DNA of 64,000 bases from Octopus vulgaris (Eukaryota), in contig OX597817.1 of assembly GCA_951406725.2 (NCBI GenBank), positions 33,914,001 through 33,978,000 on the forward strand, in the 5' to 3' direction. The notes under the pieces were generated by a model. That model was not told where the DNA came from. It saw only the letters and a list, made by a program, of their open reading frames with translations, and did no database searches. Below, piece after piece: positions 1-64,000 of the stretch (positions are counted from its first letter, which is position 1; each line of letters begins with the position of its first letter). The translations under genes and the position numbers were made by a program.

Positions 1-1324
1 CATGATCAACTCTTTAGCATTCAAACCAGCCATACATGGAGTTATTGACATGTAATTTTTGTACATAAAATAATGGTAAACACTATAACCCAATTGGCCA
101 TAGTAATACCACAGAAGACTGTCTACACATAGAAAATCTAAAGTTAATCAGTTTGGAAGACTCCACTATACAGCAGGCTAATGAACTAATCACCAATTTT
201 ACAGTTTAAGCACTTCTTGCAGCATTGGGTTGATCCAACTCTGTGTTATTTTGCTTCATAAACAGAATCATTAAAAGTGTTTCTATTCTTTGTTACTTAT
301 TTCCCTTAAAATTTCCTACTGTATTATCTATTTACTTAAATAGACTAAACCATTTTGGATCCTACTCTATGATATTTATGTATGAGATAAACTGGGCCAC
401 TTGTAGGTTCTGTAATTTTTTGACCACAAATCTTTTAATATTTTGAGACTAATCTTCATTTGTTTTATTTCCTTAAAGCCTTAAGGAAAGAGCAAATGAT
501 CCAAAATTTCAAAAACCTGGAAACCATTCTATATCTTCAGTGTACATATCTCCAAGTTTTTTTCCACTTTCATTATAAATTCACAACATAATTAAAGACA
601 CTTTTTAATACAGTTCTCTAAATTGCTCACAATATATAGAATTGAACCTCACAGAAGAGATGACTAGTGATAAGCTGCACTTAAGAAGACCTGCCCAGCA
701 ATGTAAAATCTATGTCTATGACCCCGCCTCCCTCTCTCACGACTCACTCACGCTCACCACTGCTGTTTCTCCGCTCCTTTTCATTCTCCCTCAAGTGTCC
801 ACCTACCTGTCTGCACACTACATGCTCTTGTTAAATCCAATTCTTAGCTCCTTTTCTCTGTTCGAAATCTTATGAACTCACCTGCCTATCAACCCTCTCC
901 AATCTCTGGTTCCCCCCACTATGTACACTACCCTGTAACTTAGGAGTATGGCCCCTGCCCTTTCTGTTACATCTTCACTATCTTTCTCTTCTATCTCTCT
1001 TCATCTGAGGAAGCCATGTCTCTCATCTACTGCAAGTTATCACTCTGTTCTTCAATACTACTCCCTACTAGTTGAGGGGTCTTATCCAGCAATTTACTTG
1101 GTGGCCTCACTGCTGCTAATGCCACATAAAAAGCACACAGTACACTCTGTAAAGTGGTTGACATTAGGAAGTGTAACTAGCCATAGACACCATGCCAAAA
1201 CAGACAGCAGAGCTCGGTGCAGCCTTCTAACCTGCTTGTTCCTGTCAAACTGCCCGACTCATGTCAGCATAGAAAACAAATGTTAAATGATGATGATGAC
1301 AATTGTTAAAATGTTGCAACTAAC

Positions 1325-1449
1325 CAGAGAAGCTTTCCGGGCTTCTTCATAGGCATCCATGTCAACTACCAAACCATGCTCATCAACAATTAGTTGAGTC
1401 AGGTCAATTGGAAAACCGTAAGTATCATACAGTCGCCATGCAATATCAC
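1325..1449 (-). CDS. AARS1: AlaRS coding exon 10 ([42 protein letters not shown]); gene continues off the left edge
   Basis: 125 nt, phase 1/0, CAG acceptor and GTTAGT donor. Conserved LYDTYGFP motif. Confidence 0.97.
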
Positions 1450-1822
1450 CTGAAACAGAAGATGAGAAATCAGTACTTTTCCATATAACTTTCTTGTAGG
1501 AGTAGAGGTTACATATAATACTAAGCTTTAAGATGACTACATTTTTCAAGAATTAGCTGGCTAGACTGATAGGTCTGTAACCTAGAAGACTAGAAGATTA
1601 GGACTGTTGGAGACTGTAAGGATTGCAAAGAGGCAGAAAAATCGCCACATTTAATAAAATTAGGGAATTACATTTGTTTTTATCATTAAAAAAAAAAAAA
1701 GAAAATACTGCAACAATGATAGGTTGAAAGAAATATAGTAATAAAAAATATATAGTATTTGTATTAATAGAGTAAATGTCATAAAGGTGTCCAACGTAAT
1801 AAATATACAAGAACTGAAGTAC

Positions 1823-1934
1823 CTGGAAGAGATTTTTTCCCGTCTAATTTGGCAATGCTTCTTTGTAAAAGTCTCTGCCCACGGGAGAGTGTCTTCAAAA
1901 ACTGGCTCTCTTCTTCATTAATGATATCTTTCAC
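1823..1934 (-). CDS. AARS1: AlaRS coding exon 9 ([37 protein letters not shown])
   Basis: 112 nt, phase 0/1, TAG acceptor and GT donor. Conserved IINEEE.QFLKTL.RG. Confidence 0.96.
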
Positions 1935-2503
1935 CTAAAATGAAAAATAATTAGAAAAAATATACAGGATCCATGGAGAAAAATATGTGGCAAGTTTTTT
2001 CTTCTTTTTACCATTTTTATCAGCTATAAAGTTCTTTTTTTTATTTTGTAAATAGGTCATGACTGAGTCATATAAGAATATATATAAATATAACAAATAG
2101 GTTAAAATATCAACCTTTCACTATGTCAATTAACAACAAGTAATACAGCAGAATATTAACTTTGAAATATTAATTGAAAAATTTAGTCTAACATTGTACA
2201 TGATAGTTAATTATTTTGAAATCTTAGTTCAGACAAAAGATCAAGCAAATTCAGACAAAGGATCAAGAACATTCACCTTAATCCTTCAGATTAAAATAAG
2301 GTTATGATACATGTTTTAATGTCTCCATTTTACACCTACTTTTTTTTTTACCAACCAATTTATTTGAATTTAAGAAAACTGTCATGAAGAAATATTTTGG
2401 GGTTAAAAATTTTTTAAAAATGCTGCAAAACGTATCACTTTTTTCTTCTTCAGTGGATATATATATTTTCTTAATTATTGTATTTTAATAGCGAGGAGCT
2501 TAC

Positions 2504-2542
2504 CATTTGAGGATCTTTAGCAACTTCAGGGAAAGTTGATTT
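2504..2542 (-). CDS. AARS1: AlaRS coding exon 8, 39-nt mini-exon (KSTFPEVAKDPQM)
   Basis: Long T-rich acceptor ending CAG and GTAAG donor, phase 0/0. Matches the conserved 'FPEL.KDP.M' segment needed between the flanking exons. Confidence 0.93.
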
Positions 2543-2779
2543 CTGTAAATTGAAAAAACAAAGAAAAAATAATTATTAAAAAAATATTCATAAAAGTTAA
2601 AAAAATCAATAATTAATATGACTGCTTTTGGTAGTGATCATCACAATTAGTGGCGGGAAACACATTTATAACAAAATTGTCTGCAAAAATTCTAAAACTA
2701 ACTTATGATAAATTGAAAGCAATAGTTAAACATGGAAGGAAGTAAGGACTTCTTAGTAAAGCACAAGCCATAAATTTAT

Positions 2780-4010
2780 AGAGAAGACAAAGATTCTGTG
2801 ACATTCACATCTTTCACAAGAGTGTAAAGCTACCAATCCAAGACAAAAGAGAGACATGGGGCCTAGAAGCAGGAAGTTTTGGTGAGAAATTCACGTGACA
2901 GACATGGGTGAAAGCATCAGTGATGTCAACAACAATAACAACAGTGTTCACTAAATTTCTTGGAGGTGACAGTCCAATGGTGATTAATATAGGAGAGTAG
3001 GTCTCCAGCAGATCTGACTTCATTCATAAAACCAGATGTACTGCTGGTCACTAAGGGGAGGAGAAACAGATTTAAAGAAGACTGTTATTAATGACTTTCT
3101 TCATCACTTTTGAGATACTGGAAATGTATGATAGAACAGGTTAGTATTTGGCAGTGAGATGGGGATGGCTCCTTGAGACTAGGACATGTAGCAGGTTTCA
3201 AGATCGGTATGTATCTTGGGTGGTGGGAGAAATTGAAGATTTTATGAAGGGCTAGATCTGAAGTGGATTGTTTGAAGATACTGAAAAAGACATTGTCAAG
3301 GTCAGTGGCCTTCTTGGTTAGAAGTGACCAGCAATACTTTCAAACTAGGTGTGTCTGTTTACATGATGATTCAGCCTAATGGTTTGGAAAGGGATGGGTT
3401 TGAAGGGGACTTACCTAATGTGTACAGCGTAGAGTTGGATATATAGCAAGCAGCAAATGTGGAGAAGTGAAGGGAAGAAGGGTTTCACAAAGTCGGTAGA
3501 GCTCCTTTTGGCAAAGGATCAAAAGAATCAGGTTACAGTTTCTGAGATAGGAGAGCTTGTAAGCTGTGATGCAGGAAGACATACTTTGCAGTTTGAATGG
3601 TCTTACAAAAAATGCAGTTCTGGAGCACTCCAGTTTGTGGAGGTGGGTGACTTTCTCCAAGCATTGTAGGCTGCATTTTTTTTGCCTTGTCTGCTGCAGT
3701 ACAGATATGAGTGAACCACAGAGAGAACTTGTGTTGTAAGTATTTTCTGCAAGGTGTAGAGGGACATGTTTAAGAAGATGGGTTCAAACACAGTTGTTCA
3801 GTAACAAACTTCAGTAAATATTCAGAGAACAATTGTTGTGTTTTTATACCAATGTTGATCACTCCTTGTATTTGTAACAAAAATGAGGAAAAAAACAACA
3901 AAAAGGATGACAATAGGTAGTTACTTTGAGACAGCAAAAAAGAAATTGAAAACTTTGGTAGAGGAAGAGGAGGAGGAAGATCTGGTTGACCAAGAGATGG
4001 TCTTTTTTTT
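2780..4010 (-). mobile_element. Highly degraded CR1/Jockey-type LINE reverse-transcriptase remnant in an AARS intron
   Basis: Residual RT motifs: 'SDLL...VVDITDAFTHVCH...KL...LLSWIGSF' (cf. LDISKAFDRVWH) and a KAT.LD-like segment near 3300. Many stops. Confidence 0.6.
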
Positions 4011-4069
4011 TAATGGCATTCACCATAATTAATATACAACATTAATAAACTGAATAACTATAGCATTAC

Positions 4070-4178
4070 CAGAATGGCAACAACAGTATCCACAAGAGAT
4101 GCAAAGAAGCCTGGTTTGCCCTTGAGTTTTTCTGTAGCATAGCGGACAGCACGCCTGAGGATACGACGCAAAACGTAA
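4070..4178 (-). CDS. AARS1: AlaRS coding exon 7 ([36 protein letters not shown])
   Basis: 109 nt, phase 2/0, CAG acceptor and GTAATG donor. The [11 protein letters not shown] motif is completed across the junction. Confidence 0.97.
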
Positions 4179-4659
4179 CTGAAATAGTAATATAGAATTA
4201 TATTAAAGCCACGATAAAAGATAAAGCTGACAGTCAACTAGTTACAATTTATAAACAATAATTTAATAAAAGTATCAACAAACAACAATACTTCAAATAC
4301 AAAATGATCTACAACTATTGATTGTAATCGAAGATTATCAATATTTCCAAAAGAGTGAAGGACTTTAAGAAATCCAAGATTAAACCTAAATGTTACTAAA
4401 CTGATTAGCAAATAATGAGGCAGTGTTGGAACTAAAGAATATTGGTTCTATAACGGTAACAATTAACAAGTTATTAATTGGTTGGTTGGTTGGTTGGTTG
4501 GTATGGCTGGTGCATATGGGAGTGTAAAGGAAGTCATCTGTCTAAATAGTTTTAAGTTTAAACTCAAGTGAATATTGAAGGAGGTTCTGAAGTGTATTAG
4601 AATCTCAATCATTGCATCATTAAAGACAAAGCGTTTATCTCTAACAAATAGATTTAAGT

Positions 4660-4985
4660 ATAATAATAATAATGATAATAATAATAATGAGATTATTGTA
4701 TAAAGTGCTCAAGTTCATTACAGCTCATCGGAAGTAGCCAAAAGTGCATGAACAATACATAGAATAGTGCACAGGAAGGGAACACTGAATGAGTTGTTAA
4801 AAAAAGGTGGGGATGACATCAAGTGTACTGTTGGCAAATTTCAGGAAGCATGGAAGTTTTAAAGGATGCAGTGTCCCGATAGTTTATTCCATGCTTCAGC
4901 AATTCTGAGTGTGAAAAAAATGTTTCCGAAAGGTGTGGGTGTTGTGTTAGTTTTTGATTTTGTAAGCATGTCCACAAGAGTACTT
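4660..4985 (-). mobile_element. CR1-type LINE 3' fragment with (ATT)n tail
   Basis: Homologous to the 3' end of the element at 36405-36720 (gcatggaagtttt...ggatgcagtg, ttccatgcttcagcaa). Confidence 0.75.
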
Positions 4986-5100
4986 TACTACAAGATACAC
5001 GTTCACAATTAATTGGACAAGAATCCAATACCTCATCTGTCCGTTGTTTCACATCAAATGTTTCTAAAAACAAAATATAAAGAAGAAAGTAAAAGCTTAC

Positions 5101-5246
5101 CCACGTCCACTGTTGTCTGGTCGTCCTCCATCAGACAAAGCTACTGTCAATGTTCGGGCATGATCTGCAAGTACTCTGTAGGCCATGTCAATTCCATCCA
5201 CATCCTCAGCACCAACTTTACCACTGTATACAGGGCAATCAGTCCC
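5101..5246 (-). CDS. AARS1: AlaRS coding exon 6 ([49 protein letters not shown])
   Basis: 146 nt, phase 0/2, TAG acceptor and GTAAG donor. Conserved [11 protein letters not shown] motif; translated by hand. Confidence 0.97.
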
Positions 5247-5342
5247 CTAGACACACGGTAAACATACCAAGACGAGGTTATATTACCAAGAAATTGTTAT
5301 AGCTAGGTTATATAATTAAATTCAATAAATATTAGATTTATA

Positions 5343-5573
5343 TGTTTCTTTATTGCCCACAAGGGGTTAAACATAGAGGGGACAAACAAGGACAGACAAA
5401 GGGATTAAGTCGATTACATCGACTCCAGTGCTTAACTGGTACTTAATTATCAACCCCGAAAGGATGAAAGGCAAAGTCGACCTCAGTGAAATCTGAATTA
5501 AGAACGTAACGGCAGACGAAATACCGCTAAGCATTTCGCCTGGTACGCTAACGTTTTTGCCAGCTTGCCGCCT
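5343..5573 (-). mobile_element. Meta-domain-like tRNA SINE; other copies at ~11992-12210(+), 20851-21410(+, two), 33815-34450(+), 40738-40950(-), 41620-42015(-, two), 49990-50205(-), 51848-51997(+), 53509-53748(+), 54365-54975(+), 59210-59345(+)
   Basis: Recurrent core gaggtcgactttgcctttcatcctttcggggtcgataaa-taagtaccag after a tRNA-like head with a B-box-like gagttcaaattcc. Confidence 0.8.
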
Positions 5574-6792
5574 AATACTATAAATATTAGATTTATAATA
5601 CCAATATTAAGGTAAAAAACAACAAACAGGCTAATGCTGGCTGGATGAAAAGTACTCACAGTACCGCTTCATCAAGCATCTCAATGAAGATGGAAGAATG
5701 AAGTAGCTCATGCAAACTTGGGATTACTGGACATCACAAATGGAATGAAACACACTCATGATATAACAAGAGATGCTATATACCAGGCACATGTCTAGAC
5801 ATCACGATGGTTGTAAATGGCCGTCATCATTATACAAGTGAAGTTGTTCATTTCCAGTCTTCAGTGAGAAAATAATGCCTTGCTTGGAAACAGGTGAGGA
5901 TTGGCAACAGGAAAGGCATCCAACTGTAAAAAAAATTTTCTTCAACAAATTCCATCTGATCCATGCAATGTGGATGTTAAATGATGTTGATGAGTGAAAT
6001 GTAAATAACTACATAACTACACGATAATCTATTTTCTCATTTTTTTTTCATTCATTTCCTCTTTTGCCAATCTTGTGACCTTCAAAACCCTACAACCAAC
6101 CTCTTAGCCATGTCATCTACACCCCATAAACTCTTCAGTCCTACATGTAACTTCCAATATATTTTCCCAAGCTTTTAGTCTCTGCTTCATCAGTCAACAC
6201 AATACACATCACTTCAGCTTAATTTAAGGGAAAAAAATATCATCATCATTTAACATCCATTCTTCTATGCTTGCATGAGTCAGACAGAATTTGTTGAGGT
6301 AGATTTTCTACAGCCAGATGCCCTTCTTGTTGCGAACCCCCACCTGTTTCCAAGAAAAAGTAATATTTCCCCATGGCCAGACATATTTTTTATGGAAGAC
6401 TGGAAACGAACAACATTGCTAATGTGAAAGTGATGCTCATTTACTAACTACCATCACATTACGTCAAAAGCAGGCTACAGACACACTCAGATACATACAT
6501 TAGCAAAGAGTGATGCATAGTGAGGGCTCAAATCACACACCTTTGTTTACACCCATCCATATTTTATTTAAGGGAATTGTACAAGGACAAAAATCTGGAC
6601 ATTCACTATAATGCCATTTGAGAATTCAAGACCATGTCATTATTGCACAAAAAGAACAGCTTAGATATACATTCATTTGATTTATAAACGGTTACCATAA
6701 ACTCAAAATAAAATCTTGTAGAAACAGGAGCAGGCTTGGCTTTATGGTTGAGAAGATAGCTTTGCAACCACATGGTTTCAGCACTTTGGGCA

Positions 6793-7004
6793 GCCGTTCA
6801 AGAATTTGGACCTGGAGATCTCCATTTCCAGCAACTTCGAGGGCCACCTCCCAGTGGTGTCAGGCGTCAACAAAGAGCCCTCGACTACAACAAGACGACC
6901 AAAGTTTTCTTTTTTTTCCAAGGTCTGGGGTCTCCTGCTCCTAAGCCCTAGACCATCACCTAATCGCCCTTACCCATCTTGTTGCTTAACAACAACAACA
7001 ACAG
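6793..7004 (+). mobile_element. 5'-truncated non-LTR retroposon fragment with (AAC)n tail, inserted into a SINE
   Basis: Perfect 14-bp TSD cagcactttgggca at 6779-6792 and 7005-7018. Interrupts a CORE-like SINE (6725-7320). Confidence 0.8.
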
Positions 7005-7348
7005 CAGCACTTTGGGCAAGGGTCTTCTACTATAACTCTGGACTGACCAATACCTTATGAAAGAGTTTGGTAGGCAAAAACTGTGTGAAAGCTTGTTATA
7101 TGTGGTGATGGTGGAGGCTTAGAGTCTGTTTGTCGCCACCATTTGACAACTAGTGCTGGATGTTTACATTCTCTATCTTAGTAGTTCAGCAAAAGAGACC
7201 AATAGAATATGTACCAGACCTTAAAATAAGTACTGGGATTGATCTGTTCGACTAAAAACACTGAAAGGTGGCCCGGAATGGCCACATTCCAATGACTGAA
7301 AGAAGTAAAAAATAAAACACATAACAGCAAACATCTATTATGACATAC

Positions 7349-7493
7349 CTTTTGAATTGCCTCAAAAATTGGTGTAAATACATCTGTATCGTAATTGGAC
7401 ATTTTTTCCTGCAGTACAGAGACCAATCGCTCAAAACCCATACCACAGTCAATATGCTTTTTGGGCAAATTAGATAATGAACTATCAGCTTCT
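7349..7493 (-). CDS. AARS1: AlaRS coding exon 5 ([28 protein letters not shown]...SNYDTDVF...AIQK)
   Basis: 145 nt, phase 2/0. Contains motif 3 (DxGMGxERL). CAG acceptor and GTATGT donor. Confidence 0.97.
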
Positions 7494-7649
7494 CTGTTTG
7501 GTAAATAAAAAAGAATGTGTGTCAATAATATCAAATGATGGTGAAGAGACAAAGGACAGAATAAAATCAGCTTCATAAATATCTTAATACATAAAATTGA
7601 CAAATGAAAAGTGCATTAAGCAGTGTTGAATAGAAATATAGTTATGTAT

Positions 7650-8060
7650 AGGCGCAGGAGTGGCTGTGTAGTAAGTAGCTTGCTAACCAACCACATGGTT
7701 CCGGGTTCAGTCCCACTGCGTGGCATCTTGGGCAAGTGTCTTCTGCTATAGCCCCGGGCCGACCAATGCCTTGTGAGTGGATTTGGTAGATGGAAACTGA
7801 AAGAAGCCAGTCGTATATATGTATATATATATATGTATGTGTGTGTTTGTGTGTCTGTGTTTGTCCCCCTAGCATTGCTTGACAACCGATGCTGGTGTGT
7901 TCACGTACTCGTAACTTAGCGGTTCGGCAAAAGAGAACGATAGAATAAGTACTGGGCTTTCAAAGAATAAGTCCCGGGGTCGATTTGCTCGACTAAAGGC
8001 GGTGCTCCAGCATGGCCGCAGTCAAATGACTGAAACAAGTAAAAGAGTAAAAGAGAGAGT
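7650..8060 (+). mobile_element. tRNA-derived CORE-like SINE (~400 bp), the dominant family; other copies at ~22034-22443(+), 27696-28112(+), 47822-48045(-), 48753-49130(+), 49264-49576(+), 52260-52665(+), 53939-54342(+), 54432-54820(-), 58798-59197(-), plus fragments
   Basis: A-box-like gtggctgtgtggtaag and B-box-like gggttcagtccc, CORE-like ccttgggcaagtg, an internal (TA/TG) microsatellite, and tail ggtgctccagcatggccgcagtcaaatgactgaaac(aagtaaaag)n. Confidence 0.88.
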
Positions 8061-9007
8061 ATAGTGTTATTTAATATGTTTCATCATCATCATCATTTAA
8101 CGACCATTGTCCATGCTGGCATGGGTTGGATGGTTGCGCCAGGATTCAATTTGATTTGGTATGGTTTTTGTATGGCTGGATGCCTTTCCTAACACCAACC
8201 AACCAATCTGAGAGAGTAATGGGTGCTTTTAGGTGCCACTGGTATGGGTGCCAATTTGCATGACACCAGTATCTGCCACGACTACAAATTTGTTCGGCTT
8301 GATGGGTCTTATTCTCAAGCATGAAATAATGCCAAAAGGTTTTGGTCATTGCCTCCATGAGGCCCAACACTTGAAAGGAGCTCAATCACTTTGCCTCCAT
8401 GAGGCCCAACACTCCAAAGGAACTCAGCCGCCTCACCTCCATCAGGCCCGCTTAAAAGGAACTCAACCACCTCTCCTCTGCCAGGCCCAACACTCGGTGT
8501 TTTGTCTTTCCATGTCTGGATGTACACAAACATGTTAAAAAAGACTATACATAACTATAGTGGTTTCAGATTTTAGCACAAAACCAGCAATTTCAGGAGA
8601 GGACCTACAACAACCCCAGTGCTCAACTAGTACTTATGGAAATTTTCATATCCTACTTAATGTGGATATATTGTTAAAATGCCTTGAGAAATCTTCTCAT
8701 ATACACATTTATTGCTAAGAAGTAGAGACATATTGATGTTGTTAGCAGATGAGAAATAGTCCAACACTGGTGGTGGAACTGCAAGAGCATGTGAGATCAG
8801 TGTGTTTGCACTTCATCAGTAGCAGGCATTCACTCACTAACTGGGATCCACCAGCAAGGTCATGCACTGTTTATCTTGATATGAGATCACCATGTTGCAC
8901 ACATATGGTTGTGATGTATGTGCCTGGTGTACCCTTATCAGATGGGAATACTGGGCTTCCTATATTTTACCCCAGTGTCATTTTCATGGCATGCACTGCT
9001 CTCTCAC

Positions 9008-9040
<33 letters not shown>

Positions 9041-9084
9041 CAGAGAGTTTATGTGTGAAAGAGTGGTGATAGAATGATACTCAC

Positions 9085-9276
9085 CTGTTGAACTGAATGA
9101 AAACCAAGTTCCAAATCTCAAGGACATTAGGATCATCCATATTTACTAAGTGGCTGGCATCTCGTCCACCAATTCTGTCAAAATGAATCTCTGAACAAGG
9201 TCCACAGGGACCAGTTTCTCCCATTTCCCAGAAATTGTCTTTTGCATCAAAAGGAAGGATATGGCTCTCTGGGAGA
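9085..9276 (-). CDS. AARS1: AlaRS coding exon 4 (LPESHILPF...[22 protein letters not shown]...[13 protein letters not shown])
   Basis: 192 nt, phase 2/2, CAG acceptor and GTGAGT donor. Conserved GPCGPCSEI and EIWNLVF motifs. Confidence 0.98.
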
Positions 9277-9836
9277 CTGAAAATGTAAAGTAACATTTTA
9301 CAAAACATCATATTTTTAATGAAGATTATATGTTACTATTTTGACATCTTTAATGAGACATAAAATAGTGTTGTACTAATTTAAAAATTCATTCGCTTCG
9401 TTTAATGTTGAATGGATTAATTCTTTGTTGAAACGTCATCTAATAGAGAGTATCAGGAGCAACATCAGGAGTAAAAGAAATTCTATGACAATGATTTTAT
9501 TCTTAATTTGTTCCAGCAGATTTGAATGTATGTTAATTGTGTTTCATCACAGAACAACTTCTCCATTACAACAAATGTGTATTCATAACACTTATGTGTC
9601 ATTAGTGCAAAGACTCTGGGAGAGCCAGTGTTTCAACATTGCTATGTCTCATCAGCCAAAGGCACTCCAAACAAATGATTCTAGCAAAAGTTAAAGCTTT
9701 TGTTTAAAACAAGTGAACAGTTTGTTGATCTGTGCTGACATCTGACAACCAATAACAATTGCCAGATTTTAATATATCAAATATCAAGAAAAAATTAAAA
9801 TAAAAAGGCAAACTGATTTAAATCTATGTGTGTGTG

Positions 9837-9881
<45 letters not shown>

Positions 9882-10007
9882 GCACATACATTGAGGCTTC
9901 ATTCCATTGCTACTCTGAGTTTGTTGTTTCTGTTTTTCTGTTGCCATGTAAAACACCAAAGGAAATCTCAACTTGAAATAAATATATATATATATATAAA
10001 CACTTAC

Positions 10008-10153
10008 CCAAGATCTAACCAAATTTGTTTACATTCATCATCTGGGTCCAAATTAGTCGCAGGATTGCCACCAAAGTAAGTCACATACAAACGATCCTTT
10101 TCCAAACCTAGTCTCTCTACAAGGTATTCCCATGCCCAAGAACATATTTCTTT
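10008..10153 (-). CDS. AARS1: AlaRS coding exon 3 (KEICSWAWEYLVERLGLEKDRLYVTYFGG...IWLDLG)
   Basis: 146 nt, phase 0/2, CAG acceptor and GTAAGT donor. Translated by hand; absent from the ORF track. Confidence 0.97.
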
Positions 10154-10818
10154 CTGAAAGTAAAAATTACCAGTTTATCATGAATTTTCAATGCTATCAA
10201 CAGAGATAAAACAGTCGTTTCTCTTGTCTATCTTGTGTCATTTTGTCCCTCATTTCACTTCAAATGTAACACCTGTATTCCATGCACACTTTCAAAACAG
10301 TGCAGAATCATAATGTACGTTTATTTGATCCTTAAACTTAACTCTCATAAGTCATTCATCCAAATGTGGTTTTCATACTTCATACCACACAATGCTGGAT
10401 CATAAACATCTCTACACCACAACTGCAGGCTAAAAATATGTCAACATGCGTTGTTTAACAAAAAGACTGCTTATATTAGAGTAGATATTCAACATCATTT
10501 TAACACCCACTTATCCATTCTTGTACGAGTCAGATAAATTTTTTTGTGGCCAGATGCTTTTCCTGTAGCCAACCCTTAGGACAATGACACTCATTTAACA
10601 AGCATCCTGTGATATCGAGACTTACACATACATTTGTGTACCAGATCCACTCACAAGGATTTGATCAGTCTGAGGCTATAAAAGAAGACACTTGCCCAAG
10701 ATGCCATGCAGTGGGACAGAACCCAAACATTGTATTTGGGAAGCAAAATTCTTACCACGAACCTATTCAAACAAAGTAAATTAATACTTCACATATTTAT
10801 ACTTTAAATTAAGAATGG

Positions 10819-11232
10819 GGATCTTTTCGGTTTGAACGGCAGTTTTTTCTAGCGGTGTCATATGAAATTGTCACCCATAATTATGACCCTAGTATCGATC
10901 TATTACATTTCAATGTTTTAGGGTTAGGGTTAGGGGTGAGGGGAAGGGTATCTTTTTTCTTCAGAAATGTAAATAAACCCAATCTGTTTCTTAAACGAGA
11001 GACATATTCATACAGCACAGAATGTTTTTTACCTCAATAGACGTCAGTGATTGGTTGAAATTGCAGAAATTGAAGAAAAAAAACAACAAATATCTTACAA
11101 ACTATAGAATTTTCTCAATAAAGCCAAGAGAAAATGATGTTTTATAAACACATCCTACCAGTATACGAAGCTAAACATTTTTTAGTTACCTAGAAATTAT
11201 GTTAAAAACTGCCGTTCAAACCAAAAAGATCC
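10819..11232 (+). mobile_element. ~415-bp MITE with GGATCTTTTCGGTTTGAACGGCAGTTTTT TIRs and internal (TTAGGG)n; Merlin-like
   Basis: ~28-bp TIRs and 8-bp TSD aagaatgg/aagaattg. Three more copies at 32.8-35.1 kb. Confidence 0.85.
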
Positions 11233-11567
11233 AAGAATTGTGAATAGGAAATGGCAAAAAAGAGCCTTACATTTATGCAAATAGAATATCTTTACCTATT
11301 TTTTATAGATTATTCCTTAATTTATAAATATTATTTTCCAAATCATCATAAATTTAAATAATTCTTCTACCATATATTGTTTAGACCTGCATTCCAAAAG
11401 AAATGAAGTTTCATGGTTTTTGCCAAATACTTAGAAGAATTTAAAATATTTCAAATACTACAAAGAAATTTGGTAAGTATAGGTTTGTCTGTCTATTCCT
11501 TTGTCTCAAGCCAATATATAATGATAAAACAGAGGATAAAAACAGAAAATAATTCTAAAATACTGAC

Positions 11568-11756
11568 CTTATAATAATCACCAAATGACCAATTCCCCAA
11601 CATTTCAAAGAAAGTGTGATGGTAGACATCTTTGCCTACATCCTCAAGATCATTGTGTTTTCCACCAGCACGAATACATTTTTGTGTGTTAGCTGTTCGC
11701 ACCCATTTTGACATATCACTACTAGGATCAACAGTTCCTAAAAAAATTGGTTTAAA
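11568..11756 (-). CDS. AARS1: AlaRS coding exon 2 (FKPIFLG...[39 protein letters not shown])
   Basis: 189 nt, phase 0/0, CAG acceptor and GTCAGT donor. Invariant AlaRS motif-2 sequence. Confidence 0.98.
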
Positions 11757-12512
11757 CTGAAACAAAAAATGGATAGTATTAGAAAATATCTACACAGTTA
11801 TAAAGTTCATTTTACATTTAATATACAACATAAAACAGTCTAAAACTATTTTACAGTTTCTATGTCTGGTGTAAGCTTCTTAGTTTTAAGTTCTTCTGCA
11901 CTGATCAGTACATTGGGCAGGAAGCTTTCTCCCACCAGGTTATGTTGGTTGCTATTCTTGCACATCCATTCCATGTAATGCTGGCTGTCTTCAGAAACGT
12001 TAGCACGCCGGGCGAAATGCTTAGTGGTATTTCGTCTGCCGTTAGGTTCTGAGTTCAAATTCCGCCAAGGTCGACTTTGCCTTTCATCCTTTTGGGGTCG
12101 AGTAAATAAGTACCAGTTATGCACTGGGGTCGATATAATCGACTTAATCAGTTTGTCTGTCCTTGTTTGTCCTCTCTGTGTTTAGCCCCTTGTGGGTAGT
12201 AAAGAAATAGGCATGTACTGGGTGCTGTTTTTCATTGAGGTCACCATGCAGTTTGCAAGACTATGAGTGTTGTTCCATTACACAAATGGTCCACAATATT
12301 TTTTACAGTTACATCAAGGAATGCATGGGAAGAAGAGGTGATGTGAATCCAAGCATGTTGACTTACAGTGATAAGACACTGGATGAAAACAAATAGAAAA
12401 ATACCATGTTGTATCCAACTCCTGCTAGAACCATTGATAACAATAAATAAGGATTCTTTGTTATATATGACATATATATCACAAATATTGATATCACCAG
12501 TAAATTACATAC

Positions 12513-12656
12513 CTGATTCATGCCAGCATTTGCAAATAATAATGTTGGGTCATCGTGGGGAATCACAGATGAAGAATGGACATACAAGTGCTCTTTCTCC
12601 TTGAAGAAATCAAGAAAGCTGTTTCTCACTTGACTACTTGTTAAGTAAGTCTTCAT
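12513..12656 (-). CDS. AARS1: Alanyl-tRNA synthetase, first coding exon ([18 protein letters not shown]...[14 protein letters not shown])
   Basis: 144 nt. Contains the AlaRS motif-1 region [21 protein letters not shown]. Acceptor ttatttttatgacAG lies 8 nt upstream of the ATG (exon starts 12664); GT donor at 12512-12511. Confidence 0.96.
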
Positions 12657-13032
12657 ACTGGAAACTGTCATAAAAATAAAAGCAAAGTTTTACAGCTGGA
12701 TCAACAAAATTAGCAATAGAAATTGTCTACTTCAATAAAACCCTTAAATATATACATGCAGGCATAGCTGTATGATTCTGGGTCCAGTCCTACTGCATGA
12801 CATCTTGGCAGGTATCTTCAACTGAAATCTCCAGAGTGAAATAAGGAGCATGTAAAATGTGTGTGTGAGTGTGTGTAAACTAGTGTCAAGATGCATCACC
12901 TAACACTAAAATAAGTACTAGGAATAAATATAATCAGCTAACACTCTTAATTATGATGCCTTAAGACAGTTGAAATCAGTAAACGAATAAGGGGAAAAGA
13001 GAAGTTCATATGAATCTAATAAAAATAAAATT

Positions 13033-13268
13033 ATTGCAGCGTGGAAGGTGTTTATAAGCCATTTAAGAAACACACAAAAACCGTTAGATTCACTTCAACA
13101 TTTAAATTTAATTTGTCAAAATATTTTCGTCGCTTTGAGACAGAGACCTGTTCACTGACAAAACTTTGTGTGTTTCTTAAATGGCTTATAAACACCTTCC
13201 ACGCTGCAATTGTTTTCATTCTAGCACACGATCTCAGATCAGGTCACTTGCTATGCAAGTACATCTCC
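13033..13268 (-). mobile_element. Penelope-like element terminal fragment in a partially inverted arrangement, containing a minimal hammerhead motif
   Basis: 12-bp TSD aaaaataaaatt (13021-13032 / 13269-13280). 46-bp inverted arms at 13033-13078 and 13165-13210. Hammerhead-like core between the arms. Inverted ends and minimal hammerheads are established PLE hallmarks. Confidence 0.65.
13112..13162 (-). ncRNA. Putative minimal type-I hammerhead ribozyme, G3-C8 core variant
   Basis: Minus strand reads TTTGTCA-GTGAACA-G-GTC(tctgtctcaaagc)GAC-GAAA-ATAT-TT-TGACAAA. This gives a 7-bp stem I, a core, stem II, GAAA, a palindromic stem III and a UU cleavage site. Confidence 0.55.
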
Positions 13269-14889
13269 AAAAATAAAATTGTTTCAAAGATATCATCTAT
13301 AACAATTCCAAAAATATCAATTTGCTATTCTCTCTAAAGAATTGGGCTTACATTTTCATTTTCACAGTAAGCTTTTCTTATTCTTAAATTTTTACAACGA
13401 ACATTCAACTGAGTTTTAATTTGTTTAAATCACTGCCATCTTTATACTTCTAGTTACTCTCACCCACCTTATATAGTGTTGGGTAGGCATATAGCTTCTC
13501 TATAACAAGACACCTGGGGTTGTTGCTCTATGATACTGTTTTAAAATTGTTTTAATTTTGTTTAAATCAGAAATAATTAGCTATTGTTAATTATTGTTTC
13601 TGTTGGTTATTATCTACAGATATTGTCTCTGTTAGTTATTATCCAGGGTTTTAAAAAAATGGAGTCGGAGAGACTACAGATATTAACACTATTAGTGACA
13701 AACCTGAGCAGGGAAGAGAAATATCTCAACTGTTGCCACTTGCTATCGATATAAATTTGGAAACCATAAAAACAACTGAGGTCATTGACTTCCATTTGAC
13801 TGTTGTGAAAAAAAAAAAAAAAAATCATGTGGCTCAGATGTATCATATTGGTGCAAATAGGAGAGCAGGAACAAAGAACCAGACAGGCACACACAAGAAA
13901 ATACTCAATGCATTAAAACTGAAACATATGTAAATGTCAGCAGGTGAAATGCTCAACACAATGACTAACCTAATTCAGGTTGTTTATGATATGAATGGTC
14001 TTAAAATAAAAAATCCTGACAGACGTACAGAAAGTTACCTGCACATAACTCAAGGGAAGTTCAACACTCATTTCACCAGGTGATCAAATGCCTTTATCTT
14101 CTGTTATAATCTTACTTCTAGAATACTTTATATGGACTATTCTACTTTTACTCTCAAGTTTCAAGGTCGCTGTTAGAGAGTAGGGAGGGGCATAGTTCTA
14201 ATCCAGAGATTCACGGTCTATATATAGACCAGTGTTTTAGTTACATGCTACCATTAGTCAGTAATTAGTTGTGAAGATTGTGCATTACTATTAGGAATAC
14301 TGTTAAACATGTGGTATAGAATGTATCCTTTTGATATCAGTGTTTACTGCAACCCTTATGACACCAGTCCTTGTAAAATACATTCTGTTGTCCTTACTAT
14401 TTTCTATGAGCTATAATCAATGAACTCAACAAGATTTATTTAGTTGGTTTAATTTCACTTCCTTTTTTTTTTTAATGTCTGTTTTCCATGTTGTCCTGGG
14501 TTGTACAGTTTGACAGGAGCTGACAAGTCAAACTGTGCCAAGCTCCAGTTTCAGCTTTGGCAGGGTTTCTATATAGCTGGATGCCTTTCCTAATGCCAAT
14601 CACTTTACAATGTGTGGTGGATGCTTTTTTTTTTCATGCCACCAGCACTAGATGTGGTCACCAAGTAACATGCAAGACGTGAAAGAACAGGAAAAAGGAA
14701 AAGCTCTCTCAACTAAATTTGTGCGGGTGGGATTTTAGGGGCCAGTGGTTCTATGCCAGGTGTTGAGAGGTAAAAGTATCATAGAGCAACAACCCCAGGT
14801 GTCTTGTTATAGAGAAGGTATATGCCTACCCAACACTAAGGGTGGATGAGAGTAACTAGAAGTATAAAGATGGCAGTGATAATATCTCA

Positions 14890-15705
14890 AGATACAAGAA
14901 GCTAAGAGAGAGAGAGAAGTAGCTCAAGAAGGAAAATAGACCAGAAAGGAGGATGACATGCAAAGTGGAGGTATGGTCATGTGGCGAGAATGGATGAGGA
15001 TAGCTGTATGAAAAAGTGCCACACCCTAGCAGCTGAGGGAACCTGTGGATGAGGTAGACACAGGAAGACCTGTGATGAGGTGGTGAAGCACAACCTTCAA
15101 ACATTAGGCCTCACTGAGGTAATGACTAGTGGCCGAGACCTTTGGAAATATGCAGTGTGTGAGAAGACCCAGCAAGCCAAGTGAGACCATAACTCGTGGC
15201 CTATGCCAGGGGTGTAACCAGCCCACTTATGCATACCTTTCCTTCACTTGACACTAAACTCTGCTTGCAAAGACCTGTTGAGGCAATCGAAATCGAATCA
15301 AATTCAATGACTGGCATCCATGCCAGTGGAGTGCTAAGAGCACTATCCAAGTGTGATCGTTGACAGAGCTGCTGACCAGCTTCCATACCGGTGGCATGTG
15401 AAAAACATTCAAGCGAGGTAGTTGCCAGTGCCACTTGACTGGCTACTGTGCAGGTGGCACGTAAAAAAACACCATTTAAGCGTGGCCGTTGCCAGTACTG
15501 TCTGACTGGCCCTCGTGCCGGTGGCACGTAAAAGCACCCACTACACTCTTGGAGTGATTGGCGTTAGGAAGGGCATCCAGCTGTAGAAACTCTGCAAGAT
15601 TAGATTGGAGCCTGGTGCAGCCATCTGGTTTGCCAGCCCTCAGTCAAATTGTCCAACCCATGCTAGCATGGAAAGCGAATGTTAAACAATGATGATGATG
15701 ATGAT
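14890..15705 (+). mobile_element. RTE-clade LINE 3' portion (decayed ORF2 C-terminus plus repeat-bearing 3' UTR, (GAT)n tail); 3'-end fragments also at ~1100-1300, 8085-8400, 16235-16552, 17969-18115, 21467-21650, 22705-22850, 25930-26130, 27165-27460, 31015-31335, 39408-39630, 45293-45615, 50977-51200, 59395-60080, 62390-62932
   Basis: Remnants of W(Y)GHV.RM and GTCG.GR.RKT motifs, followed by ...ttaggaagggcatccagctgtagaaac...aacccatgctagcatggaaa...(gat)n. Confidence 0.85.
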
Positions 15706-15709
15706 ATAT

Positions 15710-16668
15710 ACTAGACTACCTGTGACCTGTTAGGTCTCCAATAGTTCAAGGTACCCCAAAAAACTGTGTTTTGGAAGCTGTGGTCCAATTTATGCAAAAC
15801 TTGTTTTATTCCATTTGTATTCACATTTCAATGGTACCTTACTTTCAAAGTATTCTCCCATTATACACCAGTTTGGCTGTATTAAATTACTGACAAGCAC
15901 GCATACAGGCAATTATAAAGGTACCCGAAAAAACCCCACATATCTTAGGAACCTGTGGTCAGATTTACGTGAAACTTGTCTTATAACATTTGTATTCCCA
16001 TTTCAAGGGCACTCTATATTCAGAGTATTTTCCCATTATGCGCCAGTTTGGCTGTATTAAATTACAAACAAGCACACATGCAAGCAAGCAAGCAAAACTA
16101 TCCAGGTGTTCATAGTAAATAGCAATAATAACTCCAGGTTCCACAGCTTAAATTTGTGGAAACAAACCCAAAAAAAACTATGTATCTCAAGAATCCGTAG
16201 TCCAATTTATGCGAAACTGGTTTTCTTGTTTATCCATGCCAGTGACACATAAAAAGCACCGTCCGAATGTGGCAGATCCCAGCGCCACCTGACTTGCATC
16301 CGTGTCGGTGACACATAAAAGCGCCAACCAATCATGGCTGTTTGCCAGCCTCCCCTCGCCCCTGTGCCAGTGGCACGTAAAAAGCACCCACTACATTCAC
16401 GGAGTGGTTGGTGTTAGGAAGGGCATCCAGCTAGAAACACTGCCAGATCAGACTGGAGCCTGGTGCAGCCTCCTGGCCTCCAAGACCCCAGTCGAACCGT
16501 CCAACCCATACTAGCATGGAAAACGGACGTTAAACGATGATGATGATGATGATTTCAGAGTTACCTTACTTTCAGAGTATTATTTTCCCATTATACATTG
16601 GCTTGGCTGTATTAAATTACAGACAAGTATGCAGGCAAGCAATCACAGAGTTTTAGTAGTATATAGAT
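15710..16668 (+). mobile_element. Non-autonomous Helitron/Helentron-like element with ~170-190-bp internal tandem units, interrupted by an RTE tail
   Basis: Starts ACTAG followed by a short hairpin-like segment and ends ...ttttagtagtatatagat. Three diverged units (~15750, ~15920, ~16165+16555), each ending in a (caag)n-type microsatellite. Confidence 0.5.
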
Positions 16669-16908
16669 ACACACACATATATATAAGCAATGGGCTTCTT
16701 TCAGTTTTCGTCAACCAAATCCAGTCACAAGGTTGGCCAGGGGCTATAGTGGAAGATACTTGTTCATGGTGTCATGCAGGAGAAGTGAATTTGAAGTCAT
16801 TTGGTTGTGAAGCAAACTTCTTACCACACAGCTATGTGTGTACCAATACTCAACAGTTATTTTTTAATTAAAGAAAATGCTGGCCTCAACTTTATACAAT
16901 GTCTACAC

Positions 16909-17085
16909 CAGTGCTTTTCAAACTTTTTGCTGGAGCGGAACCCCAAGGAAACATTCCACTGGCTCGGGGAACCCGTGCAATAATTTAATAGTCTTATGCA
17001 CACATATCTGCACAGGAGAATTAAAAATTACTGCCAGTTTTAGCAGTTTTGTAACTTCTTGCGGAACCCTGGTTGAAAACCACTG
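16909..17085. mobile_element. hAT (Charlie-like) MITE
   Basis: TIRs CAGTGcTTTTCAA / TTGAAAAcCACTG and perfect 8-bp TSD gtctacac (16901-16908, 17086-17093). Confidence 0.9.
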
Positions 17086-18499
17086 GTCTACACTGTAGAT
17101 AACAATACCATTCTATTTCCTCCCCTCAACTACAATCTTGAATAGCTTTTAATATTTAGTACATAGACTTAATATAGAAAGAGATTTTTTTAAAATTAAA
17201 TACAATAATACAAGTTTTCCAAGCAGGAATGGAGATCACTTTCGTGATTAAAAAGAAATTATATCATAGGCACTAAATACATTTGGAAAAAGAAAATGCT
17301 GTACCACACCCTTTATAAATGCAAAAACCTAACAAATTAGCTAAAACATTTAATGTCAACACATTTCTTGATTTTGTTTTTTTTTTCAACTACCAAATGG
17401 AAATCAATGATGATCTCAGCAGTTTCTAAATTTATGTCAATATCAAATAACAAAACACTCTAGATGTTTCTCTTCCCTGGTCATTGTTGTTACCTATGTT
17501 ATTAATATCTATTTCTTTATTGCCCACGGGGCTATTAATATCTAGTCACTCCATCCTTCAAATCTCTAGCAATGAAAGTTTAATGGAAATATATTAGAAA
17601 ACGTCACTCAGATTCTCTCTAGAAAACCTCCAGCTGGTTAAGTTATCACTTTTTTTCTTCCTACATATTTTCCAAGCCGTCTTTTAACTTCCTTCTCTAG
17701 ACTACTTAGAAACTTGCCTTAAGACTACCTTCAGAAATGATAATAAAAAAACAAGGTTTCATGATTATAAGGAATAATCATAAATGAATGGTATAAATAT
17801 GTAACTTAAACGAAATCTTGATGAAAAATTTTTTAATATTTTTTTAAAAATTAGTGCAAGTAAGGAAGCACCTCCATATTGTGTGTTAGGAACGCTTTTG
17901 GAAGCACCTCCATATTGTGTGTTGACGAGAAAAAGAAAGAAAAAGGCCTCAGTCATTAAGTGAAAACCGCGTTAGGAAGGGCATCCAGCCGTAGAAACAC
18001 TGCCAGATCAGACTGGGCCTGATGCAGCCTTCTGGCTTCACAGACCCCAGTTGAACCGTCCAACCCATGCTAGCATGGAAAGCGGACGCTAAATGGTGAT
18101 GATGATGATGATGATTTTCAGGGTCTCTGATGGGGAAGAGGAAACAACTTTCACACTATACCTGGTCCAAAAGTTAGACACACAAAGACCAAGGGTGAAC
18201 AGGGGCGAAGGATTAACTGACTAGCTCCACAGTTTCCGTCAATCAAATCTGACTGACAAGGCTTTGGTCGATCAGAGGCCATGCTGATAGACACTTGACC
18301 GAAGTGTCGTGCAGTGGGACTGAACCAGAAACCATGTAATTGTGAAGCGAACTTCTTTATCATACAGCCATACATGCACCTATATGTTTATGTAGTCCAT
18401 AAACTAAATAATTTCAAATTATTAACAGAATTGATATCTACCAGTAAAACTAAATGAAATTATAATTCAATGAAATGAAGGGTTGAAGAAATAACTCAT

Positions 18500-20140
18500 A
18501 AACAACTAAATAAGCCGAATTTAGTGAACGGGACATTCTCTTCGTCGCAAACATTTAGGCTTCTTCAAATAGGTCTTCTCTTACTGCTATTAATGTTCAA
18601 ATTGGCGCTTAATAATGCACGCCAGTCTGGTGAACTGTTAAAACACAAAGACTCGTACGAAAGAAACCTGATTGCGCACTAGAGGAGCACGGGTTTCTCG
18701 GTTTTCACTTAATGACTGAGGCCTTTTTCTTTCTTTGTCTCGTCAACACACAATATGGAGGTGCTTCCAAAATATTTGCACAAAATCTTTTGACGAGGCA
18801 TTATCCATTTCCGATCATTAATTTGCTATCCTCTAGTCATATGCCAGATGGCGAGGCAAAACTTCGTGGATCTAACAGCTAAGTGTATCGAGACTCCACC
18901 CCGTGCAACACATTTCTTTCTATGGGTCTTAACACTAAGAAAGCTTACTTTCGACACGTTTTATGTTGCTACCCGATAAAACACTTAATTCCACAATCAG
19001 ATTCCCTCCTCTTCACCCTTCTTTTTATCAGGCCCATAACAAGAGATATAGGAGTTGTCTAGGAATAGCAATATGGCTATGAAATTTTTGCTATATTGCC
19101 ATAATAAAACTTCATTCATAATTTTAATTCTATAGCCATATAGAGAAGAATTAAGATTCTATGTCAATATATTAATATCATTATTATAGTGTCTGTGCGT
19201 GAGTATATATATATTTATTTATATATTGCAGAGGTATCCAAAAGTCGAAAATATATTTCTTCAACCCTTCATTTCATTGAATTATAATTTCATTTAGTTT
19301 TACTGGTAGATATGTGTTAATAATTTGAAATTATTTAGTTTATGGACTACATAAACATATAGGTGTATGTATGGTTGTATGATAAAGAAGTTCGCTTCAC
19401 ATGACAGCGGCCTATTATACATATAGGCTGTCTATAGGCTGTCGTGTTTATTAAAACTTAAGATATCAAAATATAAGCGGGTTGAAAGAATGATGCAATA
19501 GAAAACGTATATATGTTACATATTGCCACATTACATTTAACTATGTAATCAGAAGCATATGTAAAAGAAAATACAAGAAAATTAAAATACTTACCCGACA
19601 ATCGAACTGTCTTGAAAAACACAAGAGTGAATAAAAATGTGAGATGAGAAGAAATTAGATGAATTAACGATATTTAGTTAACAACCTTAGAAACAGACAA
19701 CAACCGGGACGAGTTGCAACAAAATACAACTCTCCGTATAATGGTACAGGCTAAAAAGTATCAATGAAACACGCACATCTTACTCTCCCATGTATAGGTA
19801 CTTTCTGCTGTCTGTAGCGTAAATTAGCCAGTAATTTTTCAGTTATATATATATATTAATCTATAACGCCACTAACTGCCTGTATTGCATCATATTTTGT
19901 CCTTTTAATGTTAATATTGCAATTTCCTAAGCAAAATATTTGTTTTTAATCTTTTACTTAATTTTTAGCTTTCGTTTCTTTAGTTTGATTTGACAATTAT
20001 CGTGCTTACTTGATAACACTTGGTTATCACATGTTAAAGTTAGTGATAGCATATTTAAATGCAGTGAACATACTTTCGAAGAGAGATCGAGAAAGATCCG
20101 CGAATAAGGCGGCGGCGACGCTGTTGTTGTTGCATAATCC
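18500..20140. promoter_or_regulatory. CpG-retaining, largely TE-free region; candidate AARS1 promoter and start of intron 1
   Basis: Visibly more CG dinucleotides than the CpG-depleted flanks (e.g. gatccgcgaataaggcggcggcgacg at ~20095-20120). Surrounds the candidate first-exon donor. Confidence 0.45.
19595..19740 (-). other. AARS1: Probable non-coding first (5' UTR) exon of AARS1; upstream boundary approximate
   Basis: Consensus donor CGG|GTAAGT at 19595/19594 in unique, CpG-richer DNA. The coding exon has an acceptor upstream of its ATG, so an upstream exon is required. Frames joining to the ATG contain stops. Confidence 0.55.
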
Positions 20141-20262
20141 CAAGTAGGTCAGGACTGAGCAATCACATTATCAAGTATATTCTTTCCTAAAACGATAGGG
20201 TGATTTGGCTGTTATTTCTAGCAATCAGATGACCACACATAAATCCCTTTTCGGTTCTCTTT

Positions 20263-20488
20263 TTAACCATTTTGTTACTGTATTTATTTTGAGATGCTCT
20301 GTGTTTCTGTCAGTTACTTTAAATATAGCAAAAGAATTTAGTAAAATAACTTAGTTATCATTCAGCTAGTGTTAGGAACATAAATTGTGACTTAGGTTTG
20401 GTAGAAGATTTTAATTCAAAACTTATGAAAACAAGATTTTTGTACTACAGAGCCAGAGCCGGTTTCAGCCGGGTTGGTAATGAAAGGG
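20263..20488. mobile_element. piggyBac-like MITE (degenerate)
   Basis: TTAA-CCATTTtGTTAC ... GTAAtGAAAGGG-tata termini. Confidence 0.55.
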
Positions 20489-21132
20489 TATATATTCAAA
20501 TAAATAAGCGAAAAGGCATTTCCCATGCTTGATATGATTTTACATCTATGTTTCCTTGCTGGCATGGGTTGGACTAGTTTTATGGCCAAAATACTCTTTC
20601 TGTTGCCAACCCATTGAGTTACTTTTTCCGGCACACGGGGACACCGTATAACTATTCTAAACCCAAGATACACTCGTACACTAGATTATACATTTAAATC
20701 CAAAAATATTTCAAATAAAAACCAAAGCTCAGTGGTTGGAACGAGTAAATGATTTACTGGAGATAATTTTTTTACAGCTTGTTTTTGTAAATTCAAAACC
20801 TCACACGAGTACAGTTGAGAAAGTAAGGGGTTATAATTAAATAGATTAGTAAGGCAGTGAAGTGGAAGACTCGTTAGAGTGTAGGTTCAAGAGTGTTTCT
20901 TGTGGGGGTTTTTCATACTCTGAGTTCAAATACCACTGAGATCAACGTTGCTTTCCTCTTGTTAGGGTTGATAAAATAAGTACCAGTTAAGTGCTGGAGT
21001 CAATGTAATCAACTAGCTCTTCCCCCAAAATTTCACTCCCTGTGCCTAGTGCCTACAGCAGAAAGAATTATTACATACATTAGTAAGGCAGTGGGCTGAA
21101 AGAATCATTACAGTGCCAGACAATATTTGGTC

Positions 21133-21247
21133 CACTAGAGTAGCTGGGGGAGGGACACTTTTGGGTCTGCTGTAGGTAATATGTGGGGTCCGGGGGGGCA
21201 GCAAATGGAAGGGCTGCCCTGAGACACACACTCTAGCTACGCTAGTG
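21133..21247. mobile_element. 115-bp hAT-like MITE nested in a SINE
   Basis: TIRs CACTAGaGTAGCT / AGCTACgCTAGTG and 8-bp TSD atttggtc/atttgttc. Confidence 0.8.
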
Positions 21248-23014
21248 ATTTGTTCCAAATGTCTATGCTCAGAGTTCAAATTCCATTGAGGTCAACATTG
21301 TCTTTCATCCTTTTGGTGTTGATATGATAAGTACTATTCAAGTGCTGAGGTCAATGGTATCAGCTAACACCTTCAACTCAAAATTGTTGACCTTGTGTCT
21401 AAAATTGTAACATCACAGGACTCGAAATTATGTTCAGTTCCCTAACATAATCACCCTACCATTTTATCATCATCATCATCATCGTTTAACGTCCGTTTTC
21501 CATGCTAGCATGGGTTGGACAGTTTGACTGGGGTCGGGGAAGCCAGGAGGCTGCACCAGGCTCCAGTCTGATCTGGCAGTGTTTCTACAGCTGGATGCCC
21601 TTCCTAATGCCAACCACTCCTTGAGTGTAGTGGGTGCTTTTTATGTGCAAAAAAAAAAAAGCACCCACTACACTCACGGAGTGGTTATATGTGTGAAATT
21701 AGTGCCTGACCCAAAAAATTAAAGTGAATTCCTAAAGTGAAATCAGGTAATGAAGAAATAGCAGCAAAATTTTCCTCAAATAGCACACTACTGTCATAAT
21801 CAAAGGTTAAGGTACATTGGATAATATGTAGCCCACAAAAGACAGAATTATCACAGTTGGAATGCTTATGATAAATAGGTCTATACAATCAGTTAACCTG
21901 GAATTGAACAGCAATGTCAACCCATGCTACTTCACTCTTTGTATCATCCAATTTGAAAATTTTTGAAATGTAGCATAAAATATAGAAACTGGAATCAAAA
22001 AGGCTATGTAAAAAAATCTTAAGTTGTCGTTCTAGGCATAGGAGTAGCTGTGTGGTAAGTAGCTTGCTTACCAACCACATGGTTCTGGGTTCAGTCCTAC
22101 TGTGTGGCACCTTGGGCAAGTGTCTTCTACTATAGCCTCAGGGTGACCAAAGCCTTGCAAGTGGATTTGGTAGACGGAAACTGAAAGAAGCCCATCGTAT
22201 GTATATATGTATGTGTTTGTATATATTTGTGTGTCTGTTTATCCCACCAACATCGCTTGACAACTGATGCTGGTGTGTTTACATCCCTGTAACTTAGCGG
22301 TTCAGCAAAAGAGACCAATAGAATAAGTACTAGGCTTACAAAGAATAAGTCCTGGGGTCGATTTGCTCGACTAAAGGCGGTGCTTCAGAATGGCCACAGT
22401 CAAAATGACTGAAACAAGTAAAAGAGTAAAGAGCAAAAGAGAGTCTATTGAAATCCTTTTAAGTACTGTTTAATAGACTTCATTCAATTTCATACATTTT
22501 CAAATTTTTTGTTATTTCTCAAAATTCAAGGCACATCAGTGCTGGTCACACATCAGTGGTGGTGACAAGGAAAAGCATCCACTTATACTCTTGGAATGAT
22601 TGGTGTAAGAAAGTGCATCCAGCTGGAGAAACCAAGCCAAACCAGACTAGAGTGGTGATACAGCTCTCCAGTTCACCAGTTCCTGTCAAACCATTTAATC
22701 ATCATCACCATCATCATTGTTTAACGTCCGTTTTCCATGCTAGCATGGGTTGGACGGTTCAACTGGGGTCTGGGAAGCCAGAAGGCTGCGCCAGGCCCAG
22801 TCTGATCTGGCAGTGTTTCTACAGCTGGATGCCCTTCCTAACGCCAATCCATGCCAACAATTAAAAATGGACGCTAAATGATGTTAATGCTGATGGATCT
22901 TTTAAAATATTGATTTTCTTTGATTACGCTCAGTCAATGTTTGATTCGGCATTGCTGGTTTATCTTTCCTCTATCACATCCAGCTGTGCATTTGCCTACA
23001 AGGTTTCCATAATA

Positions 23015-24588
23015 CGAGGTCTGATCAATAAGTATCAGGACTGTTGCCATAGTAATGAAGCTAAAGCACACAGAGTAAAGCCACTTGGCAAAAATTTACC
23101 TTGAACTCTGCTGTGCATGTGCACTAAGTTTTAACGTTCTAGCTCACTTCTGCTGTTAACAGCAGTGCTTGGAAGGAAGGTGTGTAGTGTGTGATTGTTG
23201 CATTGACTATGACAGAGACAGTTGTCATGGCAACACCTGCTCAGAGACCTGTGCAAAGTTGCAGAAAGTGTATGGAGAGGAGTGTCTGAGCCACACACAA
23301 GCATATGAGTGGTCCAGCTGTTTCCAAGATGGTCGAAAAATGTCGATATTGACGAATGTTCTAGGAGACTCACAACCAGCAGGACTGAGAAAAACATCAC
23401 AGATGTGCATATAGCTGTGAGGGGAAATTGTCGAATCCCCATCTGTGAATTATCAGAGGATGTGCAGAGTAGTTACGGTTCAGTTCAGTCCATTATCATT
23501 GAAAATTTGCGTATGAGATTCGTGTCTGCCAAGTTTGTGCCAAAACTGCTTTCAGCTGACCAAGAAGACACTCAGGTTTTAGTTGCACAAGATTTCTTTG
23601 ATTGTGTCAAGAAAGATGAAAACTTTTTAAAAACTTTGCATTGGCAAAAGACTTTGGCAAAATTTGATGCAGATTCTCTGTACAACTTTCTGTCATGGTC
23701 AATGTGATGATCACACACTACACACCTTCCTTCCAAGCACTGCTGTAAACAGCAGAAGTGAGCTAGAACATTAAAACTACATGCACATACATGGCAGAGT
23801 TCAAGGTCAAGTGCATGTGCACTAAGTTTTAACGTTCTAGCTCACTTCCGCTGTTAACAGCAGTGCTTGGAAGGAAGGTGTGTAGTGTGTGATTGTTGCA
23901 TTGACTATGACAGAGACAGTTGTCATGGCAACACCTGCTCAGAGACCTGTGCAAAGTTGCAGAAAGTGTATGGAGAGGAGTGTCTGAGCCACACACAAGC
24001 ATATGAGTGGTCCAGCTGTTTCCAAGATGGTCGAAAAATGTCGATATTGACGAATGTTCTAGGAGACTCACAACCAGCAGGACTGAGAAAAACATCACAG
24101 ATGTGCATATAGCTGTGAGGGGAAATTGTCGAATCCCCATCTGTGAATTATCAGAGGATGTGCAGATTAGTTACGGTTCAGTTCAGTCCATTATCATTGA
24201 AGATTTGCGTATGAGATTCGTGTCTGCCAAGTTTGTGCCAAAACTGCTTTCAGCTGACCAAGAAGACACTCAGGTTTTAGTTGCACAAGATTTCTTTGAT
24301 TGTGTCGAGAAAGATGAAAACTTTTTTAAAACTTTGCATTGGCAAAAGACTTTGGCAAAATTTGATGCAGATTCTCTGTACAACTTTCTGTCATGGTCAA
24401 TGTGATGATCACACACTACACACCTTCCTTCCAAGCACTGCTGTAAACAGCAGAAGTGAGCTAGAACATTAAAACTACATGCACATACATGGCAGAGTTC
24501 AAGGTCAATTCGTGCTAAGCGTCTTCACTCTGTGTGATTTAGTTTTATTACTATGGCAACAGTCTGAATACTTATTGATCAGACCATG
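23015..24588 (+). mobile_element. Non-autonomous mariner element with ~190-bp TIRs and an internal 698-bp tandem duplication; two frameshifted transposase N-terminal (HTH) remnants
   Basis: TA TSDs at 23013-14 and 24589-90. TIR cgaggtctgatcaataagtat. Peptide KLQKVYGEECLS...EW...F.DG and ..SAKFVPKLLS (WVPHEL-like). No DDD domain. Confidence 0.92.
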
Positions 24589-24987
24589 TATATCTGAACC
24601 AAATGTGGACAATAGGTATGAGGCAGTACAAGCTGTCTGTGTTCATGGTGATCTCCCTGTCTTCCAGGATACAACACCAATCAATACAACTGAGATAATA
24701 TGAAATATAGTTCCGCAAGTACATGAATCCAGTCATCTCTACAAACACCATCTGTCTTGTTTCTGGATTGCTTCCCAGACAAACAGAGGTATTTGGCTCA
24801 ACATTGTCCCCTTCTCAACAATGAGAACATATGTATCGGAGTTACCTTGTATTTTACTGTATGTGTGAACCCCATAAATGCCACTGTGGAATTACTGTCT
24901 TATCGCCATAGTACACTGGCTCTCCTACCATCATAGTGTGGGATTATGATAATCTCTCTGACAACCCACAATAAACAACAAAGAATA

Positions 24988-25720
24988 TGATATGTCCTGT
25001 ATTTTGACGATGTAACTGTGTCATCTGCTTGACTGGCCCATACGGCGTACCTCGCCGACTGACCCTGCTTGCTGTGTCTGTCCACTATTTATCAGTAGTG
25101 GAATAGCCCACTTCTCACTTGGGGGTGTCCACCACAACACCTCCCCGCTTTGTGATTTTTTTCCTTTCACACAAGATTATTATATTTTTTTTTCTTGAAA
25201 ATGCCACAGGTAGTACCAGTCTACATTGTTTACCAGTAGAGCTACTAACACATAGCAACATGACTTAAATCCTTCACATGGACTTATTATTATTATTATT
25301 ATTTTTCCTTCCACACAGAATTATTTTTCTCTTCAGAATGCCACAGGTAGTACCAGGCTACATTGTTTACTGGTAGCTCTACTAACACATAGCGACCTGA
25401 CTTAAATTCCTTCACATACTGTTTTATCAGACATTTTTTCTTCAGAATCTTTTTTCAAAAGAATTTATATATTTCTCACTGTGTGCATATTATTTTTCAC
25501 TGTGTGTGTAGTTCAGTTCTGTGTTAGTCTTATCCGCTACTGTGTGCAGTTTGACTCCTCACCACCACTGATATGTCCCGCATTGTGACGACATGACTTC
25601 ATTGTCTGAGTAACTGGCCCATATGGGATACCTCGCCAACTGATCCTGCTTGCTGTGTCTGTCAACTATTTATCAGTAGTGGAACAGCCCACTTCTCATT
25701 TGGGGGTGTCTGCCACAACA
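24988..25720 (-). mobile_element. TRIM-like miniature non-autonomous LTR retroelement (733 bp)
   Basis: Direct TG...CA repeats at 24988-25139 and 25569-25720, with 5-bp TSD gaata on both sides. On the minus strand: PBS-like TGGTGGTGAGGA and PPT AAAGCGGGGAGG. Non-coding interior. Confidence 0.8.
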
Positions 25721-27088
25721 GAATACTAAACAGTGCACTTTGTATATTCAAATGTCATACAGTCCACAGGCATAAACCTATACAATGAAACAAAAATACT
25801 AAGAATGACAGATGAGCAGGCATGCAAGGAGTATGGTTTACTTTTACAGTAAGCTACAAACCTCGCAGTCCTACTACATAAAAAGAAAAATCCCCTCCAA
25901 ACACTCAGACACAGGTACAACACTCATGAACACCCATGCCGGTCGCACATAAAAGGCACCCATCACATTCTTTAATAAAGTGGTTGGCATTAGGAAGGGC
26001 ATCCAGCCATAGAAACCATGCCACAAGAGACAATTGGAGTTTGGACAGCTCCTCAGCTGACCAGCTTCTGTGAAACCATTCAACCCATGATAGCATGGAA
26101 AATGGACGCTAAATGATGATGATGATGATGAAGAACAATACTAAAACACCATCCTAAAACCGCATGTCTCCCACTCAGCCCAGACAAACATAAAAAAAAA
26201 AAGAATATAGAAATTGTTCTGGGATCAATGACCTTATTAGCTCCAAACACCACTGATAGTAAGTACAGAAAAAACTGGATACTGAAGGAAATTCAACATG
26301 TCTAGATTGTCACACTACACCCCTACACCACACCACCCCTTCGCACACTGCATGTTAAACTGTGCAGTCTGGTTCTCAGCGAGGCAGAAACATGCCATAG
26401 GATTATTTGATCAGAGCTGATCTGGAACAGCACAACAGTAAATGCTTTTCATTAAATTTCTTCATCCTTATATTTAATACATTGTTGAAGCAATGTGTGT
26501 GTATGTGTATGGCTCCTTGTCTTAGATGTATGTGTATGGCTCCTTGCATGACAGTTGTAAGTAAGTGTCACCATCGTACAAGCAGTGTCATTCATTTTCA
26601 GTCTCCCATGGAAACATGTCCAACTAAGGGGAAATGAGAAATATTACCTCACTTGGAAACTGGCGAAATTGGGAAGCAGGAAGGGGAATCCAGAAATAGA
26701 AAATCTACCTCAACAATTTTTATCTGACCCTGCAAGCAAGGACAAGTGGATCCTAAAAAATAAAAAGAAAAATGGTGATACAACAGACTTTCACATCATT
26801 TCTGTCTACCAAATTCTACTCACAAGTTATTGGCCAGTCCATAGCTACAATAGAAGAGACTTGCCCAAGGTATCAAGCAGTATGATGAAACTATAGAACC
26901 ACATAGTTGCAAAGCAAACTACTTAAACACATAGCTGTACCTTCACCTCTGTTTAACTGTAAATGATACAAAACATAAATAGGTGCATGCAAACTGTAAT
27001 TAATCCTAACATGTCTGGAGAGGAAATTGAATACCACTTCCATAAATTAAAGGCTTACAGTCAAGCAGCTAGTTTGAGTGAATAGTCT

Positions 27089-27613
27089 TTAATCTTTTAA
27101 CATTCAAATTACCCTGTCAAGAGTCATGCTTATTTTCTCACATTTTCTTTTTTTTTTTTTTTTTTTCAGCGTCCGCCCTCCATGCTAGCACGGGTTGGAC
27201 GGTTCAACTGGGGTCTGGGAAGCCAGAAGGCTGCATCAGGCCCAGTCTTATCTGGCAGTGTTTCTACGGCTGGATGCCCTTCCTAACGCCAACCACTCCG
27301 TGAGTGTAGTGGGTGCTTTTTACGTGCCACCCGCACAGGTGCCAGACAGGGCTGCCAAACGGCCACGGACAGGTGGTGCTTTTTACGTGCCACCGGCACG
27401 GGAGCCAGGCGAGGCTGGCAACAGCCACGAACGGATGGTGCTTTTTACGTGCCACTGGCATTGTTTTCAATTAATCAATTATTAGTTCATACCTTCAAAA
27501 TTTCACTGGTGTGATTATTTTTAGAATGACATTTTAGGGTAAGGGTGAGAGGCCAGATCTGGATGGTTTGAACATTTGGGTTGGATACAGTCAATTGAAT
27601 GTTAAAGGGTTAA
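27089..27613. mobile_element. piggyBac-like MITE carrying a nested RTE 3' fragment
   Basis: TTAA-tCTTTTAACATTCAA ... TTGAATGTTAAAGGG-TTAA. A related terminus occurs at ~9-35. Confidence 0.65.
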
Positions 27614-28359
27614 AAGTGTCTTATTATTAAATGTCATAAACATAAATCCTATCAGAAACTTGAAAAAAGTTGGAACTTGATATTAAAGTTAATATAGGCG
27701 TAGGAGTGGCTGTGTGGTAAGTAGCTTGCTTACCAACAACATGGTTCCGGGTTCAGTACCACTGCGTGGCACCTAGGGCAAGTGTCTTCTACTATAGCCT
27801 TGGACCGACCAAAGCCTTGTGAGTGGATTTGGTAGACGGAAACTGAAAGAAGCCTGTCATATATATGTATATGTATATATATGTATATGTGTGTGTATAC
27901 GTTTGTGTGTCTGTGTTTGTCCCCCCAACATCGCTTGGCAACCAATGCTGGTGTATTTACGTCCCCATAACTTAGCAGTTCAGCAAAAGAGACCGATTGA
28001 ATAAGTACTGGGCTTACAAAGAATAAGTCCTGAGGTCAATTTGCTCGACTAAAGGTGGTGCTCCAGCATGGCCACAGTCAAATGACTGAAACAAGTAAAA
28101 GAGTAAAAGAGAATATATTTTAATTTCTAATTAAAATTCAATTACTAAAAAGATATCTGTATATTAGCATTACTACTACATTAGAGTAGATAGCATCTAT
28201 TAATTGTTAATATTTTTTATTCCTAAGGAAAGTAAGTTATCATTAAAAGTTACCATTTTCTTCCCCTTGTCTCATTTGAAGTCTTGTATCAACCTTATGA
28301 TTGTTTGGTCTCTGCTGTACAATAGATGTATGATTCTTACAAGATATTGTTGTTTAATT

Positions 28360-28570
28360 CCATGTTAGCTCTAATTGAGCAGTCTTCTATGATGACAGGC
28401 ATTCCAATTATGGCCATCCTGTTTTATTTTGTTTTTGCTTTCTTTTGATTTTCTGTATATCTAAGACTGCATTGTCCCGTATATCCTTCTTTTCTTTCAG
28501 AGGGTAGCATGTAATTTAAGGGAATATGGTTACTATTTCTAACAGGTTGAATGATCACATAGAAACTCCT
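28360..28570 (+). repeat. Old interspersed repeat family of unknown class; related pieces at ~20150-20250, 21740-21790(-), 38235-38280(-), 62940-63100
   Basis: Shared motif gtaattt(g)aggga-atttggctgctatttcta(g)cagg...gaccacataga. Confidence 0.45.
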
Positions 28571-29422
28571 TTATTGTCTTATCCATGTGAAATTAATCAG
28601 TTCCTGCTTTGTAATAATTTTACTTTAGAACTGTTATGATATTGGAAAGGCATGAATGTTACAATTTCCTCCTAAGTTATTATGTACTAGCTGAGCCTGT
28701 GCCATAAAAAATGATGGCTAATTGTGGTATTTTATATATAAATAAGGTACAAAATAAGGTACATAATAATCACGCATACAAACATTCACATACTTCCCTT
28801 GTATATATGCACATACATACACACATATACCCAAACAGAGTTGAAATGCTGTTTGATTTTTCTTTTCAGTGTTGAACGTTCACCATCACATTTTCATTGC
28901 ACACACACATGCGGACACGCACATACACACACACTGTAATTTTAAAAAAGGGTAATAAGGATTCTTTAGAAATTTCTACTACCAGTGGCCTAGCATGTAA
29001 GAAATTAGTGGTTTGGATTTTAGCTGTTCCTTCTAGCATGCAAGGAATCCTATGATAGATACTTCTTAGGTGCTTAAATGTACACTGTATTCGTGTCCAG
29101 TCGAAAGACGCCTGTTGTTTTTTCCTGTTATTATTATTATTATTGTTTTTTGTATTACTTTTGTATTTATATTTGTGTAGCATCATCCGTTTTTTCCGTC
29201 CTTGTTTTGTATACATTCGATCCTTTTTCCAAGGAATCTAATGCTCTTAGCTTAGTTTTTCCTTGGGGCTGGCCAGATTAAAGCAATCTCAAGATTAATC
29301 AGCCAAAATTGCGAGGATGATCCAGTTCTTGACTGAAGATTAAAGGTTTCCAATGACCCGTCTGTGTTTTTTGTATCATCTATCTGGATGTTTTGCGTTC
29401 TTGTCCCGTTTTGTATTTTTTA

Positions 29423-29467
<45 letters not shown>

Positions 29468-29605
29468 AATACACACAAGTACAATAAACACCAAAAATAG
29501 ACTCCAAGGGCATAAGCCAGAGATAGTAGATAGCTTCTGTTATCTAGCTGACCAAGTTAGTAGCGGAGGTGAATGCTCTGAGACCTTAGCTGTTAGAATA
29601 TATAT

Positions 29606-29640
<35 letters not shown>

Positions 29641-31372
29641 CATGCGCATACACACTGTGTGTGTTTGTCTGTCTGTCTATCTATATGTGTCTTTGTGACT
29701 ATGTATGAATCCACTACCACTACTTGACAATGAGTGTTAGTGTCTTTATGTCCCTTATAACTTAACAGTTCGCCAAAAGAGACTAACAGAATAAGTACCA
29801 GACCTAAAACAAAATAAGTGTTGGGGGCCGATTAGTTTGGCTAAAGCCTTCAAGTCAGTGCTCCAGCATGGCCACAGTCCAATGAATGGAATTAGTAAAA
29901 GATGAAGGTAAAAAAAAAATATAAATAGATGGAATGGTCATAATGGGAGTAATCTTGATCATTGGTTTGCTTGATCAGGACTGATTTGGGATTAAACAAC
30001 AACAATTGCAAGTGAGATTGAACAAATTATCTGTTGCATCAGAATCATTATTCCAAGAAGAGTCAAAAAGTGTTGGATAGCAGTATCGGCAGAGGAATGG
30101 ACACATACAAAACACTAGCATCATAATGTTACAACTATCTATATAATGATGCACAAAGGCCAAATGTGTTATGCTGTCATGAGGCTAGCTGAAGGGAGAG
30201 ACAAAGAGAGAGTGGCGGGAGAGAGAGAGAGAAGTGTTAACGACTTGAGGTAGGCGGAAAGATAATAGTTATTCTGCTAAGATGTTGTCAAGTAGTTAGT
30301 TCAAAAGAAAAACAAAACATAGCAGGGAGAGAGAGAGAGAGACAGTGTGTTAGCACTGAGAAGTGAGAGAAAGGTATTGCTGTTACATTGTGTTGTTAGT
30401 TAGTTGAAGAAAAAGGTTGCAAGTTGAAAGAGAGAGATATAAACATGTTAAGTGCAAGAACATGTGGTATAGTTGCAGCGAGAGGTAAAGAGAAGATAGG
30501 GGTGGGAGTGAGGGAGTGACTGTTGACTGAAAGGAACATGGGAGTGGAAAACAGTTACATGATTTTAAAAGTTGCATAATGGAATATTGTGAAAGACAGC
30601 AAAAATAAAGTTTATTTGTTATTATAGTTTTTAAGGATGAATCATTTCTATATCTTTAATGTGTCAATGTATCTATATGGATAGATAGATTCATTGAAGA
30701 ATAGAAGATATAAAGATGGACAGATAAATAAGTAGGTTGTTAGATAGATAGACAGAGAGGTAGGTGGGTAGGTAGGGAGTTATGCAGGTAAATTGACAGA
30801 TAGATAGATAGATTTATTGATTGATTGATTGATTGCCCTTTCAATGTTGCCCATGGGGATTTTTACATCTTCTCAAGAATTAAATGTTTCCTAAAAGTAC
30901 GCAATTTCATCATACAATTTTCAAAATAATCATGGAATTTCCACAGGAACTGCTAGTCTATATTATTAGCTTAACACTTTGCCTGTCCAAAGCATTTTCA
31001 TAAGGTTGTTGTGATACCCGTGCCGGTGGCACGTAAAAGACACTATCCGAATGTGGCCGATGCCAGCACTGCCTTGACTGGCATCTGTGCTGGTGGCATG
31101 TAAAAAGCACTAACCGATCATGGCCATTGCCAGCCTCCTTTAGCCCCTGTGCCGGTGGCATGTAAAAAGTACCCACTACACTCACGGAGTGGTTGGCATT
31201 AGGAAAGGCATCCAGCTGTAGAAACACTGCCAGATCAGACTGGAGCCTGGTGCAGCCTCCTGGCTTCCCAGACCCCGGTCGAACTGTCTAACCCATGCTA
31301 GCATGGAAATTGGATGTTAAACGATGATGATGATGTTGTCCTAAACGTTCATGCTTGTTTTCAGGTTTTTAG

Positions 31373-31529
31373 TTAACCCTTGTTTCATACGTTCTGACTA
31401 ATATAAAGCTTTCCCAAGTTACTCTAGTGGTTGAAAAAAATTGATACTGTGTATCATATATGATATATGGATGCCAGAGAAATATGTTCTGTGTATCACA
31501 TATGATACAAAGGACAGGCAGAGGGTTAA
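31373..31529. mobile_element. piggyBac-like MITE
   Basis: TTAA-CCCT ... AGGG-TTAA, with internal palindromic tgtatcatatatgata repeats. Confidence 0.7.
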
Positions 31530-31565
31530 TTCCCAACAATGTGTAATATTATGCTTTTTATTCTT

Positions 31566-32791
31566 GTAGGTAGAAACTCCATAAGATGTACCCACTGTAA
31601 GCTATGGACTCATAAAAGGTGCAGCAACATCAGAGGATGGTTAACAGGGAAAATAGTTTTTGTGTATGGAAGGTGTACAGGTAGAATACACACTAAAAAT
31701 GTACAGAAAATAAACACCATCATATGACAGGGGAAAAAACTAGAAGTAGTTGATAGCTTCTACTACCAAGGTGACTGAGTCAGTTGCAGGGGTGTATGCA
31801 TACATCCCTGCTTAGGTGCAAGAATAAGAATAGGCTGGGTAAAGTTCAGATAGCTCCTACTTCTGTTGGAAACAAAGGGCCTCTCTCTCAGAGTGAAAGG
31901 CAGATTGCATGATACCTGTGTGCAAACAGCCATGCTACACAACAGTAAAACATGGGCTGTGACCACCAAGGACAAGTGTAGGCTTGACAGAAATGAAGCT
32001 AATATGCTTCACTGAATGTGCATGCATGACAAAGTGCAAGCATCTTAAAAGAAAAGTTGGACATAAAAGGCATCAGATGTGGCATGCAAGTGAGACAAAT
32101 GTGCTGGTATGATCATGTGATGTGTATGGACAAGGACAGCTGTGTGAAGAAGTGCCTATCTCTAACAGTGGAGGGAACCTGTGAAAGAGGTAGACCCAGG
32201 AAGAATGGGAAAAGGTGGTGAAGCATGATCTTCGAATGTTGGGTCTCACAGAGGTAATGACAAGTGCCTGAGACCTTTAGCGATATGCCATGCTTGAGAA
32301 AACCTGTCAACCCAAGTGAAATAGTTGTCATGACTGATGCCAGTGTTGTGTAACAGGTACGCAAAAGAAAAAAAGCACTCTTCAAATGTTGGGCCATATA
32401 TCATGTTTGAGAAGACCCATCAAGCTAAATGAAAATCATAGTTGTGGCTGATGCCAGTGTTACATAACTGGCATGTAAAAAGCACTGCTCGAACATTGGG
32501 CCTCACAGAGGCAGTGACGAGGGTCTGAAAGCTTTGGCAATATATTGTGTTTTAGAAGACCTGTCAAGCAAAGTAAGATCATAGTCATGACTGATGCTGG
32601 TGTTATGTAACTGGTACCCATACCAGTGACATTTAAAAAGCACCCAGTACACTCTCAAAGTTGTTGGCATTAGGAAGGACATCCAGCCATAGAAACCATG
32701 CCAAATCAAATTGGAGCCTAGGGCAACTCCCCAGCTTACCACCTTTCAGTCAAACCGTCCAGCCCATGCCAGTACGGAAAATGGACGTTAA
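31566..32791 (+). mobile_element. RTE-clade LINE remnant including a PHD-like zinc finger and the ORF2 C-terminus
   Basis: GRNSIRCTHCKLWTHKRCS, then LEVVDSF..GD, RIRIGWVKFR, KGLSLRVKGRL and RGRPRK remnants with stops and frameshifts, followed by the RTE 3' UTR. Confidence 0.85.
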
Positions 32792-32830
32792 GGGAGGAGG
32801 AGGATCTTTTCTTTATATCAAAATGAAGTT

Positions 32831-33271
32831 GGATCTTTTCGGTTTGAACGGCAGTTTTTCTAGCGGTGTCATATGAAATTGTCACCCATAATTATGACCC
32901 TAGTATGACCCTAGTATGACCCTATTGCATTTCAATCTGTTTTAGGGTTAGGGTTAGGGTTAGGGGTGGGGGAAGGGTATTTTTTTTTCTTCACAAATAT
33001 AAATAAACCCAATCTGTTTCTTAAACGAGGGACATATTCATTCAGGACAGAATGTTTTTTTTTTATCTCAATGGACGTCATTGATTGGTTGAAATTGCAG
33101 AAATTGAAGAAAAAAAAAACCCCAACAAATATCTTACAAACTATAGAATTTTCTCAATAAAGCCAAGAGAAAAAGATGTTTTATAAACACATTCTACCAG
33201 TATGCGAAGTTTAAAATTTTTTAGTTACCTAGAAATTATGTTAAAAACTGCCGTTCAAACCGAAAAGATCC
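32831..33271 (+). mobile_element. (TTAGGG)n-bearing Merlin-like MITE, copy 2
   Basis: Same TIRs and body as 10819-11232, with an internal triplicated atgacccta(gt). No clear TSD. Confidence 0.85.
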
Positions 33272-33986
33272 AATATCTTTACTCTCAGAACACCATTATT
33301 TCTCGTAGGCTTTCTGATAGCCCTTTCATTAAAATACGTTAAAAATTAGCTTAAGATGTCATTAGTTCCAGAAGTCATTGATAATATTTTTTCTCACCGC
33401 CTAATCATTTCTAGTCAACTATTTAATGCTAAGAGCACGAGATAATTAAACATTATAAACCATTCATGTATATTGCTTCTTTTTCTGTTTTAAATTTATC
33501 TATCTATTTATTTATTTTATTTTAATCTTGTCACTGCATAATTGTTTCTCTAAAATTTAAGTTGACTTTAGTTAGTGGCAGAAACAATAGCCAACGCTGT
33601 TGTCTCCCTTACATCTGAACTTTTACGCTTGAGAACGCGTGTGTTACAAACTGTTAGAAGGCATGGGAGCTCATCGGCCGATGTATCTCAAGGGAAGCCA
33701 CTGTGTAATTATTCATGAGTATGCATAACTATACATCGTATATACCCCTCAATATTTTGAAAATAATGGTTATAATTAGAGTAAAAGTTTATAATTAATT
33801 ATTATTACTTTCTGAAGGCTGTGAGCTAACAGAATCGTTCAGGTATCGGACAAAATGCTCGGTGGTATTCTTTCAAGTTCTTTACGTTCTGAGTTCAAAT
33901 TCCACCGAGGTCGACTTTGCTTTCATCTTTTCAGGGGTCAAAAAATTGAGTACCAGTTGAACATTGGAGTCAATGCAATCAACTTA

Positions 33987-34401
33987 GGATCTTTTCGGTT
34001 TGAACGGCAGTTTTTTTCTAGCGGTGTCATATGAAATTGCCCCCTATAATTATGACCCTAGTATCGATCTATTGTATTTCAATCTGTTTTAGAGTTAGGG
34101 TTGGGGTTGGGGGTATCTTTTTTTCTTCACAAATGTAAATAAACCCAATCTGTTTCTTAAACGAGGGACATATTCATACGGCACAGAATGTTTTTTTTTA
34201 CCTCAGTGGACGTCAGTGATTGGTTGAAATTGCAGAAATTGAAGAAAAAAAACAACAAATTTCTTACAAACCATAGAATTTTCTCAATAAAACCAAGAGA
34301 AAAAGATGTTTTATAAACACATTCTACCAGTATACGAAGTTTAGAATTTTTTAGTTACCTAGAAATTATGTTAAAAACTGCCGTTCAAACCGAAAAGATC
34401 C
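33987..34401 (+). mobile_element. (TTAGGG)n-bearing Merlin-like MITE, copy 3, inserted in a SINE
   Basis: Perfect 8-bp TSD tcaactta (33979-33986, 34402-34409). Confidence 0.9.
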
Positions 34402-34710
34402 TCAACTTATCCTCTCCCCTAAAATTACTGGCCTTGTGCTGAAATTTGAAATTATTATTATTTACTTTCTGTGTTTAAATTCCACCGAGGTGGGTTTACA
34501 TTCTGAGTTCAAATCCTATCCAGGTCAGCTTTACCTATCATCCCTCTGAATCAATAAGATACAGCATCAGTCAAATACTGGCGTCATTGTATCAAATTAT
34601 CCCTTTCTCTTCAAAATTGTTGGCCTGGGACATTAATTGGAAACAAATTTTGGTTCTACAAAGAAATTAACATCATTTGAAATATTCAGTTTCATATCTA
34701 AATGACAGAG

Positions 34711-35136
34711 AGATCTTTCCGGTTTGAACGGCAGTTTTTAACATAATTTCTAGGTAACTAAAAAATTTTAAACTTCATATACTGGTAGAATGTGCTTATA
34801 AAACATCTTTTTCTCTTGGCTATATTGAGAAAATTCTATGTTTTGTAAGATTTTTGTTATTTCTTTTCTTCAATTTCTGCAATTTCAACCAATCACTGAC
34901 GTCCACTGAGGTAAAAAAAAACATTCTGTGCCGTATGAATATGTCCCTCGTTTAAGAAACAGATTGGGTTTATTTACATTTGTGAAGAAAAAAAGATACC
35001 CTTCCTCCCACCCCTAACCCTAACCCTAACCCTAAAACAGATTGAAATGCAACAGATTGATACTAGGGTCATAATTATGGGTGACAATTTCATATGACAC
35101 CGCTAGAAAAATCTGCCGTTCAAACCGAAAAGATCC
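34711..35136 (-). mobile_element. (TTAGGG)n-bearing Merlin-like MITE, copy 4 (inverted)
   Basis: Reverse complement of copy 3, with (ccctaa)n at ~35012-35035. Confidence 0.88.
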
Positions 35137-35194
35137 ATACATTTTAATAAACATAGTTTCATTTGAGTTTGGAGTCAAAACTTAAATTCTACCC

Positions 35195-36400
35195 TGTTAA
35201 TCAAAAAATTACCTTTGTTAATCGTTAATCTGTTGACCAAAAAGGCGACTTCGTTAGTCGTTACTCCATTAATTCTTTGAAAACGTAACAGAAATTAATG
35301 TTAATCCATTAATGTTAACTTTCATTGGAAAAAGACATAACTGCAGTTTAATACCCCACGGAATTTGTTGCCTCATAACTTCCAGAAAAACGGATATCTT
35401 TTAACAAAACATTCACCAAATAATCACTTATATCCTGTAGATTAAGTGTATGCAAAGATATGTTGAAAGACAATTTTCTGGGGGGTTTGGGGAGAGGAGT
35501 TTTGGAAAATTCACACGACCCGACATTTTCCTCCTCATAACTTTCCGGAAAATAGATATTTTTTAATGAAATTTTATACAAATACCTTTCAAACAGTGTA
35601 GATTACGATTACAAAGAAATTTGTGGGCAAAATGTTTGGAAGTGGGTAGGAGGAGTTTCTAGAAAACGGAGTTTCGGATCAGACAGCCCACATAAGTTGG
35701 AATTTTTCCAATGATTTTCACTAAAGTCTTCAGAATGATGGGAGGCATCTTTTCACGTAAAAGAAAGATAAGAATTTTGAAAATTTATTTTTTCACTCCT
35801 GCCACCCCTCACCACCTCAGTCCGAAACAATTTTGGCCATTTTTTTTTCTATTATTACTTCACATTTAAAACCCATGAGAGAAACATTTTAAGTTTTAAA
35901 AAAAATGTTAATGATATTTGTGTTCACACCAAAATATTTACCAACTTTTTTCCTTCCATTTATTTTTTCCACTTTATGGAAGGCAATATTTTCTCTGTTG
36001 ACATCCACCTCATCAAGGTCAGAGATCAAATGGAAATGCATCAATCACTGTTTCCTCTTGACAGGACAAAGAAATTTCCTGTTGTCATTGCAAGCAACAA
36101 GCAGGTGGATTTGGTTTCAAATCTGAGCAGGGCCAAACGAGGTCTTACAAGTTAGTTATAATAAGTGGCATTATAGTGGGGTTGAAAGAATGGCATGTAC
36201 AATATTAAATATGCTAAGACAATCTGAAAACAATAGAAACTTTTAAACATTTACCGGTTTCTATGAAATTTTGGGGTTAGCGAACTTGAGCTAATGAAAA
36301 CTAAATGTAACGGAAGTTAATTAGTCCAATAATGATTTTCAAAGTTAACTTAAAAGCTAAATCATTAACTTCGTTAATTAATGATTAACGGATTAGCAGA
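35195..36400. mobile_element. Possible non-autonomous DNA transposon remnant with GTTAA-rich subterminal repeats
   Basis: Clusters of gttaat/gttaac motifs at both ends in opposite sense. Termini not resolved. Confidence 0.3.
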
Positions 36401-36404
36401 CTTA

Positions 36405-38140
36405 TAATAATAATAATAATAATGAAATTATTGTATACAGTGCTCAGGTGCACCACAACTTGTCAGAAAGTGCATATAAAGTACATGCAGTAATGTAAAA
36501 ATGTCTGGAAAGCGAACAATGTATGAGTCAGATACATGCTTGTGTGTGTATGGAGGGGAGAAAATCAGGTGTAGTGTTAGCGAATCTCAAGAAGCATGGA
36601 AGTTTTGAAGGATGCAGTGCTCCGACAACTAACAACTGATGCCGGCAGTTTGTTCCATGCTTCAGCAACTCTCAGCGTGAAAAAATGTTTCCTAAAGTCA
36701 TGGGAGCTTTGCTGTTTTCTGACTTTGTAAATATGTCCACGGGTGTTAGATGGGTGGAGTTTGAAAAGGTGCTCAGAGTTATTGTTTGTACGATGGTTGA
36801 TAATTTTATGGGTGTCTGCCAAGTCAGCTGCCAGACGTCGGAGTTTCAATGTGTCCATGCCCAGAGAAGTAAGGCGTTCAGGATATGGCAGATGCCTGAA
36901 AGAGGGTATTCTTTTGGTTGCACGTCACTGAACGGCTTCCAGACGACTGATATCCTGGGCAAGATAGGGGCTCCAGACCGGTGATGCAAATTCCAGGTGA
37001 GGTCTTACCATAGCTATATAAAGCCGCAGATAGATAGCCGGAGAACGGCTCACAAAGGATTTGGTGAGTGATGCCAAGACACCCTCAGCCTTCTTGACAA
37101 TTTTAGCGATGTGTTTTGTCCAACACAAATCACTGTCGACAAATAAAGAGGTCAAGGACAGCAGTTTATATCTGGATTTCAGATGATGATATACAGGGGA
37201 TGGCTGATTGTTCTTAGTTAGTTTCCCAAGATTTTTGTATTGCCAGTTGTTGTTGTGGGTGCAGTCTGCTCAGTCCAACTGGCATCCCTTATCCATGACT
37301 CACCAGACTTGACAAATTTCCAGATTTGCCCATCATCGCGGAGGCTAAAACTCTCCCGTGGCACAGAGTTGTGATTTAGGGAAGCTACAGATCTTAGCTT
37401 TGGGCGTACATCGGGTGGAAGGCCAGGACGTGTTCTAAAGTTGATAATGTTGTCACGCTGAGCTCTACCAGCAGCCAGATGGAATGTCCGTGCCTCAGTA
37501 AAGCCCGTAAACAACAGCCTGATTAGCCTGGGTTTGGATCCCAGTCGGCCAAGGCGGAAAGCACTTTTTGGAGGGACACAGCTGAGATCCCTAGCTGTGT
37601 TTCCAATGAATGCCTGCAGATCTACCACATCTTCCGGCACTCCGATGGCTATTAATTCATGAGTGGTTGGTTCAGCAACTCCCTCGATGCATTGAGGTTC
37701 TGTACGAGCTACAGGTAAGTTGCTGAGCAGGGCATTCCAATATGACCCTTCGCTGTGAGTTTTCGGACAGACACTGGTTCTGAGTCCTGCTACTTCACAA
37801 CTCAAAGCAGAAATCATTCATCTAATTTCTGCAACTTCTGTGCTGATGGTCGATTTCTGCTTTAGTTGGGAAGCATCAGGAGAGGAGGGCATGGCTGGTT
37901 TTTGTTCCTGCTGATGTACTTCAGCTGGAATGATCAATTTTTGTTGTCGAAGAGCAATAGGGGAGGAAGACACAGGGGGTTTAAGTTTCTGTTTTTGTTG
38001 TTCTTCAACATGAATGGCCGATTTTTGTTGCTGCTGTTGAAGAGTGACAGGGGAGGAAGACACGGGCGGCTTCAGTTTTTGCTGTTGTTCTTTATCAACA
38101 GGACTGGTTTTGGGAGACAAAGTAGTTCTTATCTCAACGT
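36405..38140 (-). mobile_element. CR1-clade LINE deletion derivative: ORF1 joined to the ORF2 C-terminus, (ATT)n tail
   Basis: ORF1 at 38120-37218 (one in-frame TGA; LIAIGVPE...AFRLG...PRLIRL). ORF2 end at 37155-36577: LYIAMVRPHLEFASPVWSPY...LEAVQ*RATK...LRRL...TRGH...FFTLRV..AWN.LP. Confidence 0.9.
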
Positions 38141-38414
38141 AAAATTAACAAAGCGAACATTATTTATCTCTCCCCCTTGATCTCTGATATCATCTGACAA
38201 ATGCCAACCAAGATGGCATGAATCAACCAAGCTTTACCAGCTAGAAATAGCAATCCAAATGCTTTTAAATTATATCCCAATGCTGGATGTTCAAGAACTA
38301 AATGAAGGGCAGACTTTCAGTCCTAGGATCATCCTGATTCCAAAAAAGTATAATATATCTCTGTAGAGCAAATGTGGACTGAGATACAAGGGTCCCAGAC
38401 AGACAGAATTTCAC

Positions 38415-38416
<2 letters not shown>

Positions 38417-38469
<53 letters not shown>

Positions 38470-38515
38470 ATTATTATTATCATTATTATTATTATTATTA
38501 TATATATATATATAA
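38417..38515. repeat. (TAT)n/(TA)n microsatellite
   Basis: Visible directly. Confidence 0.95.
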
Positions 38516-38889
38516 TACAAAATAAGAATTTGTATTTATTTGTATTCACTTATACATACTGTACTTATTGTATCATATTACTCTTTCATGTACATTGTTT
38601 TGTTCTATATTATTATGTTTGACCTTAATGTTCATATGTACTGGTTTAATAAATTATGTGATTGGGTATTATCTGGTAGTTGATCATTGATTAAGATGTG
38701 TTTCTCCATTTTCTTATTTTGTATTATTAATTATGGTAAAACATTTTACCTTTACCCATGTAATACAGTAAATGAATTAATTGCATCGCAATTCTTAACA
38801 TTTATGTATTAACTTTGTTGGGTACTTCACTAGCAGTATATTGGATATATGTTATCCCATGGAGGGTTGCACTTACCACCCCTATCTCA

Positions 38890-38927
<38 letters not shown>

Positions 38928-40049
38928 CTTATATCCATTTAAAAGAAAAAAAGGAAATGGAGATAAGGAGGTTAAAAATTGTTTATTATTAACAAATTGG
39001 TTAATAATTCTTACAGCCGTATCAATTAATACTCAATAATTTAATTACAAATTTGTACATTAAATTTATATTTATGTGACATGAGTATAATTTCATCACA
39101 GAAAAAAAAGTTGAACCTTTGGATGTTGTATGTGGACCTATCAATTCATTTCAGCAGATTCAATTATTAACCTCCTTATCTCAATTAGAGATATGTATTA
39201 GGTGCTTTTATGTAGCATTGGTTCAGGTGCTTTTACATGGCACCAGCATGAATGCTTTTTTATGCACCCACAAGCCTGCAAGATTAGGATTGCTCAGCTG
39301 AAGAGCGATGTAAGTGACATGTCTATATGCAAGGAGAACCGTGATTTCACTTAGCTTGACATGCTTTTCTCAAGCAGAGCAAACCACCAGAAGTCTGGTG
39401 CTCATTATCATCATTTCGTTTAACATCTGCTTTCCATGCTAGCATGGGTTGGACGATTTGACTGAGGACTGGCGAACCAGATGGCTGCACCAGGCTCCAA
39501 TCTTGTTCTGAAACAGTTTCTACAGCTGGATGCCCTTCCTAATGCCAACCACTCCGAGAGTGTAGTGGGTGCTTTTACGTGCCACCGGCACAGGGGCCAG
39601 TCAGGCGGTACTGGCAACGACCTCACTCGGTAGGTACAAATATAAGATATAAACATACAATGTCTGGAAGGACAATGGCGGATATGAAACATGTCCAGAC
39701 TACCTCATACAATAAACTCTGTATTTTGGAATTTGCAATGTGGCTTTCCAATATATCTGGATCATTGAATGTACAATATAGATCTGCTCACTGATGGCTG
39801 ATCGAAATTATACAACAGTAATAACATCAGCAACAACAACAGAGTGATCATCTCAGACTGAATATTGATTTTATTCTAAATTTATTTTTTACTTTCTTTT
39901 ACTATTTTGTATTCATTTCACCCCCCTTCCCCATGTTTTTAAGGGTGGGATAGTTTTTGTTGGAATATAGTTTTTACAGCTGAATGCTCTTGCTACTATG
40001 AACCACTTATCCATGAAGAAGTATGTGCACCCCCACCCAACCACCATAG

Positions 40050-40065
40050 AAATATATATACATAT

Positions 40066-40096
<31 letters not shown>

Positions 40097-40288
40097 CACA
40101 CATACATACATACATACATATATATACACACATACACATATACATATATGTATGCACTCACACACACTCACAAACGCAAATGTGTGTGTATATATATACA
40201 TACACACATATATACACACATGCATACAGACACATATACACATGTAAATATATATATATATATATACATATGTATATATATATATACA

Positions 40289-40363
<75 letters not shown>

Positions 40364-40464
40364 TATATATATACATATATATATATGTATGTATGTATGT
40401 ATATTTGGATATAAGTGTATGCACATGTGATTACAGATACACACAGGAACATGAATGCACTCAT

Positions 40465-40504
<40 letters not shown>

Positions 40505-40520
40505 CCATAAATATACATAA
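40050..40520. repeat. Compound (TACA)n/(TA)n/(CA)n microsatellite tract
   Basis: Visible directly; explains the Y/I/H/T-rich ORFs here. Confidence 0.95.
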
Positions 40521-40987
40521 ATATTAACGTGTATTTTTATGTAGACTATTTATTTATTTTATGTCCCGATGAAATAATTAGTGTTTTGCATAAAATGTCT
40601 GGATTTTCAGTTTGACTATTTGTAAGCAGCAATATCCATCAATGTATCAATGACCTGTTGACTCCAGATCATATATTCTAGATATAAGGTAAGATATGAA
40701 ATATAATAATAGTAATAATAGTAATAATAATAATAATCTTTTCTACTGGAGGCATAAGATCTCAGATTTGTAGGGTGGAGACTAGTCAATTATATGGACC
40801 CTAGTGTTTCACTGGTACTTAATTTATCAACCCTGAAAGAATAAAAAGCCAAGATGACCTCGACGGAATGTAAACTCAGAATGTAGTGACGGCTGAAATA
40901 CTGCTAAGCATTGTTACCAGCATGCTAACGATTCTGCCTGCTCGCCACCTTAGTAACAACAACAACAGCAATAGCAGCAGCTGCAGT

Positions 40988-41345
40988 GGAGGCACAATGG
41001 CCCAATGGTTAGGGCAGCGGACTCGCGGTCGGAGGATCACGGTTTCGATTCCCAGACCGGGTGTTGTGTGTGCTTATTGTGCGAAAACTCCTAAAGCTCC
41101 ACGAGGCTCCGGTAGGGGGTGGTGGTGACCCCTGTTGTACTCTTTCGCTCCAACTTTTTCTCACTCTTTCTTCCAGTTTCTTGTCCCCGACTTCCTACGC
41201 AACCGCTGAGCCTAGATGTGCATTGATCCATCCGTCGATGCTCTCGGTGTCGGGGGTTGACCTGCTTTCTCTTCTGCGGGTCTTATGAATAGCAAAGGAC
41301 CACATTTCAGACTTCTCCTACTAATGGGACGAAGACCGCTTCGCT
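40988..41345 (+). mobile_element. tRNA-derived V-domain-like SINE family; other copies at ~49661-49935(+), 51390-51683(-), 52762-53055(-), 61589-61842(+)
   Basis: tRNA-like head ggaggcacaatggccca-tggttagggcagcggactc...ggtttcgattccc. Other copies carry gatggactggcgtcccgtccag (V-SINE-like). Confidence 0.75.
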
Positions 41346-41399
41346 CAACAAACAAAGCAGCTGCAGCAACAACAAAAACAACAACATCAACAACAATGA

Positions 41400-41615
41400 T
41401 AATGTAGACAAATGGCTGAAGGAGATTAAGATAGAATGCCTGGTCGAGTTCCTAGAGAAGGTTTGTCTCTTAGGGACAGCAAGGATTATCAGGAGGGTTC
41501 TAAGCACTTGAAAATCTGCTGAAAACTTGTGGATTACTAAGGTTACAGGTAGTAACCTGCTACCCACATAATTCTTACCAGGAATAAGACCAAACCTGAG
41601 CCAAACCAAAATAAT
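41400..41615 (+). mobile_element. R4/Dong-type (RLE) non-LTR element C-terminal fragment
   Basis: DKWLKEIKIECLVEFLEKVCLLGTARIIRRVLST*, flanked by AAC/AAT repeats. Confidence 0.75.
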
Positions 41616-42589
41616 ATTAATGGTTTCAAAGTTTGGCACAAGGCCAGTGGAATGAACTAAGTCGACTGGTACTGGTACTTATTTTATCAACCCTGAAAGG
41701 ATGAAAAGCAAAGTTGACCCTCGCCGAATTTGAACTCACAACATAAGGATGGACAAAATGCTGCTAAACATCTTGCCTGGCATACTAACGATTCCACCAG
41801 CTCACCACCTTAATAATAATAAAAATAATAGTAATTTTGGCAAAAAGCCAGCAGTTTTTGGGAAAGAAATAAATCAATTACATCAACCCCAGTGACGCTT
41901 ATTTTATTGATCTTGAAAGAATGAAATGCAAAGTTGACGTCAGTGGAAATTGAACTCAAAGCATAAAGACAGGCTTAGCATTTTGCCCTGTACAGTAACA
42001 ATTATATCAGCTTAATAATAATAATAATCACCATCATCATTCACTGTCCGTTTTCCATATTGGCATGGGTAGGTCAGTTTGACAGGAACTGGCAAGTCAG
42101 AAGGATGCACCAACCTCTGCTGTCTCTTTTGGCATGGTTTCTATGACTGGATGCCAACCACTTTACAAAATTTATAGGGTGCTGCTTTCTTGGCACCAGT
42201 AGCGTAAGATCACCAAGTAACTTGCAGAACAGGACTTTTCAACTGGGGCGGGGAAGTAGAGTTGAGGGACAGAGAGGTGTTGTGCATTAGACGAAAGACA
42301 TGGTTTCCTCAGATGGAGAGAGAGAGAGAGAAGAGAAAGATGGTGAATAGGTGACAGAGAGGGGGCAGGAATCATGCACCCAAGTTACAGGGTGATGTAT
42401 ATTGGCTAGTGGATGAGAGATTAAGTAGGTGGTGGGTTCTCAAGATTTCAAAAGAGCAGGAGCTAGAATTGGAGGGAAGGGAATGGATTCAACAGGGGCA
42501 TACTGCATGCAGGTAGGTGGATATGTGAGGGAGAAAGGAGTGAAGGGGGAAATAGTGGTGGTGAGCATGGGTGGGCTGCGGATTTTACT

Positions 42590-43540
42590 TTGTTGGACAG
42601 ATCTTCTCAAGCACAGCAGACTGCCAGTTGCTTCAGTCCTTTGTTGTCTTCTCTGTGAGGCTCAACATCTGAAGATCATTTTTCACTACTTCATCCCATG
42701 TCTTCCTAGGTCTTCCTCTTCCACAGGTTCCTTCCACATTTAGAGATCAACACTTTTTTATGCATCTGTCCTCATCCATATGCTTCACATGGCCATACCA
42801 ACACAGTCTTCTCTCTTGCAAACTATGATTAATGCCTCATCATCATCATCATTGTTCGACCGTGGTCGAGACAATGGAATTTACCATGCTACGCCAGACT
42901 TCACGGTCCATCATAGCATTACGGACGTCCTGTTGCTGGATGCCTGTATCCCTGGAGATTACATCAGGGTAGGAGAGTGTGCGCCCTCTGGTGTTTCGTG
43001 TAGATGGCTTCCAGAGGAGAAGAGTAGAAATTGCCTCGTTTTCAGCTCTACAACAATGTCCAGCAAACTGGACTCTCCTACCTTTCACAAGAGATGACAC
43101 AGGTGGTAGTTTCCCATATATTTGCATTTTGGTTGGATGATGCTTCCACGAGAGATTTTGAGCTCTCATAATTAATGCCTATTATATACCCAATGTTTCT
43201 CTCAAGACATTTACACTCTGTCATACATGCACATTAACATTGTACATCCAGTAGAGCATGCTAGCTTCATTTTTCTCAAGCTTTTGTATGTCCTTTGCAG
43301 TCACAGCTTATGTTGCACTGCCATGTAGCATAGCTGGCCATACACAGGCATCATACAGTCTGCCTTTTACTCTGAGGGAGAGGCCCTTTCTTACCAACAA
43401 AGGTAATTGCTCTCTGAACTTAACCCAGCCAGTCATTCTGCTAGCAGCTGTGCTTTGAGAGCAACCTCCACAGTTGCTAATTTGGTCACCTAGAGTAATG
43501 AAAATTATCTGCTACTTCCAAGGATCCCCCTGGACAGTTG
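42590..43540 (-). mobile_element. RTE LINE remnant containing a nested, younger RTE-like 3' fragment (42838-43170)
   Basis: Host has KGLSLRVKGRL and YSR*PN remnants. Insert reads ...RRVQFAGHC.R...AMMDREVWR with a (GAT)n tail and TSD attaatgcct (42828-37, 43171-80). Confidence 0.8.
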
Positions 43541-43571
43541 AGGAAATTTATTTTCTGTGCCTTCTTTGTGT

Positions 43572-43612
<41 letters not shown>

Positions 43613-43619
43613 TAATAAT

Positions 43620-44085
43620 AACAATAAACATGCCTCCTATTGATATGACTGTCCCAATCGATATAAACATATCTGTGAAGACCTACCAAAAACTGAGCAA
43701 ATATATGGATCTTGAAATAGAAATCAGCAAAATGTGGAAGCTGAAGACTTGTTGTCATAGGAGCTCTGGGAATGATAGCAAAAGGGGCTGATTGCTACCT
43801 AACTCAGATACCAGGAAACCCCAAAATGGCAGAAATTCAAAAGATAATGCTCATGGGAACTGCTCATATCCTAAGCAAAATACTTTCTTTGTAATCTCAA
43901 GTTTTAAAACAAACATAATTTTCTTATGGTTTCTTAAACATTCTCTAGAACAACACTATGTACAAAACCAAATATATGGCACCCTAGGCATAATACCAAC
44001 ATGAACTTCCAACTTGTCTCTTGAGGTCTCTGGGTGAGACTTGGAGCCAACTTGTACAAATGTAAAGCAAAAGTCAAACATAGAA
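43620..44085 (+). mobile_element. R4/Dong-type RLE endonuclease fragment with 3' UTR, inside an (AAT)n microsatellite
   Basis: TCLLIDMTVPID...KLSKYMDLEIEISKMW...VIGALG...IQKIMLMGTAHIL, with (aat)n on both sides. Confidence 0.82.
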
Positions 44086-44209
44086 TAATAATGATAACAA
44101 TAACAACACCAACACCAGCAACAATGACGACGACGACAATAATAGTAGTAATGGTTATGGCAGCGTTGGTAGCGGCAGCAGCGGTGGTGGCGGTGGTGGT
44201 GGTGGTGGA

Positions 44210-44442
44210 CAACACATCAGAAAGTGATAAGTGCAGAATTTGTGGACACAATGGTGAAACTGTATGGCATATTACTAGTCAATGTACGCTACTAGCCCAG
44301 AAAAAATATAAGAGACGTTATGAAAATATAGCAAGGATTGTCCATTGGACACTTTGCAACAAGTATGGACTTGACAGAGCAAAAAATTGGTACGAGCATA
44401 AACCAGAAGTCATCATCAAAAATGATAATGCAAAGATCCTAT
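44210..44442 (+). mobile_element. R4/Dong-type CCHC zinc-knuckle fragment
   Basis: KCRICGHNGETVWHITSQC...YKRR...A..VHW.LC.KYG....WYEHKPE. Confidence 0.82.
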
Positions 44443-44684
44443 GTGTGTGTGTGTGTTTACATATATATATATACTTATTTAATTATATATGTGTATGTAT
44501 TATATGTATTATATACATATGTGTATGTGTGTGTAGACATGTATGTTTGTATGTTATGTATAGATAATAGAGACAGACAGAGACAGATAAATAGATAGAT
44601 AGGCGAACAGGCAAACAAACAGACGGATAGACAGATGGACAGACAGACAAACAGACAGAGAAAGAGATAGATAGATATGTACTA

Positions 44685-44880
44685 CCATGCATTTTGGGAG
44701 GAAAAACCCAGCATCTACTTACTCTCTCCACAACACTAATCTCAAAAAGTCTTCTTGTGAATGTGACCTGGGCATTATTGTCAACAGCGATTTGCATTGG
44801 ACAAAACACATTGCTAAAATTGCCAAGAAGGCTGAGGGTGTCTTGGCATCACTTACCAAGTCCTTTGTGAACCGCTCTCA
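44685..44880 (+). mobile_element. CR1 ORF2 fragment
   Basis: DLGIIVNSDLHWTKHIAKIAKKAEGVLASLTKSF; near-identical to the element at ~37040-37140. Confidence 0.85.
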
Positions 44881-47638
44881 TAAATTATATTGTATAAGTT
44901 TGAAGGTTTTCTAGAAGAAACATATAGTAATGACCAGGAGTCAAAAGGATCATCAGACACAATACATCATTTGAATTCCATTAAATTGCTAACTTCATTT
45001 GAATTCCATAAAATTGCCAACTTCAAGAGTGGTCAGATCTTTCCTTGTGCATTTACAACATAGGGCAAGAAAGTTAAAATCAGCGATGGTATGTTGGGGG
45101 AGTGGGGTTCTTCTGAATGAATATACTAGTTTGACAACCATCAAAGTGCAAAGTGCTCCTCATGAACACAAGTTTGTGAGATAGTTGTGATCTGTAAATA
45201 GTTTTGAGTAGGAACTAGAAAGAGAAGTGTGAACATACAATGCATATATGCACACAGGATTTGTAAAATGGAGAAGAATAAAATGCCACGTGCATCATCA
45301 TCATCATCATCGTTTAACGTCCGTTTTCTATGCTAGCATGGGTTGGACGGTTCGACCGGGATCTTGGAAGCCAGGAGGCTGCACCAGGCTCAAGTCTGAT
45401 CTAGCAGTGTTTCTACAACTGGATGCCCTTCCTAACGTGAACCACTCCGTGAGTGTAGTGGGTGCTTTTTACATGCCACCGGCACAGGTGCCAGGGGAGG
45501 CTGGCAACGGCCATGATTGGTTGGGGACTTTTACGTACCACTGGCGCGGAAGCCAGTCAAGGTGGCGCTGGCATTGACCACATACGGATGGTGCTTTTTA
45601 CGTGCCACTGGCATGTCAAAATAAAATGGAATAGAAGAATAAAACAAGTTAAATGATGGCCTGCATTCTACACTTGGTACCATTACCATAAAGCTTTACT
45701 GCAATTTTCTTGTTTTTCTAATAAATCCTCTATATACTGATAGTTAGAAGAGGAAATTATATTATTTGACTGAATATACTGTTTTAAACTCTATTCCAGT
45801 TAATATGAGTATTCAGGAATCAAGTAGATAAGAGCACTCACATATATTATGTGAGCTGGTGAAATTGGAAGGTTTTATTATAAATATTACTGTTTCACTG
45901 CTGGGCTTAGTTTCTATAAGATGAAAATATCATAATGGTTTACTTGCATGTCTTAATCAAAATTGGAGATCTTCAGAAGGATTTAATTCATCTGCTGACT
46001 TCATATATCTTATTTGGCAGTGTTGTTGTTGGAGAATGGAAACCAAAATCTTGTGCAATTAGTATCACTTAAATGAAAAGGAAGACAATTTTAAGAAATT
46101 GAGAATTAACTTCACAAAATTAATTCACAGGCTTATTTGTCTGGGTGATGTAAGCTTACAAATCTTAACATGGCAAAAGAAATCTGTAATTACCACATAA
46201 AACAATCTAACTGAATATCATTGTTGCATAGACACAACTCTTTTACTTGTTTCAGTCATTTGACTGTGGCCATGCTGGAGTACCACCTTTAGTCGACCAA
46301 ATCAACCCCAGGACCTATTCTTTGTAAGCCTAGTACTTATTCTATCAGTTTCTTTTGCCAAACCACTAAATCACACACCTAGAGCAGCTCACAGCGCCAC
46401 CTACCTAAACTGTTTTCTTATCACCAGACAAAAAGCATGACCTTTCTCTTAATGGCATGTCATCTTTGAAAAATTCTTGAAGCTTAAGATTATTCCCTCT
46501 TTTGAAGTGGAATAGGTCTTGATTACCATTTAGAAATTATGATATATCCTCAAGAGGTGGTGGTAGTTTTAATAAATCAGGAATTTGTGTTCTTTGGTAT
46601 CTGATACACTTGTATTTATTTATGTTGTTCCAATACTTGCCATTGGTCACTGAGTTTTTTTCTCTAATCTCATTTTTGTTCACACACACACACACACACA
46701 CACAGATGTATGTATTCTTTTATTCTTTTATATGTTTCAGTCCAATGACTGTGGCCATGCTGGAGCACCACCATTGTAATCATCTTTCCACTTTCCATCT
46801 TTGTCGGAGCAGATTTTGGTGAAATATGGGGTTCAATGCTACTGCCCTCTTTTGAGTTTCTTGCTTAGATTTTGGCTCATCCGGGATCTTAACAATTGTA
46901 TGTATGTATGTGTATATAAATATTTGTATACATGCATCTGCATGTGTGTATATAATTACATAGATGCACCCATATTGTTTGCATACTACTACTCATGTTT
47001 TTAAGATACAAGACACAAATGGCAAAAGGTAAGATATTGAGATTTTGCCAAATCTTCAGTGACTGCACCAAAATTGAAGAATTAAGTAAACCTATGCATT
47101 TGCTATTGTCTGATAACAATCAATATCGCAAAGTAAGATCCGTAATCAATAGCATGGGGGTGAAGGAAGGGGAGGGGGTATGTGCTTATTTTAGATTTTG
47201 GCAAGCACATTTGTGTATAAAGATATTTATGAAAAAAGAAATGATAAATATTAATAACATATTTATAATGATTTCTTACATAGGAAGAAGGGAAAGTAAT
47301 TAAATCAAATCCCAAATTTGACTGATACACCATTAGATTGACCCCCACGAAGAATCAAAAGTAAACATGATGGCCAATGGATTTGCCCTAAGAATATAAA
47401 TCTTTTATCTTGTACTTGTTACAGTCATTGGATTACAGCCATACTGGGCACCGCGTTGAAGGTTTAGTTGAACAAAGCAACCTCAGTACTTATTTTTTAA
47501 GTCTGGTGAGGGGACAAGCATAAAGACATACATACACAGATACATGCATATATTGGGATCTTAAATCCTGAAATCCTTAAAAATGTTTTAGCCCGAAGGC
47601 CGCGGCCATGCTGGGGCACCACCGCTGGAAACAAGTGA

Positions 47639-47747
47639 ATGCTTACAGCACCTAGGTTTCCCAAGCAATCACCCATCTAAGTACTAACTAGGCTCGATGT
47701 TGCTTAACCTCTGTGATCAGACAAGAACCGGTGCTTTCAACGTGATG
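47639..47747 (-). pseudogene. 5S rRNA-derived sequence (near full length, 5' ~10 nt missing), head of a SINE3-like retroposon spanning ~47570-47750
   Basis: Minus strand CATCACGTTGAAAGCACCGGTTCTTGTCTGATCACAGAGGTTAAGCAACATCGAGCCTAGTTAGTACTTAGATGGGTGATTGCTTGGGAAACCTAGGTGCTGTAAGC matches metazoan 5S (box A, IE, box C). No oligo-T terminator directly after it. Confidence 0.9.
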
Positions 47748-48225
47748 AGGAGAGAATACAAATCCTTAATTTATATGATATGAATTATCATGATATCCAG
47801 GACTTTAAAACTCTGCAAGACCTTACTCTTTTACTCTTTTACTTGTTTCAGTCATTTGACTGTGGCCATGCTGGAGCACTGCCTTTAGTCAAGCAAATCG
47901 ACCCCAGGACTTATTCTTTGTAAGCCTAGTACTTATTCTATCGGCCTCTTTTCCCAAACCGCTAAGTTACGGGGACGTAAACACACCAGCATCGGTTGTC
48001 AAGCGATGTTGGGGAGACAAACACAGACACACAAACACACACACTGAATGAACCTTCTCTAACCATGCACCTATAGTTTGGAAAGTAACAGTTGAGTGAG
48101 GGCTAGTGCCTTTGGTGTAGGATGATCCTGGATCTGTGAGGTTAGGTTTCTTCATTGGCCCCAGTTAGAGGTTCTCCTGTACCAGGGAGTCTGCATAATA
48201 GATGAGTTCACATATTTTGTACACT

Positions 48226-48261
<36 letters not shown>

Positions 48262-51200
48262 GTTTAACGTCTGTTTTCCATGCTAACATGGGTTGTATAC
48301 TTATATTTCATTTCCTCCTTCTACCCTTTTCTTCCCTTCACCTTCCTTACATCAACCACTTAACTGTGTACAGGAGGCTTTTCTTGTGCCTTCAGCACAT
48401 TGAGGTCACCATGCAGCTTGCAAATCTACCAAACCTCAAAAAGGAGGAGTTTGTCAGATATCTGTGCCAAAACTAGAACAAATTATTACAATTAAAAAGA
48501 ACTGTTATTACAAGATGATGGATGGATAGTGGATCTCTTGAGTATCAAGTAAAATGCCTGACATAACATATGATTGTAACCATGAGATTTGTAACCATGA
48601 ATTTGTAACCATGAGATTTCAGGTTCAGCCCCACTGTGCAGCACCGAAGGCAAATGTCTTCTGCTGTAGTCCCAGGTTGATCAATGCTTTGTTAGTGAAT
48701 CTGGAAGATGGAAACTGTATGGAAGACCATTGTGTGTGTGTGTGTGTGTGCATAGGTGCAAAAATGGCTGAGTGGTAAGAAGCTTGCTTCCCAACCACAT
48801 GGTTCAGGGTTCTGTCTCACCATGTGGCATCTTGAGCAAGTGTCTTCTACTACAGCCTTGGGTCAACCAAAGCCTTCTGAGTGGATTTGGTAGATGGAAA
48901 CTGAAAGAAGCCTGTCGTATATATGTGTGTGTGTTACTGTGTCTGTATTTGTCCCCCAACATTGCTTGACAACCGATGTTGGTGTGTTTACGTCCCCGTA
49001 ACTCAGCAGTTTGGCAAAAGAAACTGATAGAATAATTACTAGGCTTACAAAGAATAAGTCCTTGGGTCAATTTGTTTGACTAAAGGTGGTGCTCCAGCAT
49101 GGCTGCAGTCAAATGACTGAAACAAATGTAAAAAAAAAGAGTATGTATGTATGTATGCATCTTCTCTTTCTCTTTTTAATTTAGAATAAATTTTGACCAG
49201 CCACCCATTTAGTAGCAAGATTGTAAAAGAAAGCAACTTGTTTTAACCATCATCCTATAAAACAAGGTGCAGGAGTGGCTGTGTGGTAAGTAGCTTGCTT
49301 ACAAACCACATGGTTCCGGGTTCAATCCCACTGCATGGAACTTTGAGCAAATATCTTCTACTATAGCCTTGGGCCAACCAAAGCCTTGCGAGTGGATTTG
49401 GTAGATGGAAACTGAAAGAAGCCCATTGTATATATGTATATGTATGCATAAGAGACTGATAGAATAAGTACTAAGCTTACAAAGAATAAGTCCTGGGGTT
49501 GATTTGTTCAACTAAAGGTGGTGCTCCAGCATGGCTGCTGTCAAATGAGTGAAACAAGTAAAAGAGTAAAAGAGTATAGGTACAAGATCTGAAATGTGAA
49601 GGAGAAAGATAATCAGTTTTATTAATCCCAGCAATGATTGACACTATATAATAATGATGTGGAGGCACATGGCCTAGTGGTTAGAGCAGCGGATTCCCAG
49701 TTGAGGGATTACAGGTTCGAATCTCAGACCGGGCAATGTGTGTGTTTATGAGCGAAACATCTAAGCTCCACGCGGCTCCGGCAGAAGGTAATGGCGAACT
49801 TCTGCTGACTCTTTCGCCCCAACTTTCTCTCACTCTTTCTTCCTGCATCTTGCTGCTCACCTGTGTCGGACCAGTGTCCCATCTAGGTGGAGAACCTATA
49901 TGCCAAGGAAACCGGGAAACCGGCCCTTTGCTCCACAAGGGGCAAAAAGGATTAAGAAGATATAATAATGATAACAATAACAATAATAATTCTTTCAAAA
50001 TTTGGTATAAGGCCAGCAGTTTTGAAGAGAGGGGTCAAATGAATTACATTAATCTCAGTTCTTGATTGGTACTTTATTTTTTTGACCCCCAAAAGAAGAA
50101 AGGCAAAGTTGACCTTGTATTTGAACAAAAAACATTAATATTTGGAAGAAATGTTGCGAAGCATTTCATCCAACATGCTTAAAATTCTGCCAATTTACTG
50201 CCTTAATAATAATAGTTTCAAATTTTGGCACAAGGCCAGCAATTTTAGCTAAGGTAGGGAAAAGAATGTGAAACAGTGAAAAAAAAAATGCCAATATTTT
50301 TGATGATGCTAAACAAAATTACTCAGTTATATATTACTTCTTTTATGAGATCAGATTTGAAATAACAATTAGCATACTCGGCATTCTTTGCAATTCTTCA
50401 AATTGTCAAGAAATTCTATGCGTAAAGCTAAAGTGATAATTACAATTCCATTAAATTATTGCAGCAACCTTGTCTAGTAATCATCCCAACAGCTGTACAT
50501 TTTATATCATTGGAAAGCCTTCAAAGAAACATTTCCTCATCAGCAGTGGCACTGGCATTAGCAATATATTCTCAGTAGCTTCTCAGCACTGATGTTCAGA
50601 TAAAATCAATCCAGAGGCAGTGAACTGATTGTTGATCATGACATACAAAGGGAAACTACACACCTTTGGTTTTGAATTCCTCTAACAGAAAAGTTTTTTT
50701 TGTTTGTTTTGTTTTTAATGAATTTTCATTGTGACAGCTGTTCAAATCTGCAATTATTTGTATTGAGTTGTTGTCACACTTACACTTAAATTAAAATCTC
50801 TAAGTCAATTGCCTTGGGCAATACTACATGATGAAATAATATATATTCTTCAACCAATAGCACTCAAATCTATTTGGTCACAATGGTGGCAATCCCTTCA
50901 ACATACTAGAAATTATTAAAGAAATATAAGACAATAGCAAAAACAAGGCAATGCAAACCAGCAACGGCGGCAGCAATCATCATTGTCATCGTCGTTTAAC
51001 GTCTGCTTTCCATGCTAGCATGGGTTGGATGATTTGACTGAGGACTGGCGAACTAGATGGCTGCACCAGGCTTCAATCTTGATCTGGCAGAATTTCTACA
51101 GCTGGATGCCCTTCCTAACACCAACCACTCCAAGAGTGTAGTGGGTGCTTTAACGTGCCACCGGCATGGGGCCAGTCAGGCGGTACTGGCAATGACCTCG

Positions 51201-51709
51201 CTTGAACCATCTTCACATATTCACGTCTGTAAAGTTAGCAGCAATAATAGACACTTTCAAACATGCTGGAACTCAGAATCACATGACACTCACAGACATT
51301 ATCTATTCTTGTTAAAAAAAAAAGAACAACAGATATCAATTCCAATACATTTGTGATCTTTCATCTATTTTGATATATTTCTTTCTTCGCCCTTTTCAAG
51401 CCTAGCCAGGCTCATGGGCCTGGTTTCCTGGTTTCTGTGGGGTATGTGCTCTACCCAGCTGGACGGGACGCCAGTCCATCACAGGGTTAATCAAGAAACA
51501 GGAAGAGAGAGTGAGAGAAAGTTGTGGAGAAAGAGTACAACAGGGGTCGACACCACCCCCTGCCCCATGGAACTTTTAGGTGTTTTTGCTCAATAAACAC
51601 ACACAACACCCGGTCTGGGAATCGAAACCACGATCATCCAACCGTGAGTCCGCTGTCCTAACCACTGGGCCATTGTGCCTCCACATTTTGATATATGTAT
51701 AATGTTTAT

Positions 51710-52236
51710 ACATGCATACATACATACATACATACATACATACCTACATACATACATACATACATGCATACATACACACATATGTACGTACATATGTACA
51801 TACATACATACATAGATGCATACATGTATGCATGCATTCATACATAGATTCCGCCGAGGTCGACTTTGCCTTTCATCCTATCGGGGTCGATAAATAAAGT
51901 ACCAGTTACGTACTGGGTCGATGTAATCGACTTAATCCCTTTGTCTGTCCTTGTTTGTCCCCTCTATATTTAGCCCCTTGTGGGTAATGAAGAAAATATT
52001 CATACATAGATACATTCATACATACATATATGCATGCATTCATACATATATGCATGCACACATACATACATAGATACATAGATACATACATACATACATA
52101 CATATATATACATACACACATACATACATACATACATACATACATACATACATACATACATACATACATACATACATACATACATACATACATACATACA
52201 TACATACATACATACATACATACATACATGTATACA
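51710..52236. repeat. (TACA)n microsatellite arrays flanking a SINE fragment
   Basis: Visible directly. Confidence 0.95.
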
Positions 52237-55200
52237 TAGGTGCAGGCATAACTATGTGCTAAGATAGGTGTGGGTGTGGGTGTATAGTAAGAAGTTTATT
52301 TTCAAACAACAAAGTCCCAGGTTCAGTTCCACTGCATGACACCTTGGGCAAATGTCTTCCACTATAGTCCTGGGCTGGCCAAAGTCTTATAAGTAGATTT
52401 GGTAGATAGAGACTGAAAGAATATATATGTGTGTGTGTTTGTGTGTATGTGAGTGTTTTTGTGTCTGTGTTTGTCCTCCACCACTTCTTGACAACCGATG
52501 TTGGTGTGTTTACATCTCTGTAACTTAGTGGGATACCAGCAGAATATGTACTAGGCTTTAAAAAAATTAAGTACTGGGATCAATTCATTCAATAAAAAAT
52601 TCTTCATAATGTTGCCCCAGTATGGCTGCAGTCTAATGACTGAAACAAGCAAAAGATAAAAGATAGACGGAACATACACACACAGACACAGACACACACA
52701 CATACACACACACACATGCATGTATACATATACATTTGTCTATGTTTTTATTTATTTATGCGCCCTTTTCAAGCCTAGACAGGCTCATGGGCCCGGTTTC
52801 TATGGTGTATGTGTTCCCCACAGCTGGACGGGATGCCAGTCCATCGCAGCATTACTCAAGAAACAGGACGAAAGAGTGAGAGAAAGTTTGGGCGAAAGAG
52901 TACAACAGGGGTAGCCACCACCCCCTGCCGGAGCCTCGTGGAGCTTAAGGTGTTTTCGCTCACTAAAAACACACAACACCCAATCTGAGAATCGAAACCG
53001 CGCTCCTCCGACTGCGAGTCCGCTGCCCTAACCACTGGGCCATTTTGCCACCACACATTTGTCTATGAGATTATGAATATGGTGTGCATGTGTCTGTTGT
53101 ATCTATGTTTGTATGTTGGTGCAATGTAGAATTCTCCTTTTGGCTAGAAAAGCAAAAATAGCTGTTGAATTGTGTATTAAATACTTATGTCACTATGAAG
53201 TAAACATTGATTATAAATATAGATGGAGATAATCCCATAAATACAGCCTTTACTTGAACCTGTGAGCCAAAAATAACAAATTCTGTAATAAGGTGTAATT
53301 ATTGCATAAGAATGTCGAAGTCAAGGTCTTGATGCTACAGGATAAAGATTCTAAAGAAGATTGCAGCTTAATAGCTATGAATAATATGTTGTGCACTGTA
53401 AAGTAGAGGTCAGCTTTTGAGTCCTGAGCTCTTATAAAAGACATAAACATCATAATTTCGTATTTTTTCTTATCTTACTCACTTCAGACGTCATATCAGA
53501 ATTATTGAAAGGCAGTGAGCTGGCAGAAACGTTAACACGTCAGGCAAAATGCTCAGCAGTATTTCATCTGCTGTTACGTTCTGAGTTCAAATTTCCCCGA
53601 GGTCGACTTTGCCTTTCATCCTTTCGGGGTTGATAAATTAAGTACCAGTTACGCAATGGGGTTGATGTAATCGACTTAATCCGTTTGTCTATCCTTGTTT
53701 GTTCCCTCTACGTTTAGCCCCTAGTAGTAGGCAATAAAAAGAAATAAGAATTGTTGTTTTAAGTAATTGGGCCAGTAGATACACTGAATAATTAGTAATA
53801 TCTGATATTCAGTGGTACTTCATTTTTGAGTTCAAACTCAATTGTCATCATTTTCTTCTTCCGGGGGGAAAAAAAAAAAAATTAAAACTCCCTTGAGTAT
53901 TTTATTCAAGAGATTTTAGCCTAATATTTGCACATTTATAGGTGTAGGAGCGGCTGTGTGGTAAGTAGCTTGTTTACCAACCACATGGTTCAGGGTTCAG
54001 TCCCATTGCATGGCACCTTGGGCAAGTGTCTTCTACTAAAGCCTCGGGTCGACCAAAGCCTTGTGAGTGGATTTGGTAGACAGAAACTGAAAGAAGACCG
54101 TCATTATATATGTATATATATGTGTGTGTATATGTTTGTGTGTCTGTGTTTGTCCCCCCAACATCGCTTGACAACCGATGCTGGTGTGTCTACGTCCCCG
54201 TAACTTAGCAGTTCAGCAAAAGAGACCGATAGAATAAGTACTAGGCTCACAAAGAATAAGTTCTGGGGTTGATTTGCTCGACTAAAGGCAGTGCTCCAGC
54301 ATGGCCACAGTCAATCAAATGACTGAAACAAGTAAAAGAGTAGACATTATTTATAGTTTTATCTAAGGCAGTGAGCTGACAGAATCATTAGTACGCTGGA
54401 CTACGTGCTTAGCATTTTCTTTCTTTCTTTCTTTACTTGTTTCAGTCATTTGACTGTGACCATGCTGGAGCACTGCCTTTAGTCAAATCAAATCGCCCCC
54501 AAGACTTATTCTTTGTAAACCTAGTACTTATTCTATCGGTCTCTCTTGCCAAACCACTAAGTGATGGGGCCGTAAACAGACCAGCACCGGTTGTCAAGCG
54601 ATGGTGGGGGAACAAACACAGACACACAAACATACACACACATATATATATAAATATATACGATGGGCTTCTTTCAGTTTCCATCTACCAAATCCACTTA
54701 CAAAGCTTTGGTCGGCCCGAGGCTATAGTAGAAGACACTTGCCCAAGGTGCCGCGCAGTGGGACTGAACCCAGAACCATGTGGTTGGTAAGCAAGCTACT
54801 TACCACACAGCCACTCCTGTTCATCTTTTCTTTCTAGGTTCAAATTCCGCTGAGGTACACTTTGCCTTTCATCCTTTAAGGATCAATAAAATAGGTACTA
54901 GTTGAGTACTGGGGTCAATGTAATCAACCAAGTCCCACTCCACCAAAAATTTGGGTCTTGTGCTACTAATAGAAAAAAGATTATTGCTTTATCTTCTTTG
55001 AATTCCACCATTAAAAATGAATTATTTGATGTCTCTCAAAGCTTCTAAATTCTCATGATGTAAACAACATACAATTCTTGCCGGTAAAAAGAAAGCCTCA
55101 AAAATAGATAGAGGCATTCAAAAGATTTCTTTGGTACAATGTTAGAGCATCTGTCATAGTTACAGAAGATGTGGTTTCAGGTCCCATAGGCAGCCTTTGA

Positions 55201-58200
55201 CATTTTCTATTCAGAGGGTTTTTAACCCAATATTTACATGTTGTTATTTATAGTTTTATCTACTTCAAGTTCTACAGTTAAAAGCAAATTATTTCAGTCT
55301 TAATAATATTATCATATTAATTGATAAATAAGCATGTCATTCTGGCTGCAAAAATACCTTGAAAATTAACAATGATATTTTAAAACAGAAATATTAAATA
55401 GCAATCTCTATATCTCACTGAATGTAGCTATATCAAATGAAAGCCACAATATTGCAGGATTTGTCTTGAGAAAGCATTTCATATAGACATATAGTGCTGA
55501 GAAGCACATCAGTAGCAGAAGAAATGTGTCCAACAGCAGCAGTGAAATTGCTAGACACCGAGATTTCTGCGTATTTGCGCATCATCAGTAGCAAATATCA
55601 AACTATCAACTGCATGCTTAGTCAAAATTTTTGTCTCAACTGATTTATACAAACAGTGATTAACAAATCACTGATGTCACAAATAGTGGACAGGTTGGGT
55701 AAAAATTTATTAATAGCAGCAAATCACTTATTAACGACTTGTGTACTTTTCATAAAGATGTATTATATGTAGGAGACACTGTTGACAAGCTAAGTCTGTA
55801 ATCTGATTTTGTATCCAGCTTCAAGAGCTTTCACTGTGTATAGGTCACTAATATATTGAAAGTTCCAGCATCAGATTTCGATTTAATTATGAATCTGAAA
55901 CCTTACATTTAACCTTAAAAAACAAAATTAATATTTGAAAATGAAGTTAAAGAAAAGATAGAAAATGGAACAAAATATTACAAAAGGGGAAAATCATAAC
56001 AGAGAAATTAATCTTAAAAAGTCAGAAATATGAAAAAAGAAATAAGAATAAATAAAACAATGACAAATGAAAGGAGAGACTTCTAAAGAGGGCTCAAATT
56101 TATATTCTGATCATGCTTCTCTAAAAATAGCATTACCAATGCCATTCAAAGGATACTATGCACTAGAAATAGTCTTGAAAAATACATGAAAGATCAGACA
56201 TGAATGTTTGCATTCATTCACAATGAGACAGTGATCTAACCAATGTTTTCTAACTAGTTTTAAGTCAACAGAATATGACAAAGATTTCCTATGAGTAATA
56301 TCAGAAATCAAAGAAAAAAAATGTTTTTTAATAATATTTTTTACATCTTTCTTCCTTTTCTTTTTTCTTCTTTGATTGCTATTTTTATTTTTTGTTTCCT
56401 TTACCTTTTTGTTATAATGTCATTTAGTATAAAGTCTAAGGCCATTGTAATATTATTACTTAGTCATATAGCTAAGTCCACAATCTGTGTATGATGGGTG
56501 TGACTCTGGTAAAATATTCAATGTAACTGAAGAATGTGGGCTACGATGGATGGCAGACTACTTTGAGATATTACAGTATTGTATGTTCAAAGGTGAATGT
56601 GTGTTAGGGGAGTGAGTGTATGGAAGTTTATCTTTGTAAGGGAGTATTTATAAACATTTGGGGATAGACATACATGTGTTATGTGTGTGTATTTATGTGT
56701 ATATTGGTCTAAATACAGGAGGTATACAGAGTAATGAGTATGTATGTGTGTTTTGAAAAGTTCATTCAGTTCATTTGTGGGGCATTTTTTAACCGACATA
56801 TATATAACATGAGAGACTTATGGTAAGGTCTGGAAGAAGGGGGTTTTGCCTAGGGACTTTGTAGATTGACATAGTTAATATTCCTCTTGAATATAAAGGA
56901 ATAAATTGGTGGTTACAGAAAAAACATGGGCAGCAAGAAAAATCCAGTGGGGTAATGGTCTGGGAATGAAAGATGGAATGGAATGGTTAATGAGGGTATG
57001 TAGGGTAGAAAGAGGACACAATATGGGCGCCACTAAAGCAGAGAGAGATTCTTTTTACCATTTAGTCAGGAGATAAGAGCAGTGCTTATGTTCCTTTACA
57101 GGGCTTCCAAAACTGGTGGAAGAAAGGAAGATAACCTCAAACTGTAGACCAGATCAAACTACTTGCAACAGAGTGGACTCTGCAAAAGGGTAATTGGTAA
57201 TATCCTGAATATCAGATATTCTTAATTATTCATGTCAAGCACTCAAGATGAGAGAGTCAAGAGTACTTGAATGGAGCTATATGGTGGAGGAGAGGTGAGA
57301 TCTTTTATTAAATATCTGAGAACTTTTCATTATAAAAGCATTTGTGTGTCACCTTCATCTGAAAGATGTTATGCACAGAATGTAAGCTATGGTGGTCTTA
57401 TCTTAACTTTCACACCACCTTTTCTGGTGTGGAATATCATCATTTACCTTATGAATGAAACATAATATAGTACTTTCATGCCTATTAGATAAATTATAAT
57501 ATTTGATTGATTGTACTAGTGTGATACATTGAATCAGTTGCTAGATCTTACATCATCATCATCATCATCATCATCCTTCCATGCTGGCATGGGTTGGATG
57601 ATTTGACAGGAGCTGGCCAGGCAGATGACTGTACCATACTTCTGTGTCTGTTTTGGCATGGTTTCTATGGCTGGATGCCCTTCCTAATACCAACCACCCT
57701 GGTCAAAAATATCTTTGAAAGAGACATCAGTTCTATAGAGTTTAAGAATGGTGGATTGATTAAATCACTAAGCTTAGTGATTTAATCAATTCTACAATGT
57801 AACGATTGCCTATTGTAATGAACTATATCTCTATGAGTCAAGTAAACATAACTTTTGTGAATTAACTCTTTTGATACTGCCTGGTATTGCTTCTGGTTTC
57901 ATGATACAAAAAACCCACATTTTAAAGTGTTCAGGTTTTAATTAAAATCTTCCAGCACAATATTATCTATGAGCTGTCTGTTATGTGCTTAATTATAGGC
58001 GTAATAATTTAAAAGTGGTTTATATTCATAATTATTTTCCTAATTCATAATTATTTTCAAAGTCGACTGAAACAGACTGGCTGTATCTTTCATCAACCTT
58101 GGTTCGGTTACCTGAGGTGTATTTTGCTAGACCCAAAATAATTAGTGAATCTAGGATGCAACACAGGTGATGTTGTTCAAGTATGAGCATCCCTAGATGT

Positions 58201-60349
58201 ATGAAAATCCATTAGAAATATGGTCTTGTAAAGGTTAAATTCTTGTCCATGAGCATAGTATTGTACTGGCAACATAATACAGACAAACCACTTACCTCTT
58301 GGCCATTGTTTAGTGATCTATCAATTTGGCTGTCTGTGTTCTTTATCTAATTTACATTTATTAAAATAAAAATGCTGATTTGTTGAATACAAATTTTGAG
58401 AATAAACAAATTTATTTACTGAAACACTGGTGTAGTGCATAATTATGCTCATAATCAGTTCTCATGCAAAATGGACTTACCATTTTTTGAATGTCAATTA
58501 TAATTTTTTGCTAAAGCAAAAACCATGTGTGGTTTAAGTTCAGCTCAGAAAACAGTAAGATAACTACGAGCAATAACTTGTCACTTTCTGACAAATACAT
58601 TATATACTATCACCCTTCTACTAGTTCCAGTCACTGGACTTTGGCCAAATATTTTAGATGGTTATATCGACCCCATCCACTACTTATTATTTTATTTTGT
58701 TCATTTATTTTATATTGCACTTTACAAGCAATAACAAGGCAGCAAGCTGCAAAATTGTTGGCTTGTTAAACAAAATGCTTAGTGGCATTTTTTTTTCTTT
58801 ACTCTTTACTCTCTCTTTTACTTGTTTCAGTCATTTGACTGCGGCCATGCTGGAGCACCACCTTTAATCGAGCAACTCGACCCCAGGACTTATTTTTTGT
58901 AAGCCCAGTACTTATTCTATCAGTCTCTTTTGCCAAACCGCTAAGTGACGGGGACATAAACACACCAGCATCAGTTGTCAAGCAATGCTACGGGGACAAA
59001 CACACACATACATATACATATATACATATATACAATGGGCTTCTTTTAGTTTCCGTCTACCAAATCCACTTACAAGGCTTTGGTCGGCCCGAGGCTATAG
59101 TAGAAGACACTTGCCCAGGGTTCCGCGCAGTGGGACTGAACCCGGAACCATGTGGTTGGTAAACAAGCTACTTACCACACAGCCACTCCTGTGCCTATAT
59201 TCCTTTCTTTATATTCTGAGTCCAAATATTGCGAAGGTCAGTTTTGTGTTTTATCCTTTCAAGGTTGATAAAGCAAAATTACCAATCAAGTACTGGGATT
59301 GATGCCATCAATTTGCCTCCTGCCCTCAAAACTGATGACCTTATTTTAAATTAGAAAGAATTTATGAGCAATAACATTCTTTGTTATAGCCTTTATGGCC
59401 TTTACCAGGGATGTAACCAGCCCACTTATGCATACCTTTCCTTCTTTGGACACAAAACTCTGCTTGTGAAGACCTGATGTGGCAAGTGAAATCAAAATTG
59501 AGTTTGAAATCAAACCAAATTCGACGACTGGCACCCATGCCAACCTCCCTTCATTGGACACTAAACTCTGCTTGCGAAGACCTGTTGGGGCAAGGGAAAT
59601 TGGAATTGAACCAAATTCGATGACTGTCACCCGTGCCAGTGGAGCGCTTACAGCTCCATCTGAGCAGGATCACTGCCAGAGCAGCTGTCTGGCTTCCATG
59701 CTGGTGGCACATAAAAAAGCACCATTTGAGTGTGATCATTACCAGTGTCACCTTACTGACACTTGTGCCGGTGGCACGTGAAAAAACATTCAAGCGAGGT
59801 CATTGCCAGTGCCGCTGGACTGACTCCTGTGCAGGTGGCACGTATAAAACACCATCTCGAGCGTGGCCGTTGCCAGTACCACCAGACTGGCCCTTGTGCT
59901 GGTGGTACGTAAAAGCACCCACGACACTCTTGGAGTGGTCGGCGTTAGGAAGGGCATCCAGCTGTAGAAACTCTGCCAGATCAGATTGGAGCCTGGCACA
60001 GCCATCTGGTTCACCAGTCCTCAGTCAAACCGTCCAACCCATGCTAGCATGGAAAGCAGACGTTAAATGATGATGATGATGGCAATCCAGTAAACAAATC
60101 ATTAGTTTGTTGTATTTCTGATGATGTAAAATGATGAAGGATTGTCTGTAACTTGTAGCAAATTTTTATCAGGATTGGTACAGCATGGCTGTGGAGTTAA
60201 GGAGGTTGGTTCACAAACACATAATTTTTGGATTTGATTCCACTCTACAGCACCTTAGTTAAGTGTCTTCTACAATAGCCACAGGCTGACCAACGCCTTG
60301 TGAGAGAACCTGACTGACAGAACCTGCAGGAGGTTTATCATAAATATAT

Positions 60350-60392
60350 ATGAGTGTGTGTGTAAACATGTATGCATGCATGTGTGTATGTA

Positions 60393-60464
<72 letters not shown>
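60350..60464. repeat. (TG)n microsatellite
   Basis: Visible directly. Confidence 0.95.
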
Positions 60465-60468
<4 letters not shown>

Positions 60469-60992
60469 TTGATATTTCATGCTTGTCAACAAAGTGGTAG
60501 TGATACTTATATTCCATGTTGATATTATGATTGGTTGCTCTGTGCTTTTGTAGACATCTGCATTAAAACAAAACCCTTATTTGAAAACAAGCAAGGGTTG
60601 CAACAGGAACAGCATGTGTCAGAAAAGTCCTACCTTAAATAATTCACCATCTGAGCCTATGCTGGAATGATAAAATAGATGTTAAACTTCATTCGTACAA
60701 TACCAGTTTTTTTGATACTTTTTGGCTTATGAATCTTTGTATACTCTTTGAAAAAAAAAACACTGGTAGAAGAGGCACATGTACACACACGCACACACAC
60801 ACACACACACACACATCCCCCCCCACACACATGCAGTAGGCGTCTATAAAATTTCTGTCCACAAATTCCATTCAAAAAGTATTTGTCAACCCAAGGCTCT
60901 GGTGAGAAGACATTTAGTCAAAATACTGCACATAGTACCACATAGCTACAAATTTGGTAAATGGAAACTGAAAGAAGCCCATTGTATGTGTG

Positions 60993-61032
<40 letters not shown>

Positions 61033-63200
61033 ATATTGTACCCACTAAACCATCATGTGATCTCAAATATAATGCATCCCTACATTTTGTACCTATAAAT
61101 CAACAATATATTTCATCCCCTTGTTTTTTTCTTTTTTAGTTTTACATTTGAGTATAATTCTGTCCATCAGTTCTGATCCTGATATGTTGTATTAAATTTC
61201 TCACATTATACACAAATAACAACAATACATACATGCATTTTGTTTTGGTATATTTGTACTGACTTCTGAAAGAAGCTGTACTTCTTACAATACCTATTTT
61301 ACCAAAAATACTACTGGGTCATTGAGATTTGATGTAAAACAAAGCAAGCAATAGTGACCAGATACAAGCCATTGACCTATTGGTCAACAATCTATCTTAT
61401 TAATAATTTAATCAGCTGTGGTATTTTATACATTATTATGGCAAAATTGCTAATAAAGCTGACAATATAAATGTTATCAGAATTGAAATTATTTACAAAC
61501 ATGAAAAAATAAAAGACAGTTTTTTTTTTTTTTCCATAACCAAAATCTACATTTTCATAAATTACTTTCTAGCAACTCTGAAAAAGTAGAGGCACATGGC
61601 TTAGTGGTTAGGGTGTTGGACTCATGATCTCTAAGATTGTGGTTTCAATTCCTAGAACAGGTGATGTCTTGTGTTCTTGAGCAAAACACTTCATTTCACA
61701 TTACTCCAGTCCACTCAGCTGGCAAAAATAAGTAACCCTGCAATGGACCAGCATCTTGTCCAGGTGGGGAATTCATATGCCATGGAAACTGGGAAACTGG
61801 CCTTGAGTCTGTGTCCTTCCTTGGGAAGGAACTTTACTTTACCCTGAAAAAATAAAAATAAAAGAGGTTGTCCATAAATTACCTTTACAATTTGAAAAAT
61901 TTATCAAAAGATGAAAAATAAGGACAACTCAGCATAGTTTATTGAAAAACATAGGCAAATAAATAAAGTTTTATTAGAAATATGAGAATGTTCCATTAGT
62001 TACATGCAACACATATACACAATAAATTGTGGTACTTGTAAGGATAATTTATGGACACCCTGTACAAACTTTCAATATTCAATTAAGAATGGAAGCTGAC
62101 ATTTAGTACACAGAATCTTTTGAGAATTCCTATTATTGGTTTAATGGTAAAAGTCACAAGCAGCATGTATTCAGTAATTTGCAACCAGTCAACTAAATTT
62201 CTCTCAAAAAATATTAGTCAATCTGAGACTACGGTGAAAATACTTGCTCAAGCTGACATGCAATGGGATTAAACCTAGAACTATGCAGTTTCAAAGGGAA
62301 CTTTTCAACCATACAACTATATACTACACTCTTAATGATAATGAAAGTAACAAAAATTCTGATAATTACGATGATATTTGTATCTATTGTGCGTACCTTT
62401 CTTTCATTGGACACTAAACTCTGCTTGTGAAGACCTGTTGAGGCAAGTGAAATTGAAATCAAATTCGATGACTGGCATCCGTGCTAGTGGAGCGCTAAGA
62501 GCATCATCCGAGCATGATTGTTGCCAGAGCGGCTAACTGGCTTCCGTGCTGGTGACATGTAAAAAGCACCATTAAAAGCGTGATTGTTACCAGTGTCGCC
62601 TTACTGGCACTTGTACTGGTGGCACATGAAAAAATATTCAAGCGAGGTCATTGCCAGTGCCGCTGGACTGGCTCCTGTGAAGGTGGCACATAAAAAACAC
62701 CATTTGAGCATGGCCGTTGCCAGTACTGCTTGACTGGCCCTCGTGCCATTGGCAAGTAAAAGCACCCACTACACTCTCGAAGTGACTGGCATTAGGAAGG
62801 GCATCCAGCTGTAGAAACTCTGCCAGATCAAGATTGGAGCCTGGTGCAGTCATCTGGTTTGCCAGTCCTCAGTCAAATCGTCCAACCCATGCTAGCATGG
62901 AAAGCGGACATTAAACGATGATGATGATGATGTTGTTGAGATCCTGGTTAGCACTGTTGGAGAAAACTTATTGCCAAAAGTGTTCCAGCCATAATCATCT
63001 CATATTTCTGTATAACTTAAATTACATTATCTCATGTAATGCTTCTCTTTTCAAGAGGATAACTTGATTTGAAGGAGATCTATACAGAGCTCCAGCATTG
63101 GCTTGTCAATGTGAATAACAGTGATGGTGGTGGGTGGGGCCAGAAGTAGTGGTGACAATGTGTTAATGATGAAGCAGGTGATAATTGTGACAATGAGAGA

Positions 63201-63610
63201 ATGATGATGATGATGACGATGGCAACAACAATGACGACGGCAACAACGACGACGACGACAACGACGATGATGACGACAATGATGATGATGATGATGACGA
63301 TGATGATGATGAGGATGATGATGATGACAACGACAACAACATTGACAATGACGATGACGATGACAACGATGACGATGACGACGACGATGACGACAATGAT
63401 GATGACGACGACGATGATGATGATGATGACAACGATGACAATGACGACGACGACAACAACATTGACAATGACGATGACGATGACAACGATGATGATGATG
63501 ACGATGACGACGACGACAACGACAATGATGACGACAATGATGATGATGATGATGACGATGACGATGACAACAACGATGATGATGACGACGACGACGATGA
63601 CGACGATGAT
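63201..63610. repeat. Compound (GAT/GAC/AAC)n trinucleotide array with a ~120-bp higher-order duplication
   Basis: Visible directly. The marker acaacaacattgacaatgacgatg recurs at ~63333 and ~63453. Confidence 0.92.
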
Positions 63611-64000
63611 TTTTCAAACTTAGTTAACCAGTGAAAGTAGAGGTAACGTCCATTTCCTTTTCCGTTTTTCCTAGATAACCAAATGATAATACATTTACGG
63701 ATAAGTTTGAATCATGGAAGAACATAAACATAGATGGAATTCTAGAGACTGTGGTTAACGGTGATGGTGGTGCTACTGCTGGTAGGAACGGATAAAGAAA
63801 AACACATGAGAGAGGTCCAGTGAGAGTCATGTGATGAGCATCCTGTTATTGTTTATAGTATTGAATTATACCACCAACAGTTTAAGGTTAAGTAAGGGCA
63901 AAATAGTGTTCGTGCTATAAATTCCAAATAGTACTGGTGCTAAATGTGTGTGTGTGTGTGAGTTGTGCATGAAGCAGTGGAGAATGAAATATGTGTGTGT

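What the first reader, a model, noticed from the sequence alone, without database searches (positions are those of the whole stretch)
13112..13162. Minimal hammerhead-ribozyme motif with a swapped G3-C8 core pair, sense to AARS1 intron 1
Seen: the minus strand gives stem I UUUGUCA/UGACAAA (7 bp), core GUGAACA, one extra G, stem II GUC/GAC (extendable past one mismatch), GAAA, a palindromic AUAU stem III, then UU. Established: Penelope-like elements carry minimal type-I hammerheads with palindromic stem III that act as dimers. The canonical core CUGANGA has a C3-G8 Watson-Crick pair that tolerates compensatory swaps. Here both positions are swapped (G3-C8), so CUGANGA-based scans would miss it. 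Inference: a cephalopod PLE family uses a non-canonical hammerhead, and this copy lies in the pre-mRNA of an essential gene ~450 nt upstream of the first coding exon. As a lone copy with U17 it may be weak or inactive.
Basis: partly seen in the sequence, partly recalled or inferred. Interest (0 to 1): 0.8.

Follow-up and report, generated by a model that had tools for sequence, protein, structure and literature searches.

The report
Swapped-core hammerhead of octopus Penelope retroelement
This is a short, mutated leftover of a common octopus jumping gene whose whole family carries a hammerhead-shaped RNA with two paired core letters swapped; the family's RNA likely still cuts itself (untested), whereas this copy, inside an intron of an essential gene, is predicted to misfold and probably does nothing.

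Summary
The motif is there as described (13162->13112, minus strand). It is part of a 236-nt stub of a Penelope-like element (PLE) with an inverted end and a 12-bp target duplication, in intron 1 of AARS1 (splice joint in 3 of 4 RNA-like runs). The G3-C8 core is the family state: 5,393 exact pattern matches, 132 of 146 examined copies, none C3-G8. It lies about 1 kb behind an RT + GIY-YIG frame in 12 of 12 young long-frame loci and 56 nt before the start codon of the next unit. Sister families have U3-A8 or C3-G8 and three outside relatives C3-G8, with double-sided changes in 9 of 10 counted pairs, so the fold is conserved and the swap is derived. Cutting is not shown; copies do not pile up at the predicted cut (58 vs 63). 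The window copy has two private changes and is predicted to misfold, so the AARS1 location is probably incidental. I found G3-C8 in print only as a lab double mutant, but could not read Lunse 2017. This scan noted the same family six times before on other DNA of this genome. New variant of a known kind; interest 0.5.

The parts
13112..13162 (-). Minimal type I hammerhead motif with G3-C8 core (G3 13155, C8 13150), extra G 13148, stem II 13147-13143/13133-13129, palindromic stem III 13125-13120, U17 13119; predicted cut 13119/13118
   Evidence: Sequence; descriptor vs shuffles; covariation
13142..13144 (-). Two G-to-U changes of this copy against its subfamily majority: 13144 (breaks stem II pair 4) and 13142 (first loop II base)
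   Evidence: differences from majority; pair probabilities
13033..13170 (-). Sense arm of the PLE stub: end of the pseudo-LTR with the hammerhead, a 56-nt spacer, the start codon at 13062-13060 and the first 10 codons of the PLE frame; no tail
   Evidence: Alignment to 30 copies; partial tandem L208; translation
13165..13268 (+). Inverted arm: second copy of the element end, start codon at 13181, about 29 codons, including the roughly 55-nt tail; complementary to 13033-13082 over about 50 bp
13021..13032 (+). Left copy of a 12-bp target-site duplication
   Evidence: Identical 12-mers on both sides
13269..13280 (+). Right copy of the 12-bp target-site duplication
12665..19594 (-). AARS1 intron 1 (in the 5' UTR) hosting the insertion
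   Evidence: Joint 12664-19595 with CT..AC ends in 3 of 4 runs
12513..12664 (-). AARS1 first coding exon (start codon at 12656)

Best explanation
The window holds a short, inverted-ended stub of an abundant octopus Penelope-like retroelement, and the family's conserved hammerhead with a swapped G3-C8 core pair is likely a real but slow self-cleaving RNA, while this particular copy is predicted to be inactive. SHOWN: in complete elements the motif sits at the end of the pseudo-LTR, about 1 kb behind the RT-GIY-YIG frame and 56 nt before the start codon of the next unit. G3-C8 is fixed in an old and a young subfamily and is derived from C3-G8. INFERRED: (1) the 3-8 position needs a Watson-Crick pair rather than given letters, so the double change keeps partial activity, as in the lab C3G/G8C mutant of another PLE hammerhead; (2) stem III is only a 6-nt palindrome, so cutting needs a second copy (tandem transcript or another RNA molecule) and probably the element's own protein; (3) the transcript probably starts about 15 nt before stem I, and reverse transcription starts inside the first ~30 codons and runs on uncut RNA back to that start, which gives ~200-nt stubs like this one; (4) a cut would remove a ~58-nt leader from the element's mRNA or free units from tandem transcripts, so it acts on the element's own RNA and not on host genes.
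For: PLE link: 1,069 places carry the upstream extension; RT + GIY-YIG frames lie upstream; 12 of 12 young long-frame loci have the motif about 1 kb downstream; GIY-YIG Pfam E 1.8e-5; the partial tandem L208 runs from the motif into the ORF. Family state: 5,393 exact matches, control 0; 132 of 146 copies G3-C8, none C3-G8. Selection on structure: old vs young subfamily majorities differ at 0 of 42 stem/core positions, 4 of 8 loop II positions plus a length change, and 13 of 186 flanking positions. Eight aligned motifs (3 family G, 1 I, 1 H, 3 outside) give 93.8% paired cells and double-sided changes in 9 of 10 pairs, 3-8 pair CG 4 / GC 3 / UA 1; slid controls 22-48%. Tree ((H,I),G) has support 100 and outside relatives are C3-G8. 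Cofolding gives the double-hammerhead stem I/II pattern for typical copies but not for the window copy. 21 of 30 short copies have a G just before the shared start where long copies have C or T. PMC11167929: the C3G/G8C double mutant partly restores cleavage of a PLE hammerhead, cleavage needs protein, and RT starts inside the ORF on unprocessed RNA.
Against: No cleavage data. No excess of copies beginning at the predicted cut: 58 vs 63 at the next base; upstream replaced in 20 of 30 vs 15 of 30. The within-family contrast is weak on its own (0 of 42 against a 7% flank rate). The covariation count rests on 8 hand-picked, related rows, three from one family, with one row misaligned in stems I and III. 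Sister family H has C at the normally fixed A9 in 29 of 30 young loci, so this clade may tolerate damaged cores. The tree is a quick search without bootstrap. The transcription start is inferred from copy ends only.
Confidence: 0.7

Rival explanations
1. The family motif keeps the hammerhead fold but no longer cuts; it is conserved as a structural or protein-binding element at the 5' end of the element's RNA.
For: No pile-up at the cut. 24 of 30 tail-selected loci reach at least the start of stem I, so their templates were uncut. Family H spreads with a C9 core. In PMC11167929 catalytic mutants did not affect insertion in vitro and no RNA-seq reads ended at the cut.
Against: The unpaired catalytic letters U4, G5, A6, G12 and A13 are invariant in all 8 aligned motifs, and the 3-8 pair stayed Watson-Crick through two independent double changes. 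A purely structural role would not obviously demand that. Uncut templates are also expected for an active but conditional ribozyme.
Confidence: 0.22
2. The copy in AARS1 intron 1 is active, alone or by pairing with family transcripts, and cuts AARS1 pre-mRNA, lowering or regulating its expression.
For: Sense orientation in the intron; core letters intact; family sequence is present in all 4 RNA-like runs laid, so partners may exist; the isolated motif still forms stems I and II with probability about 0.6.
Against: Two private changes; predicted probability of stems I and II is 0.0 within the element and with 300-nt flanks, against 0.6-0.8 in two other inverted-arm copies; cofolding gives no hammerhead dimer; it is one of thousands of dispersed copies; spliced AARS1 contigs are present, although I could not show that those animals carry this insertion.
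Confidence: 0.05
3. The motif is a chance look-alike inside a repeat, spread by copy number only.
For: Folding energy of the 51-mer is not unusual; Rfam gives no match.
Against: Same position relative to the ORF as canonical hammerheads of related elements; compensatory changes; 0 of 60 shuffles hit; Rfam also misses the canonical relative.
Confidence: 0.03

Closest known systems
Minimal type I hammerheads (min-HHR) in pseudo-LTRs of metazoan PLEs (Cervera and De la Pena 2014, PMC4209133; read parts 1-2 of 4 and term-searched 1 of 2 supplementary files)
   Same: Type I topology, extra nucleotide between 9 and 10.1, G10.1-C11.1, palindromic stem III, place in the pseudo-LTR, mostly single dispersed copies, U17 common.
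   Different: Core pair is G3-C8. In what I read, the only natural swap is U3-A8 (Schistosoma Cercyon). The extra nucleotide is G here and H in their consensus.
PAc (Poseidon of Anolis carolinensis) hammerhead and its engineered C3G/G8C double mutant (Frangieh et al. 2024, PMC11167929; read parts 1-2 of 4)
   Same: Hammerhead at the pLTR-ORF junction; tail equals the ORF start; AT-rich targets; the same swapped pair partly restores cleavage.
   Different: There the swap is a lab rescue mutant and the cut lies 26 nt inside the ORF; here it is the natural state of a family with thousands of copies and the predicted cut lies 56 nt before the start codon.
Natural hammerhead core variants (Perreault et al. 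2011, PMC3088659; passages only)
   Same: Compensatory covariation at positions 3 and 8 occurs in nature.
   Different: The passages report U3-A8; term searches for G3-C8 and G3C8 gave 0 occurrences.
C-terminal EN+ PLE clades Neptune and Nematis (as defined in Craig et al. 2021, PMC8557442; passages, sections 11 and 12, metadata file)
   Same: RT, then a CX3CXXC linker, then GIY-YIG with CCHH; (TA)n bias; inverted 5' copy and one-sided tail.
   Different: DKG reads DKS, and RT motifs A to B' are 120-124 residues apart against 53 in two other PLE families of the same genome; the paper describes canonical C-terminal EN+ PLEs as lacking such an insertion. Clade not assigned.
Non-LTR retrozymes (bioRxiv 10.64898/2026.07.22.740005; read part 1 of 5)
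   Same: Short repeats with a type I hammerhead, linked to PLEs.
   Different: Those are non-coding tandem repeats; these stubs are dispersed truncations of a coding element and contain its start codon.

Membership tests
Penelope-like element, C-terminal EN+ | [quoted passage not shown] | tested here: met
   L206 1,025-residue open frame with DKS and YVDD; GIY-YIG Pfam over cut-off, E 1.8e-5; Pfam RVT_1 not hit, and the shorter L207 frame hit nothing; RT motifs align with a Pfam-RVT_1-matching PLE; 61 homologs at E<=1e-20
Penelope-like element, C-terminal EN+ | Pseudo-LTRs from partial tandems; inverted 5' copy; tail at one end | tested here: met
   L208 partial tandem, L206 inverted copy with tail; window stub
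Penelope-like element, C-terminal EN+ | Hammerhead in the pseudo-LTR | tested here: met
   12 of 12 young long-frame loci; 3 of 8 older loci in the stretch examined
Neptune / Nematis clades | CX2-5CxxC linker and CCHH motif in the endonuclease | tested here: met
   Read by eye from the translation; definition from PMC8557442
Neptune / Nematis clades | No insertion in the RT fingers domain | tested here: not met
   Motif A to B' spacing 122 vs 53
Neptune / Nematis clades | Phylogenetic placement with reference elements | not testable with these tools
   No named clade references were held; the supplement file searched is metadata
Naiad / Chlamys | N-terminal GIY-YIG | tested here: not met
   GIY-YIG at residues 915-1005 of 1,025
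Hydra clade | DKT motif, CxCX5C linker, no CCHH | tested here: not met
   DKS, CX3CXXC, CCHH present
Minimal type I hammerhead of PLEs | Core letters CUGANGA | tested here: not met
   GUGAACA; C3-G8 in 0 of 146 copies
Minimal type I hammerhead of PLEs | Watson-Crick pair between positions 3 and 8 | tested here: met
   G-C in 132 of 146 copies; 8 of 8 aligned motifs paired, three pair types
Minimal type I hammerhead of PLEs | Stems I and II, G10.1-C11.1, extra nucleotide after A9, GAAA, palindromic stem III, UH | tested here: met
   the window copy has one broken stem II pair
Minimal type I hammerhead of PLEs | Dimeric active fold | tested here: inconclusive
   Cofolding gives intermolecular stems I and II for typical copies but does not show stem III
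Minimal type I hammerhead of PLEs | Self-cleavage after H17 | not testable with these tools
   Indirect genomic test negative; contigs cannot show RNA ends
Rfam hammerhead families | Covariance-model match | tested here: inconclusive
   No match for the window, a young copy or a canonical control
Non-LTR retrozyme | Non-coding head-to-tail tandem repeats | tested here: not met
   Dispersed stubs of a coding element

The most novel reading that the evidence does not exclude
A currently amplifying octopus PLE uses a natural G3-C8 hammerhead as a dose- or protein-dependent switch that cuts the capped ~58-nt leader off its own mRNA. Sister families set the same switch differently (U3-A8; C3-G8 with C9) within a PLE lineage that combines a C-terminal endonuclease with a ~70-residue RT insertion and may be undescribed.
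Probability: 0.22. Interest if true: 0.75.

Novelty: new variant of a known kind. Interest (0 to 1): 0.5.

Why it matters
It would be a natural, family-wide example of the hammerhead's 3-8 pair in the reversed orientation, which I found in print only as a lab rescue mutant. CUGANGA-based descriptors miss it, so counts of PLE hammerheads and statements that some PLE families lack one may be too low. Three sister families in one genome with G-C, U-A and C-G cores, two of them young with long open frames, make a ready test set for the open question of what PLE hammerheads do. For AARS1 it most likely matters little.

Tried and rejected
Rfam: no hammerhead match, also none for a canonical control, so uninformative. 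Naiad as partner (lead from PMC8557442): rejected, the endonuclease is C-terminal; the family's motifs are not in that paper's one held supplement, which is metadata. The dominant 781-residue PLE family A as partner: no shared end; family copies near it in L091, L113 and L129 and ORF scraps in L010 and L019 are not joined to the element. MITE or stand-alone non-autonomous element: dropped once the upstream extension led to the ORF. A second G3-C8 family in this genome: loose pattern 1,111 vs control 947, no second hammerhead family among the 100 listed; the pattern excluded U at the second stem II position, so this is not exhaustive. Pile-up of copy ends at the cut: none; only purine-preceded ends were counted, so fold-back junctions were excluded by design. 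Splice-acceptor reading of the shared start: no matching donor found within 1.3 kb upstream in two long copies; not excluded. No run holding the stretch is on record as RNA; the four laid are RNA by guess. Conservation of this family's motif in other species remains untested. Look-up of earlier findings by sequence gave nothing. Six of nine metagenome relatives gave no usable hammerhead (truncated, interrupted or decayed) and were left out of the alignment; L286 was read by eye, not by the descriptor. Lunse, Weinberg and Breaker 2017 (PMC5785218) is not held.

Full report
OBSERVATION. Folding energy alone is unremarkable (z -0.91). A descriptor allowing any Watson-Crick 3-8 pair finds only this site in the window and none in 60 shuffles. 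Rfam is blind to this motif class here, including a canonical control. The exon at 12513-12664 is the AARS1 N-terminus, and contigs of 3 of 4 RNA-like runs splice 19595 to 12664, so the motif is sense to intron 1, 448 nt before that exon.

THE ELEMENT. 13033-13268 is one insertion flanked by a 12-bp direct repeat. It is a sense arm carrying the motif plus an inverted copy of the element's end with a ~55-nt tail. The same build, with variable junctions and frequent (TA)n flanks, recurs across the genome and matches the PLE pattern described in PMC8557442 (passages). A strict pattern for the motif matches 5,393 places, reversed control 0. A shared extension seen in three copies matched 1,069 places and led through a microsatellite-rich 3' UTR to an RT + GIY-YIG frame. 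In 12 of 12 loci chosen for the longest open frames, an identical G3-C8 motif lies about 1 kb behind the frame; in 8 older loci it was found in 3. L206 has a 1,025-residue open frame with DKS, YVDD, a CX3CXXC linker and a Pfam GIY-YIG hit. L208 is a partial tandem in which the motif is followed 56 nt after the predicted cut by a start codon, and the tail is simply the first codons of the ORF. The window stub contains these codons on both arms. The best named homolog is labelled Octopus vulgaris by its source (54%); 'octopus' rests on that.

IS THE SWAP REAL AND UNDER SELECTION? Of 146 de-duplicated copies spanning motif to start codon, 132 are G3-C8, none C3-G8, and all have U17. These were picked by similarity searches, and copies decay neutrally after insertion, so this shows the source state and not selection. 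Between an older subfamily (97 copies, the window's) and a young one (49), majority letters differ at 0 of 42 stem and core positions, 4 of 8 loop II positions plus one base of length, and 13 of 186 flanking positions; an old and a young ORF-linked copy are 83% identical over 1.2 kb. That contrast is suggestive only. Stronger evidence comes from relatives. Family I has the motif at the same place with U3-A8 and stem II GUUGC/GCAAC (18 of 30 loci). Family H has C3-G8, stem II GUCAC/GUGAC and C at position 9 (29 of 30 loci). Of nine metagenome relatives, three show a hammerhead behind the ORF, all C3-G8 with the extra G. A quick IQ-TREE search of 32 rows gives ((H,I),G) with SH-aLRT 100 inside those relatives (no bootstrap; one family with no open frame dropped). 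On 8 aligned motifs, 93.8% of cells pair, 9 of 10 pairs show double-sided change, and the 3-8 pair reads CG 4, GC 3, UA 1; slid controls give 22-48%. The rows are few, related and hand-picked, and one is misaligned in stems I and III, but two separate double changes at 3-8 that both keep pairing are hard to explain without selection. G3-C8 is therefore a derived, compensated state.

HOW IT LIKELY WORKS. PMC11167929 (parts 1-2 read) shows for a lizard PLE that single C3G or G8C kills cleavage, the double mutant partly restores it, cleavage needs the element's protein, reverse transcription starts at two sites inside the ORF start (which explains the tail), and unprocessed RNA is the main template. 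The octopus data fit this. In 30 loci picked by the tail alone, 24 reach at least the start of stem I, 15 stop within -3 to +4 of one position 15 nt before stem I, and 2 go further. Among 30 short copies that start there, 21 have a G in front where long copies have C or T (11 of 18 without the set; two pairs are arms of one insertion). From general knowledge (recalled, no call), such an extra G can come from copying the mRNA cap, which would make this the transcription start; a splice acceptor is the alternative, but I found no fitting donor. Typical copies fold into stems I and II with high probability, and two copies cofold into the double-hammerhead pattern. The likely picture is a slow, dimer- or protein-dependent ribozyme whose cut removes the short leader from the element's mRNA or frees units from tandem transcripts, while insertions come from uncut RNA. 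Against activity: copies starting exactly at the cut are no more frequent than at the next base (58 vs 63; upstream replaced in 20 of 30 vs 15 of 30), and family H spreads with a changed A9. I put 0.7 on the whole explanation and 0.22 on a conserved but non-cutting fold.

THE AARS1 COPY. It differs from its subfamily by two G-to-U changes, at 13144 (stem II) and 13142. In the element or with 300-nt flanks, the predicted probability of stems I and II is 0.0, against 0.6-0.8 in two other inverted-arm copies; without the inverted arm stem II forms but stem I does not. Cofolding gives no hammerhead dimer. Spliced AARS1 contigs are present in the laid runs, although whether those animals carry the insertion is unknown. 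An effect on AARS1 is unlikely (0.05).

WHAT IS KNOWN. The hammerhead-PLE link, the minimal build and the natural U3-A8 swap are published (PMC4209133, parts 1-2 of 4 read; one of two supplement files term-searched; PMC3088659 passages). G3-C8 appeared only as an engineered variant in what I saw (PMC11167929; PMC3884650 passages; PMC8495972 passage). Six full-text searches and term look-ups in PMC6155905, PMC6765202 and PMC11014351 gave no natural case and no octopus hammerhead paper; I read part 1 of 5 of bioRxiv 10.64898/2026.07.22.740005. The most relevant paper, Lunse et al. 2017 on small PLE hammerhead variants, is not held, and figures and unsearched supplements may hold a G3-C8 family, so the novelty claim is provisional. 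The element is a C-terminal EN+ PLE, not Naiad or Hydra by the motifs in PMC8557442. It has the Neptune/Nematis linker but an RT motif A-B' spacing of 120-124 residues against 53 in two other families, so I do not assign a clade. Earlier notes of this scan describe the same family six times in this genome and G3-C8 candidates in two other genomes; they are unchecked and I do not count them as support.

VERDICT. Observation confirmed; interpretation partly supported. New variant of a known kind; interest 0.5.

Noticed in passing
L227 2514-2563 (+); family H, L226-L255: A very young sister PLE family (open frames up to 1,312 residues) has C at the normally fixed A9 and a non-palindromic stem III in 29 of 30 loci; activity unknown.
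   Followed up: partly
L280 2437-2483 (+); family I, L256-L285: Older sister family with a U3-A8 core, 5-bp stem II and a 4-nt palindrome in 18 of 30 loci.
   Followed up: yes
L092-L107; L068-L085: A second young PLE family (A) with many intact 781-residue frames, often an overlapping upstream frame, a tandem-repeat 3' UTR and a U3-A8 hammerhead.
   Followed up: partly
L126, about 276 nt behind the ORF end at 3785 (+): Single candidate hammerhead with an A3-U8 core and only a 2-bp stem II; one locus, not checked in other copies.
   Followed up: no
L196 5647 and 6008 (-); L223 4684 (-) and 4870 (+); L108 3725 (+): Other U3-A8 hammerheads, two of them 361 nt apart in tandem, possibly a retrozyme-like repeat.
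   Followed up: no
L286 4965-5017 (+), metagenome contig: Canonical-core hammerhead with the 15.1-16.1 pair reversed (U-A), read by eye.
   Followed up: no
L206 2971-6045 (-) and homologs P0003-P0045: The clade has about 70 extra residues between RT motifs A and B' together with a C-terminal endonuclease, a combination not described in the passages read.
   Followed up: partly
30 short copies among fetched loci: Extra G before the shared 5' start in 21 of 30, suggesting copying of an mRNA cap or a very short 5' exon.
   Followed up: partly
L111, L112, L122, L124 (family E): Hammerhead-like motif behind the ORF reads CCGAAGA (U4 to C) in four loci and CUGAAGA in L120 (by eye).
   Followed up: no
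P0059: An annotated octopus protein (dynein regulatory complex subunit 6-like isoform) contains a piece 66% identical to this family's ORF over 15% of the query: exonised PLE or a gene-model error.
   Followed up: no
window 7647-8075, 15401-15705, 12042-12150 and their copies: Several other dispersed repeat families and long microsatellites fill the window's introns.
   Followed up: no

Follow-up and report, generated by a model that had tools for sequence, protein, structure and literature searches.

The window, a stretch of 64,000 nucleotides of the Octopus vulgaris genome (contig OX597817.1, positions 33,914,001 to 33,978,000), contains nine coding exons of the gene for the cytoplasmic alanyl-tRNA synthetase. 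They lie on the minus strand between positions 1319 and 12656 and specify residues 1–451; the first is 100% identical to the Octopus sinensis protein. On the same strand, 12.3 kb upstream of where translation begins, a real, gene-less 733-nt LTR element with a TRIM-type structure occupies positions 24988–25720, with a mariner remnant on one side and SINE-like repeats on the other. The remnant (23012–24591) is of a mariner-type DNA transposon with inverted ends of 205 nt (86%) and a match to a Mos1-type HTH; it holds a near-identical 698-nt tandem duplication, which is either recent or an assembly artefact. Three other frames (36577–37817 and 42849–43178 on the minus strand, 44025–44567 on the plus strand) resemble pieces of non-LTR retrotransposon proteins; none of the three gave a Pfam match. 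Weak matches to C1/PHD zinc fingers, under the curated cut-offs, were seen at 31530–31724 (plus strand), which could represent an exon or part of a LINE.

A preliminary sequence-only reading had described two direct repeats of ∼152 bp with TG...CA ends, bounded by an exact 5-bp target-site duplication (TSD), and both features were borne out. The repeats (24988–25139 and 25569–25720) align without gaps and are identical at 128 of 152 positions, and GAATA is found at 24983–24987 and again at 25721–25725. With the base composition of the window, an identical flanking 5-mer has a probability of ∼0.0013; the TSD is known for this copy alone, none being seen for other copies among the contig rows listed. 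A polypurine tract (PPT) adjoining one LTR and a TGG-initiated primer-binding site (PBS) beside the other had also been proposed, and are present on the minus strand: the purine-rich AAAGCGGGGAGG (25151–25140, 11 of 12 purines), and TGGTGGTGAGGA (25567–25556), separated from its LTR by a 1-nt spacer. The interior, put at ∼430 bp and non-coding, measures 429 nt, its longest stop-free frame having 54 codons. Five frames of at least 55 codons overlap the element, and these gave no Pfam match in a scan of 109 frames from 12.7 to 36 kb. No second copy of the LTR or the interior was found within the window. The features are as follows.

24983–24987, no strand: target-site duplication, left copy (GAATA), by sequence comparison
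24988–25139, minus strand: 3′ LTR, 152 nt, TG...CA; a direct repeat, with loose ends of other copies piling up at 25139 in all four runs
25140–25151, minus strand: polypurine tract adjoining the 3′ LTR; the junction is also crossed by other contigs
25158–25279, minus strand: interior tandem unit type 1, PPT-side copy; repeat alignment, and joints 25182–25326 and 25234–25380
25302–25417, minus strand: interior tandem unit type 1, second copy; repeat alignment, 83% with gaps
25421–25527, minus strand: interior unit type 2, ∼105 nt; present once in this copy and in tandem elsewhere, from go-back joints
25556–25567, minus strand: primer-binding site of the tRNA-Ser(GCT) type, separated by 1 nt from the 5′ LTR; pairing with the Aplysia tRNA end
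25569–25720, minus strand: 5′ LTR, 152 nt, TG...CA; a direct repeat, with loose ends of other copies piling up at 25720
25667–25674, minus strand: TATA-like box with one mismatch to the general consensus, preceding the predicted start by 33 nt; 3′ LTR equivalent at 25086–25093
25638–25643, minus strand: initiator-like motif by the general consensus; transcription predicted to start at LTR position 80 (25641, or 25060 in the 3′ LTR)
25721–25725, no strand: target-site duplication, right copy (GAATA), by sequence comparison

The definition of a TRIM in the available text of PMC10886601 and PMC6934838 includes a total length below 1000 bp. The element is shorter than this, carries TG...CA repeats in the 100–250-bp range, a PBS, a PPT and a TSD in the 4–6-bp range, does not code for protein, and belongs to a dispersed, multi-copy family (see below). 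Judged by its sequence, it would be a canonical TRIM, or TRIMp2 in the terms used in the accessible part of PMC10886601.

The PBS had been taken to be of the tRNA-Ser type. The 3′ end of the Aplysia tRNA-Ser-GCT is printed in the supplement of PMC10886601, as far as that text is available. When compared by eye with this reference, which is a sea hare rather than an octopus tRNA, all 12 bases of the PBS paired, nine by Watson–Crick and three by G–U pairs, in agreement with the assignment. The further proposal that the PBS is a CpG-decayed version of the canonical site held for two of its three departures, which are of CpG type, but not for the third, at 25562, which is not CpG decay and is private to this copy. 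At this site, contigs from other copies carried the fully pairing letter (10, 8, 5 and 12 contigs in four runs), and the non-window depth was 142.9 of 142.9, 46.1 of 51.3, 52.9 of 52.9 and 157.2 of 157.2. The two CpG-type sites are absent from the 40 variant sites listed of 250. Four sequences in the available supplement text of PMC10886601 share the 10-mer of this PBS, two of them being interiors of bivalve Helenus elements; a literature search with the 10-mer produced only unrelated papers among the 20 of 48 matches listed. No complement of at least 5 nt that might support self-priming was found between the PBS and the 5′ LTR.

The interior is modular, being built from two types of tandem unit whose number varies between copies. 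Two diverged repeats of ∼80 bp had been noticed in it; they are present, but as parts of longer, gapped units of ∼120–140 nt. The ungapped core of unit 1 spans 84 nt with 88% identity, and the gapped alignment of 25158–25279 with 25302–25417 gives 83%. Other copies have one unit 1 fewer, as indicated by joints 25182–25326 and 25234–25380 (among the 15 of 94 joints listed). Unit 2, single in the window, is in tandem in other copies, which show go-back joints 25526–25421, 25525–25434 (X3) and 25527–25422 (X13). Since unit number varies, the length of family members must vary as well, and copies of equal size were the wrong thing to expect. Between the two unit-1 copies (25187–25270 and 25324–25407), several differences fall inside short inverted repeats; at one of them the 2-nt loop is the reverse complement of its counterpart, which may reflect a micro-inversion at a hairpin. 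Folding of the LTRs, the interior and the units yielded no convincing conserved RNA structure (z-scores of 0.04 to –1.75).

Other copies were sought by aligning contigs from four of 24 public runs to positions 24600–25960 at 80% likeness; the results draw on 15 of 94 joints, 24 of 609 loose ends, 40 of 250 variant sites and 32 of 2257 pieces. The stretch was matched by 537, 434, 487 and 514 contigs in the four runs, many of them breaking at the LTR end into unrelated flanks, so the element is not single-copy. Flank depth was 27, 7, 5 and 15, and peak LTR depth 4885, 1394, 1716 and 3244, respectively. The summed LTR-to-flank depth ratio was 331–626, which, since summed depth is not copy number, was taken to mean ‘many’ and nothing more; every interior bin had between 3 and >100 times the flank depth. 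A firmer count is provided by LTR site 25104, where 74, 71, 68 and 69 contigs differed from the window. Loose ends piled up at 25139 (22, 16, 13 and 19 contigs) and at 25720 (11, 8, 14 and 11), two positions that correspond to one and the same LTR end. The agreement among these loose ends was low (0.43–0.47), as results from many different, unrelated flanks. No pile was seen at the opposite, more diverged end of the LTR among the 24 of 609 loose ends listed.

Single contigs linked successive parts of the element. The path from LTR through PPT into both copies of unit 1 was crossed, with 24–49 letters differing, by X13 records 3 and 7, X6 record 20 and X7 record 27, and that from the interior through the PBS into the LTR by X3 records 10 and 13, X6 record 18 and X7 record 29. 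The two halves of the interior were connected by joints running from 25401–25408 to 25487–25504, which were present in all four runs, with a short side of 19–22 letters that is below the 30-letter warning threshold. The crossing contigs and the joints together thus trace a path from LTR to LTR without a long insert, although no contig spanning a whole second copy was among the 32 of 2257 pieces listed. Solo LTRs, the existence of which the sequence-only reading had suggested checking, may be represented by X13 record 2 and X7 record 24, in which a whole or nearly whole LTR has unlike sequence on both sides (solo-LTR-like). In X7 record 30 and X3 record 14, the LTR and PBS are followed by 602 and 352 unlike letters, respectively, which may belong to a second type of interior or to an autonomous helper; no autonomous partner was identified among the pieces listed. 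No empty site appeared among the 15 of 94 joints listed, a result that is uninformative. Metagenome contigs, prokaryote genomes and viral contigs contained no copies, as expected for an animal repeat.

The divergence of the two LTRs had been read as the mark of an old insertion, and two lines of evidence agreed with this. The K2P distance between them is 0.18, with 18 transitions and six transversions, 12 of the 24 differences lying in a CpG-type context under a loose rule; the distance is 15.8% with CpG-type sites and 7.9% without them. In addition, the left junction was found in a more distant organism (organism E), one contig of which extends from the left flank through the entire 3′ LTR into the PPT and differs from the window at 37 of 528 letters (7.0%). 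The flank alone differs at no fewer than 21 of 388 letters, which makes E a relative diverged by ∼5–7%; runs B, C and D had 0–1 differences from the window at this junction. Since the left junction is shared with E, the insertion is older than the split from E, as shown for that junction only. The LTR–LTR distance, being of the same order as the species distance or above it, agrees with an insertion before the split. The copy has likely been inert since insertion, decaying mainly at CpG-type sites. The promoter half of the LTR diverges less than the other half (6 of 79 versus 18 of 73 positions; Fisher P = 0.007). When the CpG-type differences were removed by hand, however, the contrast shrank to 4 versus 8, and so it was not counted as selection on the promoter half.

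On the sense strand of both LTRs, position 80 carries an initiator-like motif, which is preceded at 33 nt by a TATA-like box and followed at +27 by a DPE-like motif. Initiator and TATA in this arrangement were seen in 7 and 8 of 5000 shuffles of the two LTRs, and all three motifs in 0 and 1. The test was post hoc and used general consensus motifs, and the two LTRs amount to a single observation; the positions of the TATA-like box (–33) and the DPE-like motif (+27) are each slightly off the optimum. The TATA-like box lies inside a short inverted repeat, at 25086–25107 (minus strand) and at the equivalent place in the 5′ LTR, with a 7-bp stem in the 3′ LTR; in other copies, too, coverage of the LTR is highest over 25086–25107.

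The LTR might instead contain a polymerase III promoter that has worn past recognition, derived from a small RNA: from 5S, like those of Ajax and Cassandra, or from tRNA, like that of Helenus. A stretch of the sense strand does resemble the 5S internal control region by eye, and the only two T4 runs on that strand are both in the interior. A 5S-derived, Ajax-like LTR was, however, rejected by profile, pairwise and Rfam tests. Profiles were made from 127 loci selected by the 5S promoter pattern, which gave 90 unique full-length pieces, 47 of them close to confirmed 5S; neither the profile of these 47 5S-like sequences nor that of all 90 matched either LTR. Pairwise 5S scores were equalled by 16–141 of 200 shuffles, and against the window's own 5S copy 240–998 of 1000 shuffles scored equally well. 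Rfam found neither 5S nor tRNA at E up to 10. A tRNA-derived, Helenus-like LTR was likewise rejected: the B-box core GGTTC is missing from both strands, ARAGORN found 0 tRNAs, and animal Helenus elements have a 4-bp TSD according to the available text of PMC10886601, as opposed to the 5 bp here. A worn polymerase III promoter is thus highly improbable, and the layout of the motifs suggests that a Pol II core promoter fits the LTR better than a 5S or tRNA origin.

The 5S copy that served as a host control, the only one in the window, is decayed (47640–47758, minus strand; Rfam 62.4 bits, gathering score 38) and, with its mismatched 5′ end, is probably a dispersed pseudogene. The single window match of the 5S-like pattern was discounted as circular, the pattern having been drawn from that stretch. 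Of the 127 pattern loci (L001–L127), 20 were tested, and 10 of these attained the Rfam 5S score; the rest retain nothing of 5S beyond its promoter words and could be SINEs of 5S origin or something comparable. A retrozyme was also considered and rejected, no hammerhead family being found in Rfam at E up to 10 and no CTGANGA core in either LTR.

Taken together, the element is most likely an old, decayed copy of a many-copy, non-coding TRIM-type family of Octopus that spread with Gag and Pol borrowed from an autonomous Gypsy element. The cis-acting parts and the dispersal are observed in the DNA; transcription and the helper are inferred, and would most likely follow the usual LTR cycle, run in trans. 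RNA polymerase II would transcribe the minus strand from around position 80 of the LTR, and the resulting RNA would be packaged by the Gag of the helper. A host tRNA-Ser(GCT) bound at the PBS would prime the first DNA strand and the PPT the second, after which the integrase of the helper would insert the DNA and generate the 5-bp duplication. Interior tandem units would have been gained and lost along the way, and recombination between LTRs would have left the solo LTRs.

A different account of the size of the element is that the family consists of longer members, either autonomous or non-autonomous and kilobases long with tandem arrays, and that the 733-nt copy is a lone product of deletion or array contraction that never spread at this size. 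The variable unit number, the want of a listed contig across a second whole copy and the two pieces that pass from the PBS into 352–602 unlike letters are in keeping with it, and in the available text of PMC3286476 non-coding LTR elements of Culex with tandem interiors measure 1.6–14.6 kb, three Mag elements having tandem repeats in the 5′ UTR. The several-fold excess of LTR depth over interior depth could be added, although solo LTRs are expected to give just such an excess. Yet every interior bin exceeds flank depth, the joints between the interior halves recur in all four runs, and the interior loose-end piles listed (25407, 25421 and 25434) look like additional tandem units rather than new sequence. 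A lone contraction product is therefore unlikely. That the short family used a Copia or BEL/Pao helper is far less probable still: Copia likewise makes 5-bp TSDs (PMC10886601, available text) and Copia fragments were found by homology in O. bimaculoides, but all 275 structurally detected LTR elements of that species are Gypsy (PMC6238403, available text), BEL/Pao is reported to be nearly missing from cephalopods (PMC10294476, in the part available), and in Kojima's survey the PBS regions of animal Helenus TRIMs matched Gypsy only (PMC10886601, same text). A Gypsy helper is favoured because of the 275 Gypsy elements of O. bimaculoides and the near lack of BEL/Pao in cephalopods.

For the preferred short family with a Gypsy helper, the balance tips slightly towards a Mag-like one, by analogy with mosquitoes. 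In Culex, most Mag-lineage elements combine a PBS of Ser or Leu type with a TSD of 5 bp and LTRs 119–304 nt long, and tandem arrays occur in some of them and in many non-coding elements (PMC3286476, available text); the Ser primer, 5-bp TSD and short LTRs of the octopus element agree with Mag-type Gypsy, which is a likeness of layout, not kinship. A bolder proposal is that an undescribed cephalopod TRIM lineage is involved in which hundreds of old LTRs, each equipped with a compact Pol II core promoter, remain sites of transcript initiation and were retained as promoters near octopus genes, the expandable tandem interior being a Mag-dependent, non-autonomous design common to the mosquito elements. 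The copy studied here does point in the direction of the alanyl-tRNA synthetase gene, at a distance of 12.3 kb; as a whole the proposal is a speculative one that we regard as improbable.

If the LTR promoter were live, new transcripts might begin at any of the hundreds of copies, as has been shown for tapeworm TRIMs. Insertions common to octopus species could serve as clean descent markers, with the LTR pairs as an internal clock of CpG decay. Standard LTR surveys miss a repeat of this kind because it codes for nothing, and the family may well be an unnamed entry in an automatic octopus repeat library. No description of a cephalopod TRIM or non-autonomous LTR family was found in the literature as available, a search that lay outside Repbase and Dfam, and the word ‘octopus’ occurs 0 times in the accessible supplement text of PMC10886601. 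The family is thus probably undescribed for cephalopods, and ordinary in kind. With it, cephalopods would join the animals for which a TRIM family has been described; the accepted working of such elements is unchanged.

TRIM-like miniature elements are already known from plants, clams, ants and tapeworms. The view that animal TRIMs are only sporadically reported proved too narrow, since bivalves, hymenopterans, cestodes, fish and nemerteans are all on record; the available text of PMC10886601 and PMC6934838 covers hymenopterans, taeniid cestodes and bivalves, and the former places TRIMp3 elements in six animal phyla. The example from the nearest host is biv-TRIM of bivalves (PMC6934838, as far as available), which shares with the octopus element a length below 1 kb, repeats of 100–250 nt, a PPT, the lack of coding sequence, and solo and rearranged forms. 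It is set apart by its description, which gives repeats of 202–218 nt, an interior of 77–80 nt and no clear canonical PBS; in the octopus element the LTRs measure 152 nt, the 429-nt interior consists of tandem units, and the PBS is canonical and of the Ser type. The TRIMp3 elements Helenus, Ajax and Cassandra (PMC10886601, available text) are also short LTR elements of lophotrochozoans. Some bivalve Helenus elements use the same type of tRNA-Ser primer, but animal Helenus differs in TSD length, and Ajax, although comparable in its 5-bp TSD and in LTR size, has a tRNA-Leu PBS instead of Ser; moreover, TRIMp3 promoters derive from tRNA or 5S, and none such was detectable in the octopus LTR. The ta-TRIM of taeniid cestodes (PMC4558846, in the part available) resembles the octopus element in being an animal TRIM common to related species and in forming solo LTRs, but it is massively expressed and drives read-through transcripts, whereas the octopus element is known from DNA alone. 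In the arrangement of its interior, the octopus element resembles cqUNK and the Mag Gypsy elements of Culex quinquefasciatus (PMC3286476, available text), with a non-coding tandem interior of units often of 100–170 nt, a Ser PBS and 5-bp TSD commonly present, and short LTRs; with the Culex elements at 1.6–14.6 kb against 733 nt here, this is a likeness of layout only.
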